32,000 nucleotides of DNA. Origin: an uncultured Clostridia bacterium (GTDB taxonomy: Bacteria; Bacillota; Clostridia; UMGS1810). Of this stretch, positions 1 to 32,000 are shown piece by piece (within the stretch, counting starts at the first letter, position 1; each line of letters opens with the position of its first letter). Below the pieces are notes generated by a model that was not told where the DNA came from, searched no databases, and saw nothing but the letters and a program-made list of their open reading frames with translations. The translations under genes and the position numbers were made by a program. The DNA is taken from assembly GCA_934454585.1 (NCBI GenBank), contig CAKSFP010000005.1, positions 9,053 to 41,052 on the forward strand, written 5' to 3'.

Positions 1-36
1 TATCAACAAATTTTAATTTCGGAAGGAGGGCAGACG

Positions 37-1392
37 GTGATTACAAATATACTTCAAAAATTAATACTTTTTACAGTCGGCATTTTGTTTGCGGCATCGG
101 CAGTGAAAATATTTTTTCGCGCAAAAATGGTCAACCGCACGGAATTAACCCGAATTTTCAAAACCGCGGAGTATTTTAACGCCAGGTTGGTATTAATATG
201 TTTTATCATAACCACGGCATACGGACTTGTCAATCACGCAGAACTGAAAAAATCCGTCAACGCAGTTATTTCGTTGAATTACTCTGAGGCGTCGCAGGCG
301 CTCAACTCCAACGGAACAAGATACAACATGATGGAGATTATAAGCGATGAAGTGGTGGAGAGAGCCATAAAAAAAGGAGCACTTGAAAATGTGACCGCAA
401 AACAGCTCAAAGATTGTCTCACGGTTAATCCATGCGTGCAAGGCGCCGCTGATGACAAATCGAAGTATCACATTTCCACGGAATTTGCCGTAGAATATCA
501 TGCATCGAAGGATACGCATCATCTCGATTCAGAGAATGTGATTAACCTGATAACCACTGCTTACAAGGAGTATTATATAGAGAAATATACCGACAATTTC
601 AACCTGGGCAACCGAGTGCTTGATTTTTCTAAGATGGAGTACATGGATACGGTAGCATATCTTGAAAAAGAGGCTCAGGCAATTCTCAATTATCTGTACG
701 GCATGGCGGAGAAAAATTCGAGCTTTGTTACGGAGAACGGCAGTACCTTCAATTCCATTGCCGGCAAGGTGTATGATTTCAAGCAAACGCAAATAAGCCG
801 CGATTTAAGGTCGCTTGTATTGCAAAACGGCATTGCGCGTGATAAGGCGGCCTACATCGACAGACTGACCTATCATAACACAGATGTGGATTTTGACCGT
901 CAAAAGAACGCTGCATCATATGATGTATGCAGTCGGGCAATTGACATGTACGGCGAGGAAATGATAAGTGTTGTGCTCGTTCCCACATGGGATAAAACCG
1001 GGAAATACTACATGGGCAGGACTAAGGTCGGTGTGGACGAGCTGTCTGTCAAGGCCGTGGACTACAGCAATTATGTGGCGTCTGACGAAAAAGAGATTAT
1101 GGACAACCGCCTGGTGATTGACAAAATCTTGTCCGGCAGTCAATCTGCACAGATTTACAAATCTGCCGATGCACTCATCGCGTCTGTTTACGAAAACATC
1201 ATGAAATTTGAAAAAGAGGCTGTAACTGCCGGCAGAGAATACTCGCGCTATAAGATGAATCAGTGTGTGTCGGTAACGATTTACGGAATTTCGTTCATGA
1301 GTGAACTAAAGAAGCTTGTGGTGTTTGCGGCATTTGTATATGCGGCACTTGTGCTTGAACTGATTTCAAAGAAATTTCCCCAAAAGGCATAA
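37..1392 (+). CDS. Membrane protein with polysaccharide co-polymerase (Wzz/PCP)-like topology; function uncertain
   Basis: 451-aa ORF. AAGGAGG (nt 23-29) lies 6 nt before GTG 37. The frame stays open back to nt 1, so the true start could be upstream of the window. Hydrophobic helices near the N-terminus (LILFTVGILFAASAV, LVLICFIITTAYGLV) and at the extreme C-terminus (LVVFAAFVYAALVLELI) flank a ~350-aa hydrophilic domain. It is the first gene of a same-strand glycan operon. Confidence 0.55.
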   Translation: MITNILQKLILFTVGILFAASAVKIFFRAKMVNRTELTRIFKTAEYFNARLVLICFIITTAYGLVNHAELKKSVNAVISLNYSEASQALNSNGTRYNMMEIISDEVVERAIKKGALENVTAKQLKDCLTVNPCVQGAADDKSKYHISTEFAVEYHASKDTHHLDSENVINLITTAYKEYYIEKYTDNFNLGNRVLDFSKMEYMDTVAYLEKEAQAILNYLYGMAEKNSSFVTENGSTFNSIAGKVYDFKQTQISRDLRSLVLQNGIARDKAAYIDRLTYHNTDVDFDRQKNAASYDVCSRAIDMYGEEMISVVLVPTWDKTGKYYMGRTKVGVDELSVKAVDYSNYVASDEKEIMDNRLVIDKILSGSQSAQIYKSADALIASVYENIMKFEKEAVTAGREYSRYKMNQCVSVTIYGISFMSELKKLVVFAAFVYAALVLELISKKFPQKA

Positions 1393-1404
1393 AGGAGGAT
1401 GGCA

Positions 1405-3276
1405 ATGAAAAATTTTTGGGTTTTCAGATACTTAAAAAAATTTATACCGCTCATTGTCGTTTTGTGCGTTTTGGCGACATATGCCGTACATTTTAAGCTT
1501 GCAAGATCGAACACATATGTAGCGTCAGAGGTTATTCATTACAACGACGAGCAGGCGGAAAAAGGGCTCAATCCGACTGGGGGCAAGCTCGATGTAAATG
1601 AGATTAAATCTTCTGCGGTGATGTCAAAGGTTGTTGATAAGCTGGGGCTTACCGGGATTTATTCGGTGGACAGTCTTATATCGAGGATTGACATAACTCC
1701 CGTTGAGGACCAAGACAAGGTTGCGCAAAAGGAAGCAATGCGCGAGGCGGGCGAAGAATACACATACGAACCGAGTACATTTATTGTATCTTTTGCTGCC
1801 ACAAGCGGCGAAGGCTCGGGTTTTGCAAGCACAATAATCAATGAAACGCTGGATGTTTATTTTGAACAGTTCAGTGAGGAATATGTAAATGCGGTTCCGG
1901 CGAACAATACTGTTGCAAACTTAAACAAAAACGATTATGATTATATAGAGATGATGGAGATTATAGATTCAGATATCTCGGAAACCGTCAAAAGCCTGAA
2001 TCAGAGGATAGATAAAAACAATTATTACAGATCGACGGAGACGGGAGCATCGTTTGAGGAGCTTGCGGATGATTTTGATTATTTGAGACAGGTTAAGGTT
2101 TCCACGATTTTCTCGGAAATCTATAAATATCAGGTTACGAAAAACAAGTCGGTTCTTGTGTCCGACTATACGACCAGAATAGATAACAACGGTATTTCAA
2201 ATGCAAAAGATGAAAGCATTGTTGCAGATCTTGAAAATGTAATCGACGCTTATGTAAAAAAGATGAGAGATTCGGGAAATACCAATATAAGTCATGATTA
2301 TATACTTGACGATTTGCATGAGAAAAATGTTCAGGACTATGACGGAGACCAGACCGTAACATATGACGAGTTGATTTACAGCTGGAGGGATCATACCGAG
2401 AGCAGAGAACTGGCAATTATCGACTCGGCATATTGCCAGTATATATTAAACACATTTACAGCGTGCATAGGCAATTGCGGCGGCGAGTGCAAGTCATCCG
2501 GCCTTACATGCACGGAGCTTACAAATCCGGAATATGCTTTGGCAAGGGAAAAAATCGAACAGGAAATAGATGAGCTTTTAACCGAGCTTTCCGATCTTTA
2601 CGATAAGGCTATTAAAACAAACGAGGAGTACAACAAATATCTCGGTGCGAGTTATATTTCGGTGCTGTCAACGGCGTCTGTGAGGGAGAGCGTCAATGTA
2701 AAACTGTATACGGCAATTGCATTTTTCTTTTTCATGATTCTTTGTTGCGGCGCTGCAATTGTACTGGGGAGAGCTGCCGATATAATCACATATGTTTTCT
2801 ACACCGATCATCTTACGGGGCTGTATAACAGGGCGTATCTGGACAGATATCTCAAGTCCAAAGACAAGAAACTGCTTGATGACGGGGTCGTGTACTGCAT
2901 GGTCGATATAGTCAACCTGGTGCGCATAAACAACGATTATTCAAGAGATGTCGGCGATGAGATTATAAAAATGTTTACGCGGTATATTAAAGAGGTTTAC
3001 GGAAAATCCGATACCGAGTATGTTTACAACGGCAACGGCAGCTTTGTCATGCTGACAAAGGAGTCCGATTTTATCACGGTTGAGGACATGATGAAACTTT
3101 TCAGACTCAGGCTTGATGAGAGAGAAGAGTACAGAGAAGTTGTGATTGAATACAGGATAGGCATATCCGAGACATTTAAGGAAAACAAAACCGTAAGAAA
3201 ACTGCTTTCCGAGGCGATTGAGAATAAAAAGAGCTATATCTCGGACCTGAACAAAAATTCCGGACAAACCGAATAA
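1405..3276 (+). CDS. PCP/Wzz-like chain-length-determinant protein fused to a C-terminal degenerate GGDEF domain (GG[D/E]EF replaced by NGNGSF)
   Basis: ORF 1399-3276. ATG 1405 is preferred because AAAGGAGG (1391-1398) abuts ATG 1399. TM1 is IPLIVVLCVLATYAV, followed by ~400 aa that are extracytoplasmic, then TM2 (LYTAIAFFFFMILCCGAAIVLG), then a cytoplasmic DHLTGLYNRAYL...VDIVNLVRINNDYSRDVGDEI...YVYNGNGSFVML segment that is colinear with GGDEF domains. Confidence 0.7.
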   Translation: MKNFWVFRYLKKFIPLIVVLCVLATYAVHFKLARSNTYVASEVIHYNDEQAEKGLNPTGGKLDVNEIKSSAVMSKVVDKLGLTGIYSVDSLISRIDITPVEDQDKVAQKEAMREAGEEYTYEPSTFIVSFAATSGEGSGFASTIINETLDVYFEQFSEEYVNAVPANNTVANLNKNDYDYIEMMEIIDSDISETVKSLNQRIDKNNYYRSTETGASFEELADDFDYLRQVKVSTIFSEIYKYQVTKNKSVLVSDYTTRIDNNGISNAKDESIVADLENVIDAYVKKMRDSGNTNISHDYILDDLHEKNVQDYDGDQTVTYDELIYSWRDHTESRELAIIDSAYCQYILNTFTACIGNCGGECKSSGLTCTELTNPEYALAREKIEQEIDELLTELSDLYDKAIKTNEEYNKYLGASYISVLSTASVRESVNVKLYTAIAFFFFMILCCGAAIVLGRAADIITYVFYTDHLTGLYNRAYLDRYLKSKDKKLLDDGVVYCMVDIVNLVRINNDYSRDVGDEIIKMFTRYIKEVYGKSDTEYVYNGNGSFVMLTKESDFITVEDMMKLFRLRLDEREEYREVVIEYRIGISETFKENKTVRKLLSEAIENKKSYISDLNKNSGQTE

Positions 3277-3295
3277 GAAAGAGGGGACAAACGGC

Positions 3296-4600
3296 GTGGA
3301 AAACAGAATCATCGAAATGGCAAAAGATTTTTATTTTCTTGTTGTCGCTGTCATGATGTATTATTTTCTGAATGAATACATTGATATAGGACTGTATGTC
3401 ACTTATCGCCACGCATTTGCCCTCGTACTTGCAGCCTCGGCTTTCGCTTTGTTTTTGTATAAGCCGAATATCGCTAGAGGACTCACCGCACTCAGCGGAG
3501 CGTTGGTTTACAGTGTTCCGCTGTTTGTCACCACTGTGGTGTCGCTCTTTATATGGCTTGTCGGAATGGCGGATGTGGCGGTTATATCAAGAGGGCTTTC
3601 AAGCTCTTTTGTATATATGAATATGCTGTCATTTGCTTTGGGGTCAGGGGCTCTTTTATATGTTTTCGGCGGCAGGGGAGTATGGTACAATCTGATAGCC
3701 ATTCTTACGGCAAATATGCTGATGATTGTCACGATTATAGCACAATACGGACTTGCAAGTTATTTCTCGGAATTTGTAACGCTTATAACAACCTTTGCGG
3801 ATGTGACCGGAGATATCATTGTCAAAGCGGAGATTCACGAGCTTGCATTTTGTCTTGGAGCATATTTAATCTATATGCTTTACAGACCGAAGAAAAGCAT
3901 GGGGTATTTTGTATTGCTTTTTCTGACACTTTTTTGTTTTCTGTCGGCGTTCAAGAGGATTGCTATGATTGCTGTAGCGGCTGCACTTGTATTCGGATAT
4001 TTGCTGAAATTTGTCATGCGCCGCAGCAAAAAAGCGGCGTGCGGTGCAGTTGTCGTTTTGAGCTTTGTCATCGTATTTTTGCTCATAGGATATGTTGCCC
4101 TCATAAAGTCAAATGTGTTTGAACTTTTGGAGAAGGCGGGAATAAACACGAGCGGACGCGTGGGGATGTATCGGGCAGTAGATAGATTTTACGAATTCAG
4201 TCCTGCTTTTTTGGGAAACGGTATAGGCTTTTTGACATATCAGCTGAACACCACCATGCACATCGGCGTAGCGTCCATTCACAACGACTTTCTGCAGCAT
4301 TTTATCGATTTGGGGTTTTGGGGCTATATCATATGGCTTCTGTCCATGATTTTGGCCCGGGTGTTATATTTCGGCAGACGCGGCAATGCGGACAATGCAA
4401 TTGTCACATTCATGCTGATACTTTACCTGGTGATTGTGTCATCGACTGACAACACGATGAACTATCCGCTTCTTACGGGAGTTCTTGCAATGCTGATGAT
4501 GGGAAACGGATTTGACAATGAGGTATGCCGCATAGAGAAAAGAATGTTTGGCTGTGTTTCAAAAGCAAACGAGGAAAAGAAAGGAGATTTGCTGCTGTGA
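3296..4600 (+). CDS. O-antigen ligase/polymerase family (Wzy-like) polytopic membrane protein
   Basis: 434 aa with about 10 or more hydrophobic helices. It has the Wzy_C-like motif ...GNGIGFLTYQ...IHNDFLQHFIDLGFWGYIIWLLS. GAGGGG lies 9 nt before GTG 3296. The stop overlaps the next gene's start (GTGA). Confidence 0.75.
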   Translation: MENRIIEMAKDFYFLVVAVMMYYFLNEYIDIGLYVTYRHAFALVLAASAFALFLYKPNIARGLTALSGALVYSVPLFVTTVVSLFIWLVGMADVAVISRGLSSSFVYMNMLSFALGSGALLYVFGGRGVWYNLIAILTANMLMIVTIIAQYGLASYFSEFVTLITTFADVTGDIIVKAEIHELAFCLGAYLIYMLYRPKKSMGYFVLLFLTLFCFLSAFKRIAMIAVAAALVFGYLLKFVMRRSKKAACGAVVVLSFVIVFLLIGYVALIKSNVFELLEKAGINTSGRVGMYRAVDRFYEFSPAFLGNGIGFLTYQLNTTMHIGVASIHNDFLQHFIDLGFWGYIIWLLSMILARVLYFGRRGNADNAIVTFMLILYLVIVSSTDNTMNYPLLTGVLAMLMMGNGFDNEVCRIEKRMFGCVSKANEEKKGDLLL

Positions 4601-5805
4601 GAATTTTGATGGTAAATAAGTTTTTGTACCCCCGCGGCGGAAGTGAAAGCTATATGCTCTATCTTGCGGACTATTTGAAAAAAATCGGTCATGAGGTCGA
4701 GTTTTTCGGTATGTATGATGAAAATAACACAGTAGGCAATTCCGCCGGTTTGTATACTCAAAATATGGACTTCCATTCAAACGGATTCGACAGATTTCTG
4801 TATCCGTTTAAGATTATATATTCTTTTGAGGCCAAGCGGAAGATTATGCGTGTCATAGACGATTTCAAACCCGATGTGGTTCATATGAACAATATAAACT
4901 TTCAACTTACTCCGTCTGTGATTTACGGCATAAAGAAGAAAGGCGTTCCAATCGTTCAGACTGTGCACGACTATCAGATGATTTGCCCTAATCATCTGCT
5001 TTACAACTTTGAAAAAAACACACCGTGCGAAAAATGTGTCGGCGGAAAATACAGCGACTGTATCGCAAACAGATGTATTCACGGTTCAAAAGTTAAGAGC
5101 ATTCTGGGAGTTGCCGAGGCAAAGTTCTACAATTTACTCAAAACATACAGATATGTCGATCTGTTTGTTTGCCCGAGCAGTTTTCTGGAAAACAAACTTC
5201 TCTCGGCAAGGAGTTATTTTAAGGGTAAGACAAAGACAATACACAATTACATAAACAAAGAAAAATTCAGAAAAACCGTCGGAGAGACGAAAGACTACAT
5301 TGCTTTTGTGGGGCGTCTTTCCGGAGAAAAGGGAATTGAAAATATCGCCGGGGCGGCAAAACTGCTCCCGGGATACACATTCATGGTTGCCGGCAGCGGA
5401 CCCGATGAGGCAGTGCTTCACGGTATCCCGAACATAAAGCTGACAGGATTCCTCACAGGGGACGAGCTGCGCGAATTTATCGGCAGAGCAAAGGTTCTCC
5501 TGTTGCCGTCCGTCTGTTATGAAAACTGTCCGCTCTCCATACTTGAGGCACACTGCATGGGAGTTCCCGTTGTAACGATGAACAGCGGTGGAATGGCAGA
5601 GCTTGTAGAGGACGGCGTCACGGGCACACTTGTAAACGACCCGACGCCCGAGGGAATTGCGGCAAAGTTAAAAGAAACCGTTGAAAATGATGATTACTAC
5701 AGACTCGTCAGAGAAAATTGCAAAAATGAAAAAGACAATATCCTGAGCGTTGAAACTTATGCCGATATATTGATTGATGAATACAAAAAGTTGGTTGCGA
5801 GGTGA
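4597..5805 (+). CDS. Glycosyltransferase family 4 (GT-B, group 1)
   Basis: N-terminus is VRILMVNKFLYPRGGSESYM. The C-terminal EX7E-type motif is YENCPLSILEAHCMGVPVVT...GGMAELVEDGVTG. GTG 4597 overlaps the upstream TGA, with AAAGGAGA 8 nt upstream. The longer ORF from 4525 is judged a false extension. Confidence 0.85.
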   Translation: MRILMVNKFLYPRGGSESYMLYLADYLKKIGHEVEFFGMYDENNTVGNSAGLYTQNMDFHSNGFDRFLYPFKIIYSFEAKRKIMRVIDDFKPDVVHMNNINFQLTPSVIYGIKKKGVPIVQTVHDYQMICPNHLLYNFEKNTPCEKCVGGKYSDCIANRCIHGSKVKSILGVAEAKFYNLLKTYRYVDLFVCPSSFLENKLLSARSYFKGKTKTIHNYINKEKFRKTVGETKDYIAFVGRLSGEKGIENIAGAAKLLPGYTFMVAGSGPDEAVLHGIPNIKLTGFLTGDELREFIGRAKVLLLPSVCYENCPLSILEAHCMGVPVVTMNSGGMAELVEDGVTGTLVNDPTPEGIAAKLKETVENDDYYRLVRENCKNEKDNILSVETYADILIDEYKKLVAR

Positions 5806-6869
5806 AAAGAGTGAAACGACCCAAAGTCAGCATCATCATTCCCGTGTATAATGCCGAGAAATTTCTCGACAGATGCATAAATTCCATAACAAATCAAACG
5901 CTGCGCGAAATCGAAATAATTCTTGTGGATGATTCATCGACAGATTCATCCCTTGAGATATGTCGGGCGGCGGCAGAGAAAGACAGCCGGATAAGGGTTA
6001 TTCACAAGGCGAACGGGGGCGCCGGAATGGCGCGAAACGAGGGGCTTAAAATTGCGGCCGGAGAATACATCGGTTTTGTGGATTCCGATGATTTTATCGC
6101 CGAAGATATGTATGAAACACTCTATAATAAGGCGAGAAAATACGATTCGGATCTTGTGATGAGCGGAGTTTTGTTTGCTGACGGAATCATGTTTTGCAAA
6201 GAGGGAGAATGTATTTGCAGAACCTGTTTTGAAAAAGACACTCATTTTGACGATCCGGACAGTCTGAAAGAACTTAAAACGGGCATCGTGGGAGCCGCAC
6301 CGGGGGATCCCGAGGACAGCAAATACGGAATGAGTATTTGGAAAAACCTTTTTAAGAATGAAATAATAAAGAAAAACAATATCGTCTTTCAATCCGAGAG
6401 GGAGATGCTGTCGGAGGACGCGTTGTTTATGATAGACTACATTTCATGCATAGACAGAGCGACGGGCATCCCGGGGGCGTTTTATAATTATTGCAGAAAC
6501 GGTGATTCTGTTTCAAAATCATACAAAAATGACAGATTTGAAAAAAGCCTTGTTTTCGTGAGTGAGGTCGAAAAAAGATTTCAAAAAGACATGACACCCA
6601 AGGAATACCGGATATATATATATAGATTTTGGCAGGCGATGTGCCGGGTGATATGTGTGCAGGAGATAATGCACGCAGAGGAGACAGGGGTTAAATATGC
6701 TGAATTGAAGAAAAGGCTGAAGGCGGTATGTACGCATGACTTCACGGTGAGCTCGCTTGAGTCATATCCGATAGGTACGCTGCCGCTCAAACAGGCGGTG
6801 TTTGCCTTTGGCATGAAATACAGACTGTATTTACTGTTGATAGTGCTTGTAAAACTAAGAAGCAAATAG
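5802..6869 (+). CDS. Glycosyltransferase family 2
   Basis: VSIIIPVYNAEKFLDRCINSITNQT...ILVDDSSTDSS...GFVDSDDF (GT-A fold with a DxD motif). The start overlaps the upstream stop (GTGA). Confidence 0.85.
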   Translation: MKRVKRPKVSIIIPVYNAEKFLDRCINSITNQTLREIEIILVDDSSTDSSLEICRAAAEKDSRIRVIHKANGGAGMARNEGLKIAAGEYIGFVDSDDFIAEDMYETLYNKARKYDSDLVMSGVLFADGIMFCKEGECICRTCFEKDTHFDDPDSLKELKTGIVGAAPGDPEDSKYGMSIWKNLFKNEIIKKNNIVFQSEREMLSEDALFMIDYISCIDRATGIPGAFYNYCRNGDSVSKSYKNDRFEKSLVFVSEVEKRFQKDMTPKEYRIYIYRFWQAMCRVICVQEIMHAEETGVKYAELKKRLKAVCTHDFTVSSLESYPIGTLPLKQAVFAFGMKYRLYLLLIVLVKLRSK

Positions 6870-6879
6870 GTGATGAGAT

Positions 6880-7902
6880 ATGTTTTTTTCCGTAATAGTA
6901 CCTGTATACAATGTCGAAAGATATTTGACCGACTGTATAAACAGCGTTTTGAATCAGAATTTTTCCGACTTTGAGCTTATATTGGTCGACGACGGATCGC
7001 CGGACGGCTGTCCGAAAATCTGTGATGAATACAGGGATAAAGATGCACGAATAAAAGTGATTCACAAACCAAACGGCGGTCTTGCGAGTGCCAGGAGAGC
7101 CGGAATTAAGATTGCCAAAGGAGATTATGTTTTCAATCTTGACTCCGACGATCTGATTGAAAAAGACACGCTGGAGTGTGCACATAGGATAATAATGGAC
7201 ACAAACTGCGAAATGGTATCGTTTTCTTACAGATGGGTCAAAGACGGCAGCACAGTAAACATAACGGACGATTGTCTCGATGAGGGACTCTATGACGGGG
7301 AAAAAATCAAAAAATATATTTACCCGAAACTGCTCATGGACAAAAATATGAATCATGTTTCATATTATCTGTCGGGAAAGGCAATAAAAAGAGAATTGCT
7401 GATGCCCTGCCAGCTTGCCGTGAACGAAAAAATATCTTTGGGCGAGGATTTTTGCTGTGTTCTCCCGTGTTATCTTAAAGCCGAAAGTGTGTATATAAGC
7501 AAAAAAGCGGCTTATCTGTATACCGTGAGGGAGGATTCTCTGTCAAAGGAGTTCAACTCAAGACAGATTTTTCTCGTGGAAGATGTTATATTTGAGATAG
7601 TTAAAAACGATGTCGATAAACTGACTGATTTTGGCGAACAGATTTGCCGTTACTCGTGCTTTATGTGTTTTGCAATATTGGCAGCTGCGGCAGAGGGCAA
7701 TCATTTTAAGTATATGAATGAGATTGCGGATAATATGGAACATTCGATTCACAAGGCACTAATTGACCGTGCGAAGTTTGAAAATATCACTCCAAAGAGT
7801 GCAATAGCTGTATTTCTGATAAAGAAAAGATTTTATTGCGCGGCGTTTTGTTTTCTTAATTTGTGCAAGAATATAAAAAAGATATTTAATAAAACGAGGT
7901 GA
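6880..7902 (+). CDS. Glycosyltransferase family 2
   Basis: FSVIVPVYNVERYLTDCINSVLNQ...ILVDDGSPDG...NLDSDDL. Confidence 0.85.
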   Translation: MFFSVIVPVYNVERYLTDCINSVLNQNFSDFELILVDDGSPDGCPKICDEYRDKDARIKVIHKPNGGLASARRAGIKIAKGDYVFNLDSDDLIEKDTLECAHRIIMDTNCEMVSFSYRWVKDGSTVNITDDCLDEGLYDGEKIKKYIYPKLLMDKNMNHVSYYLSGKAIKRELLMPCQLAVNEKISLGEDFCCVLPCYLKAESVYISKKAAYLYTVREDSLSKEFNSRQIFLVEDVIFEIVKNDVDKLTDFGEQICRYSCFMCFAILAAAAEGNHFKYMNEIADNMEHSIHKALIDRAKFENITPKSAIAVFLIKKRFYCAAFCFLNLCKNIKKIFNKTR

Positions 7903-7911
7903 GAAATCCAC

Positions 7912-8988
7912 ATGGCAAAAATATCGGTAATCATGAGTGTATATAACGGCGAAAAATATCTGAATGAAGCGATAGACAGTGTGAGAAATCAGACATTTGC
8001 GGATTGGGAACTGATTGTAATAAATGACTGTTCGACGGATTCCACGGGGGATATTCTTGCCGGATTTGCGGAGGCTGACGACAGGATAAAGGTTTACACA
8101 AATAAGGTCAATTTAAGACTTCCCGCTTCTCTTAACAAGGCAATTTCTCTTTGCAGCGGCAAGTATATCGCCAGGATGGATGCGGATGATATCTGTCTTT
8201 CGGAGAGATTCGAAAAACAATATGAATATATGGAGGAGCATCCGGATGTTGCGTTGTCGTCATGCAGATTTATGACTCTCAAGAACGGGGTATATTCATC
8301 GGGCGGTGCAGGCGGACGGTGCGACAACGAGGCGTTGCGCGCAATGCTGCTTGTGGCTAACCCGATACTTCACCCGGGGGTCATTGCGAGGACCGAGGTA
8401 CTCAGGGAAATGAATTACGATACAAGCCTTACATGCACAGAGGATTTGGAATTGTGGACACGGATGGCGACTGAGGGCAAAAAAATACAGCTTCTCCCCG
8501 AGTGCCTTCTGATATACAGACTTCACGACAAACAAATAACAGGCACTACATTGGAAAGACAACATGTCGAGGTGCTTAAAATTCAGCAAAAATACTATGC
8601 GGCGCTCCTTGAAAAAATGGGTGACGAGTTGCAGCGGTTTTATATCGGCGGAGTGTATTTCAGGGAGCAGCCCGATGTGCATAAGTTAATCAGGTATGCA
8701 AAATGGCTGAAAAGTAAGAGCGTCGGGAGTTTTGATGCTGACGACATAAACTATGCACTGCTTGAAGTTATAGCGGAGTACAAAAGATGCGGTGTGCCAA
8801 AAACAGATATCATAAGAGCGCTGTTCATGTTCAATCCCTTGTTTTTGACAAAGGAATTTGTTCGGAGAAAAAAAGCGGCAAAAAAAGATATCGAAAAATG
8901 TATGGAAGCCGCGTTAAAATCAGGGCTAAAACAAACCGGAGGAACGGCGGAGTTCCCCGTATTTCAAAAGGATAACGGGAGGGTGTAA
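7912..8988 (+). CDS. Glycosyltransferase family 2
   Basis: ISVIMSVYNGEKYLNEAIDSVRNQT...IVINDCSTDST...ARMDADDI. Confidence 0.85.
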   Translation: MAKISVIMSVYNGEKYLNEAIDSVRNQTFADWELIVINDCSTDSTGDILAGFAEADDRIKVYTNKVNLRLPASLNKAISLCSGKYIARMDADDICLSERFEKQYEYMEEHPDVALSSCRFMTLKNGVYSSGGAGGRCDNEALRAMLLVANPILHPGVIARTEVLREMNYDTSLTCTEDLELWTRMATEGKKIQLLPECLLIYRLHDKQITGTTLERQHVEVLKIQQKYYAALLEKMGDELQRFYIGGVYFREQPDVHKLIRYAKWLKSKSVGSFDADDINYALLEVIAEYKRCGVPKTDIIRALFMFNPLFLTKEFVRRKKAAKKDIEKCMEAALKSGLKQTGGTAEFPVFQKDNGRV

Positions 8989-10362
8989 ATGACGGTTTTT
9001 GAATACCCATATGTGATAATAACCATTCTTTCGGCGGTTTTTCTTGCGATGATCTTCTTCGGCGTGCATTTTACCTTGAAATCGGTAAAAACAGCGGACG
9101 GAACAGTCGAGAGAGATTTTTGCGGTATGGGGAAAATAGAAAATGACTTTGAAAAATCAGAAAATTTCGGAAAAATACAATCGCTGATGTATATTTCAAT
9201 GTCGCTTGACAGCGTGAAAAGACTGTATTCCGAGTCTCAGGCGGCAAGATTGTATGAACAAATAAAAAAAATTCTTTTTGAGAAGTTGTGTCTTGATATC
9301 GGCGGTGAAATTTCTGTTTGCGGCAATGGAAATTTTGTTTCGTTAAACGGCTTGGGATCGGGTGAGACTGAGCGTTGTATCGAGCTGTGCTCTGAAAAAA
9401 TCAATAAAATTTGCGTGGAACACAATGCTGTGAATGTTGTTCGAATGCATTTTGGATATATATGCACATCTTCAAACGAAATTTCATTTCAAATCGCTTT
9501 TGAAAGGGCAAAAAAAGCATTGAGTATAGCGGAAGATAAGGACATTTTATACTATCGCTGGGACAATCTGAGCGATAGAGAATTTGAAAAGAAACTGAAG
9601 ATAGAAAACAATATACAAAATGAAATTGAAAACAACAGATTTTTTCTTGAATATCAGCCTATTCTGGATGCAAAAACAAACAAGGTCATCGGCGCCGAGG
9701 TTTTGTCAAGACTCAATTCTCCTACGGAAGGAATCTTGGCGCCGCAGCTTTTTCTTTCGGCAGTAAACAATGTGGGACTGAACCAGAAGTTTGACTATTA
9801 TATTTTCGAGAAGAACTGCAAGTGGATTTCAAACGCAAGAGAGAAACGAGTCAAATATGTGTATACAATCAATTTTTCGCGCCATACGCTGTGTGACACG
9901 AATATGGTCGAAAATATAACAAATATCATAAAAAAATATGACATAGATTATTCGTGCATTGCCATTGAAGTGCTGGAAGACAAAACGCTCAATGAGACAG
10001 AAAGAGCGCAGATAGCGAGAAATCTGAATAGCTTGGCAGATAAAGGAATTCTAATTCTTCTTGACGATTTCGGCAAGGGTCATACCAGGTTTGAAGATTT
10101 GAACGATTTTGATGTAAGCATCGTAAAAATTGATAAGTCAATAACTCAAAATGCTACGAACCAAAAGGGGTTTTTGATTCTTAAAACGATTATTAAGATT
10201 GCACATGACCTCGGCTCAGCAACGCTTTGCGAAGGTGTGGAAACGGAGGAACAAAAAAAAGCCGCACTTGCTGCCGGCTGCGATATGTTTCAGGGTTATT
10301 ATTTTTATCATCCCATTCCGGTTACGAAGTTTGAAAAGTTGTTTGAGGAAAATTGTAATTGA
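8989..10362 (+). CDS. Membrane-anchored degenerate GGDEF (GNGNF) + EAL-domain protein; probable c-di-GMP phosphodiesterase
   Basis: N-terminal TM is VIITILSAVFLAMIFFGV. The middle domain has a GGDEF-like layout but the signature reads CGNGNF. The EAL domain keeps its hallmark residues: YQPI, EVLSR (9697-9711), INFS, IEVLE, LDDFG, KIDKS, CEGVETEE, FQGYYF. The ATG directly follows the upstream TAA (TAAATG). Confidence 0.85.
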   Translation: MTVFEYPYVIITILSAVFLAMIFFGVHFTLKSVKTADGTVERDFCGMGKIENDFEKSENFGKIQSLMYISMSLDSVKRLYSESQAARLYEQIKKILFEKLCLDIGGEISVCGNGNFVSLNGLGSGETERCIELCSEKINKICVEHNAVNVVRMHFGYICTSSNEISFQIAFERAKKALSIAEDKDILYYRWDNLSDREFEKKLKIENNIQNEIENNRFFLEYQPILDAKTNKVIGAEVLSRLNSPTEGILAPQLFLSAVNNVGLNQKFDYYIFEKNCKWISNAREKRVKYVYTINFSRHTLCDTNMVENITNIIKKYDIDYSCIAIEVLEDKTLNETERAQIARNLNSLADKGILILLDDFGKGHTRFEDLNDFDVSIVKIDKSITQNATNQKGFLILKTIIKIAHDLGSATLCEGVETEEQKKAALAAGCDMFQGYYFYHPIPVTKFEKLFEENCN

Positions 10363-10378
10363 TTTGCGGCGGAATTTG

Positions 10379-10387
10379 TGGTAAAAT
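10379..10387 (+). promoter_or_regulatory. Possible extended -10 element (TGgTAAAAT) upstream of the peptidase gene
   Basis: Sequence match only. No convincing -35 element. Confidence 0.25.
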
Positions 10388-10462
10388 GGGGATGTGACGG
10401 GTCGGGCGAAACGGCGCACCGACCATAGTGCACGAAAAACTGTTTGTAAAGGAACATCAACC

Positions 10463-11884
10463 ATGAAAAAGAAAATCATCTCATTCCTGGCAGCGGCGTC
10501 ACTTGCCGTTACCGCCGTGCCGGTGTTTGCCGAGCAGAACATTTTCGCAGACGCCGCGACAGCAACGCTTGCCAAAACAAATGCGCAAAATGCCGCTGTA
10601 CCGACGGTAATTACGGTGTTTAACCGCGCATATGCCGATGTTTATGCTCTTGCACCACGACTCGGCGCGGCAGTCCGCTGGACGGACGATGGCGGCGGCA
10701 GATGCATAGTGACATACGGCGGCAGACAGATTGCTTTTACTTCTGTTTCGCAGTATGATGAACTCGGCAGTGCGGAAAAATTCTTTGCAAAAGACGGCGA
10801 TATATTCGTATCCGTGCGTGAGCTGTGCGATTTTCTCTCGATGCCGATAACTTATGACAATGGGGTGATAACCGTCTCAGGTTCGGGCGGAGCGCCTCTG
10901 ATTACGCTCGATGCGCGCGGCACCGAGGGCGATGACATAGTCTACACCCATTACCCCAAGTGGGCGCAGTATGTTGTCAATCCGTACAAGGAATATAGCT
11001 ATGATGACATGATAAACGATGCGCGCTCTCTTGCGGATATGTATCCCGACCTGATAAAACTTTCGTCAATAGGTAAGTCGGCAGAGGGCAGAGAGCTGCT
11101 GCTGATGAAAATCGGCAGGGGTGACAGGAAGGTTTTTGTATGCGGCACTCACCATGCCAGGGAGTACATAGCCACGACTTACCTTATGTACGCCATGGAC
11201 AGATATGCCTATGCTTACCGTACCGGCAGCCTGTTTGACGGATACAGTCCGCGTGAAATTTTCGGTGAGATTACTTTTTGCGTCGTGCCCATGGTAAATC
11301 CGGACGGGGTCAACCTGGTGCAGAACGGATTCAGCGCAACCCCGGCGGCAGATTCCATAGCACAGATGGGCATATATGAGGGAGAGAAATACGGCTATGC
11401 CGCATGGAAAGCGAATATCCACGGTGTGGATGTAAACTGGAATTACGACAAAGACTGGTCTGCCGAGCGCAACAAACATCTGCGCGGCTCTACGGGATTC
11501 AACGGAGACTACCCCAACAGCGAGCCGGAGACGGCGGCGGTTGCGGCATATGTGGATTCGGTGCCGTTCGACGCATATTTTTCGTTCCATACTCAGGGAC
11601 AGGTTTACTATTGGGCTGACAGTAAGTCGCACCCGATGTATCTGCAAAATGTGGTTGCCGCAGCAACGGGCTTCACGGGGCAATGGGACAGCGGCACGGG
11701 TATAGGCGGTTCGTTCTTCGATTATGTTTACCGTAAGTACGACAAGCCGACCATAACCCTTGAGCTGTGCCCGTATGTTGGAAACTATCCTTACCCCGAC
11801 GGTGATTTTGACACCGTGTGGCACCCGGCGAGGAATGTTCTGCTTGCGCTGGGAAATGAAATTATTTATCTGAACAGAAAATAA
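10463..11884 (+). CDS. Secreted M14 zinc carboxypeptidase family protein (gamma-D-glutamyl-diamino-acid peptidase-like) with an N-terminal copper-amine-oxidase-like stalk domain
   Basis: Signal peptide is MKKKIISFLAAASLAVTAVPVFA. M14 motifs present: GTHHAREYIA (HxxE), VPMVNPDGV, HGVDVNWNY, SEPET, FSFHTQG. The 10394 start would add a non-signal, basic extension. Confidence 0.8.
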   Translation: MKKKIISFLAAASLAVTAVPVFAEQNIFADAATATLAKTNAQNAAVPTVITVFNRAYADVYALAPRLGAAVRWTDDGGGRCIVTYGGRQIAFTSVSQYDELGSAEKFFAKDGDIFVSVRELCDFLSMPITYDNGVITVSGSGGAPLITLDARGTEGDDIVYTHYPKWAQYVVNPYKEYSYDDMINDARSLADMYPDLIKLSSIGKSAEGRELLLMKIGRGDRKVFVCGTHHAREYIATTYLMYAMDRYAYAYRTGSLFDGYSPREIFGEITFCVVPMVNPDGVNLVQNGFSATPAADSIAQMGIYEGEKYGYAAWKANIHGVDVNWNYDKDWSAERNKHLRGSTGFNGDYPNSEPETAAVAAYVDSVPFDAYFSFHTQGQVYYWADSKSHPMYLQNVVAAATGFTGQWDSGTGIGGSFFDYVYRKYDKPTITLELCPYVGNYPYPDGDFDTVWHPARNVLLALGNEIIYLNRK

Positions 11885-11886
11885 AG

Positions 11887-11932
11887 AATCAGAGGGTTTA
11901 GAAAGACGATTGTTTTTCTAAACCCTCTGATT
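11887..11932. terminator. Bidirectional rho-independent terminator between convergent genes
   Basis: A perfect 18-bp stem (AATCAGAGGGTTTAGAAA / TTTCTAAACCCTCTGATT) with a 10-nt loop. T-rich tails follow on both strands. Confidence 0.8.
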
Positions 11933-13198
11933 TTATCTTGTAATTATTATCTTCTCAGCCGGACTGACAGGCCTGCAAGTCTTAAGGCTATCCCAGATGA
12001 ACACCTTGAGATAGGTTGCGCTGCCGAGACTTGACGCCGGAATCTGGATGTTAATTGCATTGACTGTCTTGCTTGTAGGCGTTGACGCGATGTGATAGTT
12101 GACAATCTCATTACTGCTGTTGTATAAAGCCGCGTGGATGCATTCTCCGCTGATAGGCTCGTCCATAGCCACGGTGACAGACAGATAACCGTTCGCCAGG
12201 ATGGCGGTCGAGTGGGTGTTGTTTGTCAGCTCCGTGCTGCCGCCCGAACTTCCGCCGGTTGCGGTGTATGGTATTCCGTATTCCTTTGCCACAGCCTCGG
12301 CATACGATCCGTATGTGGTGGTTATTTTGAGCGCCGAGCACCCCTCAAATGCGCCGTAGCCTATGTTCGACACAGTTGCCGGCAGATCCATAGCCGTAAG
12401 TGACAAGCAGTCGTAGAACACATAGTTACCCAGGGTGTTGAGCAGTTTCGGTGTGTTTATCGTCGTGAGCGCTTTGCAGCCGTAGAACATATACTGCGGC
12501 AGGCTTGTCAGCTTGTCCGGCAGATTGACTGTTGTGAGCAACATATTGTATGCAAAAGCATACTCGCCTATGTAGTAAACACTTTCCGGTATGGTGATTG
12601 TTGCAGGTGAGACAAACGACGAACTCTGGCGGAATGCATAGTCGGGTATGTACTTTACATTGCTGCCGAAGTTAATTGCCGTCACCGGGCTCTGATAGAA
12701 CACAGGACTTGTAAGCGTACCCATGGTTTCGCATTTTGTCGCGTTGAAATTGACCGTTGACAGGCTGCTGCACTTGGCAAACGCACCGCCGCCTATAGAG
12801 GTGACATTCTCGGGGATTGTGATGCTTGTCAGAGCCGTGCACCCGATAAATGCACCTGTGCCGATTGTCAGTTTTTTTGAATCGGAATTAATTGAAACCG
12901 ATTTGAGTTTTGTCAGGCTGTTGAAAGCCGCATTGCCTATGTGGCTGACAGTACCCGATATAACAACGCTTGTTATTGATGATGCATATGCATTGTACCA
13001 CGGAGTATCAGTCGCTTTGGCATAGTCCGCCATTTGGCAGTCGTTTGCGGATGTGGCGGATATCATGAGGGTGGTTCCGTTGAGCAACCATGAGCAAGAG
13101 CCTGTCGAACCCGATGTCGCCGCCGAAACCGTGATGCATGAGCCTGCCGCAAGGCAGACAATGAGCACGATGGTGAGAAGTAATTTTGTCTTTTTCAT
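11933..13198 (-). CDS. Secreted BspA-like leucine-rich-repeat (LRR_5 type) surface protein
   Basis: Signal peptide is MKKTKLLLTIVLIVCLAAGSCITVSA. It has repeated units of the type IGxxAFxxCxxLxSITIPxxVTSIG, then a Gly/Ser linker (GGSSGGS) and a C-terminal beta-rich domain. ATG 13198 is preferred over 13228. Confidence 0.8.
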   Translation of the reverse strand: MKKTKLLLTIVLIVCLAAGSCITVSAATSGSTGSCSWLLNGTTLMISATSANDCQMADYAKATDTPWYNAYASSITSVVISGTVSHIGNAAFNSLTKLKSVSINSDSKKLTIGTGAFIGCTALTSITIPENVTSIGGGAFAKCSSLSTVNFNATKCETMGTLTSPVFYQSPVTAINFGSNVKYIPDYAFRQSSSFVSPATITIPESVYYIGEYAFAYNMLLTTVNLPDKLTSLPQYMFYGCKALTTINTPKLLNTLGNYVFYDCLSLTAMDLPATVSNIGYGAFEGCSALKITTTYGSYAEAVAKEYGIPYTATGGSSGGSTELTNNTHSTAILANGYLSVTVAMDEPISGECIHAALYNSSNEIVNYHIASTPTSKTVNAINIQIPASSLGSATYLKVFIWDSLKTCRPVSPAEKIIITR

Positions 13199-13260
13199 TG
13201 TTTTGTCCTCCGAATGACGGGCAGGCATGATTTTCGCCGCCGTCCGATTTTGTTACATTA

Positions 13261-13290
13261 ATTATACCCATTCGGAAAAAACTTTGTCAA
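13261..13290 (-). promoter_or_regulatory. Candidate sigma-A-type promoter for the LRR gene
   Basis: On the minus strand: TTGACA (13290-13285), an 18-nt spacer, TATAAT (13266-13261). Confidence 0.35.
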
Positions 13291-13335
13291 TGAATTTAAT
13301 GAAATGTTAACATAACTGTAACGAAAATTTCGTAA

Positions 13336-14106
13336 TCAGCAGGCTTTCATTTCCAGCCTTATCTTGTCCGCAATCATGGCGATAAACTCGCTGTTTGTCG
13401 GCTTGCCCTTGCTCGAGAGTATCGTATAGCCGAAAAGGTCGTTTAGCACATCTGGATTGCCGCGGTCCCATGCCACCTCTATTGCATGGCGAATGGCGCG
13501 CTCCACTCTGGACGGTGTGGTGTTGTAGTGCTTGGCAACCGTGGGGTATAGGATTTTTGTGATGGAGTTTATTGCGTCCATATCCTCTATGACCATTGTT
13601 ATGGCGTCTCTTATGTACTGATAACCTTTTATGTGAGCCGGCACTCCGAGCTGCTGAATATGCATTGTGATGTTGGTCTCAAGATCTCTTGATTTTGAGT
13701 CGAATACATTTCCGCTGCTCTGCTTTTCGGCGGTGATGTCGGCTATACGGTCGCGCAGCACGGAAAATTCAAACGGCTTTATGAGATAATAGCTTGCGCC
13801 GTGATTCATTGCCGAGTTGATTATATTTTCGTGAGCGGACGGAGAGAATACTATTGTTTTGGGCTTTTTGCTCAGTATATTATTGTTGTTTATTTTTGCA
13901 AGAACCGCCAGGCCGTCGAGCAGCGGCAGGATTATGTTGACAAGCAGCACATCGGGTCTGGTCTCGAGCACTGTCTCATATGCTGTCTTGCCGTCGTGAG
14001 CCGTTCCGACCACTTCAAAACTTTCGATTTCGGACAGATAAGATTTCAAATTGCTGCAAAATTCTTTGTTATCATCCGCTATAACTATTCTTGTTCTTCT
14101 TTTCAT
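13336..14106 (-). CDS. spo0A: Sporulation master response regulator Spo0A (phosphoacceptor position is Asn)
   Basis: The receiver domain is [10 protein letters not shown]...[18 protein letters not shown]...LIKPF. The Spo0A-specific C-terminal domain is [59 protein letters not shown]. Confidence 0.93.
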
Positions 14107-14153
14107 CTTTTTTTCCTCCCAAAAAACATTTTTTTGAACTTAACAACAAAATC

Positions 14154-14181
14154 ATTATAAACTATCCAAAATTCATTGCAA
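14154..14181 (-). promoter_or_regulatory. Candidate sigma-A-type promoter for spo0A
   Basis: On the minus strand: TTGCAA (14181-14176), a 16-nt spacer, TATAAT (14159-14154). It lies about 45 nt upstream of the ATG. Confidence 0.4.
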
Positions 14182-14426
14182 GGGAAATCGCAAAAAAAGT
14201 TTTTTTGCCGCTTTTATGCTACAAAATGCACTGTTTTTCTGCGGCAAAACAGTAAATGTGCATAAATTCGACTTCATTTTGCGCAAACTTCAATTTGAAC
14301 TTCAAGTTTCTTGAAGTAGAAAAAAGATGCAGATTGAAGATTAATGAAAAGCGGATAATTGCGAGCGGAATCCGAAAATTTGTTTGCGTTTGTGCAGCGA
14401 CACATTACCGATATTGGTATATTGCA

Positions 14427-14459
14427 ATAAGTGTTTATTTCATCTTGATGTTGATTTGC
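14427..14459 (+). repeat. 33-bp direct repeat, copy A (ATAAGTGTTTATTTCATCTTGATGTTGATTTGC)
   Basis: 31/33 identical to 15878-15910, in the same orientation. Confidence 0.85.
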
Positions 14460-14461
14460 TC

Positions 14462-14483
14462 GGGGCGATGGGGTCATCGCCCC
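14462..14483. other. GC-rich hairpin (9-bp stem GGGGCGATG/CATCGCCCC, 4-nt loop) 2 nt after repeat copy A
   Basis: Read directly from the sequence. A moderately T-rich tail follows on the + strand only (CTATAGCCTTATTGTGATTTTT). Confidence 0.5.
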
Positions 14484-14528
14484 CTATAGCCTTATTGTGA
14501 TTTTTCGTGAATTAAAAAAATATCTTTC

Positions 14529-14540
14529 TGTGTATGTAAT
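14529..14540 (+). repeat. 12-nt match to the terminal repeat of the MITE-like element (TGTGTATGTAAT); possible solo-end remnant
   Basis: Identical to the first 12 nt of the 28807 copy. The sequences diverge after that. Confidence 0.3.
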
Positions 14541-14614
14541 CGATATAAACAGGTATCCAAAACAGTGCGGCAGGGGTCAATAGTGCCTCCCTTGCCCTAA
14601 AGTGAGGTGCCGCC

Positions 14615-14648
14615 CAATCAATATTGTTTTTCAAAAAAATATTGATTG
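14615..14648. repeat. Perfect 11-bp inverted repeat (CAATCAATATT ... AATATTGATTG) with a 12-nt A/T spacer
   Basis: Read directly. It lies 70 nt downstream of the stop of the small secreted-protein gene. Confidence 0.7.
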
Positions 14649-14718
14649 AATAAGGCGGCGGAGGGATTCATTCATCGCACCGTGAAGTGCGCACAAATTA
14701 ACGCCTGTTCGTTCGGCA

Positions 14719-14997
14719 TCACGGATTGCACCGTTTGCATGGCGAATAACCTTTTGCAATTGCGTCGTCGCGCGTATCGTTGAGATACAACATGTTTTCG
14801 TCGTTCATTTGATAAACGGATTCATATGACGGGAGGTGAAATTTTTTTGTTTTTTGATTTGCGATGTAGGTGAAGATTTTTTCTTTTGCTTCAACAGTGT
14901 TTGAATTTATTGTGTTTACGGCATTGTCTGCCGTATGAATATTAAGAGCAAAAATCAACACAAAGCAAAAAACAGGCAACAACAAAAATTTTTTCAT
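14719..14997 (-). CDS. Small secreted protein with a C-terminal Ada-type Zn-ribbon-like motif (KFH...PCKRCNP), first Cys replaced by Tyr
   Basis: Signal peptide is MKKFLLLPVFCFVLIFALNIHTA. The C-terminus is KFHLPSYESVYQMNDENMLYLNDTRDDAIAKGYSPCKRCNP. ATG 14997 is preferred (AAAGGA 8 nt upstream) over 15006. Confidence 0.6.
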   Translation of the reverse strand: MKKFLLLPVFCFVLIFALNIHTADNAVNTINSNTVEAKEKIFTYIANQKTKKFHLPSYESVYQMNDENMLYLNDTRDDAIAKGYSPCKRCNP

Positions 14998-15037
14998 TTC
15001 TTTCATCCTTTACATATAATATTTAGTATCATATATC

Positions 15038-15065
15038 ATTATACTCAATCAGTTGAGTTTTGTAA
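15038..15065 (-). promoter_or_regulatory. Candidate promoter for the small secreted-protein gene
   Basis: On the minus strand: TTACAA (15065-15060), a 16-nt spacer, TATAAT (15043-15038). Confidence 0.35.
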
Positions 15066-15120
15066 AGCAAATATATGCATTTAACATAGTAAATACATAT
15101 ATAATACTAAATATAATGAG

Positions 15121-15149
15121 TTACAATGGGCAATTATATCAAATATAAT
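15121..15149 (+). promoter_or_regulatory. Candidate promoter for the XRE regulator pair
   Basis: TTACAA (15121-15126), a 17-nt spacer, TATAAT (15144-15149), in a very AT-rich divergent region. Confidence 0.4.
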
Positions 15150-15189
15150 CTAATTGGGTAATTCATTAATGACATAAGAGGATAAAAGA

Positions 15190-15531
15190 ATGAAAAGTGA
15201 ATTGGATTTTCGGGAGGTTGGTTCGCGCATCCAGGGTTTCAGACTGAAAAACGGATTGACACAGGATGAACTCGGTGAGAAAATAGGTACGGACCAAAAA
15301 TATATATCAAGAATTGAAGGCGGATATCATAACATCAGTCTTGATACCGTGGTTGCCATAGCGCGTGCGCTTCATATATCGGTCGACAGCCTTGTTGCGG
15401 ATTACGGAAATGGTGCCGACGAGAGCAATTTGCAGGACATTTTGAACGCTGTGCGCGGGATGTCATCGGGACAGCTTGATATGCTTAGGGATGAGATAGA
15501 GTTGATTAAAAGATATGATGTGAATGGGTGA
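15190..15531 (+). CDS. XRE-family helix-turn-helix regulator (SinR-like size and layout)
   Basis: HTH_3 pattern: VGSRIQGFRLKNGLTQDELGEKIGTDQKYISRIEGGYHNISLDTVVAIARALHISVDSLV. A ~45-aa helical tail follows. GAGGA SD upstream. Confidence 0.85.
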   Translation: MKSELDFREVGSRIQGFRLKNGLTQDELGEKIGTDQKYISRIEGGYHNISLDTVVAIARALHISVDSLVADYGNGADESNLQDILNAVRGMSSGQLDMLRDEIELIKRYDVNG

Positions 15532-15838
15532 TTTGGTGGACATAAACAGCAGACTTGAAGAACTTTTGAAGAAACAAGGATGGACTAAATACAGACTTTC
15601 AAAGGAAAGCAAACTGCCAGAATCCACGCTTTCAAACATATTTCACCGCGGAACGGTGCCGACGATTGCGACTCTTGAGATTATATGCAACACAATGAAC
15701 ATAACTCTTGCGGAGTTTTTCTCCGACGATGACAAAGTGGTTATGACGCCGGAATTAAGGGAATTTTATGAAGAATGGATTCATTTGTCGCCGGAAAAGA
15801 GGGCAAATGTTTTGCAGACCATGAGGTTTATGAGATGA
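15524..15838 (+). CDS. Second XRE-family helix-turn-helix regulator, overlapping the first by 8 nt
   Basis: INSRLEELLKKQGWTKYRLSKESKLPESTLSNIFHRGTVPTIATLEIICNTMNITLAEFF plus a helical tail. ATG 15524 overlaps the upstream stop. Confidence 0.8.
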   Translation: MGDLVDINSRLEELLKKQGWTKYRLSKESKLPESTLSNIFHRGTVPTIATLEIICNTMNITLAEFFSDDDKVVMTPELREFYEEWIHLSPEKRANVLQTMRFMR

Positions 15839-15877
15839 AGGAGGATGATTATTAACGGGAACTGTTGAAATGTTTCG

Positions 15878-15910
15878 ATAAGCGTTTATTTCATATTGAT
15901 GTTGATTTGC
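15878..15910 (+). repeat. 33-bp direct repeat, copy B (ATAAGCGTTTATTTCATATTGATGTTGATTTGC)
   Basis: 31/33 identical to 14427-14459. Confidence 0.85.
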
Positions 15911-15968
15911 GAAGATTAATGCCCCTTCCGCTTGTTAAATACTTGTCAGTCTTTTTTGCTCCAACCGA

Positions 15969-15997
15969 TTGACACAATCTGTACTTTTTGTTATAAT
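15969..15997 (+). promoter_or_regulatory. Consensus sigma-A-type promoter for the kduI-kduD unit
   Basis: TTGACA (15969-15974), a 17-nt spacer, TATAAT (15992-15997). It lies ~40 nt upstream of AAGGAG + ATG 16039. Confidence 0.6.
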
Positions 15998-16038
15998 TTA
16001 TATTGTAGTATTTCATTTCTTTTTAAGGAGATTTCATC

Positions 16039-17670
16039 ATGATACATATAAAACTTCTCGACCGTTCGGGCAATGTGCTCTTTGACAAATCGGGAGAAAA
16101 CGCAGTTTCCGCAGTATATTGCGGCACATATGGCGACGGCGACAGAATAAGAATAGACACTGACGAATCGGAGTGGCTGGCAATAAACCTTGACCCGACC
16201 GTGGGTGAGGGGTTGGTGTTCGTTCCGGGCAAAATGTTTACATATGACATTCCTCTTGCCACTGTGGGAGTGTGCTTTGACAAAGACGCTTTTTCGGGAG
16301 AGGAACACCCGATATCCGCGCGCACCCCGTCGGACGACGAACTGTATGCGCAAAGGGTCATCTCGCTCAATCCGTACGATATGCACGGCGTGTCGGGCAT
16401 TTATCCGCACGCATACGCAAACTATGTCACCCGTGACGAGGCAAACTTCTTTGAGCGCAACGCCATAAACGGCGTAATCCACACCGATGGTCACTGGGCA
16501 TATCCTTACAGCAACTGGGCGGGCGGCGCACGCGACGACCTGGAGTTTTGGGTGGATTTCGGCGATGAAGTCGAGGTTGACAAACTTGTGTTCCATTTGA
16601 GGGCGGATTTTCCGCATGATTCATATTGGAACAGTATAGATGCCGTGTTTGACGACGGCACAAGATACACAATGCCGCTTAAAAAGAGCGGAGACGGACA
16701 GGAGCTCAACCTTCCCGAATCCGTCATCACAAAAAAAGTTCATCTGACGAACTTTAAGCAGCCGACAACGCCGCTTTCATGGGCAGGACTCAGCCAAATT
16801 GAAGTATGCGGCAAATATATAAAAAAGGAGCAAAAAACAATGGAAGTAAGAAACGCATCAAACTCAAAAGATGTTAAGCACTATACCACAGAGAGGCTCA
16901 GAGAAGAATTCCTCATTACGGGTCTTTTCTCCAAGGACAACATCAAAATGGTATACAGCCACATCGACAGAATCATAACTTGCGGCATAATGCCGGTTGA
17001 CCAGGAACTCAAACTCGAGGCGGGCAAGGAGCTCGCGGCGGACTATTTCCTGCAGCGCAGAGAAATGGGTGTGATTAATATCGGCGGCAAGGGCATTATC
17101 ACCGTGGACGGTACCGAGTACATAATGGAGCCGAGAGACGGTATATTCATCGGTCAGGGAAACAAGGACATCACCTTCAAGGCCGTTGACCGCAACGAAC
17201 CCCCGAAATTCTACATGAGCAGCTGCCCGGCGCACAAATCTTACCCAACGGTTAAGATAGACATCTCCAAGGCTAAAAAAGTGCCCTGCGGCTCCGTTGA
17301 GGATTGCAACAAGAGAGTAATCAATCAGTACATACACCCGGAGGTTATGCAGTCCTGTCAGCTCTCCATGGGTCTGACGCAGCTTGAGCCGGGTTCAAAC
17401 TGGAACACCATGCCATGCCATACTCATGACAGAAGAATGGAAGTTTATCTCTATCTTGACATGGGCGAAAATGATGTTGTGTTCCACATGATGGGCGAGC
17501 CGACCGAGACACGCCACATCATCATGCACAATGAGGAGGCTGTTATCAGCCCGAGCTGGTCCATCCACTCCGGCGTGGGCACAAAGGCATATTCGTTCAT
17601 CTGGGCAATGTGCGGAGAAAACCAGGATTTTGACGATATGGATCACATTGAGACAAAGAACCTGAGATAA
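16039..17670 (+). CDS. kduI: Fusion ORF: N-terminal discoidin/CBM-like domain (aa 1-267) in frame with 5-dehydro-4-deoxy-D-glucuronate isomerase KduI (aa 268-543)
   Basis: The C-terminal 276 aa are colinear with KduI (MVYSHIDRII.CGIMP, GVINIGG.G.ITVDG, WNTMPCHTHDRRMEVY, ISPSWSIHSGVGT, FIWAMCGENQDFDDMDH). The N-terminal part ends ...LSWAGLSQIEVCGKY. No stop codon separates the two parts. Both ATG 16039 and the internal ATG 16840 have AAGGAG sites. Confidence 0.8.
   Translation: MIHIKLLDRSGNVLFDKSGENAVSAVYCGTYGDGDRIRIDTDESEWLAINLDPTVGEGLVFVPGKMFTYDIPLATVGVCFDKDAFSGEEHPISARTPSDDELYAQRVISLNPYDMHGVSGIYPHAYANYVTRDEANFFERNAINGVIHTDGHWAYPYSNWAGGARDDLEFWVDFGDEVEVDKLVFHLRADFPHDSYWNSIDAVFDDGTRYTMPLKKSGDGQELNLPESVITKKVHLTNFKQPTTPLSWAGLSQIEVCGKYIKKEQKTMEVRNASNSKDVKHYTTERLREEFLITGLFSKDNIKMVYSHIDRIITCGIMPVDQELKLEAGKELAADYFLQRREMGVINIGGKGIITVDGTEYIMEPRDGIFIGQGNKDITFKAVDRNEPPKFYMSSCPAHKSYPTVKIDISKAKKVPCGSVEDCNKRVINQYIHPEVMQSCQLSMGLTQLEPGSNWNTMPCHTHDRRMEVYLYLDMGENDVVFHMMGEPTETRHIIMHNEEAVISPSWSIHSGVGTKAYSFIWAMCGENQDFDDMDHIETKNLR
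16825..16842 (+). promoter_or_regulatory. Internal Shine-Dalgarno (AAGGAG) + ATG at the canonical KduI N-terminus
   Basis: AAGGAG at 16825-16830, a 9-nt spacer, then ATG 16840 (MEVRNAS...). Confidence 0.45.
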
Positions 17671-17749
17671 TTTATGCTTTTTCCAACCCCAAAGGCGGCA
17701 AATTTACCTGTGGGATTAAAAATCATCTAAAAGATAAGGAGAGATAATA

Positions 17750-18538
17750 ATGTTCAGATTAGACGGAAAAATCGCACTTGTGACAGGTGCGTCCTACGGA
17801 ATCGGCTTTGCTATAGCAAAAGGCTTGGCAGAGGCAGGCGCAACAATCGTTTTTAATGACATAAAACAGGAGCTTGTTGACAAAGGTATTGCAGCATACA
17901 AAGAGGCAGGCATCGATGCTCGCGGCTATGTTTGCGATGTAACGAACGAAGAAATGGTAAACAACCTTGTTGCAACAATAGAAAAAGAAGTCGGTGTTAT
18001 CGACATTCTCGTAAACAATGCCGGCATAATCAAGAGAATCCCCATGTGCGAAATGAGCGCAGCGGAATTCAGACAGGTTATAGATGTTGATCTCAACGCA
18101 CCTTTCATCGTGTCTAAGGCGGTTATCCCCTCGATGATCAAAAAAGGTCACGGCAAGATCATAAACATCTGCTCCATGATGTCCGAGCTTGGCAGAGAGA
18201 CAGTTTCCGCTTATGCGGCTGCAAAGGGCGGTCTTAAGATGCTCACAAGAAACATCTGCTCCGAGTACGGCGAGTTCAACATCCAGTGCAACGGCATAGG
18301 ACCCGGATACATCGCTACTCCGCAGACTGCTCCCTTGCGTGAACCCCAGGCGGACGGCTCCAAGCATCCGTTTGACTCGTTCATATGCGCAAAGACTCCG
18401 GCCGGCAGATGGCTTGAGCCGGAAGAACTTGCGGGCCCGGCGGTGTTCCTGGCAAGCGATGCGTCAAATGCGGTAAACGGTCACATTCTTTATGTGGACG
18501 GAGGTATACTTGCTTATATCGGCAAGCAGCCCAAATAA
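17750..18538 (+). CDS. kduD: Short-chain dehydrogenase of the KduD / gluconate 5-dehydrogenase family
   Basis: LDGKIALVTGASYGIGFAIAKGLAEAGATIVFNDI, NNAG, catalytic YAAAKGG (YxxxK). It lies directly downstream of kduI. Confidence 0.85.
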   Translation: MFRLDGKIALVTGASYGIGFAIAKGLAEAGATIVFNDIKQELVDKGIAAYKEAGIDARGYVCDVTNEEMVNNLVATIEKEVGVIDILVNNAGIIKRIPMCEMSAAEFRQVIDVDLNAPFIVSKAVIPSMIKKGHGKIINICSMMSELGRETVSAYAAAKGGLKMLTRNICSEYGEFNIQCNGIGPGYIATPQTAPLREPQADGSKHPFDSFICAKTPAGRWLEPEELAGPAVFLASDASNAVNGHILYVDGGILAYIGKQPK

Positions 18539-18550
18539 TCGAATTAAAAC

Positions 18551-18589
18551 AAAAAACACCTCGTGGATGTCATGAGGTGTTTTTATTTT
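18551..18589 (+). terminator. Rho-independent terminator after kduD
   Basis: AAAAAACACCTC-gtggatgtcat-GAGGTGTTTTTATTTT. Confidence 0.75.
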
Positions 18590-18706
18590 AAGATGAATCT
18601 TTATTAAGGCGGGGGGAACGGCCTATGCGTCGTTCCGCAATAATCCGTTGCACCGTATCGGGTAGGTATATATTTTTATTCAGAACGCATAAAAACTTGT
18701 GCCGTC

Positions 18707-18893
18707 TGTGTATGTGTTTTTTATTCTTGCCGCCTGCGTCGAAACAAGCTGCGCATCGTGCGTTGCAAATCGGGAGATTTACAACTTACTCGCTTTGCTG
18801 TTTCTCCTTTTTCCCAAAAAGTCACGCTATGCTACCACCTTTTTGGGAGCCCTGCGCTGAACTCGCCGTCTAAGAATAAAAAACACATACACA
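18707..18893. repeat. MITE-like palindromic element, long copy (187 bp) with perfect 22-bp terminal inverted repeats
   Basis: TGTGTATGTGTTTTTTATTCTT at 18707-18728 and its exact reverse complement at 18872-18893. Subterminal sequence is shared with 28807-28892. It has an internal 9-bp hairpin (CCCAAAAAG/CTTTTTGGG). Confidence 0.6.
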
Positions 18894-18928
18894 TCCTTTG
18901 ATGAAATATTTTCTACGCACATTGTCTG

Positions 18929-18974
18929 TCCGTAAAAAACGGATGCAGAATGAACAAAAGAACCCGACGGTGTA
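18929..18974 (+). repeat. 46-nt direct repeat, unit 1 (TCCGTAAAAAACGGATGCAGAATGAACAAAAGAACCCGACGGTGTA)
   Basis: Close match to 19041-19086, 112 bp further on. It contains the TCCGT/ACGGA mini-hairpin. Confidence 0.7.
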
Positions 18975-19040
18975 AAAAAGAGAACCGAATTCTAAAAAAT
19001 CAGCGGAGAGCGGGCAATCCGAACCGAAAAAGTATGCCTA

Positions 19041-19086
19041 TCCGTAAAAACGGATGCATAATAAATGAAAAGAACCCGACGGTGTA
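19041..19086 (+). repeat. 46-nt direct repeat, unit 2
   Basis: TCCGTAAAAACGGATGCATAATAAATGAAAAGAACCCGACGGTGTA. It overlaps the left arm of the asnS terminator hairpin. Confidence 0.7.
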
Positions 19087-19123
19087 TTTTCTATACTCCG
19101 AGGGTTCTTTTCATTTATTATGC
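19056..19123 (-). terminator. Long-stem terminator hairpin downstream of asnS
   Basis: Perfect 22-bp arms (GCATAATAAATGAAAAGAACCC / GGGTTCTTTTCATTTATTATGC) with a 24-nt loop. It starts 8 nt after the asnS stop. On the minus strand CATCCGTTTTTACGG follows. Confidence 0.65.
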
Positions 19124-19131
19124 GCCGTTTT

Positions 19132-20523
19132 TTAGAATTCGGCGTTGGAGACGGTGCGGGGGAAGGGTATAACATCTCTGATGTTCGATATTCCCGTCAG
19201 GTACATTATCGCTCTCTCAAACCCGAGTCCATATCCGGCGTGCTTGCATCCGCCGTATTTTCTCAAGTCGAGATACCACCAGTAATCGTCCGGAGAAAGT
19301 CCAAGCTCGTTCATGCGGTTAAGCAGCACATCGTAGCGCTCCTCTCTCTGGCTGCCGCCGATTATCTCGCCTATGCCCGGCACAAGCAGATCCATAGCAG
19401 CAACGGTTTTGCCGTCGTCGTTCAGACGCATATAGAACGCTTTGATTTCCTTGGGATAGTCCGTCACAAAGACAGGCTTTTTGAATACCTGCTCGGTGAG
19501 ATATCTCTCATGCTCAGTCTGCAAATCTGTGCCCCACTCAACGGGGTAATCAAAATTATCGTTGTTTTTCTTGAGAATCTCTATCGCCTCTGTGTAGGTC
19601 ACTCTGCCAAAGTCGGATGACGCCACATGGCGAAGCCTTTCAAGCAGTCCCTTGTCCACAAAGTTGTTGAAGAACTCTATCTCCTCGGGTGCATTCTCGA
19701 GCACATAGTTTATGATGTATTTGAGCATATCCTCGGCAAGCTCCATGTCGTCGCCTAAATCCGCAAAGGATATCTCAGGTTCAATCATCCAGAACTCCGC
19801 AGCATGACGGGTCGTGTTGGAATTTTCGGCACGGAATGTGGGGCCAAAGGTGTATACATTGCGGAAAGCAAGTGCATATGTCTCGCAGTTGAGCTGACCG
19901 GAAACGGTCAAGTTTGCGCTCTTTCCGAAAAAGTCCTTGGTGTAGTCCACACTGCCGTCTTCGTTGTGAGGAATTTCGGCAGGGTCGAGAGTGGTCACGC
20001 GGAACATCTCGCCGGCACCCTCGCAGTCACTGCAGGTGATAATCGGGGTGTGGGTGTACACAAAGCCGCGCTCGTTGAAAAATTTGTGGATGGCATATGC
20101 CGCAAGACTCCTCACGCGGAACACTGCCGAAAATGTATTTGTCCTCGGGCGCAGATGCGCTATCGTGCGCAGATATTCGAAAGAATGCCTCTTTTTCTGC
20201 AAGGGGTAGTCCGGGGTGGACTCGCCCTCAACGGTGATTTTTGACGCCTTTATCTCAAACGGCTGTTTTGCGTCCGGGGTGAGCACCATTGTGCCGCTCA
20301 CGGATATTGCCGCACCCACATTGAGCGAGGAAACTTCCTTGTAGTTGTCTATTTTGTCGCTCTCAAACACGACCTGGACATTTTTGAAAAATGTGCCGTC
20401 ATTCACCTCGATAAAACCGAAGGCGTTGGACGCGCGCAGGGTTCTTATCCAACCCGATATTTCAACTGTTTTGTCCGCAAATTCCTCCGAGCCGCGGAAA
20501 AGCTCTTTTACCAATGCTTTCAT
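19132..20523 (-). CDS. asnS: Asparagine--tRNA ligase
   Basis: 463 aa, class IIb aaRS. Motifs: [79 protein letters not shown]. Confidence 0.95.
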
Positions 20524-20545
20524 TAATACTGCCGTCCTTTCCGAT

Positions 20546-21244
20546 TTATTTTCCCAAATATGCTTTCTTGATGTCGGGATTGGCGAGAAGTTCCGTACCG
20601 CTGCCCTTCATCGTGATTCTGCCTGTCTCCATAACATAGCCGATATCGGCAATCTTAAGCGCCATGTTGGCGTTCTGCTCTATGAGGAGTATGGATATAC
20701 CGCTGTCGTTTACTTTCTTTATTATGTCGAATATGTCTCGTACCACAAGCGGTGCAAGACCCAGCGACGGCTCATCCAGCATGAGCAGAGTCGGCCTTGC
20801 CATCAGTGCCCTTGCCACGGCGAGCATCTGTTGTTCACCGCCGGAAAGTGTTCCGGCGAGCTGCCACGATCTTTCCCTGAGGCGCGGAAACAGGTCAAAC
20901 ATCCACTCTATGTCGCTCTTGAGGTTGTCGTGGCGCAGATAAGCGCCGATTTTTATGTTCTCAAGCACCGTCAGATCAGGGAAAACCTTTCTGCCTTCGG
21001 GCGAGAGGGTTATGCCGTTGCTTACAATCTTGTCGGTGGCGGCATTGGTTATGTCGTTTCCGTTGTAGTGTATGCTGCCCTCCGTCGACGGCACAAGTCC
21101 CGTCACGGCGCGCAGCGTGGTGCTTTTGCCGGCACCGTTTGAGCCGATGAGGGTGACGATTTTGCCGTCCGGCACTTCGAGCGATATGCCCTTTACCGCC
21201 TCAATTGCGCCGTAGCTGACTTTGAGATTTTCTATTTTAAGCAT
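20546..21244 (-). CDS. livF: Branched-chain/hydrophobic amino-acid ABC transporter ATP-binding protein (LivF type)
   Basis: [12 protein letters not shown]..., Walker [10 protein letters not shown], signature [15 protein letters not shown], Walker [12 protein letters not shown] 21244 overlaps the livG stop and is preferred over GTG 21250. Confidence 0.9.
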
Positions 21245-22079
21245 CGTCACTCACCCCCAAGTATGCCTCAATAACCTTTTTGTCGTTCTGAACGACATCC
21301 GGTGTGCCATGACTTATCAGTTTGCCAAAGTCAAGCACATATATCCTGTCCGATATGTCCATTACCAAATCCATGTGATGCTCTATCATGAGTATCGTCA
21401 TGTCAAAATCGTCTCTCACTCTGCCGATAAACTGAGTCAGTTCCGCAGTCTCCTGCGGATTCATGCCTGCCGCAGGTTCGTCCAGGAGCAGAAGTTTCGG
21501 ATCGGTGGCGAGGGCGCGGGCAATTTCGAGTTTTCTCTGCTGACCGTAGGGCAGGTTTGCCGCCTTTTCGTTCTGCAAATGATACAGGTCGAGGATCTTG
21601 AGCAGATGTTCAACCTCGGCTCTTGCCGCTGCCTCCTCCTTGCCGTTGAGACGGAGTGTCGCCGTAAGGAGGTTCGATTTGCGTTTCATATGCTTTGCTA
21701 TGAGCACATTTTCAAAAACCGTCATTGTCTTAAAGAGTCTGATGTTTTGAAATGTGCGCGCAATGCCGCTTTCGGTTATCTTGTCGGGAGTCGGCTCTAT
21801 GGATTCCGTGTATTCTCCCTTGTGATCCCCGGTATAGAGCTTTTTCATCTTTCCCTTGGGATAGTTTTCAACAATTTTTTCACCGTTGAAATACACTGCG
21901 CCGTTTGTGGGGGCGTATACTCCCGTGATTACATTGAACGCTGTTGTCTTTCCGGCTCCGTTTGGGCCTATGAGTGCGACGATTTCGTGCTCATTTACCT
22001 CCATGTTAAGGTTGTCCACGGCAATAACGCCGCCGAACTGCATGACAACATTCTCTACACGAAGTACATTATTCATCAT
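21237..22079 (-). CDS. livG: Branched-chain amino-acid ABC transporter ATP-binding protein (LivG type)
   Basis: LRVENVVMQFGGV.AV, Walker A GPNGAGKTT, LPYGQQRKLEIARALA, LLLLDEPAAG. AGGAGG SD. It overlaps the livM stop. Confidence 0.9.
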   Translation of the reverse strand: MMNNVLRVENVVMQFGGVIAVDNLNMEVNEHEIVALIGPNGAGKTTAFNVITGVYAPTNGAVYFNGEKIVENYPKGKMKKLYTGDHKGEYTESIEPTPDKITESGIARTFQNIRLFKTMTVFENVLIAKHMKRKSNLLTATLRLNGKEEAAARAEVEHLLKILDLYHLQNEKAANLPYGQQRKLEIARALATDPKLLLLDEPAAGMNPQETAELTQFIGRVRDDFDMTILMIEHHMDLVMDISDRIYVLDFGKLISHGTPDVVQNDKKVIEAYLGVSDDA

Positions 22080-23181
22080 CCTGCACCTCCTGTTTCTTGC
22101 CGAATTTCCTGAAAAATGCGTAAATTCCGTCCCAGCTGAACTCTCTGCTGCCCATGATGCCCTGTCTGAAGAACAGCACCACTATCATGAGGATGACCGA
22201 GAACACAACCATGCGGAATCCCGAGCGCAGAAGCGGCACCTGGAAAGAGCCGATGTATGCCGGAGCGTCGAGGAATCTGAGCCACCATTCCTTGGCGAAG
22301 ATGACAAGGACGGCGGAGATTATGCTGCCCGTAAAGCTTCCCATGCCACCGATTACAACCATGAGAAGAATGTAGTAAGTTGCGGTGGCGAGAGTAAATG
22401 TGGTGGCGGATATCGCTTTGAGGTACATTGCAAGCAACGCGCCTCCCACAGCCGCAAAGAACGAACTGATTACGAACGATGTGACCTTGGTCGAGGCAAG
22501 ATTTATGCCCATTGCCTCCGCTGCCGTTTCGTCGTCGTTTATGGCGCGGAACGCTCTGCCGTAAGTTGAGCTTTTTATCAGTCCCATGATTGCTATGCAC
22601 ACAACCACTATGAATATCATAACTATGAACGATGAGTCAAACCCCATTCCGTCAAGTGGTTTCAGGCTGATTGCCGGGATGTTGTTAAGACCCAGTGAAC
22701 CGTTTGTTATGGTGTTGAGCCACGAACTGGCAACAACTATGCGCACCACCTCGGCAAAACCGAGGGTCGCGATGGCAAAATAGTCACTGCGCAGACGCAG
22801 AACAATCTTACCTATGACAAAGGCGAACAGCGCCGCCACTATGCCGGCAACGATAAGCGCAACCACAGGCGGCGCCTGGAGATTCTTGAGCCACGGCGCA
22901 CAGCCGTAGAGATAGTAAACATTGTCGCGCACTCCCGTGGGAATGGAGAGTATCGCATAGGTATATGCACCCAGGGTCATGAAACCCGCCTGTCCGAGAG
23001 AGAACTGACCCGTCACTCCGTTTAGCAGATTCATGGATACCGCCAGGAGCGCATACAGCGCGCCCATGAGCAGTGATGTCTTAAGCATGGACGAGGTCGG
23101 CAGAGAGCTTGCGTAGAACACAAACGCCGCAAGGGCAGCGAGTGAAACGCAGGTGCAGATGGTTTTGGTTTGTTTTTTCAT
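22069..23181 (-). CDS. livM: Branched-chain amino-acid ABC transporter permease (LivM type)
   Basis: 370-aa polytopic protein with GQFSLGQAGFMTLGAYTYA and GLNNIP motifs. Operon position fits. Confidence 0.88.
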   Translation of the reverse strand: MKKQTKTICTCVSLAALAAFVFYASSLPTSSMLKTSLLMGALYALLAVSMNLLNGVTGQFSLGQAGFMTLGAYTYAILSIPTGVRDNVYYLYGCAPWLKNLQAPPVVALIVAGIVAALFAFVIGKIVLRLRSDYFAIATLGFAEVVRIVVASSWLNTITNGSLGLNNIPAISLKPLDGMGFDSSFIVMIFIVVVCIAIMGLIKSSTYGRAFRAINDDETAAEAMGINLASTKVTSFVISSFFAAVGGALLAMYLKAISATTFTLATATYYILLMVVIGGMGSFTGSIISAVLVIFAKEWWLRFLDAPAYIGSFQVPLLRSGFRMVVFSVILMIVVLFFRQGIMGSREFSWDGIYAFFRKFGKKQEVQDDE

Positions 23182-23184
23182 GTC

Positions 23185-24066
23185 TTACACCTTCTCCCTT
23201 GTTTTTTCGCCGAACAAGCCTGTCGGTCTGAATATGAGCACGAATATGAGTATTACAAAGGTGAAAGCGTCCGAAAATTCGGAAAATTTGCTTGCCTTTA
23301 TAAATGTCTCGCAGAGTCCTATGAGAAATCCGCCGACGAGTGCGCCGGGGATTGAGCCTATGCCGCCGAACACCGCCGCCACAAAGCACTTGAGACCCGG
23401 CAGTGAGCCGGAGAGCGGATATACCTGCGGTCTGGGTATAAAGTAGAGAATGGAACCGATTGCCGCAAGTCCGCAGCCGATGACGAATGTGAAGCTGATG
23501 ATGTTGTTAATTTTAATACCCATCAGCTGAGCCGTCTGGAAATCCTTTGACACGGCGCGCATCGCCATACCTATCTTGGTCTTGTTTATGAGAAAAACAA
23601 GACCGGCTACTATTAATATGGTCAAAATCGGGGTGATGAATGTCACCAGAGAGGTGGATATATTCCCGATTGTTATTTTCTCACTCAAAAATCCGATAGT
23701 CGGATACGGTTTCGGCAGAGCCGAAAAAAGATATGTCGCAAAGTTTTGCAAAAAGTACGAAACGCCGATAGCGGATATCATTACAGACATCCTGGGCGCA
23801 CTGCGGAGCGGTTTATACGCTATTTTTTCGGTGAGCACACCGAGAGCAATTGTCGCCGCTATAACAAGCACGACCGATACATACCAAGGCAGCGCCATGT
23901 CAACCATGGCTATAATCATGAAGTATCCCGCCATCATGAATATGTCGCCGTGTGCAAAATTGATCAGCCTTAAAATTCCGTAAACCATAGTGTAGCCGAT
24001 GGCAATGAGCGCATAGCTGCTGCCGATCGAAATGCCGTTCAGACAGTTTTGCAGAAAAGCATCCAT
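23185..24066 (-). CDS. livH: Branched-chain amino-acid ABC transporter permease (LivH type)
   Basis: 293 aa. Motifs: YALIAIGYTMVYGILRLINFAHGDIFM and GGIGSIPGALVGGFLIG. Confidence 0.9.
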   Translation of the reverse strand: MDAFLQNCLNGISIGSSYALIAIGYTMVYGILRLINFAHGDIFMMAGYFMIIAMVDMALPWYVSVVLVIAATIALGVLTEKIAYKPLRSAPRMSVMISAIGVSYFLQNFATYLFSALPKPYPTIGFLSEKITIGNISTSLVTFITPILTILIVAGLVFLINKTKIGMAMRAVSKDFQTAQLMGIKINNIISFTFVIGCGLAAIGSILYFIPRPQVYPLSGSLPGLKCFVAAVFGGIGSIPGALVGGFLIGLCETFIKASKFSEFSDAFTFVILIFVLIFRPTGLFGEKTREKV

Positions 24067-24077
24067 GGATTACCCTC

Positions 24078-24141
24078 CTTTTGTGAAAAATAAAATACAA
24101 AGGCAAGGGACTGCGTTTTTCTTGCCGGGCAGTCCCATGCC
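24078..24141 (-). terminator. Intercistronic hairpin/attenuator between the binding-protein gene and the permease genes
   Basis: On the minus strand: GGCATGGGACTGC - 14-nt loop - GCAGTCCCTTGCC (13 bp, 1 mismatch), followed by TTTGTATTTTATTTTT. Confidence 0.6.
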
Positions 24142-24174
24142 GAAAATTTTGTATTATTCGATTAATATTACGGA

Positions 24175-25383
24175 TTATTCAACCGGCTGGAAAGAACCGT
24201 TTGTGCTCTGTGTACCGATGAACTTAAATTCGCCGTTTTCAACAGTTTTGATGTAGGCTTTGTCTTTCATGGCATCGCCGTTCTCGTCGAATTTGATAAT
24301 ACCCGTTACGCCTGTTGTGTCAAGCTTTGTGAGTGCGTCGCGGATAGCTGAGGTGTCGGTTGAACCGGCGGCCTCTATGGCTGCAACAGCTGCGTTGTAT
24401 GCGTCATATCCGAGTGCGGATACAGCTGCAACGCCATCCTTGCCACCGTTGAGTTTGAGGTTCTTGGAGTCGGAATTGAGGTATTCCTTGAAACCTTTAA
24501 CGAAGTCTGCGGCTGTGGTATCGTTCTCGTCAAAGAATGTGGAGAAAGACACTCCTTTGCAGTTGTCTGCGCCCGCGTTATCTATGATCTGGGTGTTCTC
24601 CCATGTGTCGCCTGCCATGATGTCGCAGGTGATACCGAGGTCTCTTGCCTGTTTAACCATGAGACCGGCGGTAGCAATTGAGGACGGGCAGAAGATAACA
24701 TCCGGGTTTGCAGCCTTAGCCGCTGTAAGCAGAGCGTTAAAGTCGGATTCGTTTGTGTTGTATGTGCCGTCATAAACGATATCGCCCTTGTAAGCCTGTT
24801 TGAAGTAGTTTGCAAGGCCTGTTGAGTAGTCATCACCGTTCTGGCAGATAACAGCAGCCTTTGTGAGTTTGCAGGTGTCATAAGCATATGAAGCCATAAC
24901 CGTGCCCTGGAAAGGATCAAGGAAGCAGGTTCTGAAGTACCACTCGTTGCCGCTTGTAACCTGGGGATTGGTGCAGGAGATACCGATAGCCGGAATCTTA
25001 GCCGATGCAAAGGTTGAACCGGCTGCGATGGAAACACCGGAACCGTAAGAACCGAGAACCACGCTCACACCGTCGGACACGAGCTTCTGTGCAGCCGTTA
25101 CGGCAGCCGTCTTGTCAGACTGATTGTCCACTTCATCAAGCACGATTTTGTATTCCGTGCCGCCTATTGTAACTGTGTTTTTGAGGGAGTTTGCATAGCG
25201 GATGCCGAGCACTTCCTGCACTCCGCCGCCGCCGTTTTCACCGGTTGTCGGCTCAAAAACACCGATCTTGATCACATTGTCTCCGGCAGTCTGTCCGCCG
25301 TCGTTTGTTGCCTGCTGACCGCATCCTGCGAAGCACATTACCATAAGGCATGCCGCAAGAAGCATTGCAATTGATTTTTTCAT
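24175..25383 (-). CDS. Amino-acid ABC transporter substrate-binding lipoprotein (LivJ/LivK family, type I PBP)
   Basis: Lipoprotein signal is MKKSIAMLLAACLMVMCFAGC. IKIGVFEPTTG...GVSVVLGSYGSG... is typical of Leu/Ile/Val-binding-protein-family SBPs. AAGGAGG SD. Confidence 0.85.
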   Translation of the reverse strand: MKKSIAMLLAACLMVMCFAGCGQQATNDGGQTAGDNVIKIGVFEPTTGENGGGGVQEVLGIRYANSLKNTVTIGGTEYKIVLDEVDNQSDKTAAVTAAQKLVSDGVSVVLGSYGSGVSIAAGSTFASAKIPAIGISCTNPQVTSGNEWYFRTCFLDPFQGTVMASYAYDTCKLTKAAVICQNGDDYSTGLANYFKQAYKGDIVYDGTYNTNESDFNALLTAAKAANPDVIFCPSSIATAGLMVKQARDLGITCDIMAGDTWENTQIIDNAGADNCKGVSFSTFFDENDTTAADFVKGFKEYLNSDSKNLKLNGGKDGVAAVSALGYDAYNAAVAAIEAAGSTDTSAIRDALTKLDTTGVTGIIKFDENGDAMKDKAYIKTVENGEFKFIGTQSTNGSFQPVE

Positions 25384-25598
25384 AAAAAATCCTCCTTGAG
25401 TTTTGATAGAGCTGTCACCGGGCGATAAAAAATTTCCCCTAAAGCCGCCAATGACAACTATATATTATAGTTATACTATAAAATACATTAAAAAACAATG
25501 TTTTTTTTGAAATTTAGTAAACTTTTTATTAACTTTTTGCGATTTTACCGTCATTTCTACCTAAAATATGAAATTTTCATTAAATATCATATAATCTA

Positions 25599-25626
25599 TT
25601 GACTTATCGCGACAATTGTGTATAAT
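25599..25626 (+). promoter_or_regulatory. Candidate sigma-A-type promoter for the ABC exporter gene
   Basis: TTGACT (25599-25604), a 16-nt spacer, TATAAT (25621-25626). Confidence 0.5.
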
Positions 25627-25684
25627 GTTTGTGAAATTAAAAAACGGGCAAAATTTCAAGCCCGATACGGGAGATGGTTTTTCC

Positions 25685-27517
25685 ATGAAAACTACCGAAC
25701 GCACAAGCTACATACCCGATTATGAGCAGTTGTTTTTTGGCGGCCGCGGCGAACAGCCGAACGGTGAGAAGAAGCGCTCTGTCGAGACGGGTATACTGAA
25801 AACCCTTTTTAAGAAGAACATCAAAGGCATTGTCATCTCGTCTTTTTTCTACCTTTTGAAAAACTCGCCGACATGGGTTATACCGATTGTTACATCCAAT
25901 GTTATTAACCTCATATCCTATCCCGACGACCACACCATGCTGAAAATCGCATTGAACTTTGCCGTGCTCTGCGTGTGTATATTGCAGAACATCCCTACCC
26001 ATGTCATCTATTCGCGCTTTACGGACAAAATGCTGCGGACGGTGGGTGCAGGACTGCGCAACACGCTTGTGCGCAAACTGCAGCACCTGTCGCTGACTTA
26101 TCACAAGGAGATAGAATCCGGCAGATTGCAGTCAAAATTCATGCGCGACATAGAGGCTATAGAGTTTTTTAACACACATTTTATCAAAAGCTGCATACCG
26201 GCACTGCTGGGACTGGCGGTCACTATGACGGTGTCGGGCGCAAAGAGCGGACTTGTGACGCTGTTTTATATAATCGTCGTGCCGATAAATGTGATGCTGA
26301 TAAACATGTTTCGCGGCAAGATGAAAAACAACAACCGCAGTTTTCGGATGGAAAACGAAAATATGTCCGCTAAAGTGAAAAATATGCTTGAGATGATGCC
26401 CGTCACCAAGGCTCACGGACTGGAAAACGAGGAAATAGCGCGGCTCGAGGCAAATATCGCTCACTTAAAGGCAACCGGACTCATAATGGATCGCACGAAT
26501 GCGTATTTCGGCTCGGTGATGTGGGTGGTGTCGCAGTTACTCTCTGCCTTATGTCTGGCATTTACGGGTTATCTGGCATTTAGCGGAAAAATTCGTGTCG
26601 GCGACATAGTGCTCTATCAGTCGTATTTTTCGCAGATATCCAACAGTGTGCAGTCTGTGGTGAACATTTATCCCGAACTGGCAAAGGGGCTTGAGGCGGT
26701 TCACTCCATGTCCGAGGTGATCCTCTCGGACAACATAGAGGATAACCGCGGCAAAATCCGTCTGCGCTATGTGCATGGGACAATATATTTTGACAACTGC
26801 TGTTACCGCTATCCGAATGCCGATGAGGATGTGATAAAGAACTTCACGCTCCATGCGGAAAAGGGTGAATGCATTGCTTTTGTCGGTTCCTCCGGTTCAG
26901 GCAAATCGACGATAATGAACATGATAATCGGATTTTTGCTGCCGACATCGGGTTCGCTAAGCATTGACGGCAAGCCGATAGAGATGCTCAATCTCACGGA
27001 TTACCGCCATTTCATATCCGTGGTGCCGCAAAACAGCGTCATGTTCTCCGGCACAATCCGCGACAACATACTCTACGGTTTGCACGATGTGTCGGAAGAA
27101 AAGCTTGCGGATGTGGTGAAAAGGGCAAATATCGAAGAATTTTTGGCCGATATGCCGCATGGACTTGACACGGACATCGGCGAGAACGGCAGCCGTTTGT
27201 CCGGAGGGCAAAAACAGCGCATATCCATTGCGCGCGCACTTATCCGCGATCCGCGCATACTCATTCTTGATGAGGCGACTTCGGCTCTGGATAATGTATC
27301 GGAGCGCCATGTGCAAAAAGCTATATCGGAACTTGTCAAAAACCGCACCACATTCATCGTCGCACACAGGCTGTCCACAATCCGTGATGCCGACCGCATA
27401 GTCGTCATGGATAAGGGCAGATGTGTCGAACTTGGTACTTATGACGAACTGATGGAGAAAAAGGGCAGGTTTTATGAATTGAAAAAGCTGAGCGACATCG
27501 GCGCGGCGGATGAGTAA
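25685..27517 (+). CDS. ABC exporter, fused permease/ATPase (type I exporter, MsbA/MdlB-like half transporter)
   Basis: Six-TM domain plus an NBD with Walker A GSSGSGKST, signature LSGGQKQRISIARAL and Walker B ILILDEATSALD. ATG 25685 is preferred because the 25616 start would overlap the promoter. Confidence 0.9.
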   Translation: MKTTERTSYIPDYEQLFFGGRGEQPNGEKKRSVETGILKTLFKKNIKGIVISSFFYLLKNSPTWVIPIVTSNVINLISYPDDHTMLKIALNFAVLCVCILQNIPTHVIYSRFTDKMLRTVGAGLRNTLVRKLQHLSLTYHKEIESGRLQSKFMRDIEAIEFFNTHFIKSCIPALLGLAVTMTVSGAKSGLVTLFYIIVVPINVMLINMFRGKMKNNNRSFRMENENMSAKVKNMLEMMPVTKAHGLENEEIARLEANIAHLKATGLIMDRTNAYFGSVMWVVSQLLSALCLAFTGYLAFSGKIRVGDIVLYQSYFSQISNSVQSVVNIYPELAKGLEAVHSMSEVILSDNIEDNRGKIRLRYVHGTIYFDNCCYRYPNADEDVIKNFTLHAEKGECIAFVGSSGSGKSTIMNMIIGFLLPTSGSLSIDGKPIEMLNLTDYRHFISVVPQNSVMFSGTIRDNILYGLHDVSEEKLADVVKRANIEEFLADMPHGLDTDIGENGSRLSGGQKQRISIARALIRDPRILILDEATSALDNVSERHVQKAISELVKNRTTFIVAHRLSTIRDADRIVVMDKGRCVELGTYDELMEKKGRFYELKKLSDIGAADE

Positions 27518-27524
27518 AAAAAAT

Positions 27525-27553
27525 TTGCCATGGGGAGTTTTTTGTGATATTAT
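27525..27553 (+). promoter_or_regulatory. Candidate promoter for mltG
   Basis: TTGCCA (27525-27530), a 17-nt spacer, TATTAT (27548-27553). Confidence 0.35.
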
Positions 27554-27632
27554 ATAGGTAGGCATAATCGACAGACCGAAATTTGAACTCATGCAGTCAT
27601 TTGGCTGCCGAGTTACTGCACCGTCTCGCGGT

Positions 27633-27698
27633 ATATGTTGTGTATCTGCTCGACACGCGACCTGACGGCGCTATGGATCTCGCTGATACACAACATAT
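27633..27698 (+). repeat. Perfect 14-bp inverted repeat (ATATGTTGTGTATC ... GATACACAACATAT) with a 38-nt GC-rich loop, in the mltG leader
   Basis: Read directly from the sequence. Confidence 0.7.
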
Positions 27699-27746
27699 AC
27701 CACTCGCCTTTGAGTGAATCACGACTTATCCGAAAGGACATTACTT

Positions 27747-28733
27747 ATGAAAAAAATTATCCTAATTGCAATAGCGGCACTGGCACTGATGTGGCTCACG
27801 CCGTATATCGGCGAATACTTCGCCACACAGTCAAAGACCGGCTCTCCGGTCACGGTCACCATACCTCAGGGCTCCACGGCGGACTCAATTGCCGACATTC
27901 TGAAGGAAAACAACCTCATAAAGCACAAAATCGTGTTTCTCCTGAAGGTGAAGATGACCCAAAGCAACAACAAACTGAACTACGGCACCTATACCCTGGA
28001 TGACGGAATGTGCATAGCGGATATAATCAAGACTCTCACTACCGCATCGGGAGACACGGCGACGCTTGTCATCCCCGAGGGACTGTCAGCTGAGAATATT
28101 GCCGAGAGGGCAGAGTCAATCGGCATCTGCACGCAGAAAGATTTTCTTGCGGCGCTCGGCGATGACTACGACTTTGAATTCATCGCACACATACCGAGCG
28201 GCAAGTACAAGTACAAACTCCAGGGATATCTGTTCCCGGACACATATAATTTTGCAAAGGGCACAAACGCCCACACGGTTGTGGAGACTCTGCTTGCTAA
28301 TTTTGACAGGCGGTGCAAAAAGGTGCTCGGCGGTTATGACGACAACACATTTGCACTTGTCACCAAGGCATCGCTGATAGAAAAAGAGGCAAAGCTTGCG
28401 TCCGAGAAACCGACCATAGCCGGAGTAATCGAAAACCGCCTGAAGGCGGATATGCCGCTGCAGATAGATGCGGCAATAGTGTATGCGATAACGGACGGCA
28501 AGTATAATGCCGACAAGGTGTACTACAAGGATCTCGAGATTGACTCGCCGTATAATATATACAAAAACAAGGGTCTGCCGGCAGGACCGATATGCAATCC
28601 GGGTCTGGATTCAATCAAGGCGGCGGCAAATCCCGAGAGTCACAAGTATCTGTATTATCACACAGACACGGTGAAAAATGACGGCAGCCATATATTCACC
28701 GAGACATATGACGAGCATTTGCAGACACAGTAG
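27747..28733 (+). CDS. mltG: Endolytic murein transglycosylase MltG (YceG-like)
   Basis: N-terminal TM is MKKIILIAIAALALMWL. Motifs: YLFPDTY, ASLIEKEA, LQIDAAIVYA, SPYNIYKNKGLPAGPICNPG, YLYYHTD. Confidence 0.9.
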   Translation: MKKIILIAIAALALMWLTPYIGEYFATQSKTGSPVTVTIPQGSTADSIADILKENNLIKHKIVFLLKVKMTQSNNKLNYGTYTLDDGMCIADIIKTLTTASGDTATLVIPEGLSAENIAERAESIGICTQKDFLAALGDDYDFEFIAHIPSGKYKYKLQGYLFPDTYNFAKGTNAHTVVETLLANFDRRCKKVLGGYDDNTFALVTKASLIEKEAKLASEKPTIAGVIENRLKADMPLQIDAAIVYAITDGKYNADKVYYKDLEIDSPYNIYKNKGLPAGPICNPGLDSIKAAANPESHKYLYYHTDTVKNDGSHIFTETYDEHLQTQ

Positions 28734-28806
28734 GGATGTAAAGCACGCAATCTGCCGTGTATAATTTTTGATAAATTGCAAATGACGGACGAGTTTGCGC
28801 GTCGAC

Positions 28807-28892
28807 TGTGTATGTAATTTTTATTCTTGCCAACTCGGACAGCAGTGCGGTAGCGCTGAACTCGTTGTCTAAGAATAAAAATTACACACACA
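28807..28892. repeat. MITE-like palindromic element, short copy (86 bp)
   Basis: TGTGTATGTAATTTTTATTCTT at 28807-28828 versus 28871-28892 (21/22 as an inverted repeat). It shares ...TTATTCTTGCC and GCGCTGAACTCG..GTCTAAGAATAAAAA with the 18707 copy. Confidence 0.6.
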
Positions 28893-28964
28893 GACGCCGA
28901 GAGTTTTTCAATGCTCCCCCGATATTTGTCAACAGTTTGCACAAAACCAATAAAGGAGACCATC

Positions 28965-31124
28965 ATGCAAAATTTCACTTTCAAAAAAGCCGTTCCCGTG
29001 TGGGAATCGGGCAAAGAGGACGAAACCAATTATAACCTCGTATTTCGCACAATTGTGCCGCGCGGCGGCGCAGCAATTGCCGTTGCCGCATCAAATATGT
29101 ATCAGATGTTTGTCGGCGGCAAGATGATTGCCGAGGGTCCGGCACGGGCAGGGCACGGATATTATCGCGTGGACGAAATAGACCTCGGCAAGTATCTGAA
29201 TGAGGATGAAAACATCGTTGCCATATATGTAAACGGCTACAATATATATAATTTTGACCGCATAAAACAGAGTGCATTCCTCTGTGCCGAGGTGATAAAG
29301 AACGGTGAGATCATCGCTGCAACGGGAGCTTCTCTTCCGCGCAGATTCGAGGCAAAATATCACTCCGACCGTCTGCGCAAAATCGTGCGGTTTTCATATC
29401 AGCGCGCATTTGCGGAATACTATACTTATGATGAGAACTACAAGGACTTTGAGTGCAAAACCGACGCTGAATTTTGCGCAGTTACCCTTGTGCGGACAGG
29501 CGAAAAAAACTTCATCACCCGTGAAGTGCCCTATCCCTGCTATGACGAAATCGGTGCGGAGAAAATCATCTGCCGCGGCAGTGTGAAATTTCACGATGAG
29601 CCTATTGATCCGGTGCAGAACCGCTATATAGATCTGCCCGAAAAACTGGCTCACTTCGGTTATGCCAAGAGTGAACTTGAAATGATAAATACGGACGAGG
29701 CAGATAAAGGAGAATACACTCCCGAAATCACGGCTGAGACGGCGGCAGAACCGCTTACCCTTGAGCCGGACAGTTATGCGATATACGCACTCCCGAGCGA
29801 AAAAACCGGATTTATCACTCTTGAAGTGTGCGCAGAGGAAAAATGTGAACTTATCGTTGTCTTTGATGAGCTGCTGACGGACGGTGATGTGTCGACGAAG
29901 CGTTTTAACATCCAAAACGCCGTAATATGGAATCTCGCTCCGGGAAAATATTCCCTCATTACCAACGAGCCGTGCTCCATGAAATACATTAAGGTGATAA
30001 ATAAGTCTGACGGAAAACTGGGCGTTAAGAAAGTTGCGCTTACGGAATTTGCGTTTGATACGGCAAGATTTTCTTTGCCGGAGATGAAAAAACTCGGCAG
30101 TACTAACGATAATCTCAACCGAATTTATGACGCAGCGGCAGAGACTTTCCGTCAGAACACGGTTGACATATATTCCGACTGTCCGACGCGAGAGCGCGCC
30201 GGTTGGCTGTGCGACAGCTTTTTTACATCAAGGGTGGAGCATTTCCTCACCGGCAAATCGGTTGTGGAGAAGAATTTTCTCGAAAACTTTATATATAAAA
30301 TCGGGTTTGACGACATAGACAGCCGTATGCTGCCGATGTGCTATCCGTCCGACTTTGTGAATGATTCGTTCATACCCAACTGGGCAATGTGGTATTGCAT
30401 AGAGGCGGAAGAATACCTCGCACGAACGGGCGACAGAGATTTTATCGATACCGCAAAACCGCAGCTTGAGGCGCTTGCACAGTATTTTGAGGAATACGAA
30501 AATTCGGACGGACTGCTCGAAAAGCTTAGCGGCTGGGTGTTCATTGAGTGGTCCAAGGCTAACGACTATATCCAAGATGTCAACTATCCGTCAAATATGC
30601 TCTATGCGCGGATGCTGAGGACTCTCGGCAGACTGTACGGCGGCGACTACGGAGCAAAGGCGGAGCGGATAATCGCCAAGGTGCGCGAGCAGTCGTTTAA
30701 CGGGACATTCTTCCGCGACCATGCCGTGCGCAACGCAGACGGCACGCTGACAATCTGCGATGACATCACGGAGACTTGCCAGTACTACGCATTTTTCAGC
30801 GGAACTGCCACTAAAGATGAATATCCCGAGCTTTGGCAGACCATGCTGCATGAATTCGGACCCGACAGGCAGGAGACGGGTTTGTGGGCAGAGATTGCCC
30901 CGTCCGCACCGTTCATAGGAAACTATCTGCGGCTTGAACTGCTTGCCAACGACGGCACGGACATTGCGATACAAAAACTGCTCGCCGACATAGAGGGGTA
31001 TTTCGGCTATATGGCGGACAAAACGGGCACTCTGTGGGAGACTCAGCACACTACGGCAAGCTGCAACCACGGCTTTGCATCGCATGTGCTCATCTGGCTG
31101 AAAAAATTTGCCCCCAAGGCTTGA
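28965..31124 (+). CDS. GH78-like (alpha/alpha)6-barrel glycoside hydrolase (alpha-L-rhamnosidase family-like)
   Basis: The N-terminal beta-sandwich pattern is KAVPVW...MYQMFVGGKMIAEGPAR...VAIYVNGY. The six-hairpin motif is DIYSDCPTRERAGWLCDS. AAAGGAGA SD lies before ATG 28965. Confidence 0.65.
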   Translation: MQNFTFKKAVPVWESGKEDETNYNLVFRTIVPRGGAAIAVAASNMYQMFVGGKMIAEGPARAGHGYYRVDEIDLGKYLNEDENIVAIYVNGYNIYNFDRIKQSAFLCAEVIKNGEIIAATGASLPRRFEAKYHSDRLRKIVRFSYQRAFAEYYTYDENYKDFECKTDAEFCAVTLVRTGEKNFITREVPYPCYDEIGAEKIICRGSVKFHDEPIDPVQNRYIDLPEKLAHFGYAKSELEMINTDEADKGEYTPEITAETAAEPLTLEPDSYAIYALPSEKTGFITLEVCAEEKCELIVVFDELLTDGDVSTKRFNIQNAVIWNLAPGKYSLITNEPCSMKYIKVINKSDGKLGVKKVALTEFAFDTARFSLPEMKKLGSTNDNLNRIYDAAAETFRQNTVDIYSDCPTRERAGWLCDSFFTSRVEHFLTGKSVVEKNFLENFIYKIGFDDIDSRMLPMCYPSDFVNDSFIPNWAMWYCIEAEEYLARTGDRDFIDTAKPQLEALAQYFEEYENSDGLLEKLSGWVFIEWSKANDYIQDVNYPSNMLYARMLRTLGRLYGGDYGAKAERIIAKVREQSFNGTFFRDHAVRNADGTLTICDDITETCQYYAFFSGTATKDEYPELWQTMLHEFGPDRQETGLWAEIAPSAPFIGNYLRLELLANDGTDIAIQKLLADIEGYFGYMADKTGTLWETQHTTASCNHGFASHVLIWLKKFAPKA

Positions 31125-31135
31125 AAGGAACAAAC

Positions 31136-31342
31136 ATGAACGAAAAAAAGACGCAAAGAATAAATGAGTTGGCAAGGAAAGCGAAAACAGTCGGTCTGAC
31201 CGATGCCGAAAAGGCAGAGCAGGCGCAGCTGCGCAAAGAGTATGTGGCGGCGTTCCGCGCCTCGCTCACAAATATCCTTGACAACACATATATACAAAAC
31301 CCCGACGGAACCAAGGTTAAAGTGCACAGAAAAAAGAAATAG
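31136..31342 (+). CDS. DUF896/UPF0291 family small protein (YnzC-like)
   Basis: MNEKKTQRINELARKAKTVGLTDAEKAEQAQLRKEYVAAFRASL... closely follows the YnzC pattern (RINELA.KAK...T.EEK.EQ..LR.EYL..FR). Confidence 0.8.
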   Translation: MNEKKTQRINELARKAKTVGLTDAEKAEQAQLRKEYVAAFRASLTNILDNTYIQNPDGTKVKVHRKKK

Positions 31343-31358
31343 AATTTCGGAGGAAAAT

Positions 31359-32000
31359 ATGAAAATTCTAATGGCATTAAACGGACTCGACATCGGTGGC
31401 GCCGAAACCCATGTTGTCGAGTTGTCAAAAGAACTCAAACGCCGAGGACATGACATAGTAATGGTATCCGCCGGCGGAGTGTATCAAAAAGAGGTTGAGG
31501 ATGCCGGAATCAAGCACTACAAAATTGTGCTCAATTCGCGTGATGTACGCAGCATTCTCGGCGCAAAGGGGAAACTGAAGAAAATTCTCATTGACGAAAA
31601 GCCGGACATAGTCCACGCCCATGCGCGCATACCCGGATTTTTGCTCGGCTCTCTGCATAAGGAGATGAAGGGCAAAAACGCCTTTGTGTTCGTCACCACG
31701 GCGCACTGGACATTTGACACATCGTTCCTTGTGAAAAAGCTTACCTGCTGGGGGCAGAAAACTCTCGCAGTCAGCGATGATCTGAAAAAATATCTCCTTA
31801 AATACTACCCAGAGGTTGAGGAGAAAAACATCTATATCAGCATAAACGGCATAGACGGCAGAAAGTTCAGTAAGAACATCTCCGGTGAGAAGGTGGCAAA
31901 GGAATTTAACCTTACACCGGGTGCAAAGCGTATTGTGTATGTCAGCCGGCTGAATCCGGCCGTGTGCGCCCCGGCATACGGAATCATAGAGAACATTGCA
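31359..32000 (+). CDS. Glycosyltransferase family 4, 5' partial (runs off the window)
   Basis: My own translation from ATG 31359 (GGAGGA SD) gives MKILMALNGLDIGGAETHVVELSKELKRRGHDIVMVSAGG...DIVHAHARIPGF. It is open for all 214 codons to the window end. Confidence 0.75.
   Translation, partial: MKILMALNGLDIGGAETHVVELSKELKRRGHDIVMVSAGGVYQKEVEDAGIKHYKIVLNSRDVRSILGAKGKLKKILIDEKPDIVHAHARIPGFLLGSLHKEMKGKNAFVFVTTAHWTFDTSFLVKKLTCWGQKTLAVSDDLKKYLLKYYPEVEEKNIYISINGIDGRKFSKNISGEKVAKEFNLTPGAKRIVYVSRLNPAVCAPAYGIIENIA

Follow-up and report, generated by a model that had tools for sequence, protein, structure and literature searches.

Introduction

Wzx/Wzy-dependent polysaccharide pathways are thought to be gated by cycles of a BY-kinase and a phosphatase. 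In Wzc of Escherichia coli K30 (PDB 7NHR, 9R62), a PCP-2a polysaccharide co-polymerase (PCP) that belongs to a Wzy-dependent locus, two transmembrane (TM) segments flank a large helical outside domain, and TM2 is followed by a cytoplasmic regulatory domain of the nucleotide-binding type, a P-loop BY-kinase. Firmicutes capsule loci, Gram-positive and Wzy-dependent like the locus described below, encode a trio of a PCP (CpsC, PCP-2b), a cytoplasmic nucleotide-type domain (the BY-kinase CpsD) and a metallo-phosphoesterase (the phosphatase CpsB). PCPs bear a Pro/Gly-rich motif, PX2PX4SPKX11GXMXG, beside or within TM2.

Post-translational control by c-di-GMP is known for synthase-dependent systems, namely BcsA, Alg44, PelD, PgaCD, PssE and YdaK. 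Receptors of the PelD/PssE/YdaK/PopA type bind c-di-GMP at an intact RxxD I-site. PelD (Pseudomonas aeruginosa), PssE (Listeria) and YdaK (Bacillus subtilis) are membrane proteins with a degenerate GGDEF domain, and their genes lie inside EPS operons, in loci tied to c-di-GMP (for context, see PMC4125290 and PMC8461298). The alginate "co-polymerase" Alg44 is a bitopic inner-membrane protein, the outside domain of which aids polymerisation or export while its cytoplasmic domain, a PilZ domain, provides the link to c-di-GMP (PMC8461298). A 2021 review of c-di-GMP-controlled polysaccharide synthesis leaves Wzx, Wzy and Wzc unmentioned. Degenerate c-di-GMP domains carried on a TM helix also signal across the membrane in LapD, GcbC-LapD and DgcC/PdeK at BcsB; in local-signalling pairs of the LapD type, partner cyclases or phosphodiesterases dock specifically onto GGDEF domains.

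Here we describe ORF2, a protein of an uncultured Clostridia bacterium encoded in a 32,000-nucleotide stretch of DNA (the window), in which a PCP-like module is fused to a degenerate, catalytically dead GGDEF domain. The initial annotation of this DNA knew of no characterised PCP::GGDEF fusion, and literature searches returned no description of one. A PCP with a c-di-GMP-family domain at the kinase position would join the synthase and Wzx/Wzy fields and help to explain how Wzy loci without a kinase are switched; the architecture suggests an as yet undescribed switch of capsule or slime synthesis.

ORF2 lies in a Wzy-type polysaccharide locus

The reading frame of ORF2 spans positions 1399..3276 on the + strand. 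A GGAGG ribosome-binding site suits the ATG at 1405, in agreement with the start annotated initially; counted from there, ORF2 (1405..3276, +) is a fusion protein of 623 aa. ORF1 (37..1392, +; 451 aa) encodes a tail-less PCP-like paralogue, as judged by BLASTP and its TM segments: it shares 22% identity with the ORF2 N-terminal module (E=5e-8), aligns in the family alignment and consists of an extra N-terminal hydrophobic segment, a TM segment, an outside domain and another TM segment, with no cytoplasmic domain. A gene of this tail-less type immediately precedes the tailed one in 67 of 70 close loci, and the same arrangement was seen in all six divergent loci checked.

The next gene after ORF2 (3296..4600, +) encodes a Wzy-type polymerase/O-antigen-ligase-like membrane protein (Pfam Wzy_C, E=8.5e-10) and is syntenic in related loci. 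It is followed by genes for a GT4 glycosyltransferase (4525..5805, +; Pfam Glycos_transf_1, E=2.6e-27), whose true start is likely the ATG at 4609, just past the Wzy stop codon, for three GT2 glycosyltransferases (5802..8988, +, comprising 5802-6869, 6880-7902 and 7912-8988; Glycos_transf_2, E ~1e-36 each) and, at the end of the operon, for a membrane-anchored EAL phosphodiesterase (8989..10362, +; Pfam EAL, E=3.9e-60). Upstream in related loci, Bac_transf, more glycosyltransferases and a flippase-like protein are encoded, and Polysacc_synt is present in divergent loci including L071 and L077. As anticipated in the initial annotation, no BY-kinase was found in ORF2, the window or related loci. 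Assignment of the ORF2 locus as a Wzy-type polysaccharide locus is thus supported, and the best explanation for ORF2 is that it serves a Wzx/Wzy-dependent extracellular-polysaccharide locus.

The window opens with the 3' end of the gene for a membrane-anchored Metallophos phosphoesterase (2..16, +; frame 2 of window positions 1-36). The residues encoded there, INKF*, are identical to the C-terminus of the Metallophos protein of locus L001; the window does not extend to the remainder of the gene or to the 5' half of the operon. In 67 of 70 related loci, the gene immediately before the ORF1 homologue encodes a Metallophos protein, and Metallophos adjoins or is fused wherever the flank is visible. 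In one fusion (P0231) the GGDEF and Metallophos domains are separated by a TM segment, and the anchor of the free-standing protein is N-in, so that the esterase is predicted to face outward. A role of Metallophos as a CpsB-like cytoplasmic phosphatase partner was considered and rejected, as both forms place the esterase outside, where it could not serve a cytoplasmic phosphorylation cycle.

The ORF2 locus differs from the CpsC/CpsD/CpsB trio in several respects. The outside domain of ORF2 comprises ~400 aa, compared to ~120 aa in CpsC; the PCP occurs in two copies, of which only one has a tail; a pseudo-GGDEF domain is found where the kinase stood; and the esterase is a Metallophos protein that presumably faces outward.

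The outside module of ORF2 is a divergent PCP-like fold

Hydropathy analysis revealed two TM segments in ORF2 and no others, TM1 (aa 14-34; 1444..1506, +) and TM2 (aa 432-458; 2698..2778, +), which coincide with AF2 helices at aa 14-34 and 432-466, respectively. The N-terminus preceding TM1 is rich in K/R and therefore predicted to lie inside, which places the ~400-aa loop outside and the tail in the cytoplasm; this predicted topology agrees with the one proposed at the outset. In the AF2 model, TM2 forms one unbroken helix to aa 466, entering the GGDEF fold directly.

The extracytoplasmic PCP-like domain (aa 35-431; 1507..2697, +) was delineated by AF2, Foldseek and Wzz matches of relatives. 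ORF2 itself gave no Pfam match to Wzz or GNVR at E<=1, NCBIfam likewise gave none for the N-terminal module, and a search of PDB sequences with a joint profile of this module and the tail-less proteins yielded only coiled-coil noise (PI3K p85, keratin). With Pfam silent on ORF2 itself, the co-polymerase label needed relatives and a structure model. Among the relatives, 21 of 64 gave Pfam Wzz matches at the N-terminus (best E=2.3e-6), most of them below the gathering score; seven individual matches scored 17-24 bits, under the 25.5-bit cut-off.

As Foldseek searches with the full-length model were swamped by GGDEF matches, the outside module was remodelled as aa 1-463 alone (AF2; pLDDT 93, pTM 0.82). 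The outside domain in this model has an alpha/beta base and long antiparallel helices. Its top 25 PDB matches were Wzc, WzzE, WzzB and KpsE, with no non-PCP among them (E 1.3e-5 to 0.1; probability 1.00 for the top 11; TM-scores 0.23-0.29). The model thus supports membership of the N-terminal module in the PCP fold class. However, the Pro-rich PCP motif was matched by none of 117 family sequences, and aa 400-460 of ORF2 contain no Pro. Given the absence of this motif and the low TM-scores, ORF2 is assigned to a divergent family of PCP-like proteins and is neither a canonical Wzz nor a canonical Wzc. The initial designation as a polysaccharide co-polymerase is therefore upheld by the AF2 fold and by the Wzz matches of relatives, but not by any Pfam match on ORF2 itself.

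Wzc is the best structural match of the module, at ~9% sequence identity and a low global TM-score. While Wzc carries a P-loop BY-kinase, ORF2 bears a dead GGDEF palm domain and lacks the Walker A motif, the Tyr cluster (a single Tyr occurs in the last 40 aa) and the Pro-rich motif; moreover, its host is a monoderm and hence has no Wza partner. The dead domain follows TM2, exactly the position of the BY-kinase in Wzc, in agreement with the initial annotation, and the overall architecture of a PCP-like module followed by a dead GGDEF domain is supported.

A loop with the pattern CX3CX3CX6C (C354, C358, C362, C369; 2464..2514, +) is flanked by two long helices in the outside domain. Its four Cys residues are individually conserved in 64-67 of 67 orthologues, and three are invariant.

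The cytoplasmic tail is a conserved, degenerate GGDEF domain

The tail (aa 466-606; 2800..3222, +) was identified as a GGDEF domain, as initially proposed, by Pfam and by PDB sequence and fold matches. PF00990 (Pfam GGDEF) matched whole ORF2 with E=1e-14 (55 bits; cut-off 23.8) and the tail alone with E=6.8e-16, aa 466-604 corresponding to profile positions 2-147 of 161, and TIGR00254 (NCBIfam) matched with E=1.2e-13. In phmmer searches of PDB sequences, ORF2 matched DgcR (3.4e-8) and PleD (1.8e-6). The top 50 Foldseek matches of the full-length model were GGDEF-containing structures only, comprising cyclases as well as the degenerate GGDEF domains of LapD (6pwk) and FimX; SadC and WspR were also matched, and isolated GGDEF domains gave TM-scores of ~0.7 relative to the target. 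The GGDEF fold of the tail is complete and was modelled confidently by AF2. The DxLT motif begins at aa 468, as does DHLTGLYNRAYL.

At the site of the catalytic GG(D/E)EF hairpin, ORF2 reads NGNGSF (3028..3045, +; aa 542-547), exactly as annotated before. The family consensus at this site is YNGxGQF, with N in 70, Y in 63 and F in 61 of 75 tails, and the signature of the tail as a whole is DxxTGLPNR ... NLxxxNxxxGRxxGD ... YNGxGQF. The equivalents of PleD E370/E371 are not conserved in the family, and both acidic residues of GG(D/E)EF are gone. N509 and D518 of ORF2 align with PleD N335 and D344, the guanine contacts, in line with the earlier observation that these positions are retained; across the 75 tails, Asn is found in ~70% and Asp in ~80% at the respective positions. 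PleD D327 and K332 are metal/phosphate ligands of active diguanylate cyclases. The equivalent of D327 is D501 in ORF2 and likewise Asp in most close orthologues, whereas most of the family has a hydrophobic residue there; the equivalent of K332 is Val in ORF2 and not conserved across the family. The position of the I-site RxxD is occupied by GKSD (aa 533-536) in a HMMER alignment to DgcR, by GKSK in most orthologues and by variable and gapped sequence in the wider family, such that no intact RxxD was seen in ORF2 or the family tails in these alignments. The I-site was thus correctly annotated as lost, although the aligned residues are GKSD rather than the KSDT originally given.

The intact, confidently modelled fold and the Asp at the D327 position in ORF2 and most close orthologues could be taken to indicate that the YNGxGQF hairpin serves catalysis, either in an unorthodox but active nucleotidyl cyclase or in an enzyme of another kind. 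We consider this extremely improbable, as both GG(D/E)EF acids are missing, most of the family has a hydrophobic residue in place of D327, and the counterpart of K332 has been lost; we know of no cyclase that works without the GG(D/E)EF acids, D327 and K332. An active cyclase was rejected on account of the missing catalytic residues. Named public records of ORF2 relatives read "diguanylate cyclase", a name that the sequence excludes, and the database annotation is hereby corrected.

The initial annotation had also likened the tail to receptors of the PelD/PssE type. At the sequence level this likeness fails, since the RxxD I-site is missing and its position varies across the family; together with the loss of the metal ligands, this argues against such a receptor. 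While PelD, PssE and YdaK have an intact RxxD I-site, belong to synthase-dependent systems and have no PCP module, the I-site is absent from ORF2, so that ORF2 falls outside the established way in which degenerate GGDEF domains act as receptors, and I-site binding by the tail is unlikely. GTP sensing, suggested as well, fits the kept guanine contacts, but the metal and phosphate ligands are not conserved, which makes GTP binding of the PdeA type doubtful. Alg44 is conceptually closest to ORF2, but it carries a PilZ instead of a GGDEF domain, has an MFP-like instead of a PCP fold and acts in a synthase-dependent pathway; binding of c-di-GMP is proven for Alg44 but hypothetical for ORF2. LapD differs in that it senses c-di-GMP via its EAL domain, and its output is protease sequestration, not polysaccharide assembly.

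Over 66 orthologues, mean identity is 74% in the tail and 72% in the ectodomain. The tail is present in 74 of 116 full-length family representatives (50% clustering). Conserved as strongly as the ectodomain and borne by this many representatives, the tail counts as selected, and we regard it as an old pseudo-enzyme.

Elements of c-di-GMP signalling surround the locus

The EAL protein consists of one N-terminal TM segment, a ~170-aa weakly GGDEF-like domain (GNGNF) and an EAL domain. Compared to Lmo0131 and MorA, its catalytic residues are kept (ExLxR, N, ExxE, DDFG, K, EGVE, Q), and the phosphodiesterase of the operon is thus apparently active. Its N-terminal part may contain a second pseudo-GGDEF domain. 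An hhalign comparison with the ORF2 tail (E=5e-4, probability 30%) and Pfam GGDEF matches on two of seven orthologues (0.004 and 0.034) are consistent with this suggestion; Pfam was negative on the N-terminal region of the EAL protein, and BLASTP of the ORF2 tail against this region was not significant, with only GNGSFVML/GNGNFVSL aligned.

The EAL gene is syntenic in ~60 of 70 species-level genomes/loci. It is absent from L073, L074 and L075, three divergent loci with enough flanking sequence, which means that a mechanism based on an EAL partner could not be universal. In three relatives, an EAL domain is fused to the PCP-like module in place of the GGDEF domain. This interchange argues that the cytoplasmic module was chosen for c-di-GMP chemistry.

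In seven related loci, the homologous operon has a c-di-GMP-I riboswitch in front of it: L060, L066, L067, L068 and L069 (Rfam, 59-65 bits) and L040 and L056 (own model, 67-69 bits). The 5' end of the ORF2 operon itself lies outside the window; Rfam detected no riboswitch in the window or in the L010 leader, and in most close loci the operon starts beyond the 10-kb flank. In L066, the aptamer overlaps at its 3' end with a hairpin that precedes a U-tract, while a scan for consensus terminators found nothing. In addition, six loci are flanked by a gene for a dCache-GGDEF cyclase whose GGDEF motif is intact. The EAL gene, the EAL-fusion relatives and the riboswitch in related loci strengthen the tie of ORF2 to c-di-GMP.

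The riboswitch and the EAL gene would also close a feedback loop if ORF2 were an outside-in sensor, its ectodomain sensing nascent polymer or the state of the cell wall and its tail modulating the neighbouring EAL protein or cyclase. ORF2 would then tune c-di-GMP, and hence operon expression via the riboswitch, rather than polymerisation. The unbroken TM2-to-GGDEF helix is typical of sensor cyclases, and the name in the public records points the same way. However, the tail itself cannot make c-di-GMP, and ORF2 is always accompanied by a tail-less paralogue and Wzy, as expected of a working co-polymerase; we therefore consider a sensor of this kind quite unlikely.

Alternatively, the tail might be a purely structural pseudo-enzyme that neither binds a nucleotide nor relays a signal. 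Its sole function would be to drive or stabilise assembly of the PCP oligomer, comparable to the kinase ring of Wzc, or to tether the complex to Wzy, Wzx or the priming transferase. Control of the locus by c-di-GMP, if any, would in that case be exerted via the riboswitch only, independently of the tail. GGDEF domains are natural dimerisers in diguanylate cyclases, which suits such a role, as do the loss of the I-site and of the metal/phosphate ligands, the patchy presence of the EAL gene in divergent loci and the control by c-di-GMP already supplied by the riboswitch. Yet the guanine-contacting Asn/Asp and the family-specific YNGxGQF are strongly conserved, which would be needless for a mere scaffold, and the PCP-like module can carry EAL instead of GGDEF. 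On balance, a structural role of this sort appears rather improbable.

The tail as a candidate regulatory handle of the co-polymerase

We suggest, with moderate confidence, that ORF2 is a PCP with a dead GGDEF tail that serves as a c-di-GMP-linked regulatory handle. The tail would be the cytoplasmic handle of the co-polymerase, and its state would be passed via the continuous helix to the outside PCP ring working with Wzy, or in the reverse direction; it could reach the ring because a rigid single helix joins the tail and TM2. The tail probably takes its state from the local c-di-GMP network, most likely by either of two routes. The tail may dock the EAL phosphodiesterase of the operon and/or a cognate cyclase via contacts of the GGDEF-GGDEF type, akin to a "trigger-PDE" or local-signalling arrangement. 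It may also bind a guanine nucleotide in the remnant active-site pocket, with the Asn and Asp contacting the base. ORF2 probably acts together with the tail-less ORF1, possibly in a mixed ring, and with the outward-facing Metallophos esterase. Such a handle would entail binding of a ligand or partner, might involve a hetero-oligomer and would be expected to affect polymerisation or chain length.

A more specific proposal, which we advance only tentatively, is that an undescribed regulatory module governs Wzy-dependent polysaccharide assembly in many gut Clostridia, in which a mixed ring of tail-less and tailed PCPs operates with an outward-facing Metallophos esterase, and that a guanine-nucleotide or c-di-GMP state replaces the tyrosine phosphorylation cycle of Wzc and CpsCD. 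This state would be read directly by the YNGxGQF pocket or via a docked EAL or GGDEF enzyme. If true, this module would be the first case in which c-di-GMP controls a Wzx/Wzy pathway at the post-translational level. Of the initial interpretation as a whole, the architecture, the lack of a BY-kinase and the Wzy-type locus are retained; the comparison with PelD/PssE is not, GTP sensing is doubtful and the PCP is of a divergent kind.

Distribution of the ORF2 family

The family comprises 667 representatives at 50% clustering (E<1e-3) and is specific to gut and rumen Clostridia; being large and thus confined, it could shape capsule or EPS production of abundant commensals. All relatives of ORF2 are metagenomic, with no cultured host found among them. 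The hosts are uncultured gut Clostridia, Oscillospiraceae, Acutalibacteraceae and related groups, and the close clade encompasses 70 species-level genomes.

The ORF2 tail is a degenerate GGDEF domain

The reading frame of ORF2 extends over 1399..3276 on the + strand of the window, and a GGAGG box fits its second ATG at 1405, the start chosen in the initial annotation, giving a protein of 623 aa. Hydropathy analysis revealed two TM segments in all (aa ~14–34 and ~432–458); as the N-terminus is rich in K/R, an N-in topology with ~400 aa outside the cell and a ~165-aa tail inside is predicted, the same arrangement as initially proposed. Pfam PF00990 matched the whole protein with E=1e-14 and the tail alone with 6.8e-16, TIGR00254 matched with 1.2e-13, and the tail found DgcR and PleD among PDB sequences. 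In Foldseek, the best 50 matches of the full-length AF2 model (pLDDT 92.3) were exclusively GGDEF-containing structures (cyclases and the degenerate GGDEF domains of LapD and FimX). Profiles and model alike thus place the assignment of the tail as a GGDEF domain, originally made from the sequence alone, beyond doubt. In the model, one uninterrupted helix extends from TM2 to aa 466 and the DxLT motif starts at aa 468, so the tail is predicted to be mechanically coupled to TM2.

The catalytic motif reads NGNGSF at aa 542–547 (nt 3028–3045), exactly where it was first located. HMMER alignment equates the guanine contacts N335 and D344 of PleD with N509 and D518 of ORF2, in line with the earlier reading that these positions are retained, and aligns the I-site RxxD with GKSD; the KSDT previously given for this site was out of register by one residue, which leaves the absence of an I-site unchanged. 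Among 116 full-length family representatives, 74 are tailed, 35 are tail-less, three carry EAL instead and four are of other types. Across 75 tails, the catalytic hairpin follows a Y-N-G-x-G-Q-F consensus (N in 70/75, Y in 63/75, F in 61/75), the equivalents of N335 and D344 are kept in ~70% and ~80%, respectively, and GRxxGD, DxxTGLPNR and IRxL form further conserved blocks. The equivalents of D327, K332 and E370/E371 showed no conservation across these tails, and the I-site stretch varies and contains gaps. In 66 orthologues taken from species-level genomes, the tail (74% identity) is as conserved as the ectodomain (72%). Judged from these alignments, the tail is a pseudo-enzyme that is old and under selection; that it is an unorthodox enzyme we consider very unlikely. 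One tailed relative, P0146 (L073 10001–12445), bears an extra ~220-aa C-terminal extension past the GGDEF domain (aa 590–814), which is of low complexity and rich in Pro, Lys and Glu.

The N-terminal module belongs to a divergent PCP-like family

The N-terminal module had no Pfam or NCBIfam match in ORF2 itself, and a profile search against PDB sequences returned only coiled-coil noise. A HMMER scan with aa 1–465 against 1.84 billion representatives yielded 667 relatives at E<1e-3 and 120 at E<1e-30. Pfam detected GGDEF in 37 of 64 relatives, EAL in three of the 64 and Wzz (PF02706) at the N-terminus of 21/64, the best at 2.3e-6 and most slightly below the gathering score. An AF2 model of aa 1–463 (pLDDT 93.0, pTM 0.82) showed the PCP layout, with a small alpha/beta base, long antiparallel helices and two flanking TM helices. 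Its best 25 PDB matches were all co-polymerases (Wzc, 1.3e-5 to 2.4e-4; WzzE, 1.6e-3; WzzB, 5e-3; also KpsE), at low TM-scores (0.23–0.29) and ~9% identity. Given these values and the lack of a Pro-rich motif beside TM2 in the whole family, we class the module, by model and sequence, within a divergent PCP-like family rather than with Wzz or Wzc. The co-polymerase label of the initial annotation is supported by the predicted fold and by the Wzz matches of relatives, but not by a Pfam match in ORF2 or by the Pro-rich motif.

The outside domain has a CX3CX3CX6C loop (aa 354–369; window 2464–2514) between two of its long helices, and each of the four Cys is kept in 64–67 of 67 orthologues; the loop might form a disulfide staple or bind a metal.

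ORF2 resides in a conserved polysaccharide operon

In the window, the end of a Metallophos gene (INKF*, 2–16) precedes ORF1 (37–1392), the tail-less paralogue with 22% identity to the PCP-like module (E=5e-8). ORF2 (1405..3276, +) lies between ORF1 and a Wzy_C gene (3296–4600), followed by a GT4 gene, three GT2 genes and a gene for a membrane-anchored EAL protein (8989–10362). In alignments with Lmo0131 and MorA, the EAL domain retains every catalytic motif. The N-terminal ~170 aa of this protein (8989–9630) contain GNGNFVSL, align with the ORF2 tail in hhalign (E=5e-4, probability 30%, 92 colinear columns) and gave Pfam GGDEF values of 0.004 and 0.034 in two of seven orthologues; suggestively only, they may be a second, more degenerate GGDEF domain in a TM-GGDEF-EAL architecture.

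Scanning one genome per GTDB species identified 70 related loci (identity 43–79%), all from uncultured gut or rumen Clostridia (Oscillospiraceae, Acutalibacteraceae, Monoglobaceae, Congzhengia and Anaerovoracaceae); no cultured host of the family was identified. The ORF1-ORF2-Wzy-GT4-GT2x3-EAL cassette is kept in ~60/70, including loci of 43% identity. On its 5' side are a membrane-anchored Metallophos esterase (67 loci), GT4 and Bac_transf (64 each), a GT32-like transferase (58), a multi-TM flippase-like protein (57) and, in six, a dCache-GGDEF protein with intact GGDEF motif. The latter, seen flanking the operon at L001 24–2312 and also in L055, L066 and L069, is a candidate cognate cyclase. 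No BY-kinase is encoded in the window or in the 70 loci, and ORF2 has neither a Walker A motif nor a Tyr cluster.

In six much more distant loci (~25–35% identity), the tailed gene is likewise preceded immediately by a tail-less PCP-like one, and Wzy_C is present; Polysacc_synt was called in two (L071 and L077). Four of the six have an adjacent Metallophos gene and one a fused copy; the sixth locus ends before that flank. The EAL gene is absent from L073, L074 and L075, the three GGDEF-tailed distant loci with enough flank.

In P0240, P0256 and P0270, and at L071 4960–7179, EAL directly follows TM2 in place of the pseudo-GGDEF domain; by sequence, these PCP-like::EAL proteins give the scaffold a second fusion partner of the c-di-GMP family. 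P0231 is a PCP-like::GGDEF::TM::Metallophos fusion whose TM (aa 643–666) would place the esterase outside the cell. A three-part set of Metallophos esterase, tail-less and tailed PCP-like proteins recurs in close and very distant loci (window 2–16 and 37–1392; L001 7617–9988; L071, L073, L074, L075 and L077). Its esterase, predicted to be outward-facing and membrane-anchored, might release or trim polymer.

Just 5' of the homologous operon, five loci carry a c-di-GMP-I riboswitch (RF01051; 59–65 bits, gathering score 35), all on the + strand: L060 (572–657), L066 (4103–4189), L067 (1147–1234), L068 (583–665) and L069 (4117–4204). A covariance model built from these added L040 (677–771) and L056 (728–821), also +, at 67–69 bits in the same position. 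This count covers loci with a visible operon start, as the window and most close loci begin inside the operon. The L066 aptamer overlaps at its 3' end with a hairpin that leads into a U-tract.

Synteny does not extend to the genes 3' of the operon (M14 peptidase, BspA-LRR, Spo0A and others). Features noted there, at 13336–14106 (–), 14719–15006 (–), 15190–15838 (+) and 16039–17670 (+), include the Spo0A gene, by which the host is identified as an endospore former of the Firmicutes; a stretch of low GC (37%) next to this gene, holding a small secreted protein with a CKRCNP ending and two HTH genes of XRE type that overlap; and a KduI/IolB-family protein with a ~290-aa N-terminal domain without assignment.

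Possible functions of the tail

In the best-supported reading, which we infer from these data, ORF2 would be a co-polymerase of the Wzx/Wzy pathway, probably working with ORF1, and its pseudo-GGDEF tail would be a cytoplasmic handle linking the machine to the local c-di-GMP network. The tail might dock c-di-GMP enzymes, either a cyclase or the EAL protein of the operon, in the manner of GcbC-LapD and DgcC/PdeK-BcsB, or might recognize a guanine-containing ligand via the kept Asn/Asp pocket and YNGxGQF hairpin. PelD, PssE and YdaK share the theme of degenerate-GGDEF receptors, but their I-site is missing in ORF2; this mode is therefore unlikely, and the PelD/PssE comparison drawn initially does not carry over at the sequence level. 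PdeA-type GTP sensing is doubtful, as metal and phosphate ligands are absent. In rival readings, the tail would be purely structural and ring-forming, or ORF2 would be an outside-in sensor tuning the EAL enzyme.

In architecture, ORF2 comes nearest to Wzc, a PCP whose regulatory domain follows TM2 in the cytoplasm; in concept, it comes nearest to Alg44, a "co-polymerase" that carries a c-di-GMP domain on its cytoplasmic side. A full-text literature search found no description of a PCP::GGDEF or Wzz-GGDEF protein, and the initial annotation likewise knew of no characterized fusion of this kind. Wzx, Wzy and Wzc go unmentioned in a 2021 review on how c-di-GMP controls EPS. The PCP-like::pseudo-GGDEF family is real, widespread and uncharacterized. 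Named public records call the ORF2 protein a "diguanylate cyclase", a label contradicted by its sequence.

Follow-up and report, generated by a model that had tools for sequence, protein, structure and literature searches.

Lineage-wide loss of the phosphoacceptor aspartate from Spo0A in uncultured gut Clostridia

Introduction

What is a Spo0A protein that lacks the residue on which its activation is thought to depend? Spo0A is the textbook phosphorylation-gated master regulator, and according to current reviews and experimental papers every Spo0A studied requires the conserved aspartate. Yet the spo0A gene in the stretch of DNA analysed here (32,000 nucleotides from an uncultured Clostridia bacterium, hereafter the window) encodes asparagine at that position. 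An earlier note on this DNA, made from the sequence alone, had drawn attention to this residue and left three options side by side: a sequence error, a recent inactivating mutation, or a natural receiver that does without the aspartate. In the literature searched, which lay outside subscription journals, we found no published description of a natural aspartate-less Spo0A.

Results

An asparagine at the phosphoacceptor position of an otherwise intact Spo0A

The spo0A coding sequence occupies positions 13336 to 14106 on the minus strand and encodes 256 amino acids followed by a stop codon. On its 5’ side lies a sigma-A-type promoter-like site (TTGCAA-16-TATAAT, 14154 to 14181, minus strand), a consensus match only, at 10 of 12 positions. 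The protein scores 327 bits against the Spo0A equivalog model TIGR02875 of NCBIfam (cutoff 200), covering model positions 3-261 of 262. Pfam identifies a Response_reg domain (PF00072, residues 7-121, 71 bits) and a Spo0A_C domain (PF08769, residues 146-249, 156 bits, E = 3.9e-46). The receiver (REC) domain, which we delimit at residues 5-125, is encoded at 13732 to 14094, and the Spo0A_C DNA-binding and transcription-activation domain at 13360 to 13671, both on the minus strand. The solved Spo0A domains 1fc3, 1lq1, 5wq0 and 1qmp are all matched by the window protein, the DNA-binding domain being about 65% identical to those of 1fc3 and 1lq1. In the AF2 model (mean pLDDT 83 overall, block means of 83-97 in the receiver), the receiver has the canonical (beta-alpha)5 topology, and Foldseek returned TM scores of 0.87-0.95 against the four structures, with 0.93 for the receiver against both 5wq0 and 1qmp. 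Thus, as modelled, both domains match the folds of solved Spo0A structures.

Codon 57 (13936 to 13938, minus strand) is AAC, read as GTT on the plus strand, and differs from GAC by a single transition. It places an asparagine at the C-terminal end of beta3 (residues 53-57 in the AF2 model), where the phosphorylatable aspartate equivalent to B. subtilis D56 would be expected, and HMMER aligns N57 to the aspartate of 'PDVLLLDIIMPHLDG' in 5wq0, a Spo0A receiver of solved structure. Both the codon call of the earlier note and its assignment of an asparagine to the phosphoacceptor position are therefore correct. Of 80 species-representative Spo0A loci, 78 have aspartate in this column, as do all 95 of the nearest Asp-type homologues (hereafter sisters), and Asn57 is thus a true deviation from the family. 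Since the aspartate is replaced by asparagine, no phosphoryl group can be accepted at the canonical site. Four residues of the canonical receiver quintet DD/D/T-or-S/K are kept (D11, D12, S88 and K110) and the central aspartate is absent; the domain is a PF00072 receiver without its phospho-accepting aspartate, that is, an aspartate-less receiver (ALR) or pseudo-receiver as defined in PMC4395418 and PMC12632262. The note had described the rest of the protein as intact, in agreement with the presence of these four residues and of the Spo0A_C domain. It had also allowed for a different, retained aspartate acting as phosphoacceptor. We rejected such a shift: the substitutions specific to the clade described below are never to aspartate, and the sisters conserve D52 and D64 just as well.

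The substitution is old and the gene is under purifying selection

Identical copies of the protein are indexed in 118 collection blocks, and at least 23 gut-metagenome contigs, assembled independently and differing at 3-9 positions in their DNA, encode it. All 15 within-species variants in the 90% cluster keep N57. Among the 25 nearest homologues (77-97% identity), 22 have Asn, 3 have Gly and none has Asp; with the window protein included, these form a clade of 26 members with N in 23 and G in 3, whereas every homologue at 74% identity or less has Asp. In a neighbour-joining (NJ) tree computed with column 57 left out, this clade is monophyletic in 100 of 100 bootstraps, the Gly variants being nested within the Asn clade. 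It is sister to ordinary Spo0A sequences at 68-74% identity and sits on a short stem of 0.075. Both AAC and AAT are used for Asn57 across the clade, while the Gly codon is GGT, in a sub-lineage recovered from three independent samples. Judging from the nearest Asp-type relative (L003), which is labelled Oscillospiraceae, the hosts of the clade are probably Oscillospirales-like.

Synonymous divergence within the clade is saturated (Nei-Gojobori dS above 1.7 or not computable). As this holds for most pairs, the omega values are rough upper-bound estimates: about 0.05-0.13 for the receiver (dN 0.08-0.31) and 0.01-0.03 for the DNA-binding domain. The ratio of receiver to DNA-binding domain divergence is 5.15 in the clade versus 4.3-4.8 in the Asp-type sisters, so that relaxation is not global. 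Most positions of the DNA-binding domain are invariant across clade and sisters, and only two clade-specific changes fall outside the receiver, P198 within Spo0A_C and C256 past its C-terminal end. With omega at or below about 0.13, a sister-like divergence ratio and intact reading frames, the receiver is a maintained domain and not a decaying relic. We did not count the all-synonymous differences among loci L081-L086 as evidence of purifying selection, because these loci were fetched by exact protein identity and the argument would be circular; they show only that independent strains and assemblies are represented.

An error of sequencing or assembly, or a recent strain-specific loss-of-function lesion on its way to a pseudogene, would be easy to envisage for a codon one transition away from GAC, and the laboratory alleles D56N and D56A are indeed loss-of-function (C. 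difficile mutagenesis paper). We nevertheless attach practically no probability to either. The same protein was assembled many times independently, with nucleotide differences between contigs, and Asn is fixed among the within-species variants, which refutes the error option of the earlier note. A monophyletic clade of 26 members carrying Asn or Gly, with saturated dS, omega well below 1, two Asn codons and an open reading frame intact in every member, similarly disposes of the recent lesion. The note had reasoned that a strain-specific Asn, with Asp in relatives, would point to a simple lesion; the alignment instead has 25 of 25 nearest homologues without Asp. Its remaining option, a natural aspartate-less receiver Spo0A, thus gains support at the level of the sequences compared; the phosphorylation independence and the rewired or lost sporulation that the note joined to it may also apply.

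The active-site shell is loosened and further substitutions are co-fixed

The other residues of the quintet are largely retained in the clade. In the acidic pair D11-D12 (14071 to 14076, minus strand), which binds metal in canonical receivers, D11 is present in 26 of 26 members; at position 12, 21 members have D and 5 have E, versus D in 95 of 95 sisters. Ser88, at the conserved Ser/Thr position (13843 to 13845, minus strand) that ends beta4 (residues 83-88 in the AF2 model), is kept by 21 members, 4 others having A and 1 having G, versus S in all 95 sisters. The conserved receiver lysine after beta5, K110 (13777 to 13779, minus strand), is found in all 26 clade members and all 95 sisters. Maule et al. 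report that the second acidic residue is retained in just 29% of typical aspartate-less receivers, and D11, D/E12, S88 (21/26) and K110 are better conserved in the clade than in such receivers. This counts against the pseudo-receiver reading, since the retained pocket could still bind metal, a partner or a phosphoryl mimic, or support some residual phospho-chemistry.

Around residue 57, by contrast, constraint has weakened: entropy at positions 12, 56, 58, 60, 88 and 91 is near zero in the sisters and 0.5-1.2 bits in the clade, where D11, P61, K110 and P111 remain invariant. This loosening has the appearance of a signature of lost phospho-chemistry. Six substitutions became fixed together with the loss of the aspartate: T56 to I/V, M60 to L, M63 to L, L68 to V, Y92 to H and L102 to H. 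Residue 56 (D-1; Val in the window, 13939 to 13941, minus strand) is T in 94 of 95 sisters, whereas in the clade 20 members have I and 3 have V, with M and L occurring once each. The exchange of Thr for an aliphatic residue removes the only neighbouring hydroxyl usable as an alternative phosphorylation site. Residue 60 (D+3; Leu in the window, 13927 to 13929, minus strand), scored as a fixed difference, is M in 95 of 95 sisters, whereas 23 clade members have L and 3 have M. Met at D+3 is also depleted in independent Asp-less Spo0A lineages, from 62% to 18%, and mutation of the equivalent residue in C. difficile, M59A, reduces sporulation (C. difficile mutagenesis paper).

Two of the fixed differences introduce histidines near the old active site. 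Residue 92, in the beta4-alpha4 loop (13831 to 13833, minus strand), is Y in 92 of 95 sisters, whereas 23 clade members have H and 3 have N. By our own alignment, anchored on D56, S86 and K108, it corresponds to Q90 of B. subtilis and C. difficile, the site of the gain-of-function alleles Q90R in B. subtilis and Q90A in C. difficile (C. difficile mutagenesis paper). Residue 102, at the C-terminal end of alpha4 (residues 93-101 in the AF2 model; codon at 13801 to 13803, minus strand), is L in all 95 sisters, whereas 22 clade members have H, 3 have R and 1 has K.

The genomic neighbourhood of spo0A

On the 3’ side of spo0A and on the same strand lies a gene for a secreted BspA-type leucine-rich-repeat protein (11933 to 13228, minus strand; Pfam LRR_5, E = 1.4e-53). 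The same pair, spo0A followed by LRR_5, occurs in the window and at L088, L089, L092, L093/L094 and L095, and is absent at L087, at L001 and in the Asp-type sisters L002-L004. The spacer contains a perfect sigma-A promoter-like site for the LRR_5 gene (TTGACA-18-TATAAT, 13261 to 13290, minus strand; 12 of 12 consensus positions), and all six spo0A-LRR spacers examined contain TTGACAAA with a -10-like hexamer after it. 0A boxes (TGTCGAA) number 6 in the window versus 5.4 expected by chance; in clade and sisters alike, the looser TGNCGAA is scattered and inconsistent both ahead of spo0A and within the spo0A-LRR spacers. Neither the window nor the spo0A flanks are enriched in 0A boxes, and no sign of a regulon was found.

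We found no sporulation genes near spo0A in the window or in the examined flanks of about 10 kb on each side. spoIVB does not adjoin spo0A in the clade, which says nothing about sporulation because it is missing from this place in the Asp-type sisters L002-L004 as well. Histidine kinase genes are likewise absent from the window and the examined flanks. Kinases of Spo0A are normally unlinked orphans, and the lack of a linked one is therefore uninformative.

Aspartate-less Spo0A recurs in other lineages

Among 137 diverse Spo0A representatives, 17 lack the aspartate, with E in 8, S in 4, N in 3, G in 1 and Y in 1, and all 10 of the Asp-less representatives checked pass the Spo0A equivalog cutoff. 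These representatives share the loss of the D+3 Met and of the second acidic residue. The Asp-less state thus recurs in other Spo0A lineages, which goes beyond what the earlier note foresaw.

Discussion

In C. difficile, D56A abolishes phosphorylation of Spo0A and lowers sporulation more than 1000-fold (C. difficile mutagenesis paper), and a canonical Spo0A with such a change would therefore be inactive. A protein with an aspartate-less receiver must be controlled in some other way. We consider it probable that the clade described here has a natural, lineage-wide aspartate-less (pseudo-receiver) Spo0A, which selection maintains and which does its work without canonical phosphorylation. Asp would have changed to Asn at the phosphorylation site in the ancestor of this clade of uncultured gut Clostridia, and Asn to Gly later in one sub-lineage. 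The gene has escaped decay: its DNA-binding domain is almost unchanged, and its receiver retains the fold and is still under purifying selection, with loosening confined to residues that serve phosphoryl chemistry. We infer that the receiver is now a structural and regulatory module independent of phosphorylation and possibly not phosphorylated at all. The co-fixed substitutions adjoin the old active site or fall on the beta4-alpha4/alpha4 region, and may favour a conformation that permits dimerisation and DNA binding. Activity would then be set by expression level, a partner protein or a ligand in place of a kinase or phosphorelay.

Could the Asp-less gene instead be a paralogue that stands beside a canonical spo0A and acts as a modulator, as heterodimer partner, competitor for 0A boxes or kinase sink? 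Our view spans about 20 kb around each locus, Galperin et al. examined 118 Spo0A-encoding genomes and counted 2-3 spo0A paralogues in 11 of them, each from Clostridiales, and atypical response regulators are known to pair with typical ones, for example BldM-WhiI (PMC4125116). Several observations weigh the other way. Among the matches listed for species-representative genomes, the one clade MAG (JAZQEG01, L001) has a single Spo0A locus down to about 47% identity, and the sister MAGs (L002-L004) have no Asp-less copy, although MAGs are incomplete. The clade is moreover a sister of ordinary Spo0A on a short stem, the window protein has a full equivalog score, and P198 is the single clade-specific change in the DNA-binding domain. 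Such a paralogue is in our judgement unlikely, while keeping some plausibility.

Two further alternatives would preserve control by phosphorylation. Control might persist through phosphorylation elsewhere in the protein, with S88, H92 and H102 among the candidate Ser, Thr or His residues. In support, CheY D57N reportedly accepts phosphate on the adjacent Ser56 (Appleby and Bourret 1999), the clade has gained two fixed histidines close to the former active site, and most members keep S88. However, the equivalent of CheY Ser56 has changed from Thr to Ile, Val, Leu or Met in every clade member. Of the 26 members, 5 have Ala or Gly in place of S88, 3 have Asn in place of H92 and 4 have Arg or Lys in place of H102. 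The clade thus offers no universal candidate site, and we hold phosphorylation at another residue to be very unlikely. About as improbable is that Asn57 is deamidated post-translationally to Asp, regenerating a phosphorylatable receiver under kinase control. Maule et al. describe that Asn at a receiver phosphorylation site can revert to Asp, and the remaining quintet (D11, D/E12, S88, K110) is largely kept; but the nested sub-lineage found in three independent samples has Gly, which cannot deamidate, and the shell residues for phosphotransfer are relaxed. In addition, the residue after position 57 is Ile or Val in all clade members. Asn before Ile or Val is among the slowest contexts for deamidation in peptide chemistry.

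A bolder version of the aspartate-less reading is that this protein is the sole Spo0A of its hosts and still the master developmental switch, running sporulation or a derived programme without His-Asp phosphotransfer, with the remodelled receiver sensing a new signal. We regard this as unlikely. If true, the acidic pocket and the new His92 and His102 would sense a ligand, metal, pH or partner, and alternative Spo0A wiring would be recurrent, given the 17 of 137 representatives without Asp.

A selected Asp-less clade, together with about one in eight diverse representatives carrying Glu, Ser, Asn, Gly or Tyr, suggests that Spo0A can be retained in a role that involves neither the phosphorelay nor orphan kinases. 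Galperin et al. reported spo0A retained in 32 of 42 non-sporulating gut Clostridia, and the Asp-less clade provides a concrete handle on its role there. It also cautions that the presence of spo0A alone is a poor marker of sporulation in MAG surveys. Finally, the co-substitutions at D-1, D+3, the Q90 equivalent and alpha4 constitute a natural set that may mark the route from a phosphorylation-dependent to an independent receiver.

Comparison with known systems

With canonical Spo0A (B. subtilis, C. difficile; TIGR02875) the clade shares the two-domain architecture, the equivalog score, a nearly identical DNA-binding domain, the receiver fold and D11/D12/S88/K110; it differs in the missing phospho-Asp and in the residues fixed at the positions that correspond to M59 and Q90. 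The B. subtilis laboratory allele D56N, reportedly inactive, has the identical substitution to the Asn of the clade, while Sad67 is reportedly a deletion, as opposed to the point substitutions seen here. Both are engineered or selected single alleles, whereas the clade represents a natural state across a diverged lineage. Sad67 is used as a constitutively active Spo0A allele in published work, and Maule et al., citing Green et al. 1991, state that D-to-E alleles of Spo0A need extra receiver changes for phosphorylation-independent activity.

Outside Spo0A, the clade resembles RitR of Streptococcus pneumoniae, a DNA-binding response regulator with Asn53 at the phosphorylation site and a kept receiver fold. 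RitR works without Asp phosphorylation, and mutation of its Asn leaves DNA binding and repression unaffected (Maule et al.). It belongs, however, to the OmpR family, has lost both the second acidic residue (Lys10) and the metal pocket, and has Asp at the Ser/Thr position, unlike the clade, which keeps DD, S and K; homology is restricted to the receiver fold. ChxR of Chlamydia and HP1043/HsrA of Helicobacter are described as dimerising and binding DNA without phosphorylation, with regulation by expression level thought likely, but they belong to other output families and have far more degenerate active sites. WhiI and BldM of Streptomyces (PMC4125116) resemble the clade in being atypical receiver regulators, in their case of a developmental or sporulation programme, and differ in being unrelated NarL-family proteins of Actinobacteria that act as a heterodimer.

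Residue 57 and the identity of the protein

The spo0A ORF (256 aa) lies on the minus strand at 13336..14106, and its translated reading contains [22 protein letters not shown]. The earlier note had read an Asn codon at the phosphoacceptor position, and this was borne out: codon 57 is AAC (minus strand, 13936-13938), a single transition away from GAC. The remainder of the protein is intact, as also claimed there, with D11, D12, S88 ("VFSPS"), K110 ("LIKPF") and a complete Spo0A_C domain all present. Pfam places Response_reg at residues 7-121 and Spo0A_C at residues 146-249, and the query scores 327 bits with the NCBI equivalog model TIGR02875, whose cutoff is 200. Among solved structures it best matches the Spo0A C-domains 1fc3 and 1lq1, along with the Spo0A receivers 5wq0, 9phz and 1dz3. 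Asn57 is assigned to the phospho-Asp position because the HMMER alignment pairs the query segment [19 protein letters not shown] with the segment of 5wq0 containing "lllDiimp". An AlphaFold2 model (input alignment of 52 sequences) shows a canonical (beta-alpha)5 receiver with pLDDT of 83-97 (10-residue block means), in which Asn57 ends beta3 (53-57), S88 ends beta4 (83-88) and K110 follows beta5 (106-109). The top Foldseek matches of this model are Spo0A receivers (TM 0.93) and Spo0A C-domains (TM 0.87-0.92). On all available sequence and fold criteria, the query is Spo0A.

The loss of Asp is ancient and clade-wide

The Asn could have been a sequencing error or a recent inactivating, strain-specific mutation, two readings raised in the earlier note. 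Both are refuted. The exact 256-aa protein occurs in 118 indexed blocks of the assembly collection and was read on at least 23 contigs that come from different samples, Hadza gut metagenomes among them, and reach 165 kb. On six of them the gene differs from that of the window by 3-9 nt, and these six therefore represent independent strains and assemblies; that the differences are synonymous is no sign of selection, since exact identity of the protein was the criterion for retrieving the contigs. The 90%-identity cluster of the query comprises 16 distinct sequences, and N57, within the active-site quintet DDNSK, is shared by all 15 members listed. Alignment with the nearest relatives, proposed as a check, gave the same answer: among the 120 best matches in a collection of 5.8 billion proteins, the 25 highest-ranking (77-97% identity) are without the Asp (22 Asn, 3 Gly), while from 74% identity down every homologue has it. 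In a neighbour-joining tree built with column 57 taken out, the 26 Asp-less sequences, query included, form one clade in 100/100 bootstraps. The canonical phospho-site is gone, and its loss is ancient and fixed.

The three Gly sequences, a form seen in three separate samples, are nested within this clade and adjoin the protein P0013. In the DNA of eight clade members, the codon for Asn57 is AAC or AAT and that for Gly57 is GGT; Asp-type sisters have GAT or GAC. The simplest history has Asp replaced by Asn once, at the base of the clade, and Asn later by Gly in one sub-lineage, where the intermediate would have been Asp or Ser, since GGT is two transitions from AAT/AAC. The three loci with GGT (L089, L090 and L091) keep Met three residues after the phospho-site ("IGIVMP"), where almost all Asn members have Leu. 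The source is labelled "Clostridia bacterium" only, and the nearest Asp-type relative is labelled Oscillospiraceae.

The receiver is kept by selection and its active-site shell is relaxed

Synonymous sites are saturated between clade members (Nei-Gojobori dS 1.7-2.7 or not computable), and the rate estimates are therefore approximate. The receiver shows a non-synonymous divergence of 0.08-0.31 and the DNA-binding domain one of 0.01-0.08; omega, where computable, is 0.05-0.13 and 0.007-0.03, respectively, values that are, if anything, too high, since saturation leads dS to be underestimated. The ratio of receiver to DNA-binding-domain protein divergence is 5.15 in the clade, 4.30 in the 95 Asp-type homologues and 4.77 in divergence-matched pairs. 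The receiver as a whole thus remains under constraint.

We set the 26 Asp-less sequences against the 95 Asp-type sisters position by position, tabulating fixed or near-fixed differences. There are 19 clade-specific positions, 17 of them in the receiver. Besides D57 to N/G, they include T56 (94/95 sisters) to I/V/M/L, M60 to L, M63 to L, L68 to V, Y92 to H and L102 to H. The change at position 56 removes the sole hydroxyl near the site. A search of these 19 positions for a substitute phosphoacceptor found no new Asp. The only two changes outside the receiver are P198 and the C-terminal Cys256 (codon at 13339-13341, minus strand), which is Cys in 23/26 Asp-less sequences and Ser, Val, Gly or Ala in sisters; a redox role for it, by analogy with the regulatory Cys of RitR, would be pure speculation.

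Column entropy at positions 12, 56, 58, 60, 88 and 91 rises from ~0-0.08 bits in sisters to 0.5-1.2 bits in the clade, where, for example, D12 is replaced by E and S88 by A/G in 5/26 members each. D11, P61, K110 and P111 are still invariant. This pattern would be expected if selection had ceased to act on phosphoryl-transfer chemistry while still acting on the fold and on some feature of the pocket. The Asp-less Spo0A is thus kept by selection with its receiver fold, and the shell serving phospho-chemistry is relaxed. In our own mapping to C. difficile numbering (anchors D56, S86 and K108), query L60 and H92 correspond to M59 and Q90. In the C. difficile mutagenesis paper, M59A decreases and Q90A increases sporulation, and B. 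subtilis Q90R is cited there as a known gain-of-function allele; the co-substitutions therefore hit positions known to tune Spo0A activity.

We infer that the Asp-less protein works as Spo0A independently of phosphorylation. Changes in the beta3-alpha3 loop and around alpha4 would have remodelled its receiver so that the protein can dimerise and bind DNA when it carries no phosphoryl group, and control would have shifted to the level of expression or to an input other than phosphorylation. Deamidation of Asn57 back to Asp would restore the canonical site, but this is disfavoured by the Gly variants nested in the clade and by the residue after Asn, which is always Ile/Val. Phosphorylation at an alternative site is likewise disfavoured: there is no universal candidate residue, and the hydroxyl immediately before the site has been removed. 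The Asp-less protein may be a paralogue alongside a canonical Spo0A in the same genome; against this, one clade MAG has a single Spo0A locus among the matches listed, and the position in the tree is orthologue-like.

Genomic surroundings

The window holds no sporulation-specific genes, nor do the flanks of seven other clade loci; spoIVB is absent beside spo0A in clade loci and in Asp-type sisters too. A predicted sigma-A-like promoter (TTGCAA-16-TATAAT, minus strand) matching the consensus lies upstream of spo0A. Directly downstream on the same strand is a gene for a secreted BspA-type LRR_5 surface protein (11933-13228), with its own predicted promoter-like site of perfect sigma-A consensus (TTGACA-18-TATAAT, 13261-13290, minus strand). 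The order spo0A then LRR_5 recurs in 6/8 species-level clade contexts (the window, L088, L089, L092, L093/L094 and L095) and was not found in Asp-type sisters. The M14 peptidase and LRR_5 genes converge on a hairpin with a 20-bp stem (11886-11933, plus strand), which probably serves as a terminator in both directions. These two genes stand between spo0A and a polysaccharide-synthesis cluster (3296-8988; Wzy-like, GT4 and three GT2 genes), which is bracketed on the plus strand by genes for a GGDEF protein (1399-3276) and an EAL protein (8989-10362), suggesting exopolysaccharide control linked to c-di-GMP. The window also encodes two HTH regulators, sugar-acid metabolism, asnS, a branched-chain amino-acid ABC transporter, MltG/YceG and a rhamnosidase-like protein.

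Asp-less Spo0A in other lineages

Across 80 species-representative genomes, Spo0A has the Asp in 78; the other two are a clade MAG (L001, Asn) and an uncultured Eubacteriales MAG with Glu (L026:2206-2961, plus strand, CAZMHL010000022.1). The latter protein, 51% identical to the query and unrelated to the clade, has the quintet D-C-E-S-K, with Cys at the second acidic position, and both Pfam domains intact. In addition, 1.84 billion representatives clustered at 50% identity were searched exhaustively with HMMER. Among the best 150, an aligned receiver is present in 137; the Asp is kept in 120 of these and replaced in 17 (within P0135-P0269) by Glu (8), Ser (4), Asn (3), Gly (1) or Tyr (1); all 10 tested of these 17 pass the TIGR02875 cutoff (225-335 bits), and some of the 17 may be paralogues. 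In these independent cases, Asp-less representatives less often have Met three residues after the phospho-site (18%, against 62% in Asp-type ones), Asp at the second acidic position (29% against 67%) and Ala next to the conserved Ser/Thr (T+1; 12% against 54%) (Fisher p ~1e-3 to 6e-3, uncorrected for phylogenetic non-independence). Spo0A has thus lost its phospho-Asp repeatedly in evolution, with a partly convergent signature.

Four further proteins from the same search (P0121, P0122, P0123 and P0126; 394-454 aa) are receiver-less and carry 3-4 tandem Spo0A_C domains each (PF08769), an architecture of which we know no description.

Relation to known receivers

[quoted passage not shown] Non-sporulating Clostridia are likewise known to keep spo0A (Galperin et al.). 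The Spo0A literature takes Asp phosphorylation as universal (C. difficile mutagenesis paper), and in the literature outside subscription journals we found no description of natural Spo0A orthologues without the phospho-Asp. The protein described here is Spo0A by family membership, lacking one defining feature, the phospho-Asp, and it fits the definition of an aspartate-less receiver. The Asp-less Spo0A clade stands apart from typical members of that class in that the remaining four active-site residues are preserved to an unusual degree.
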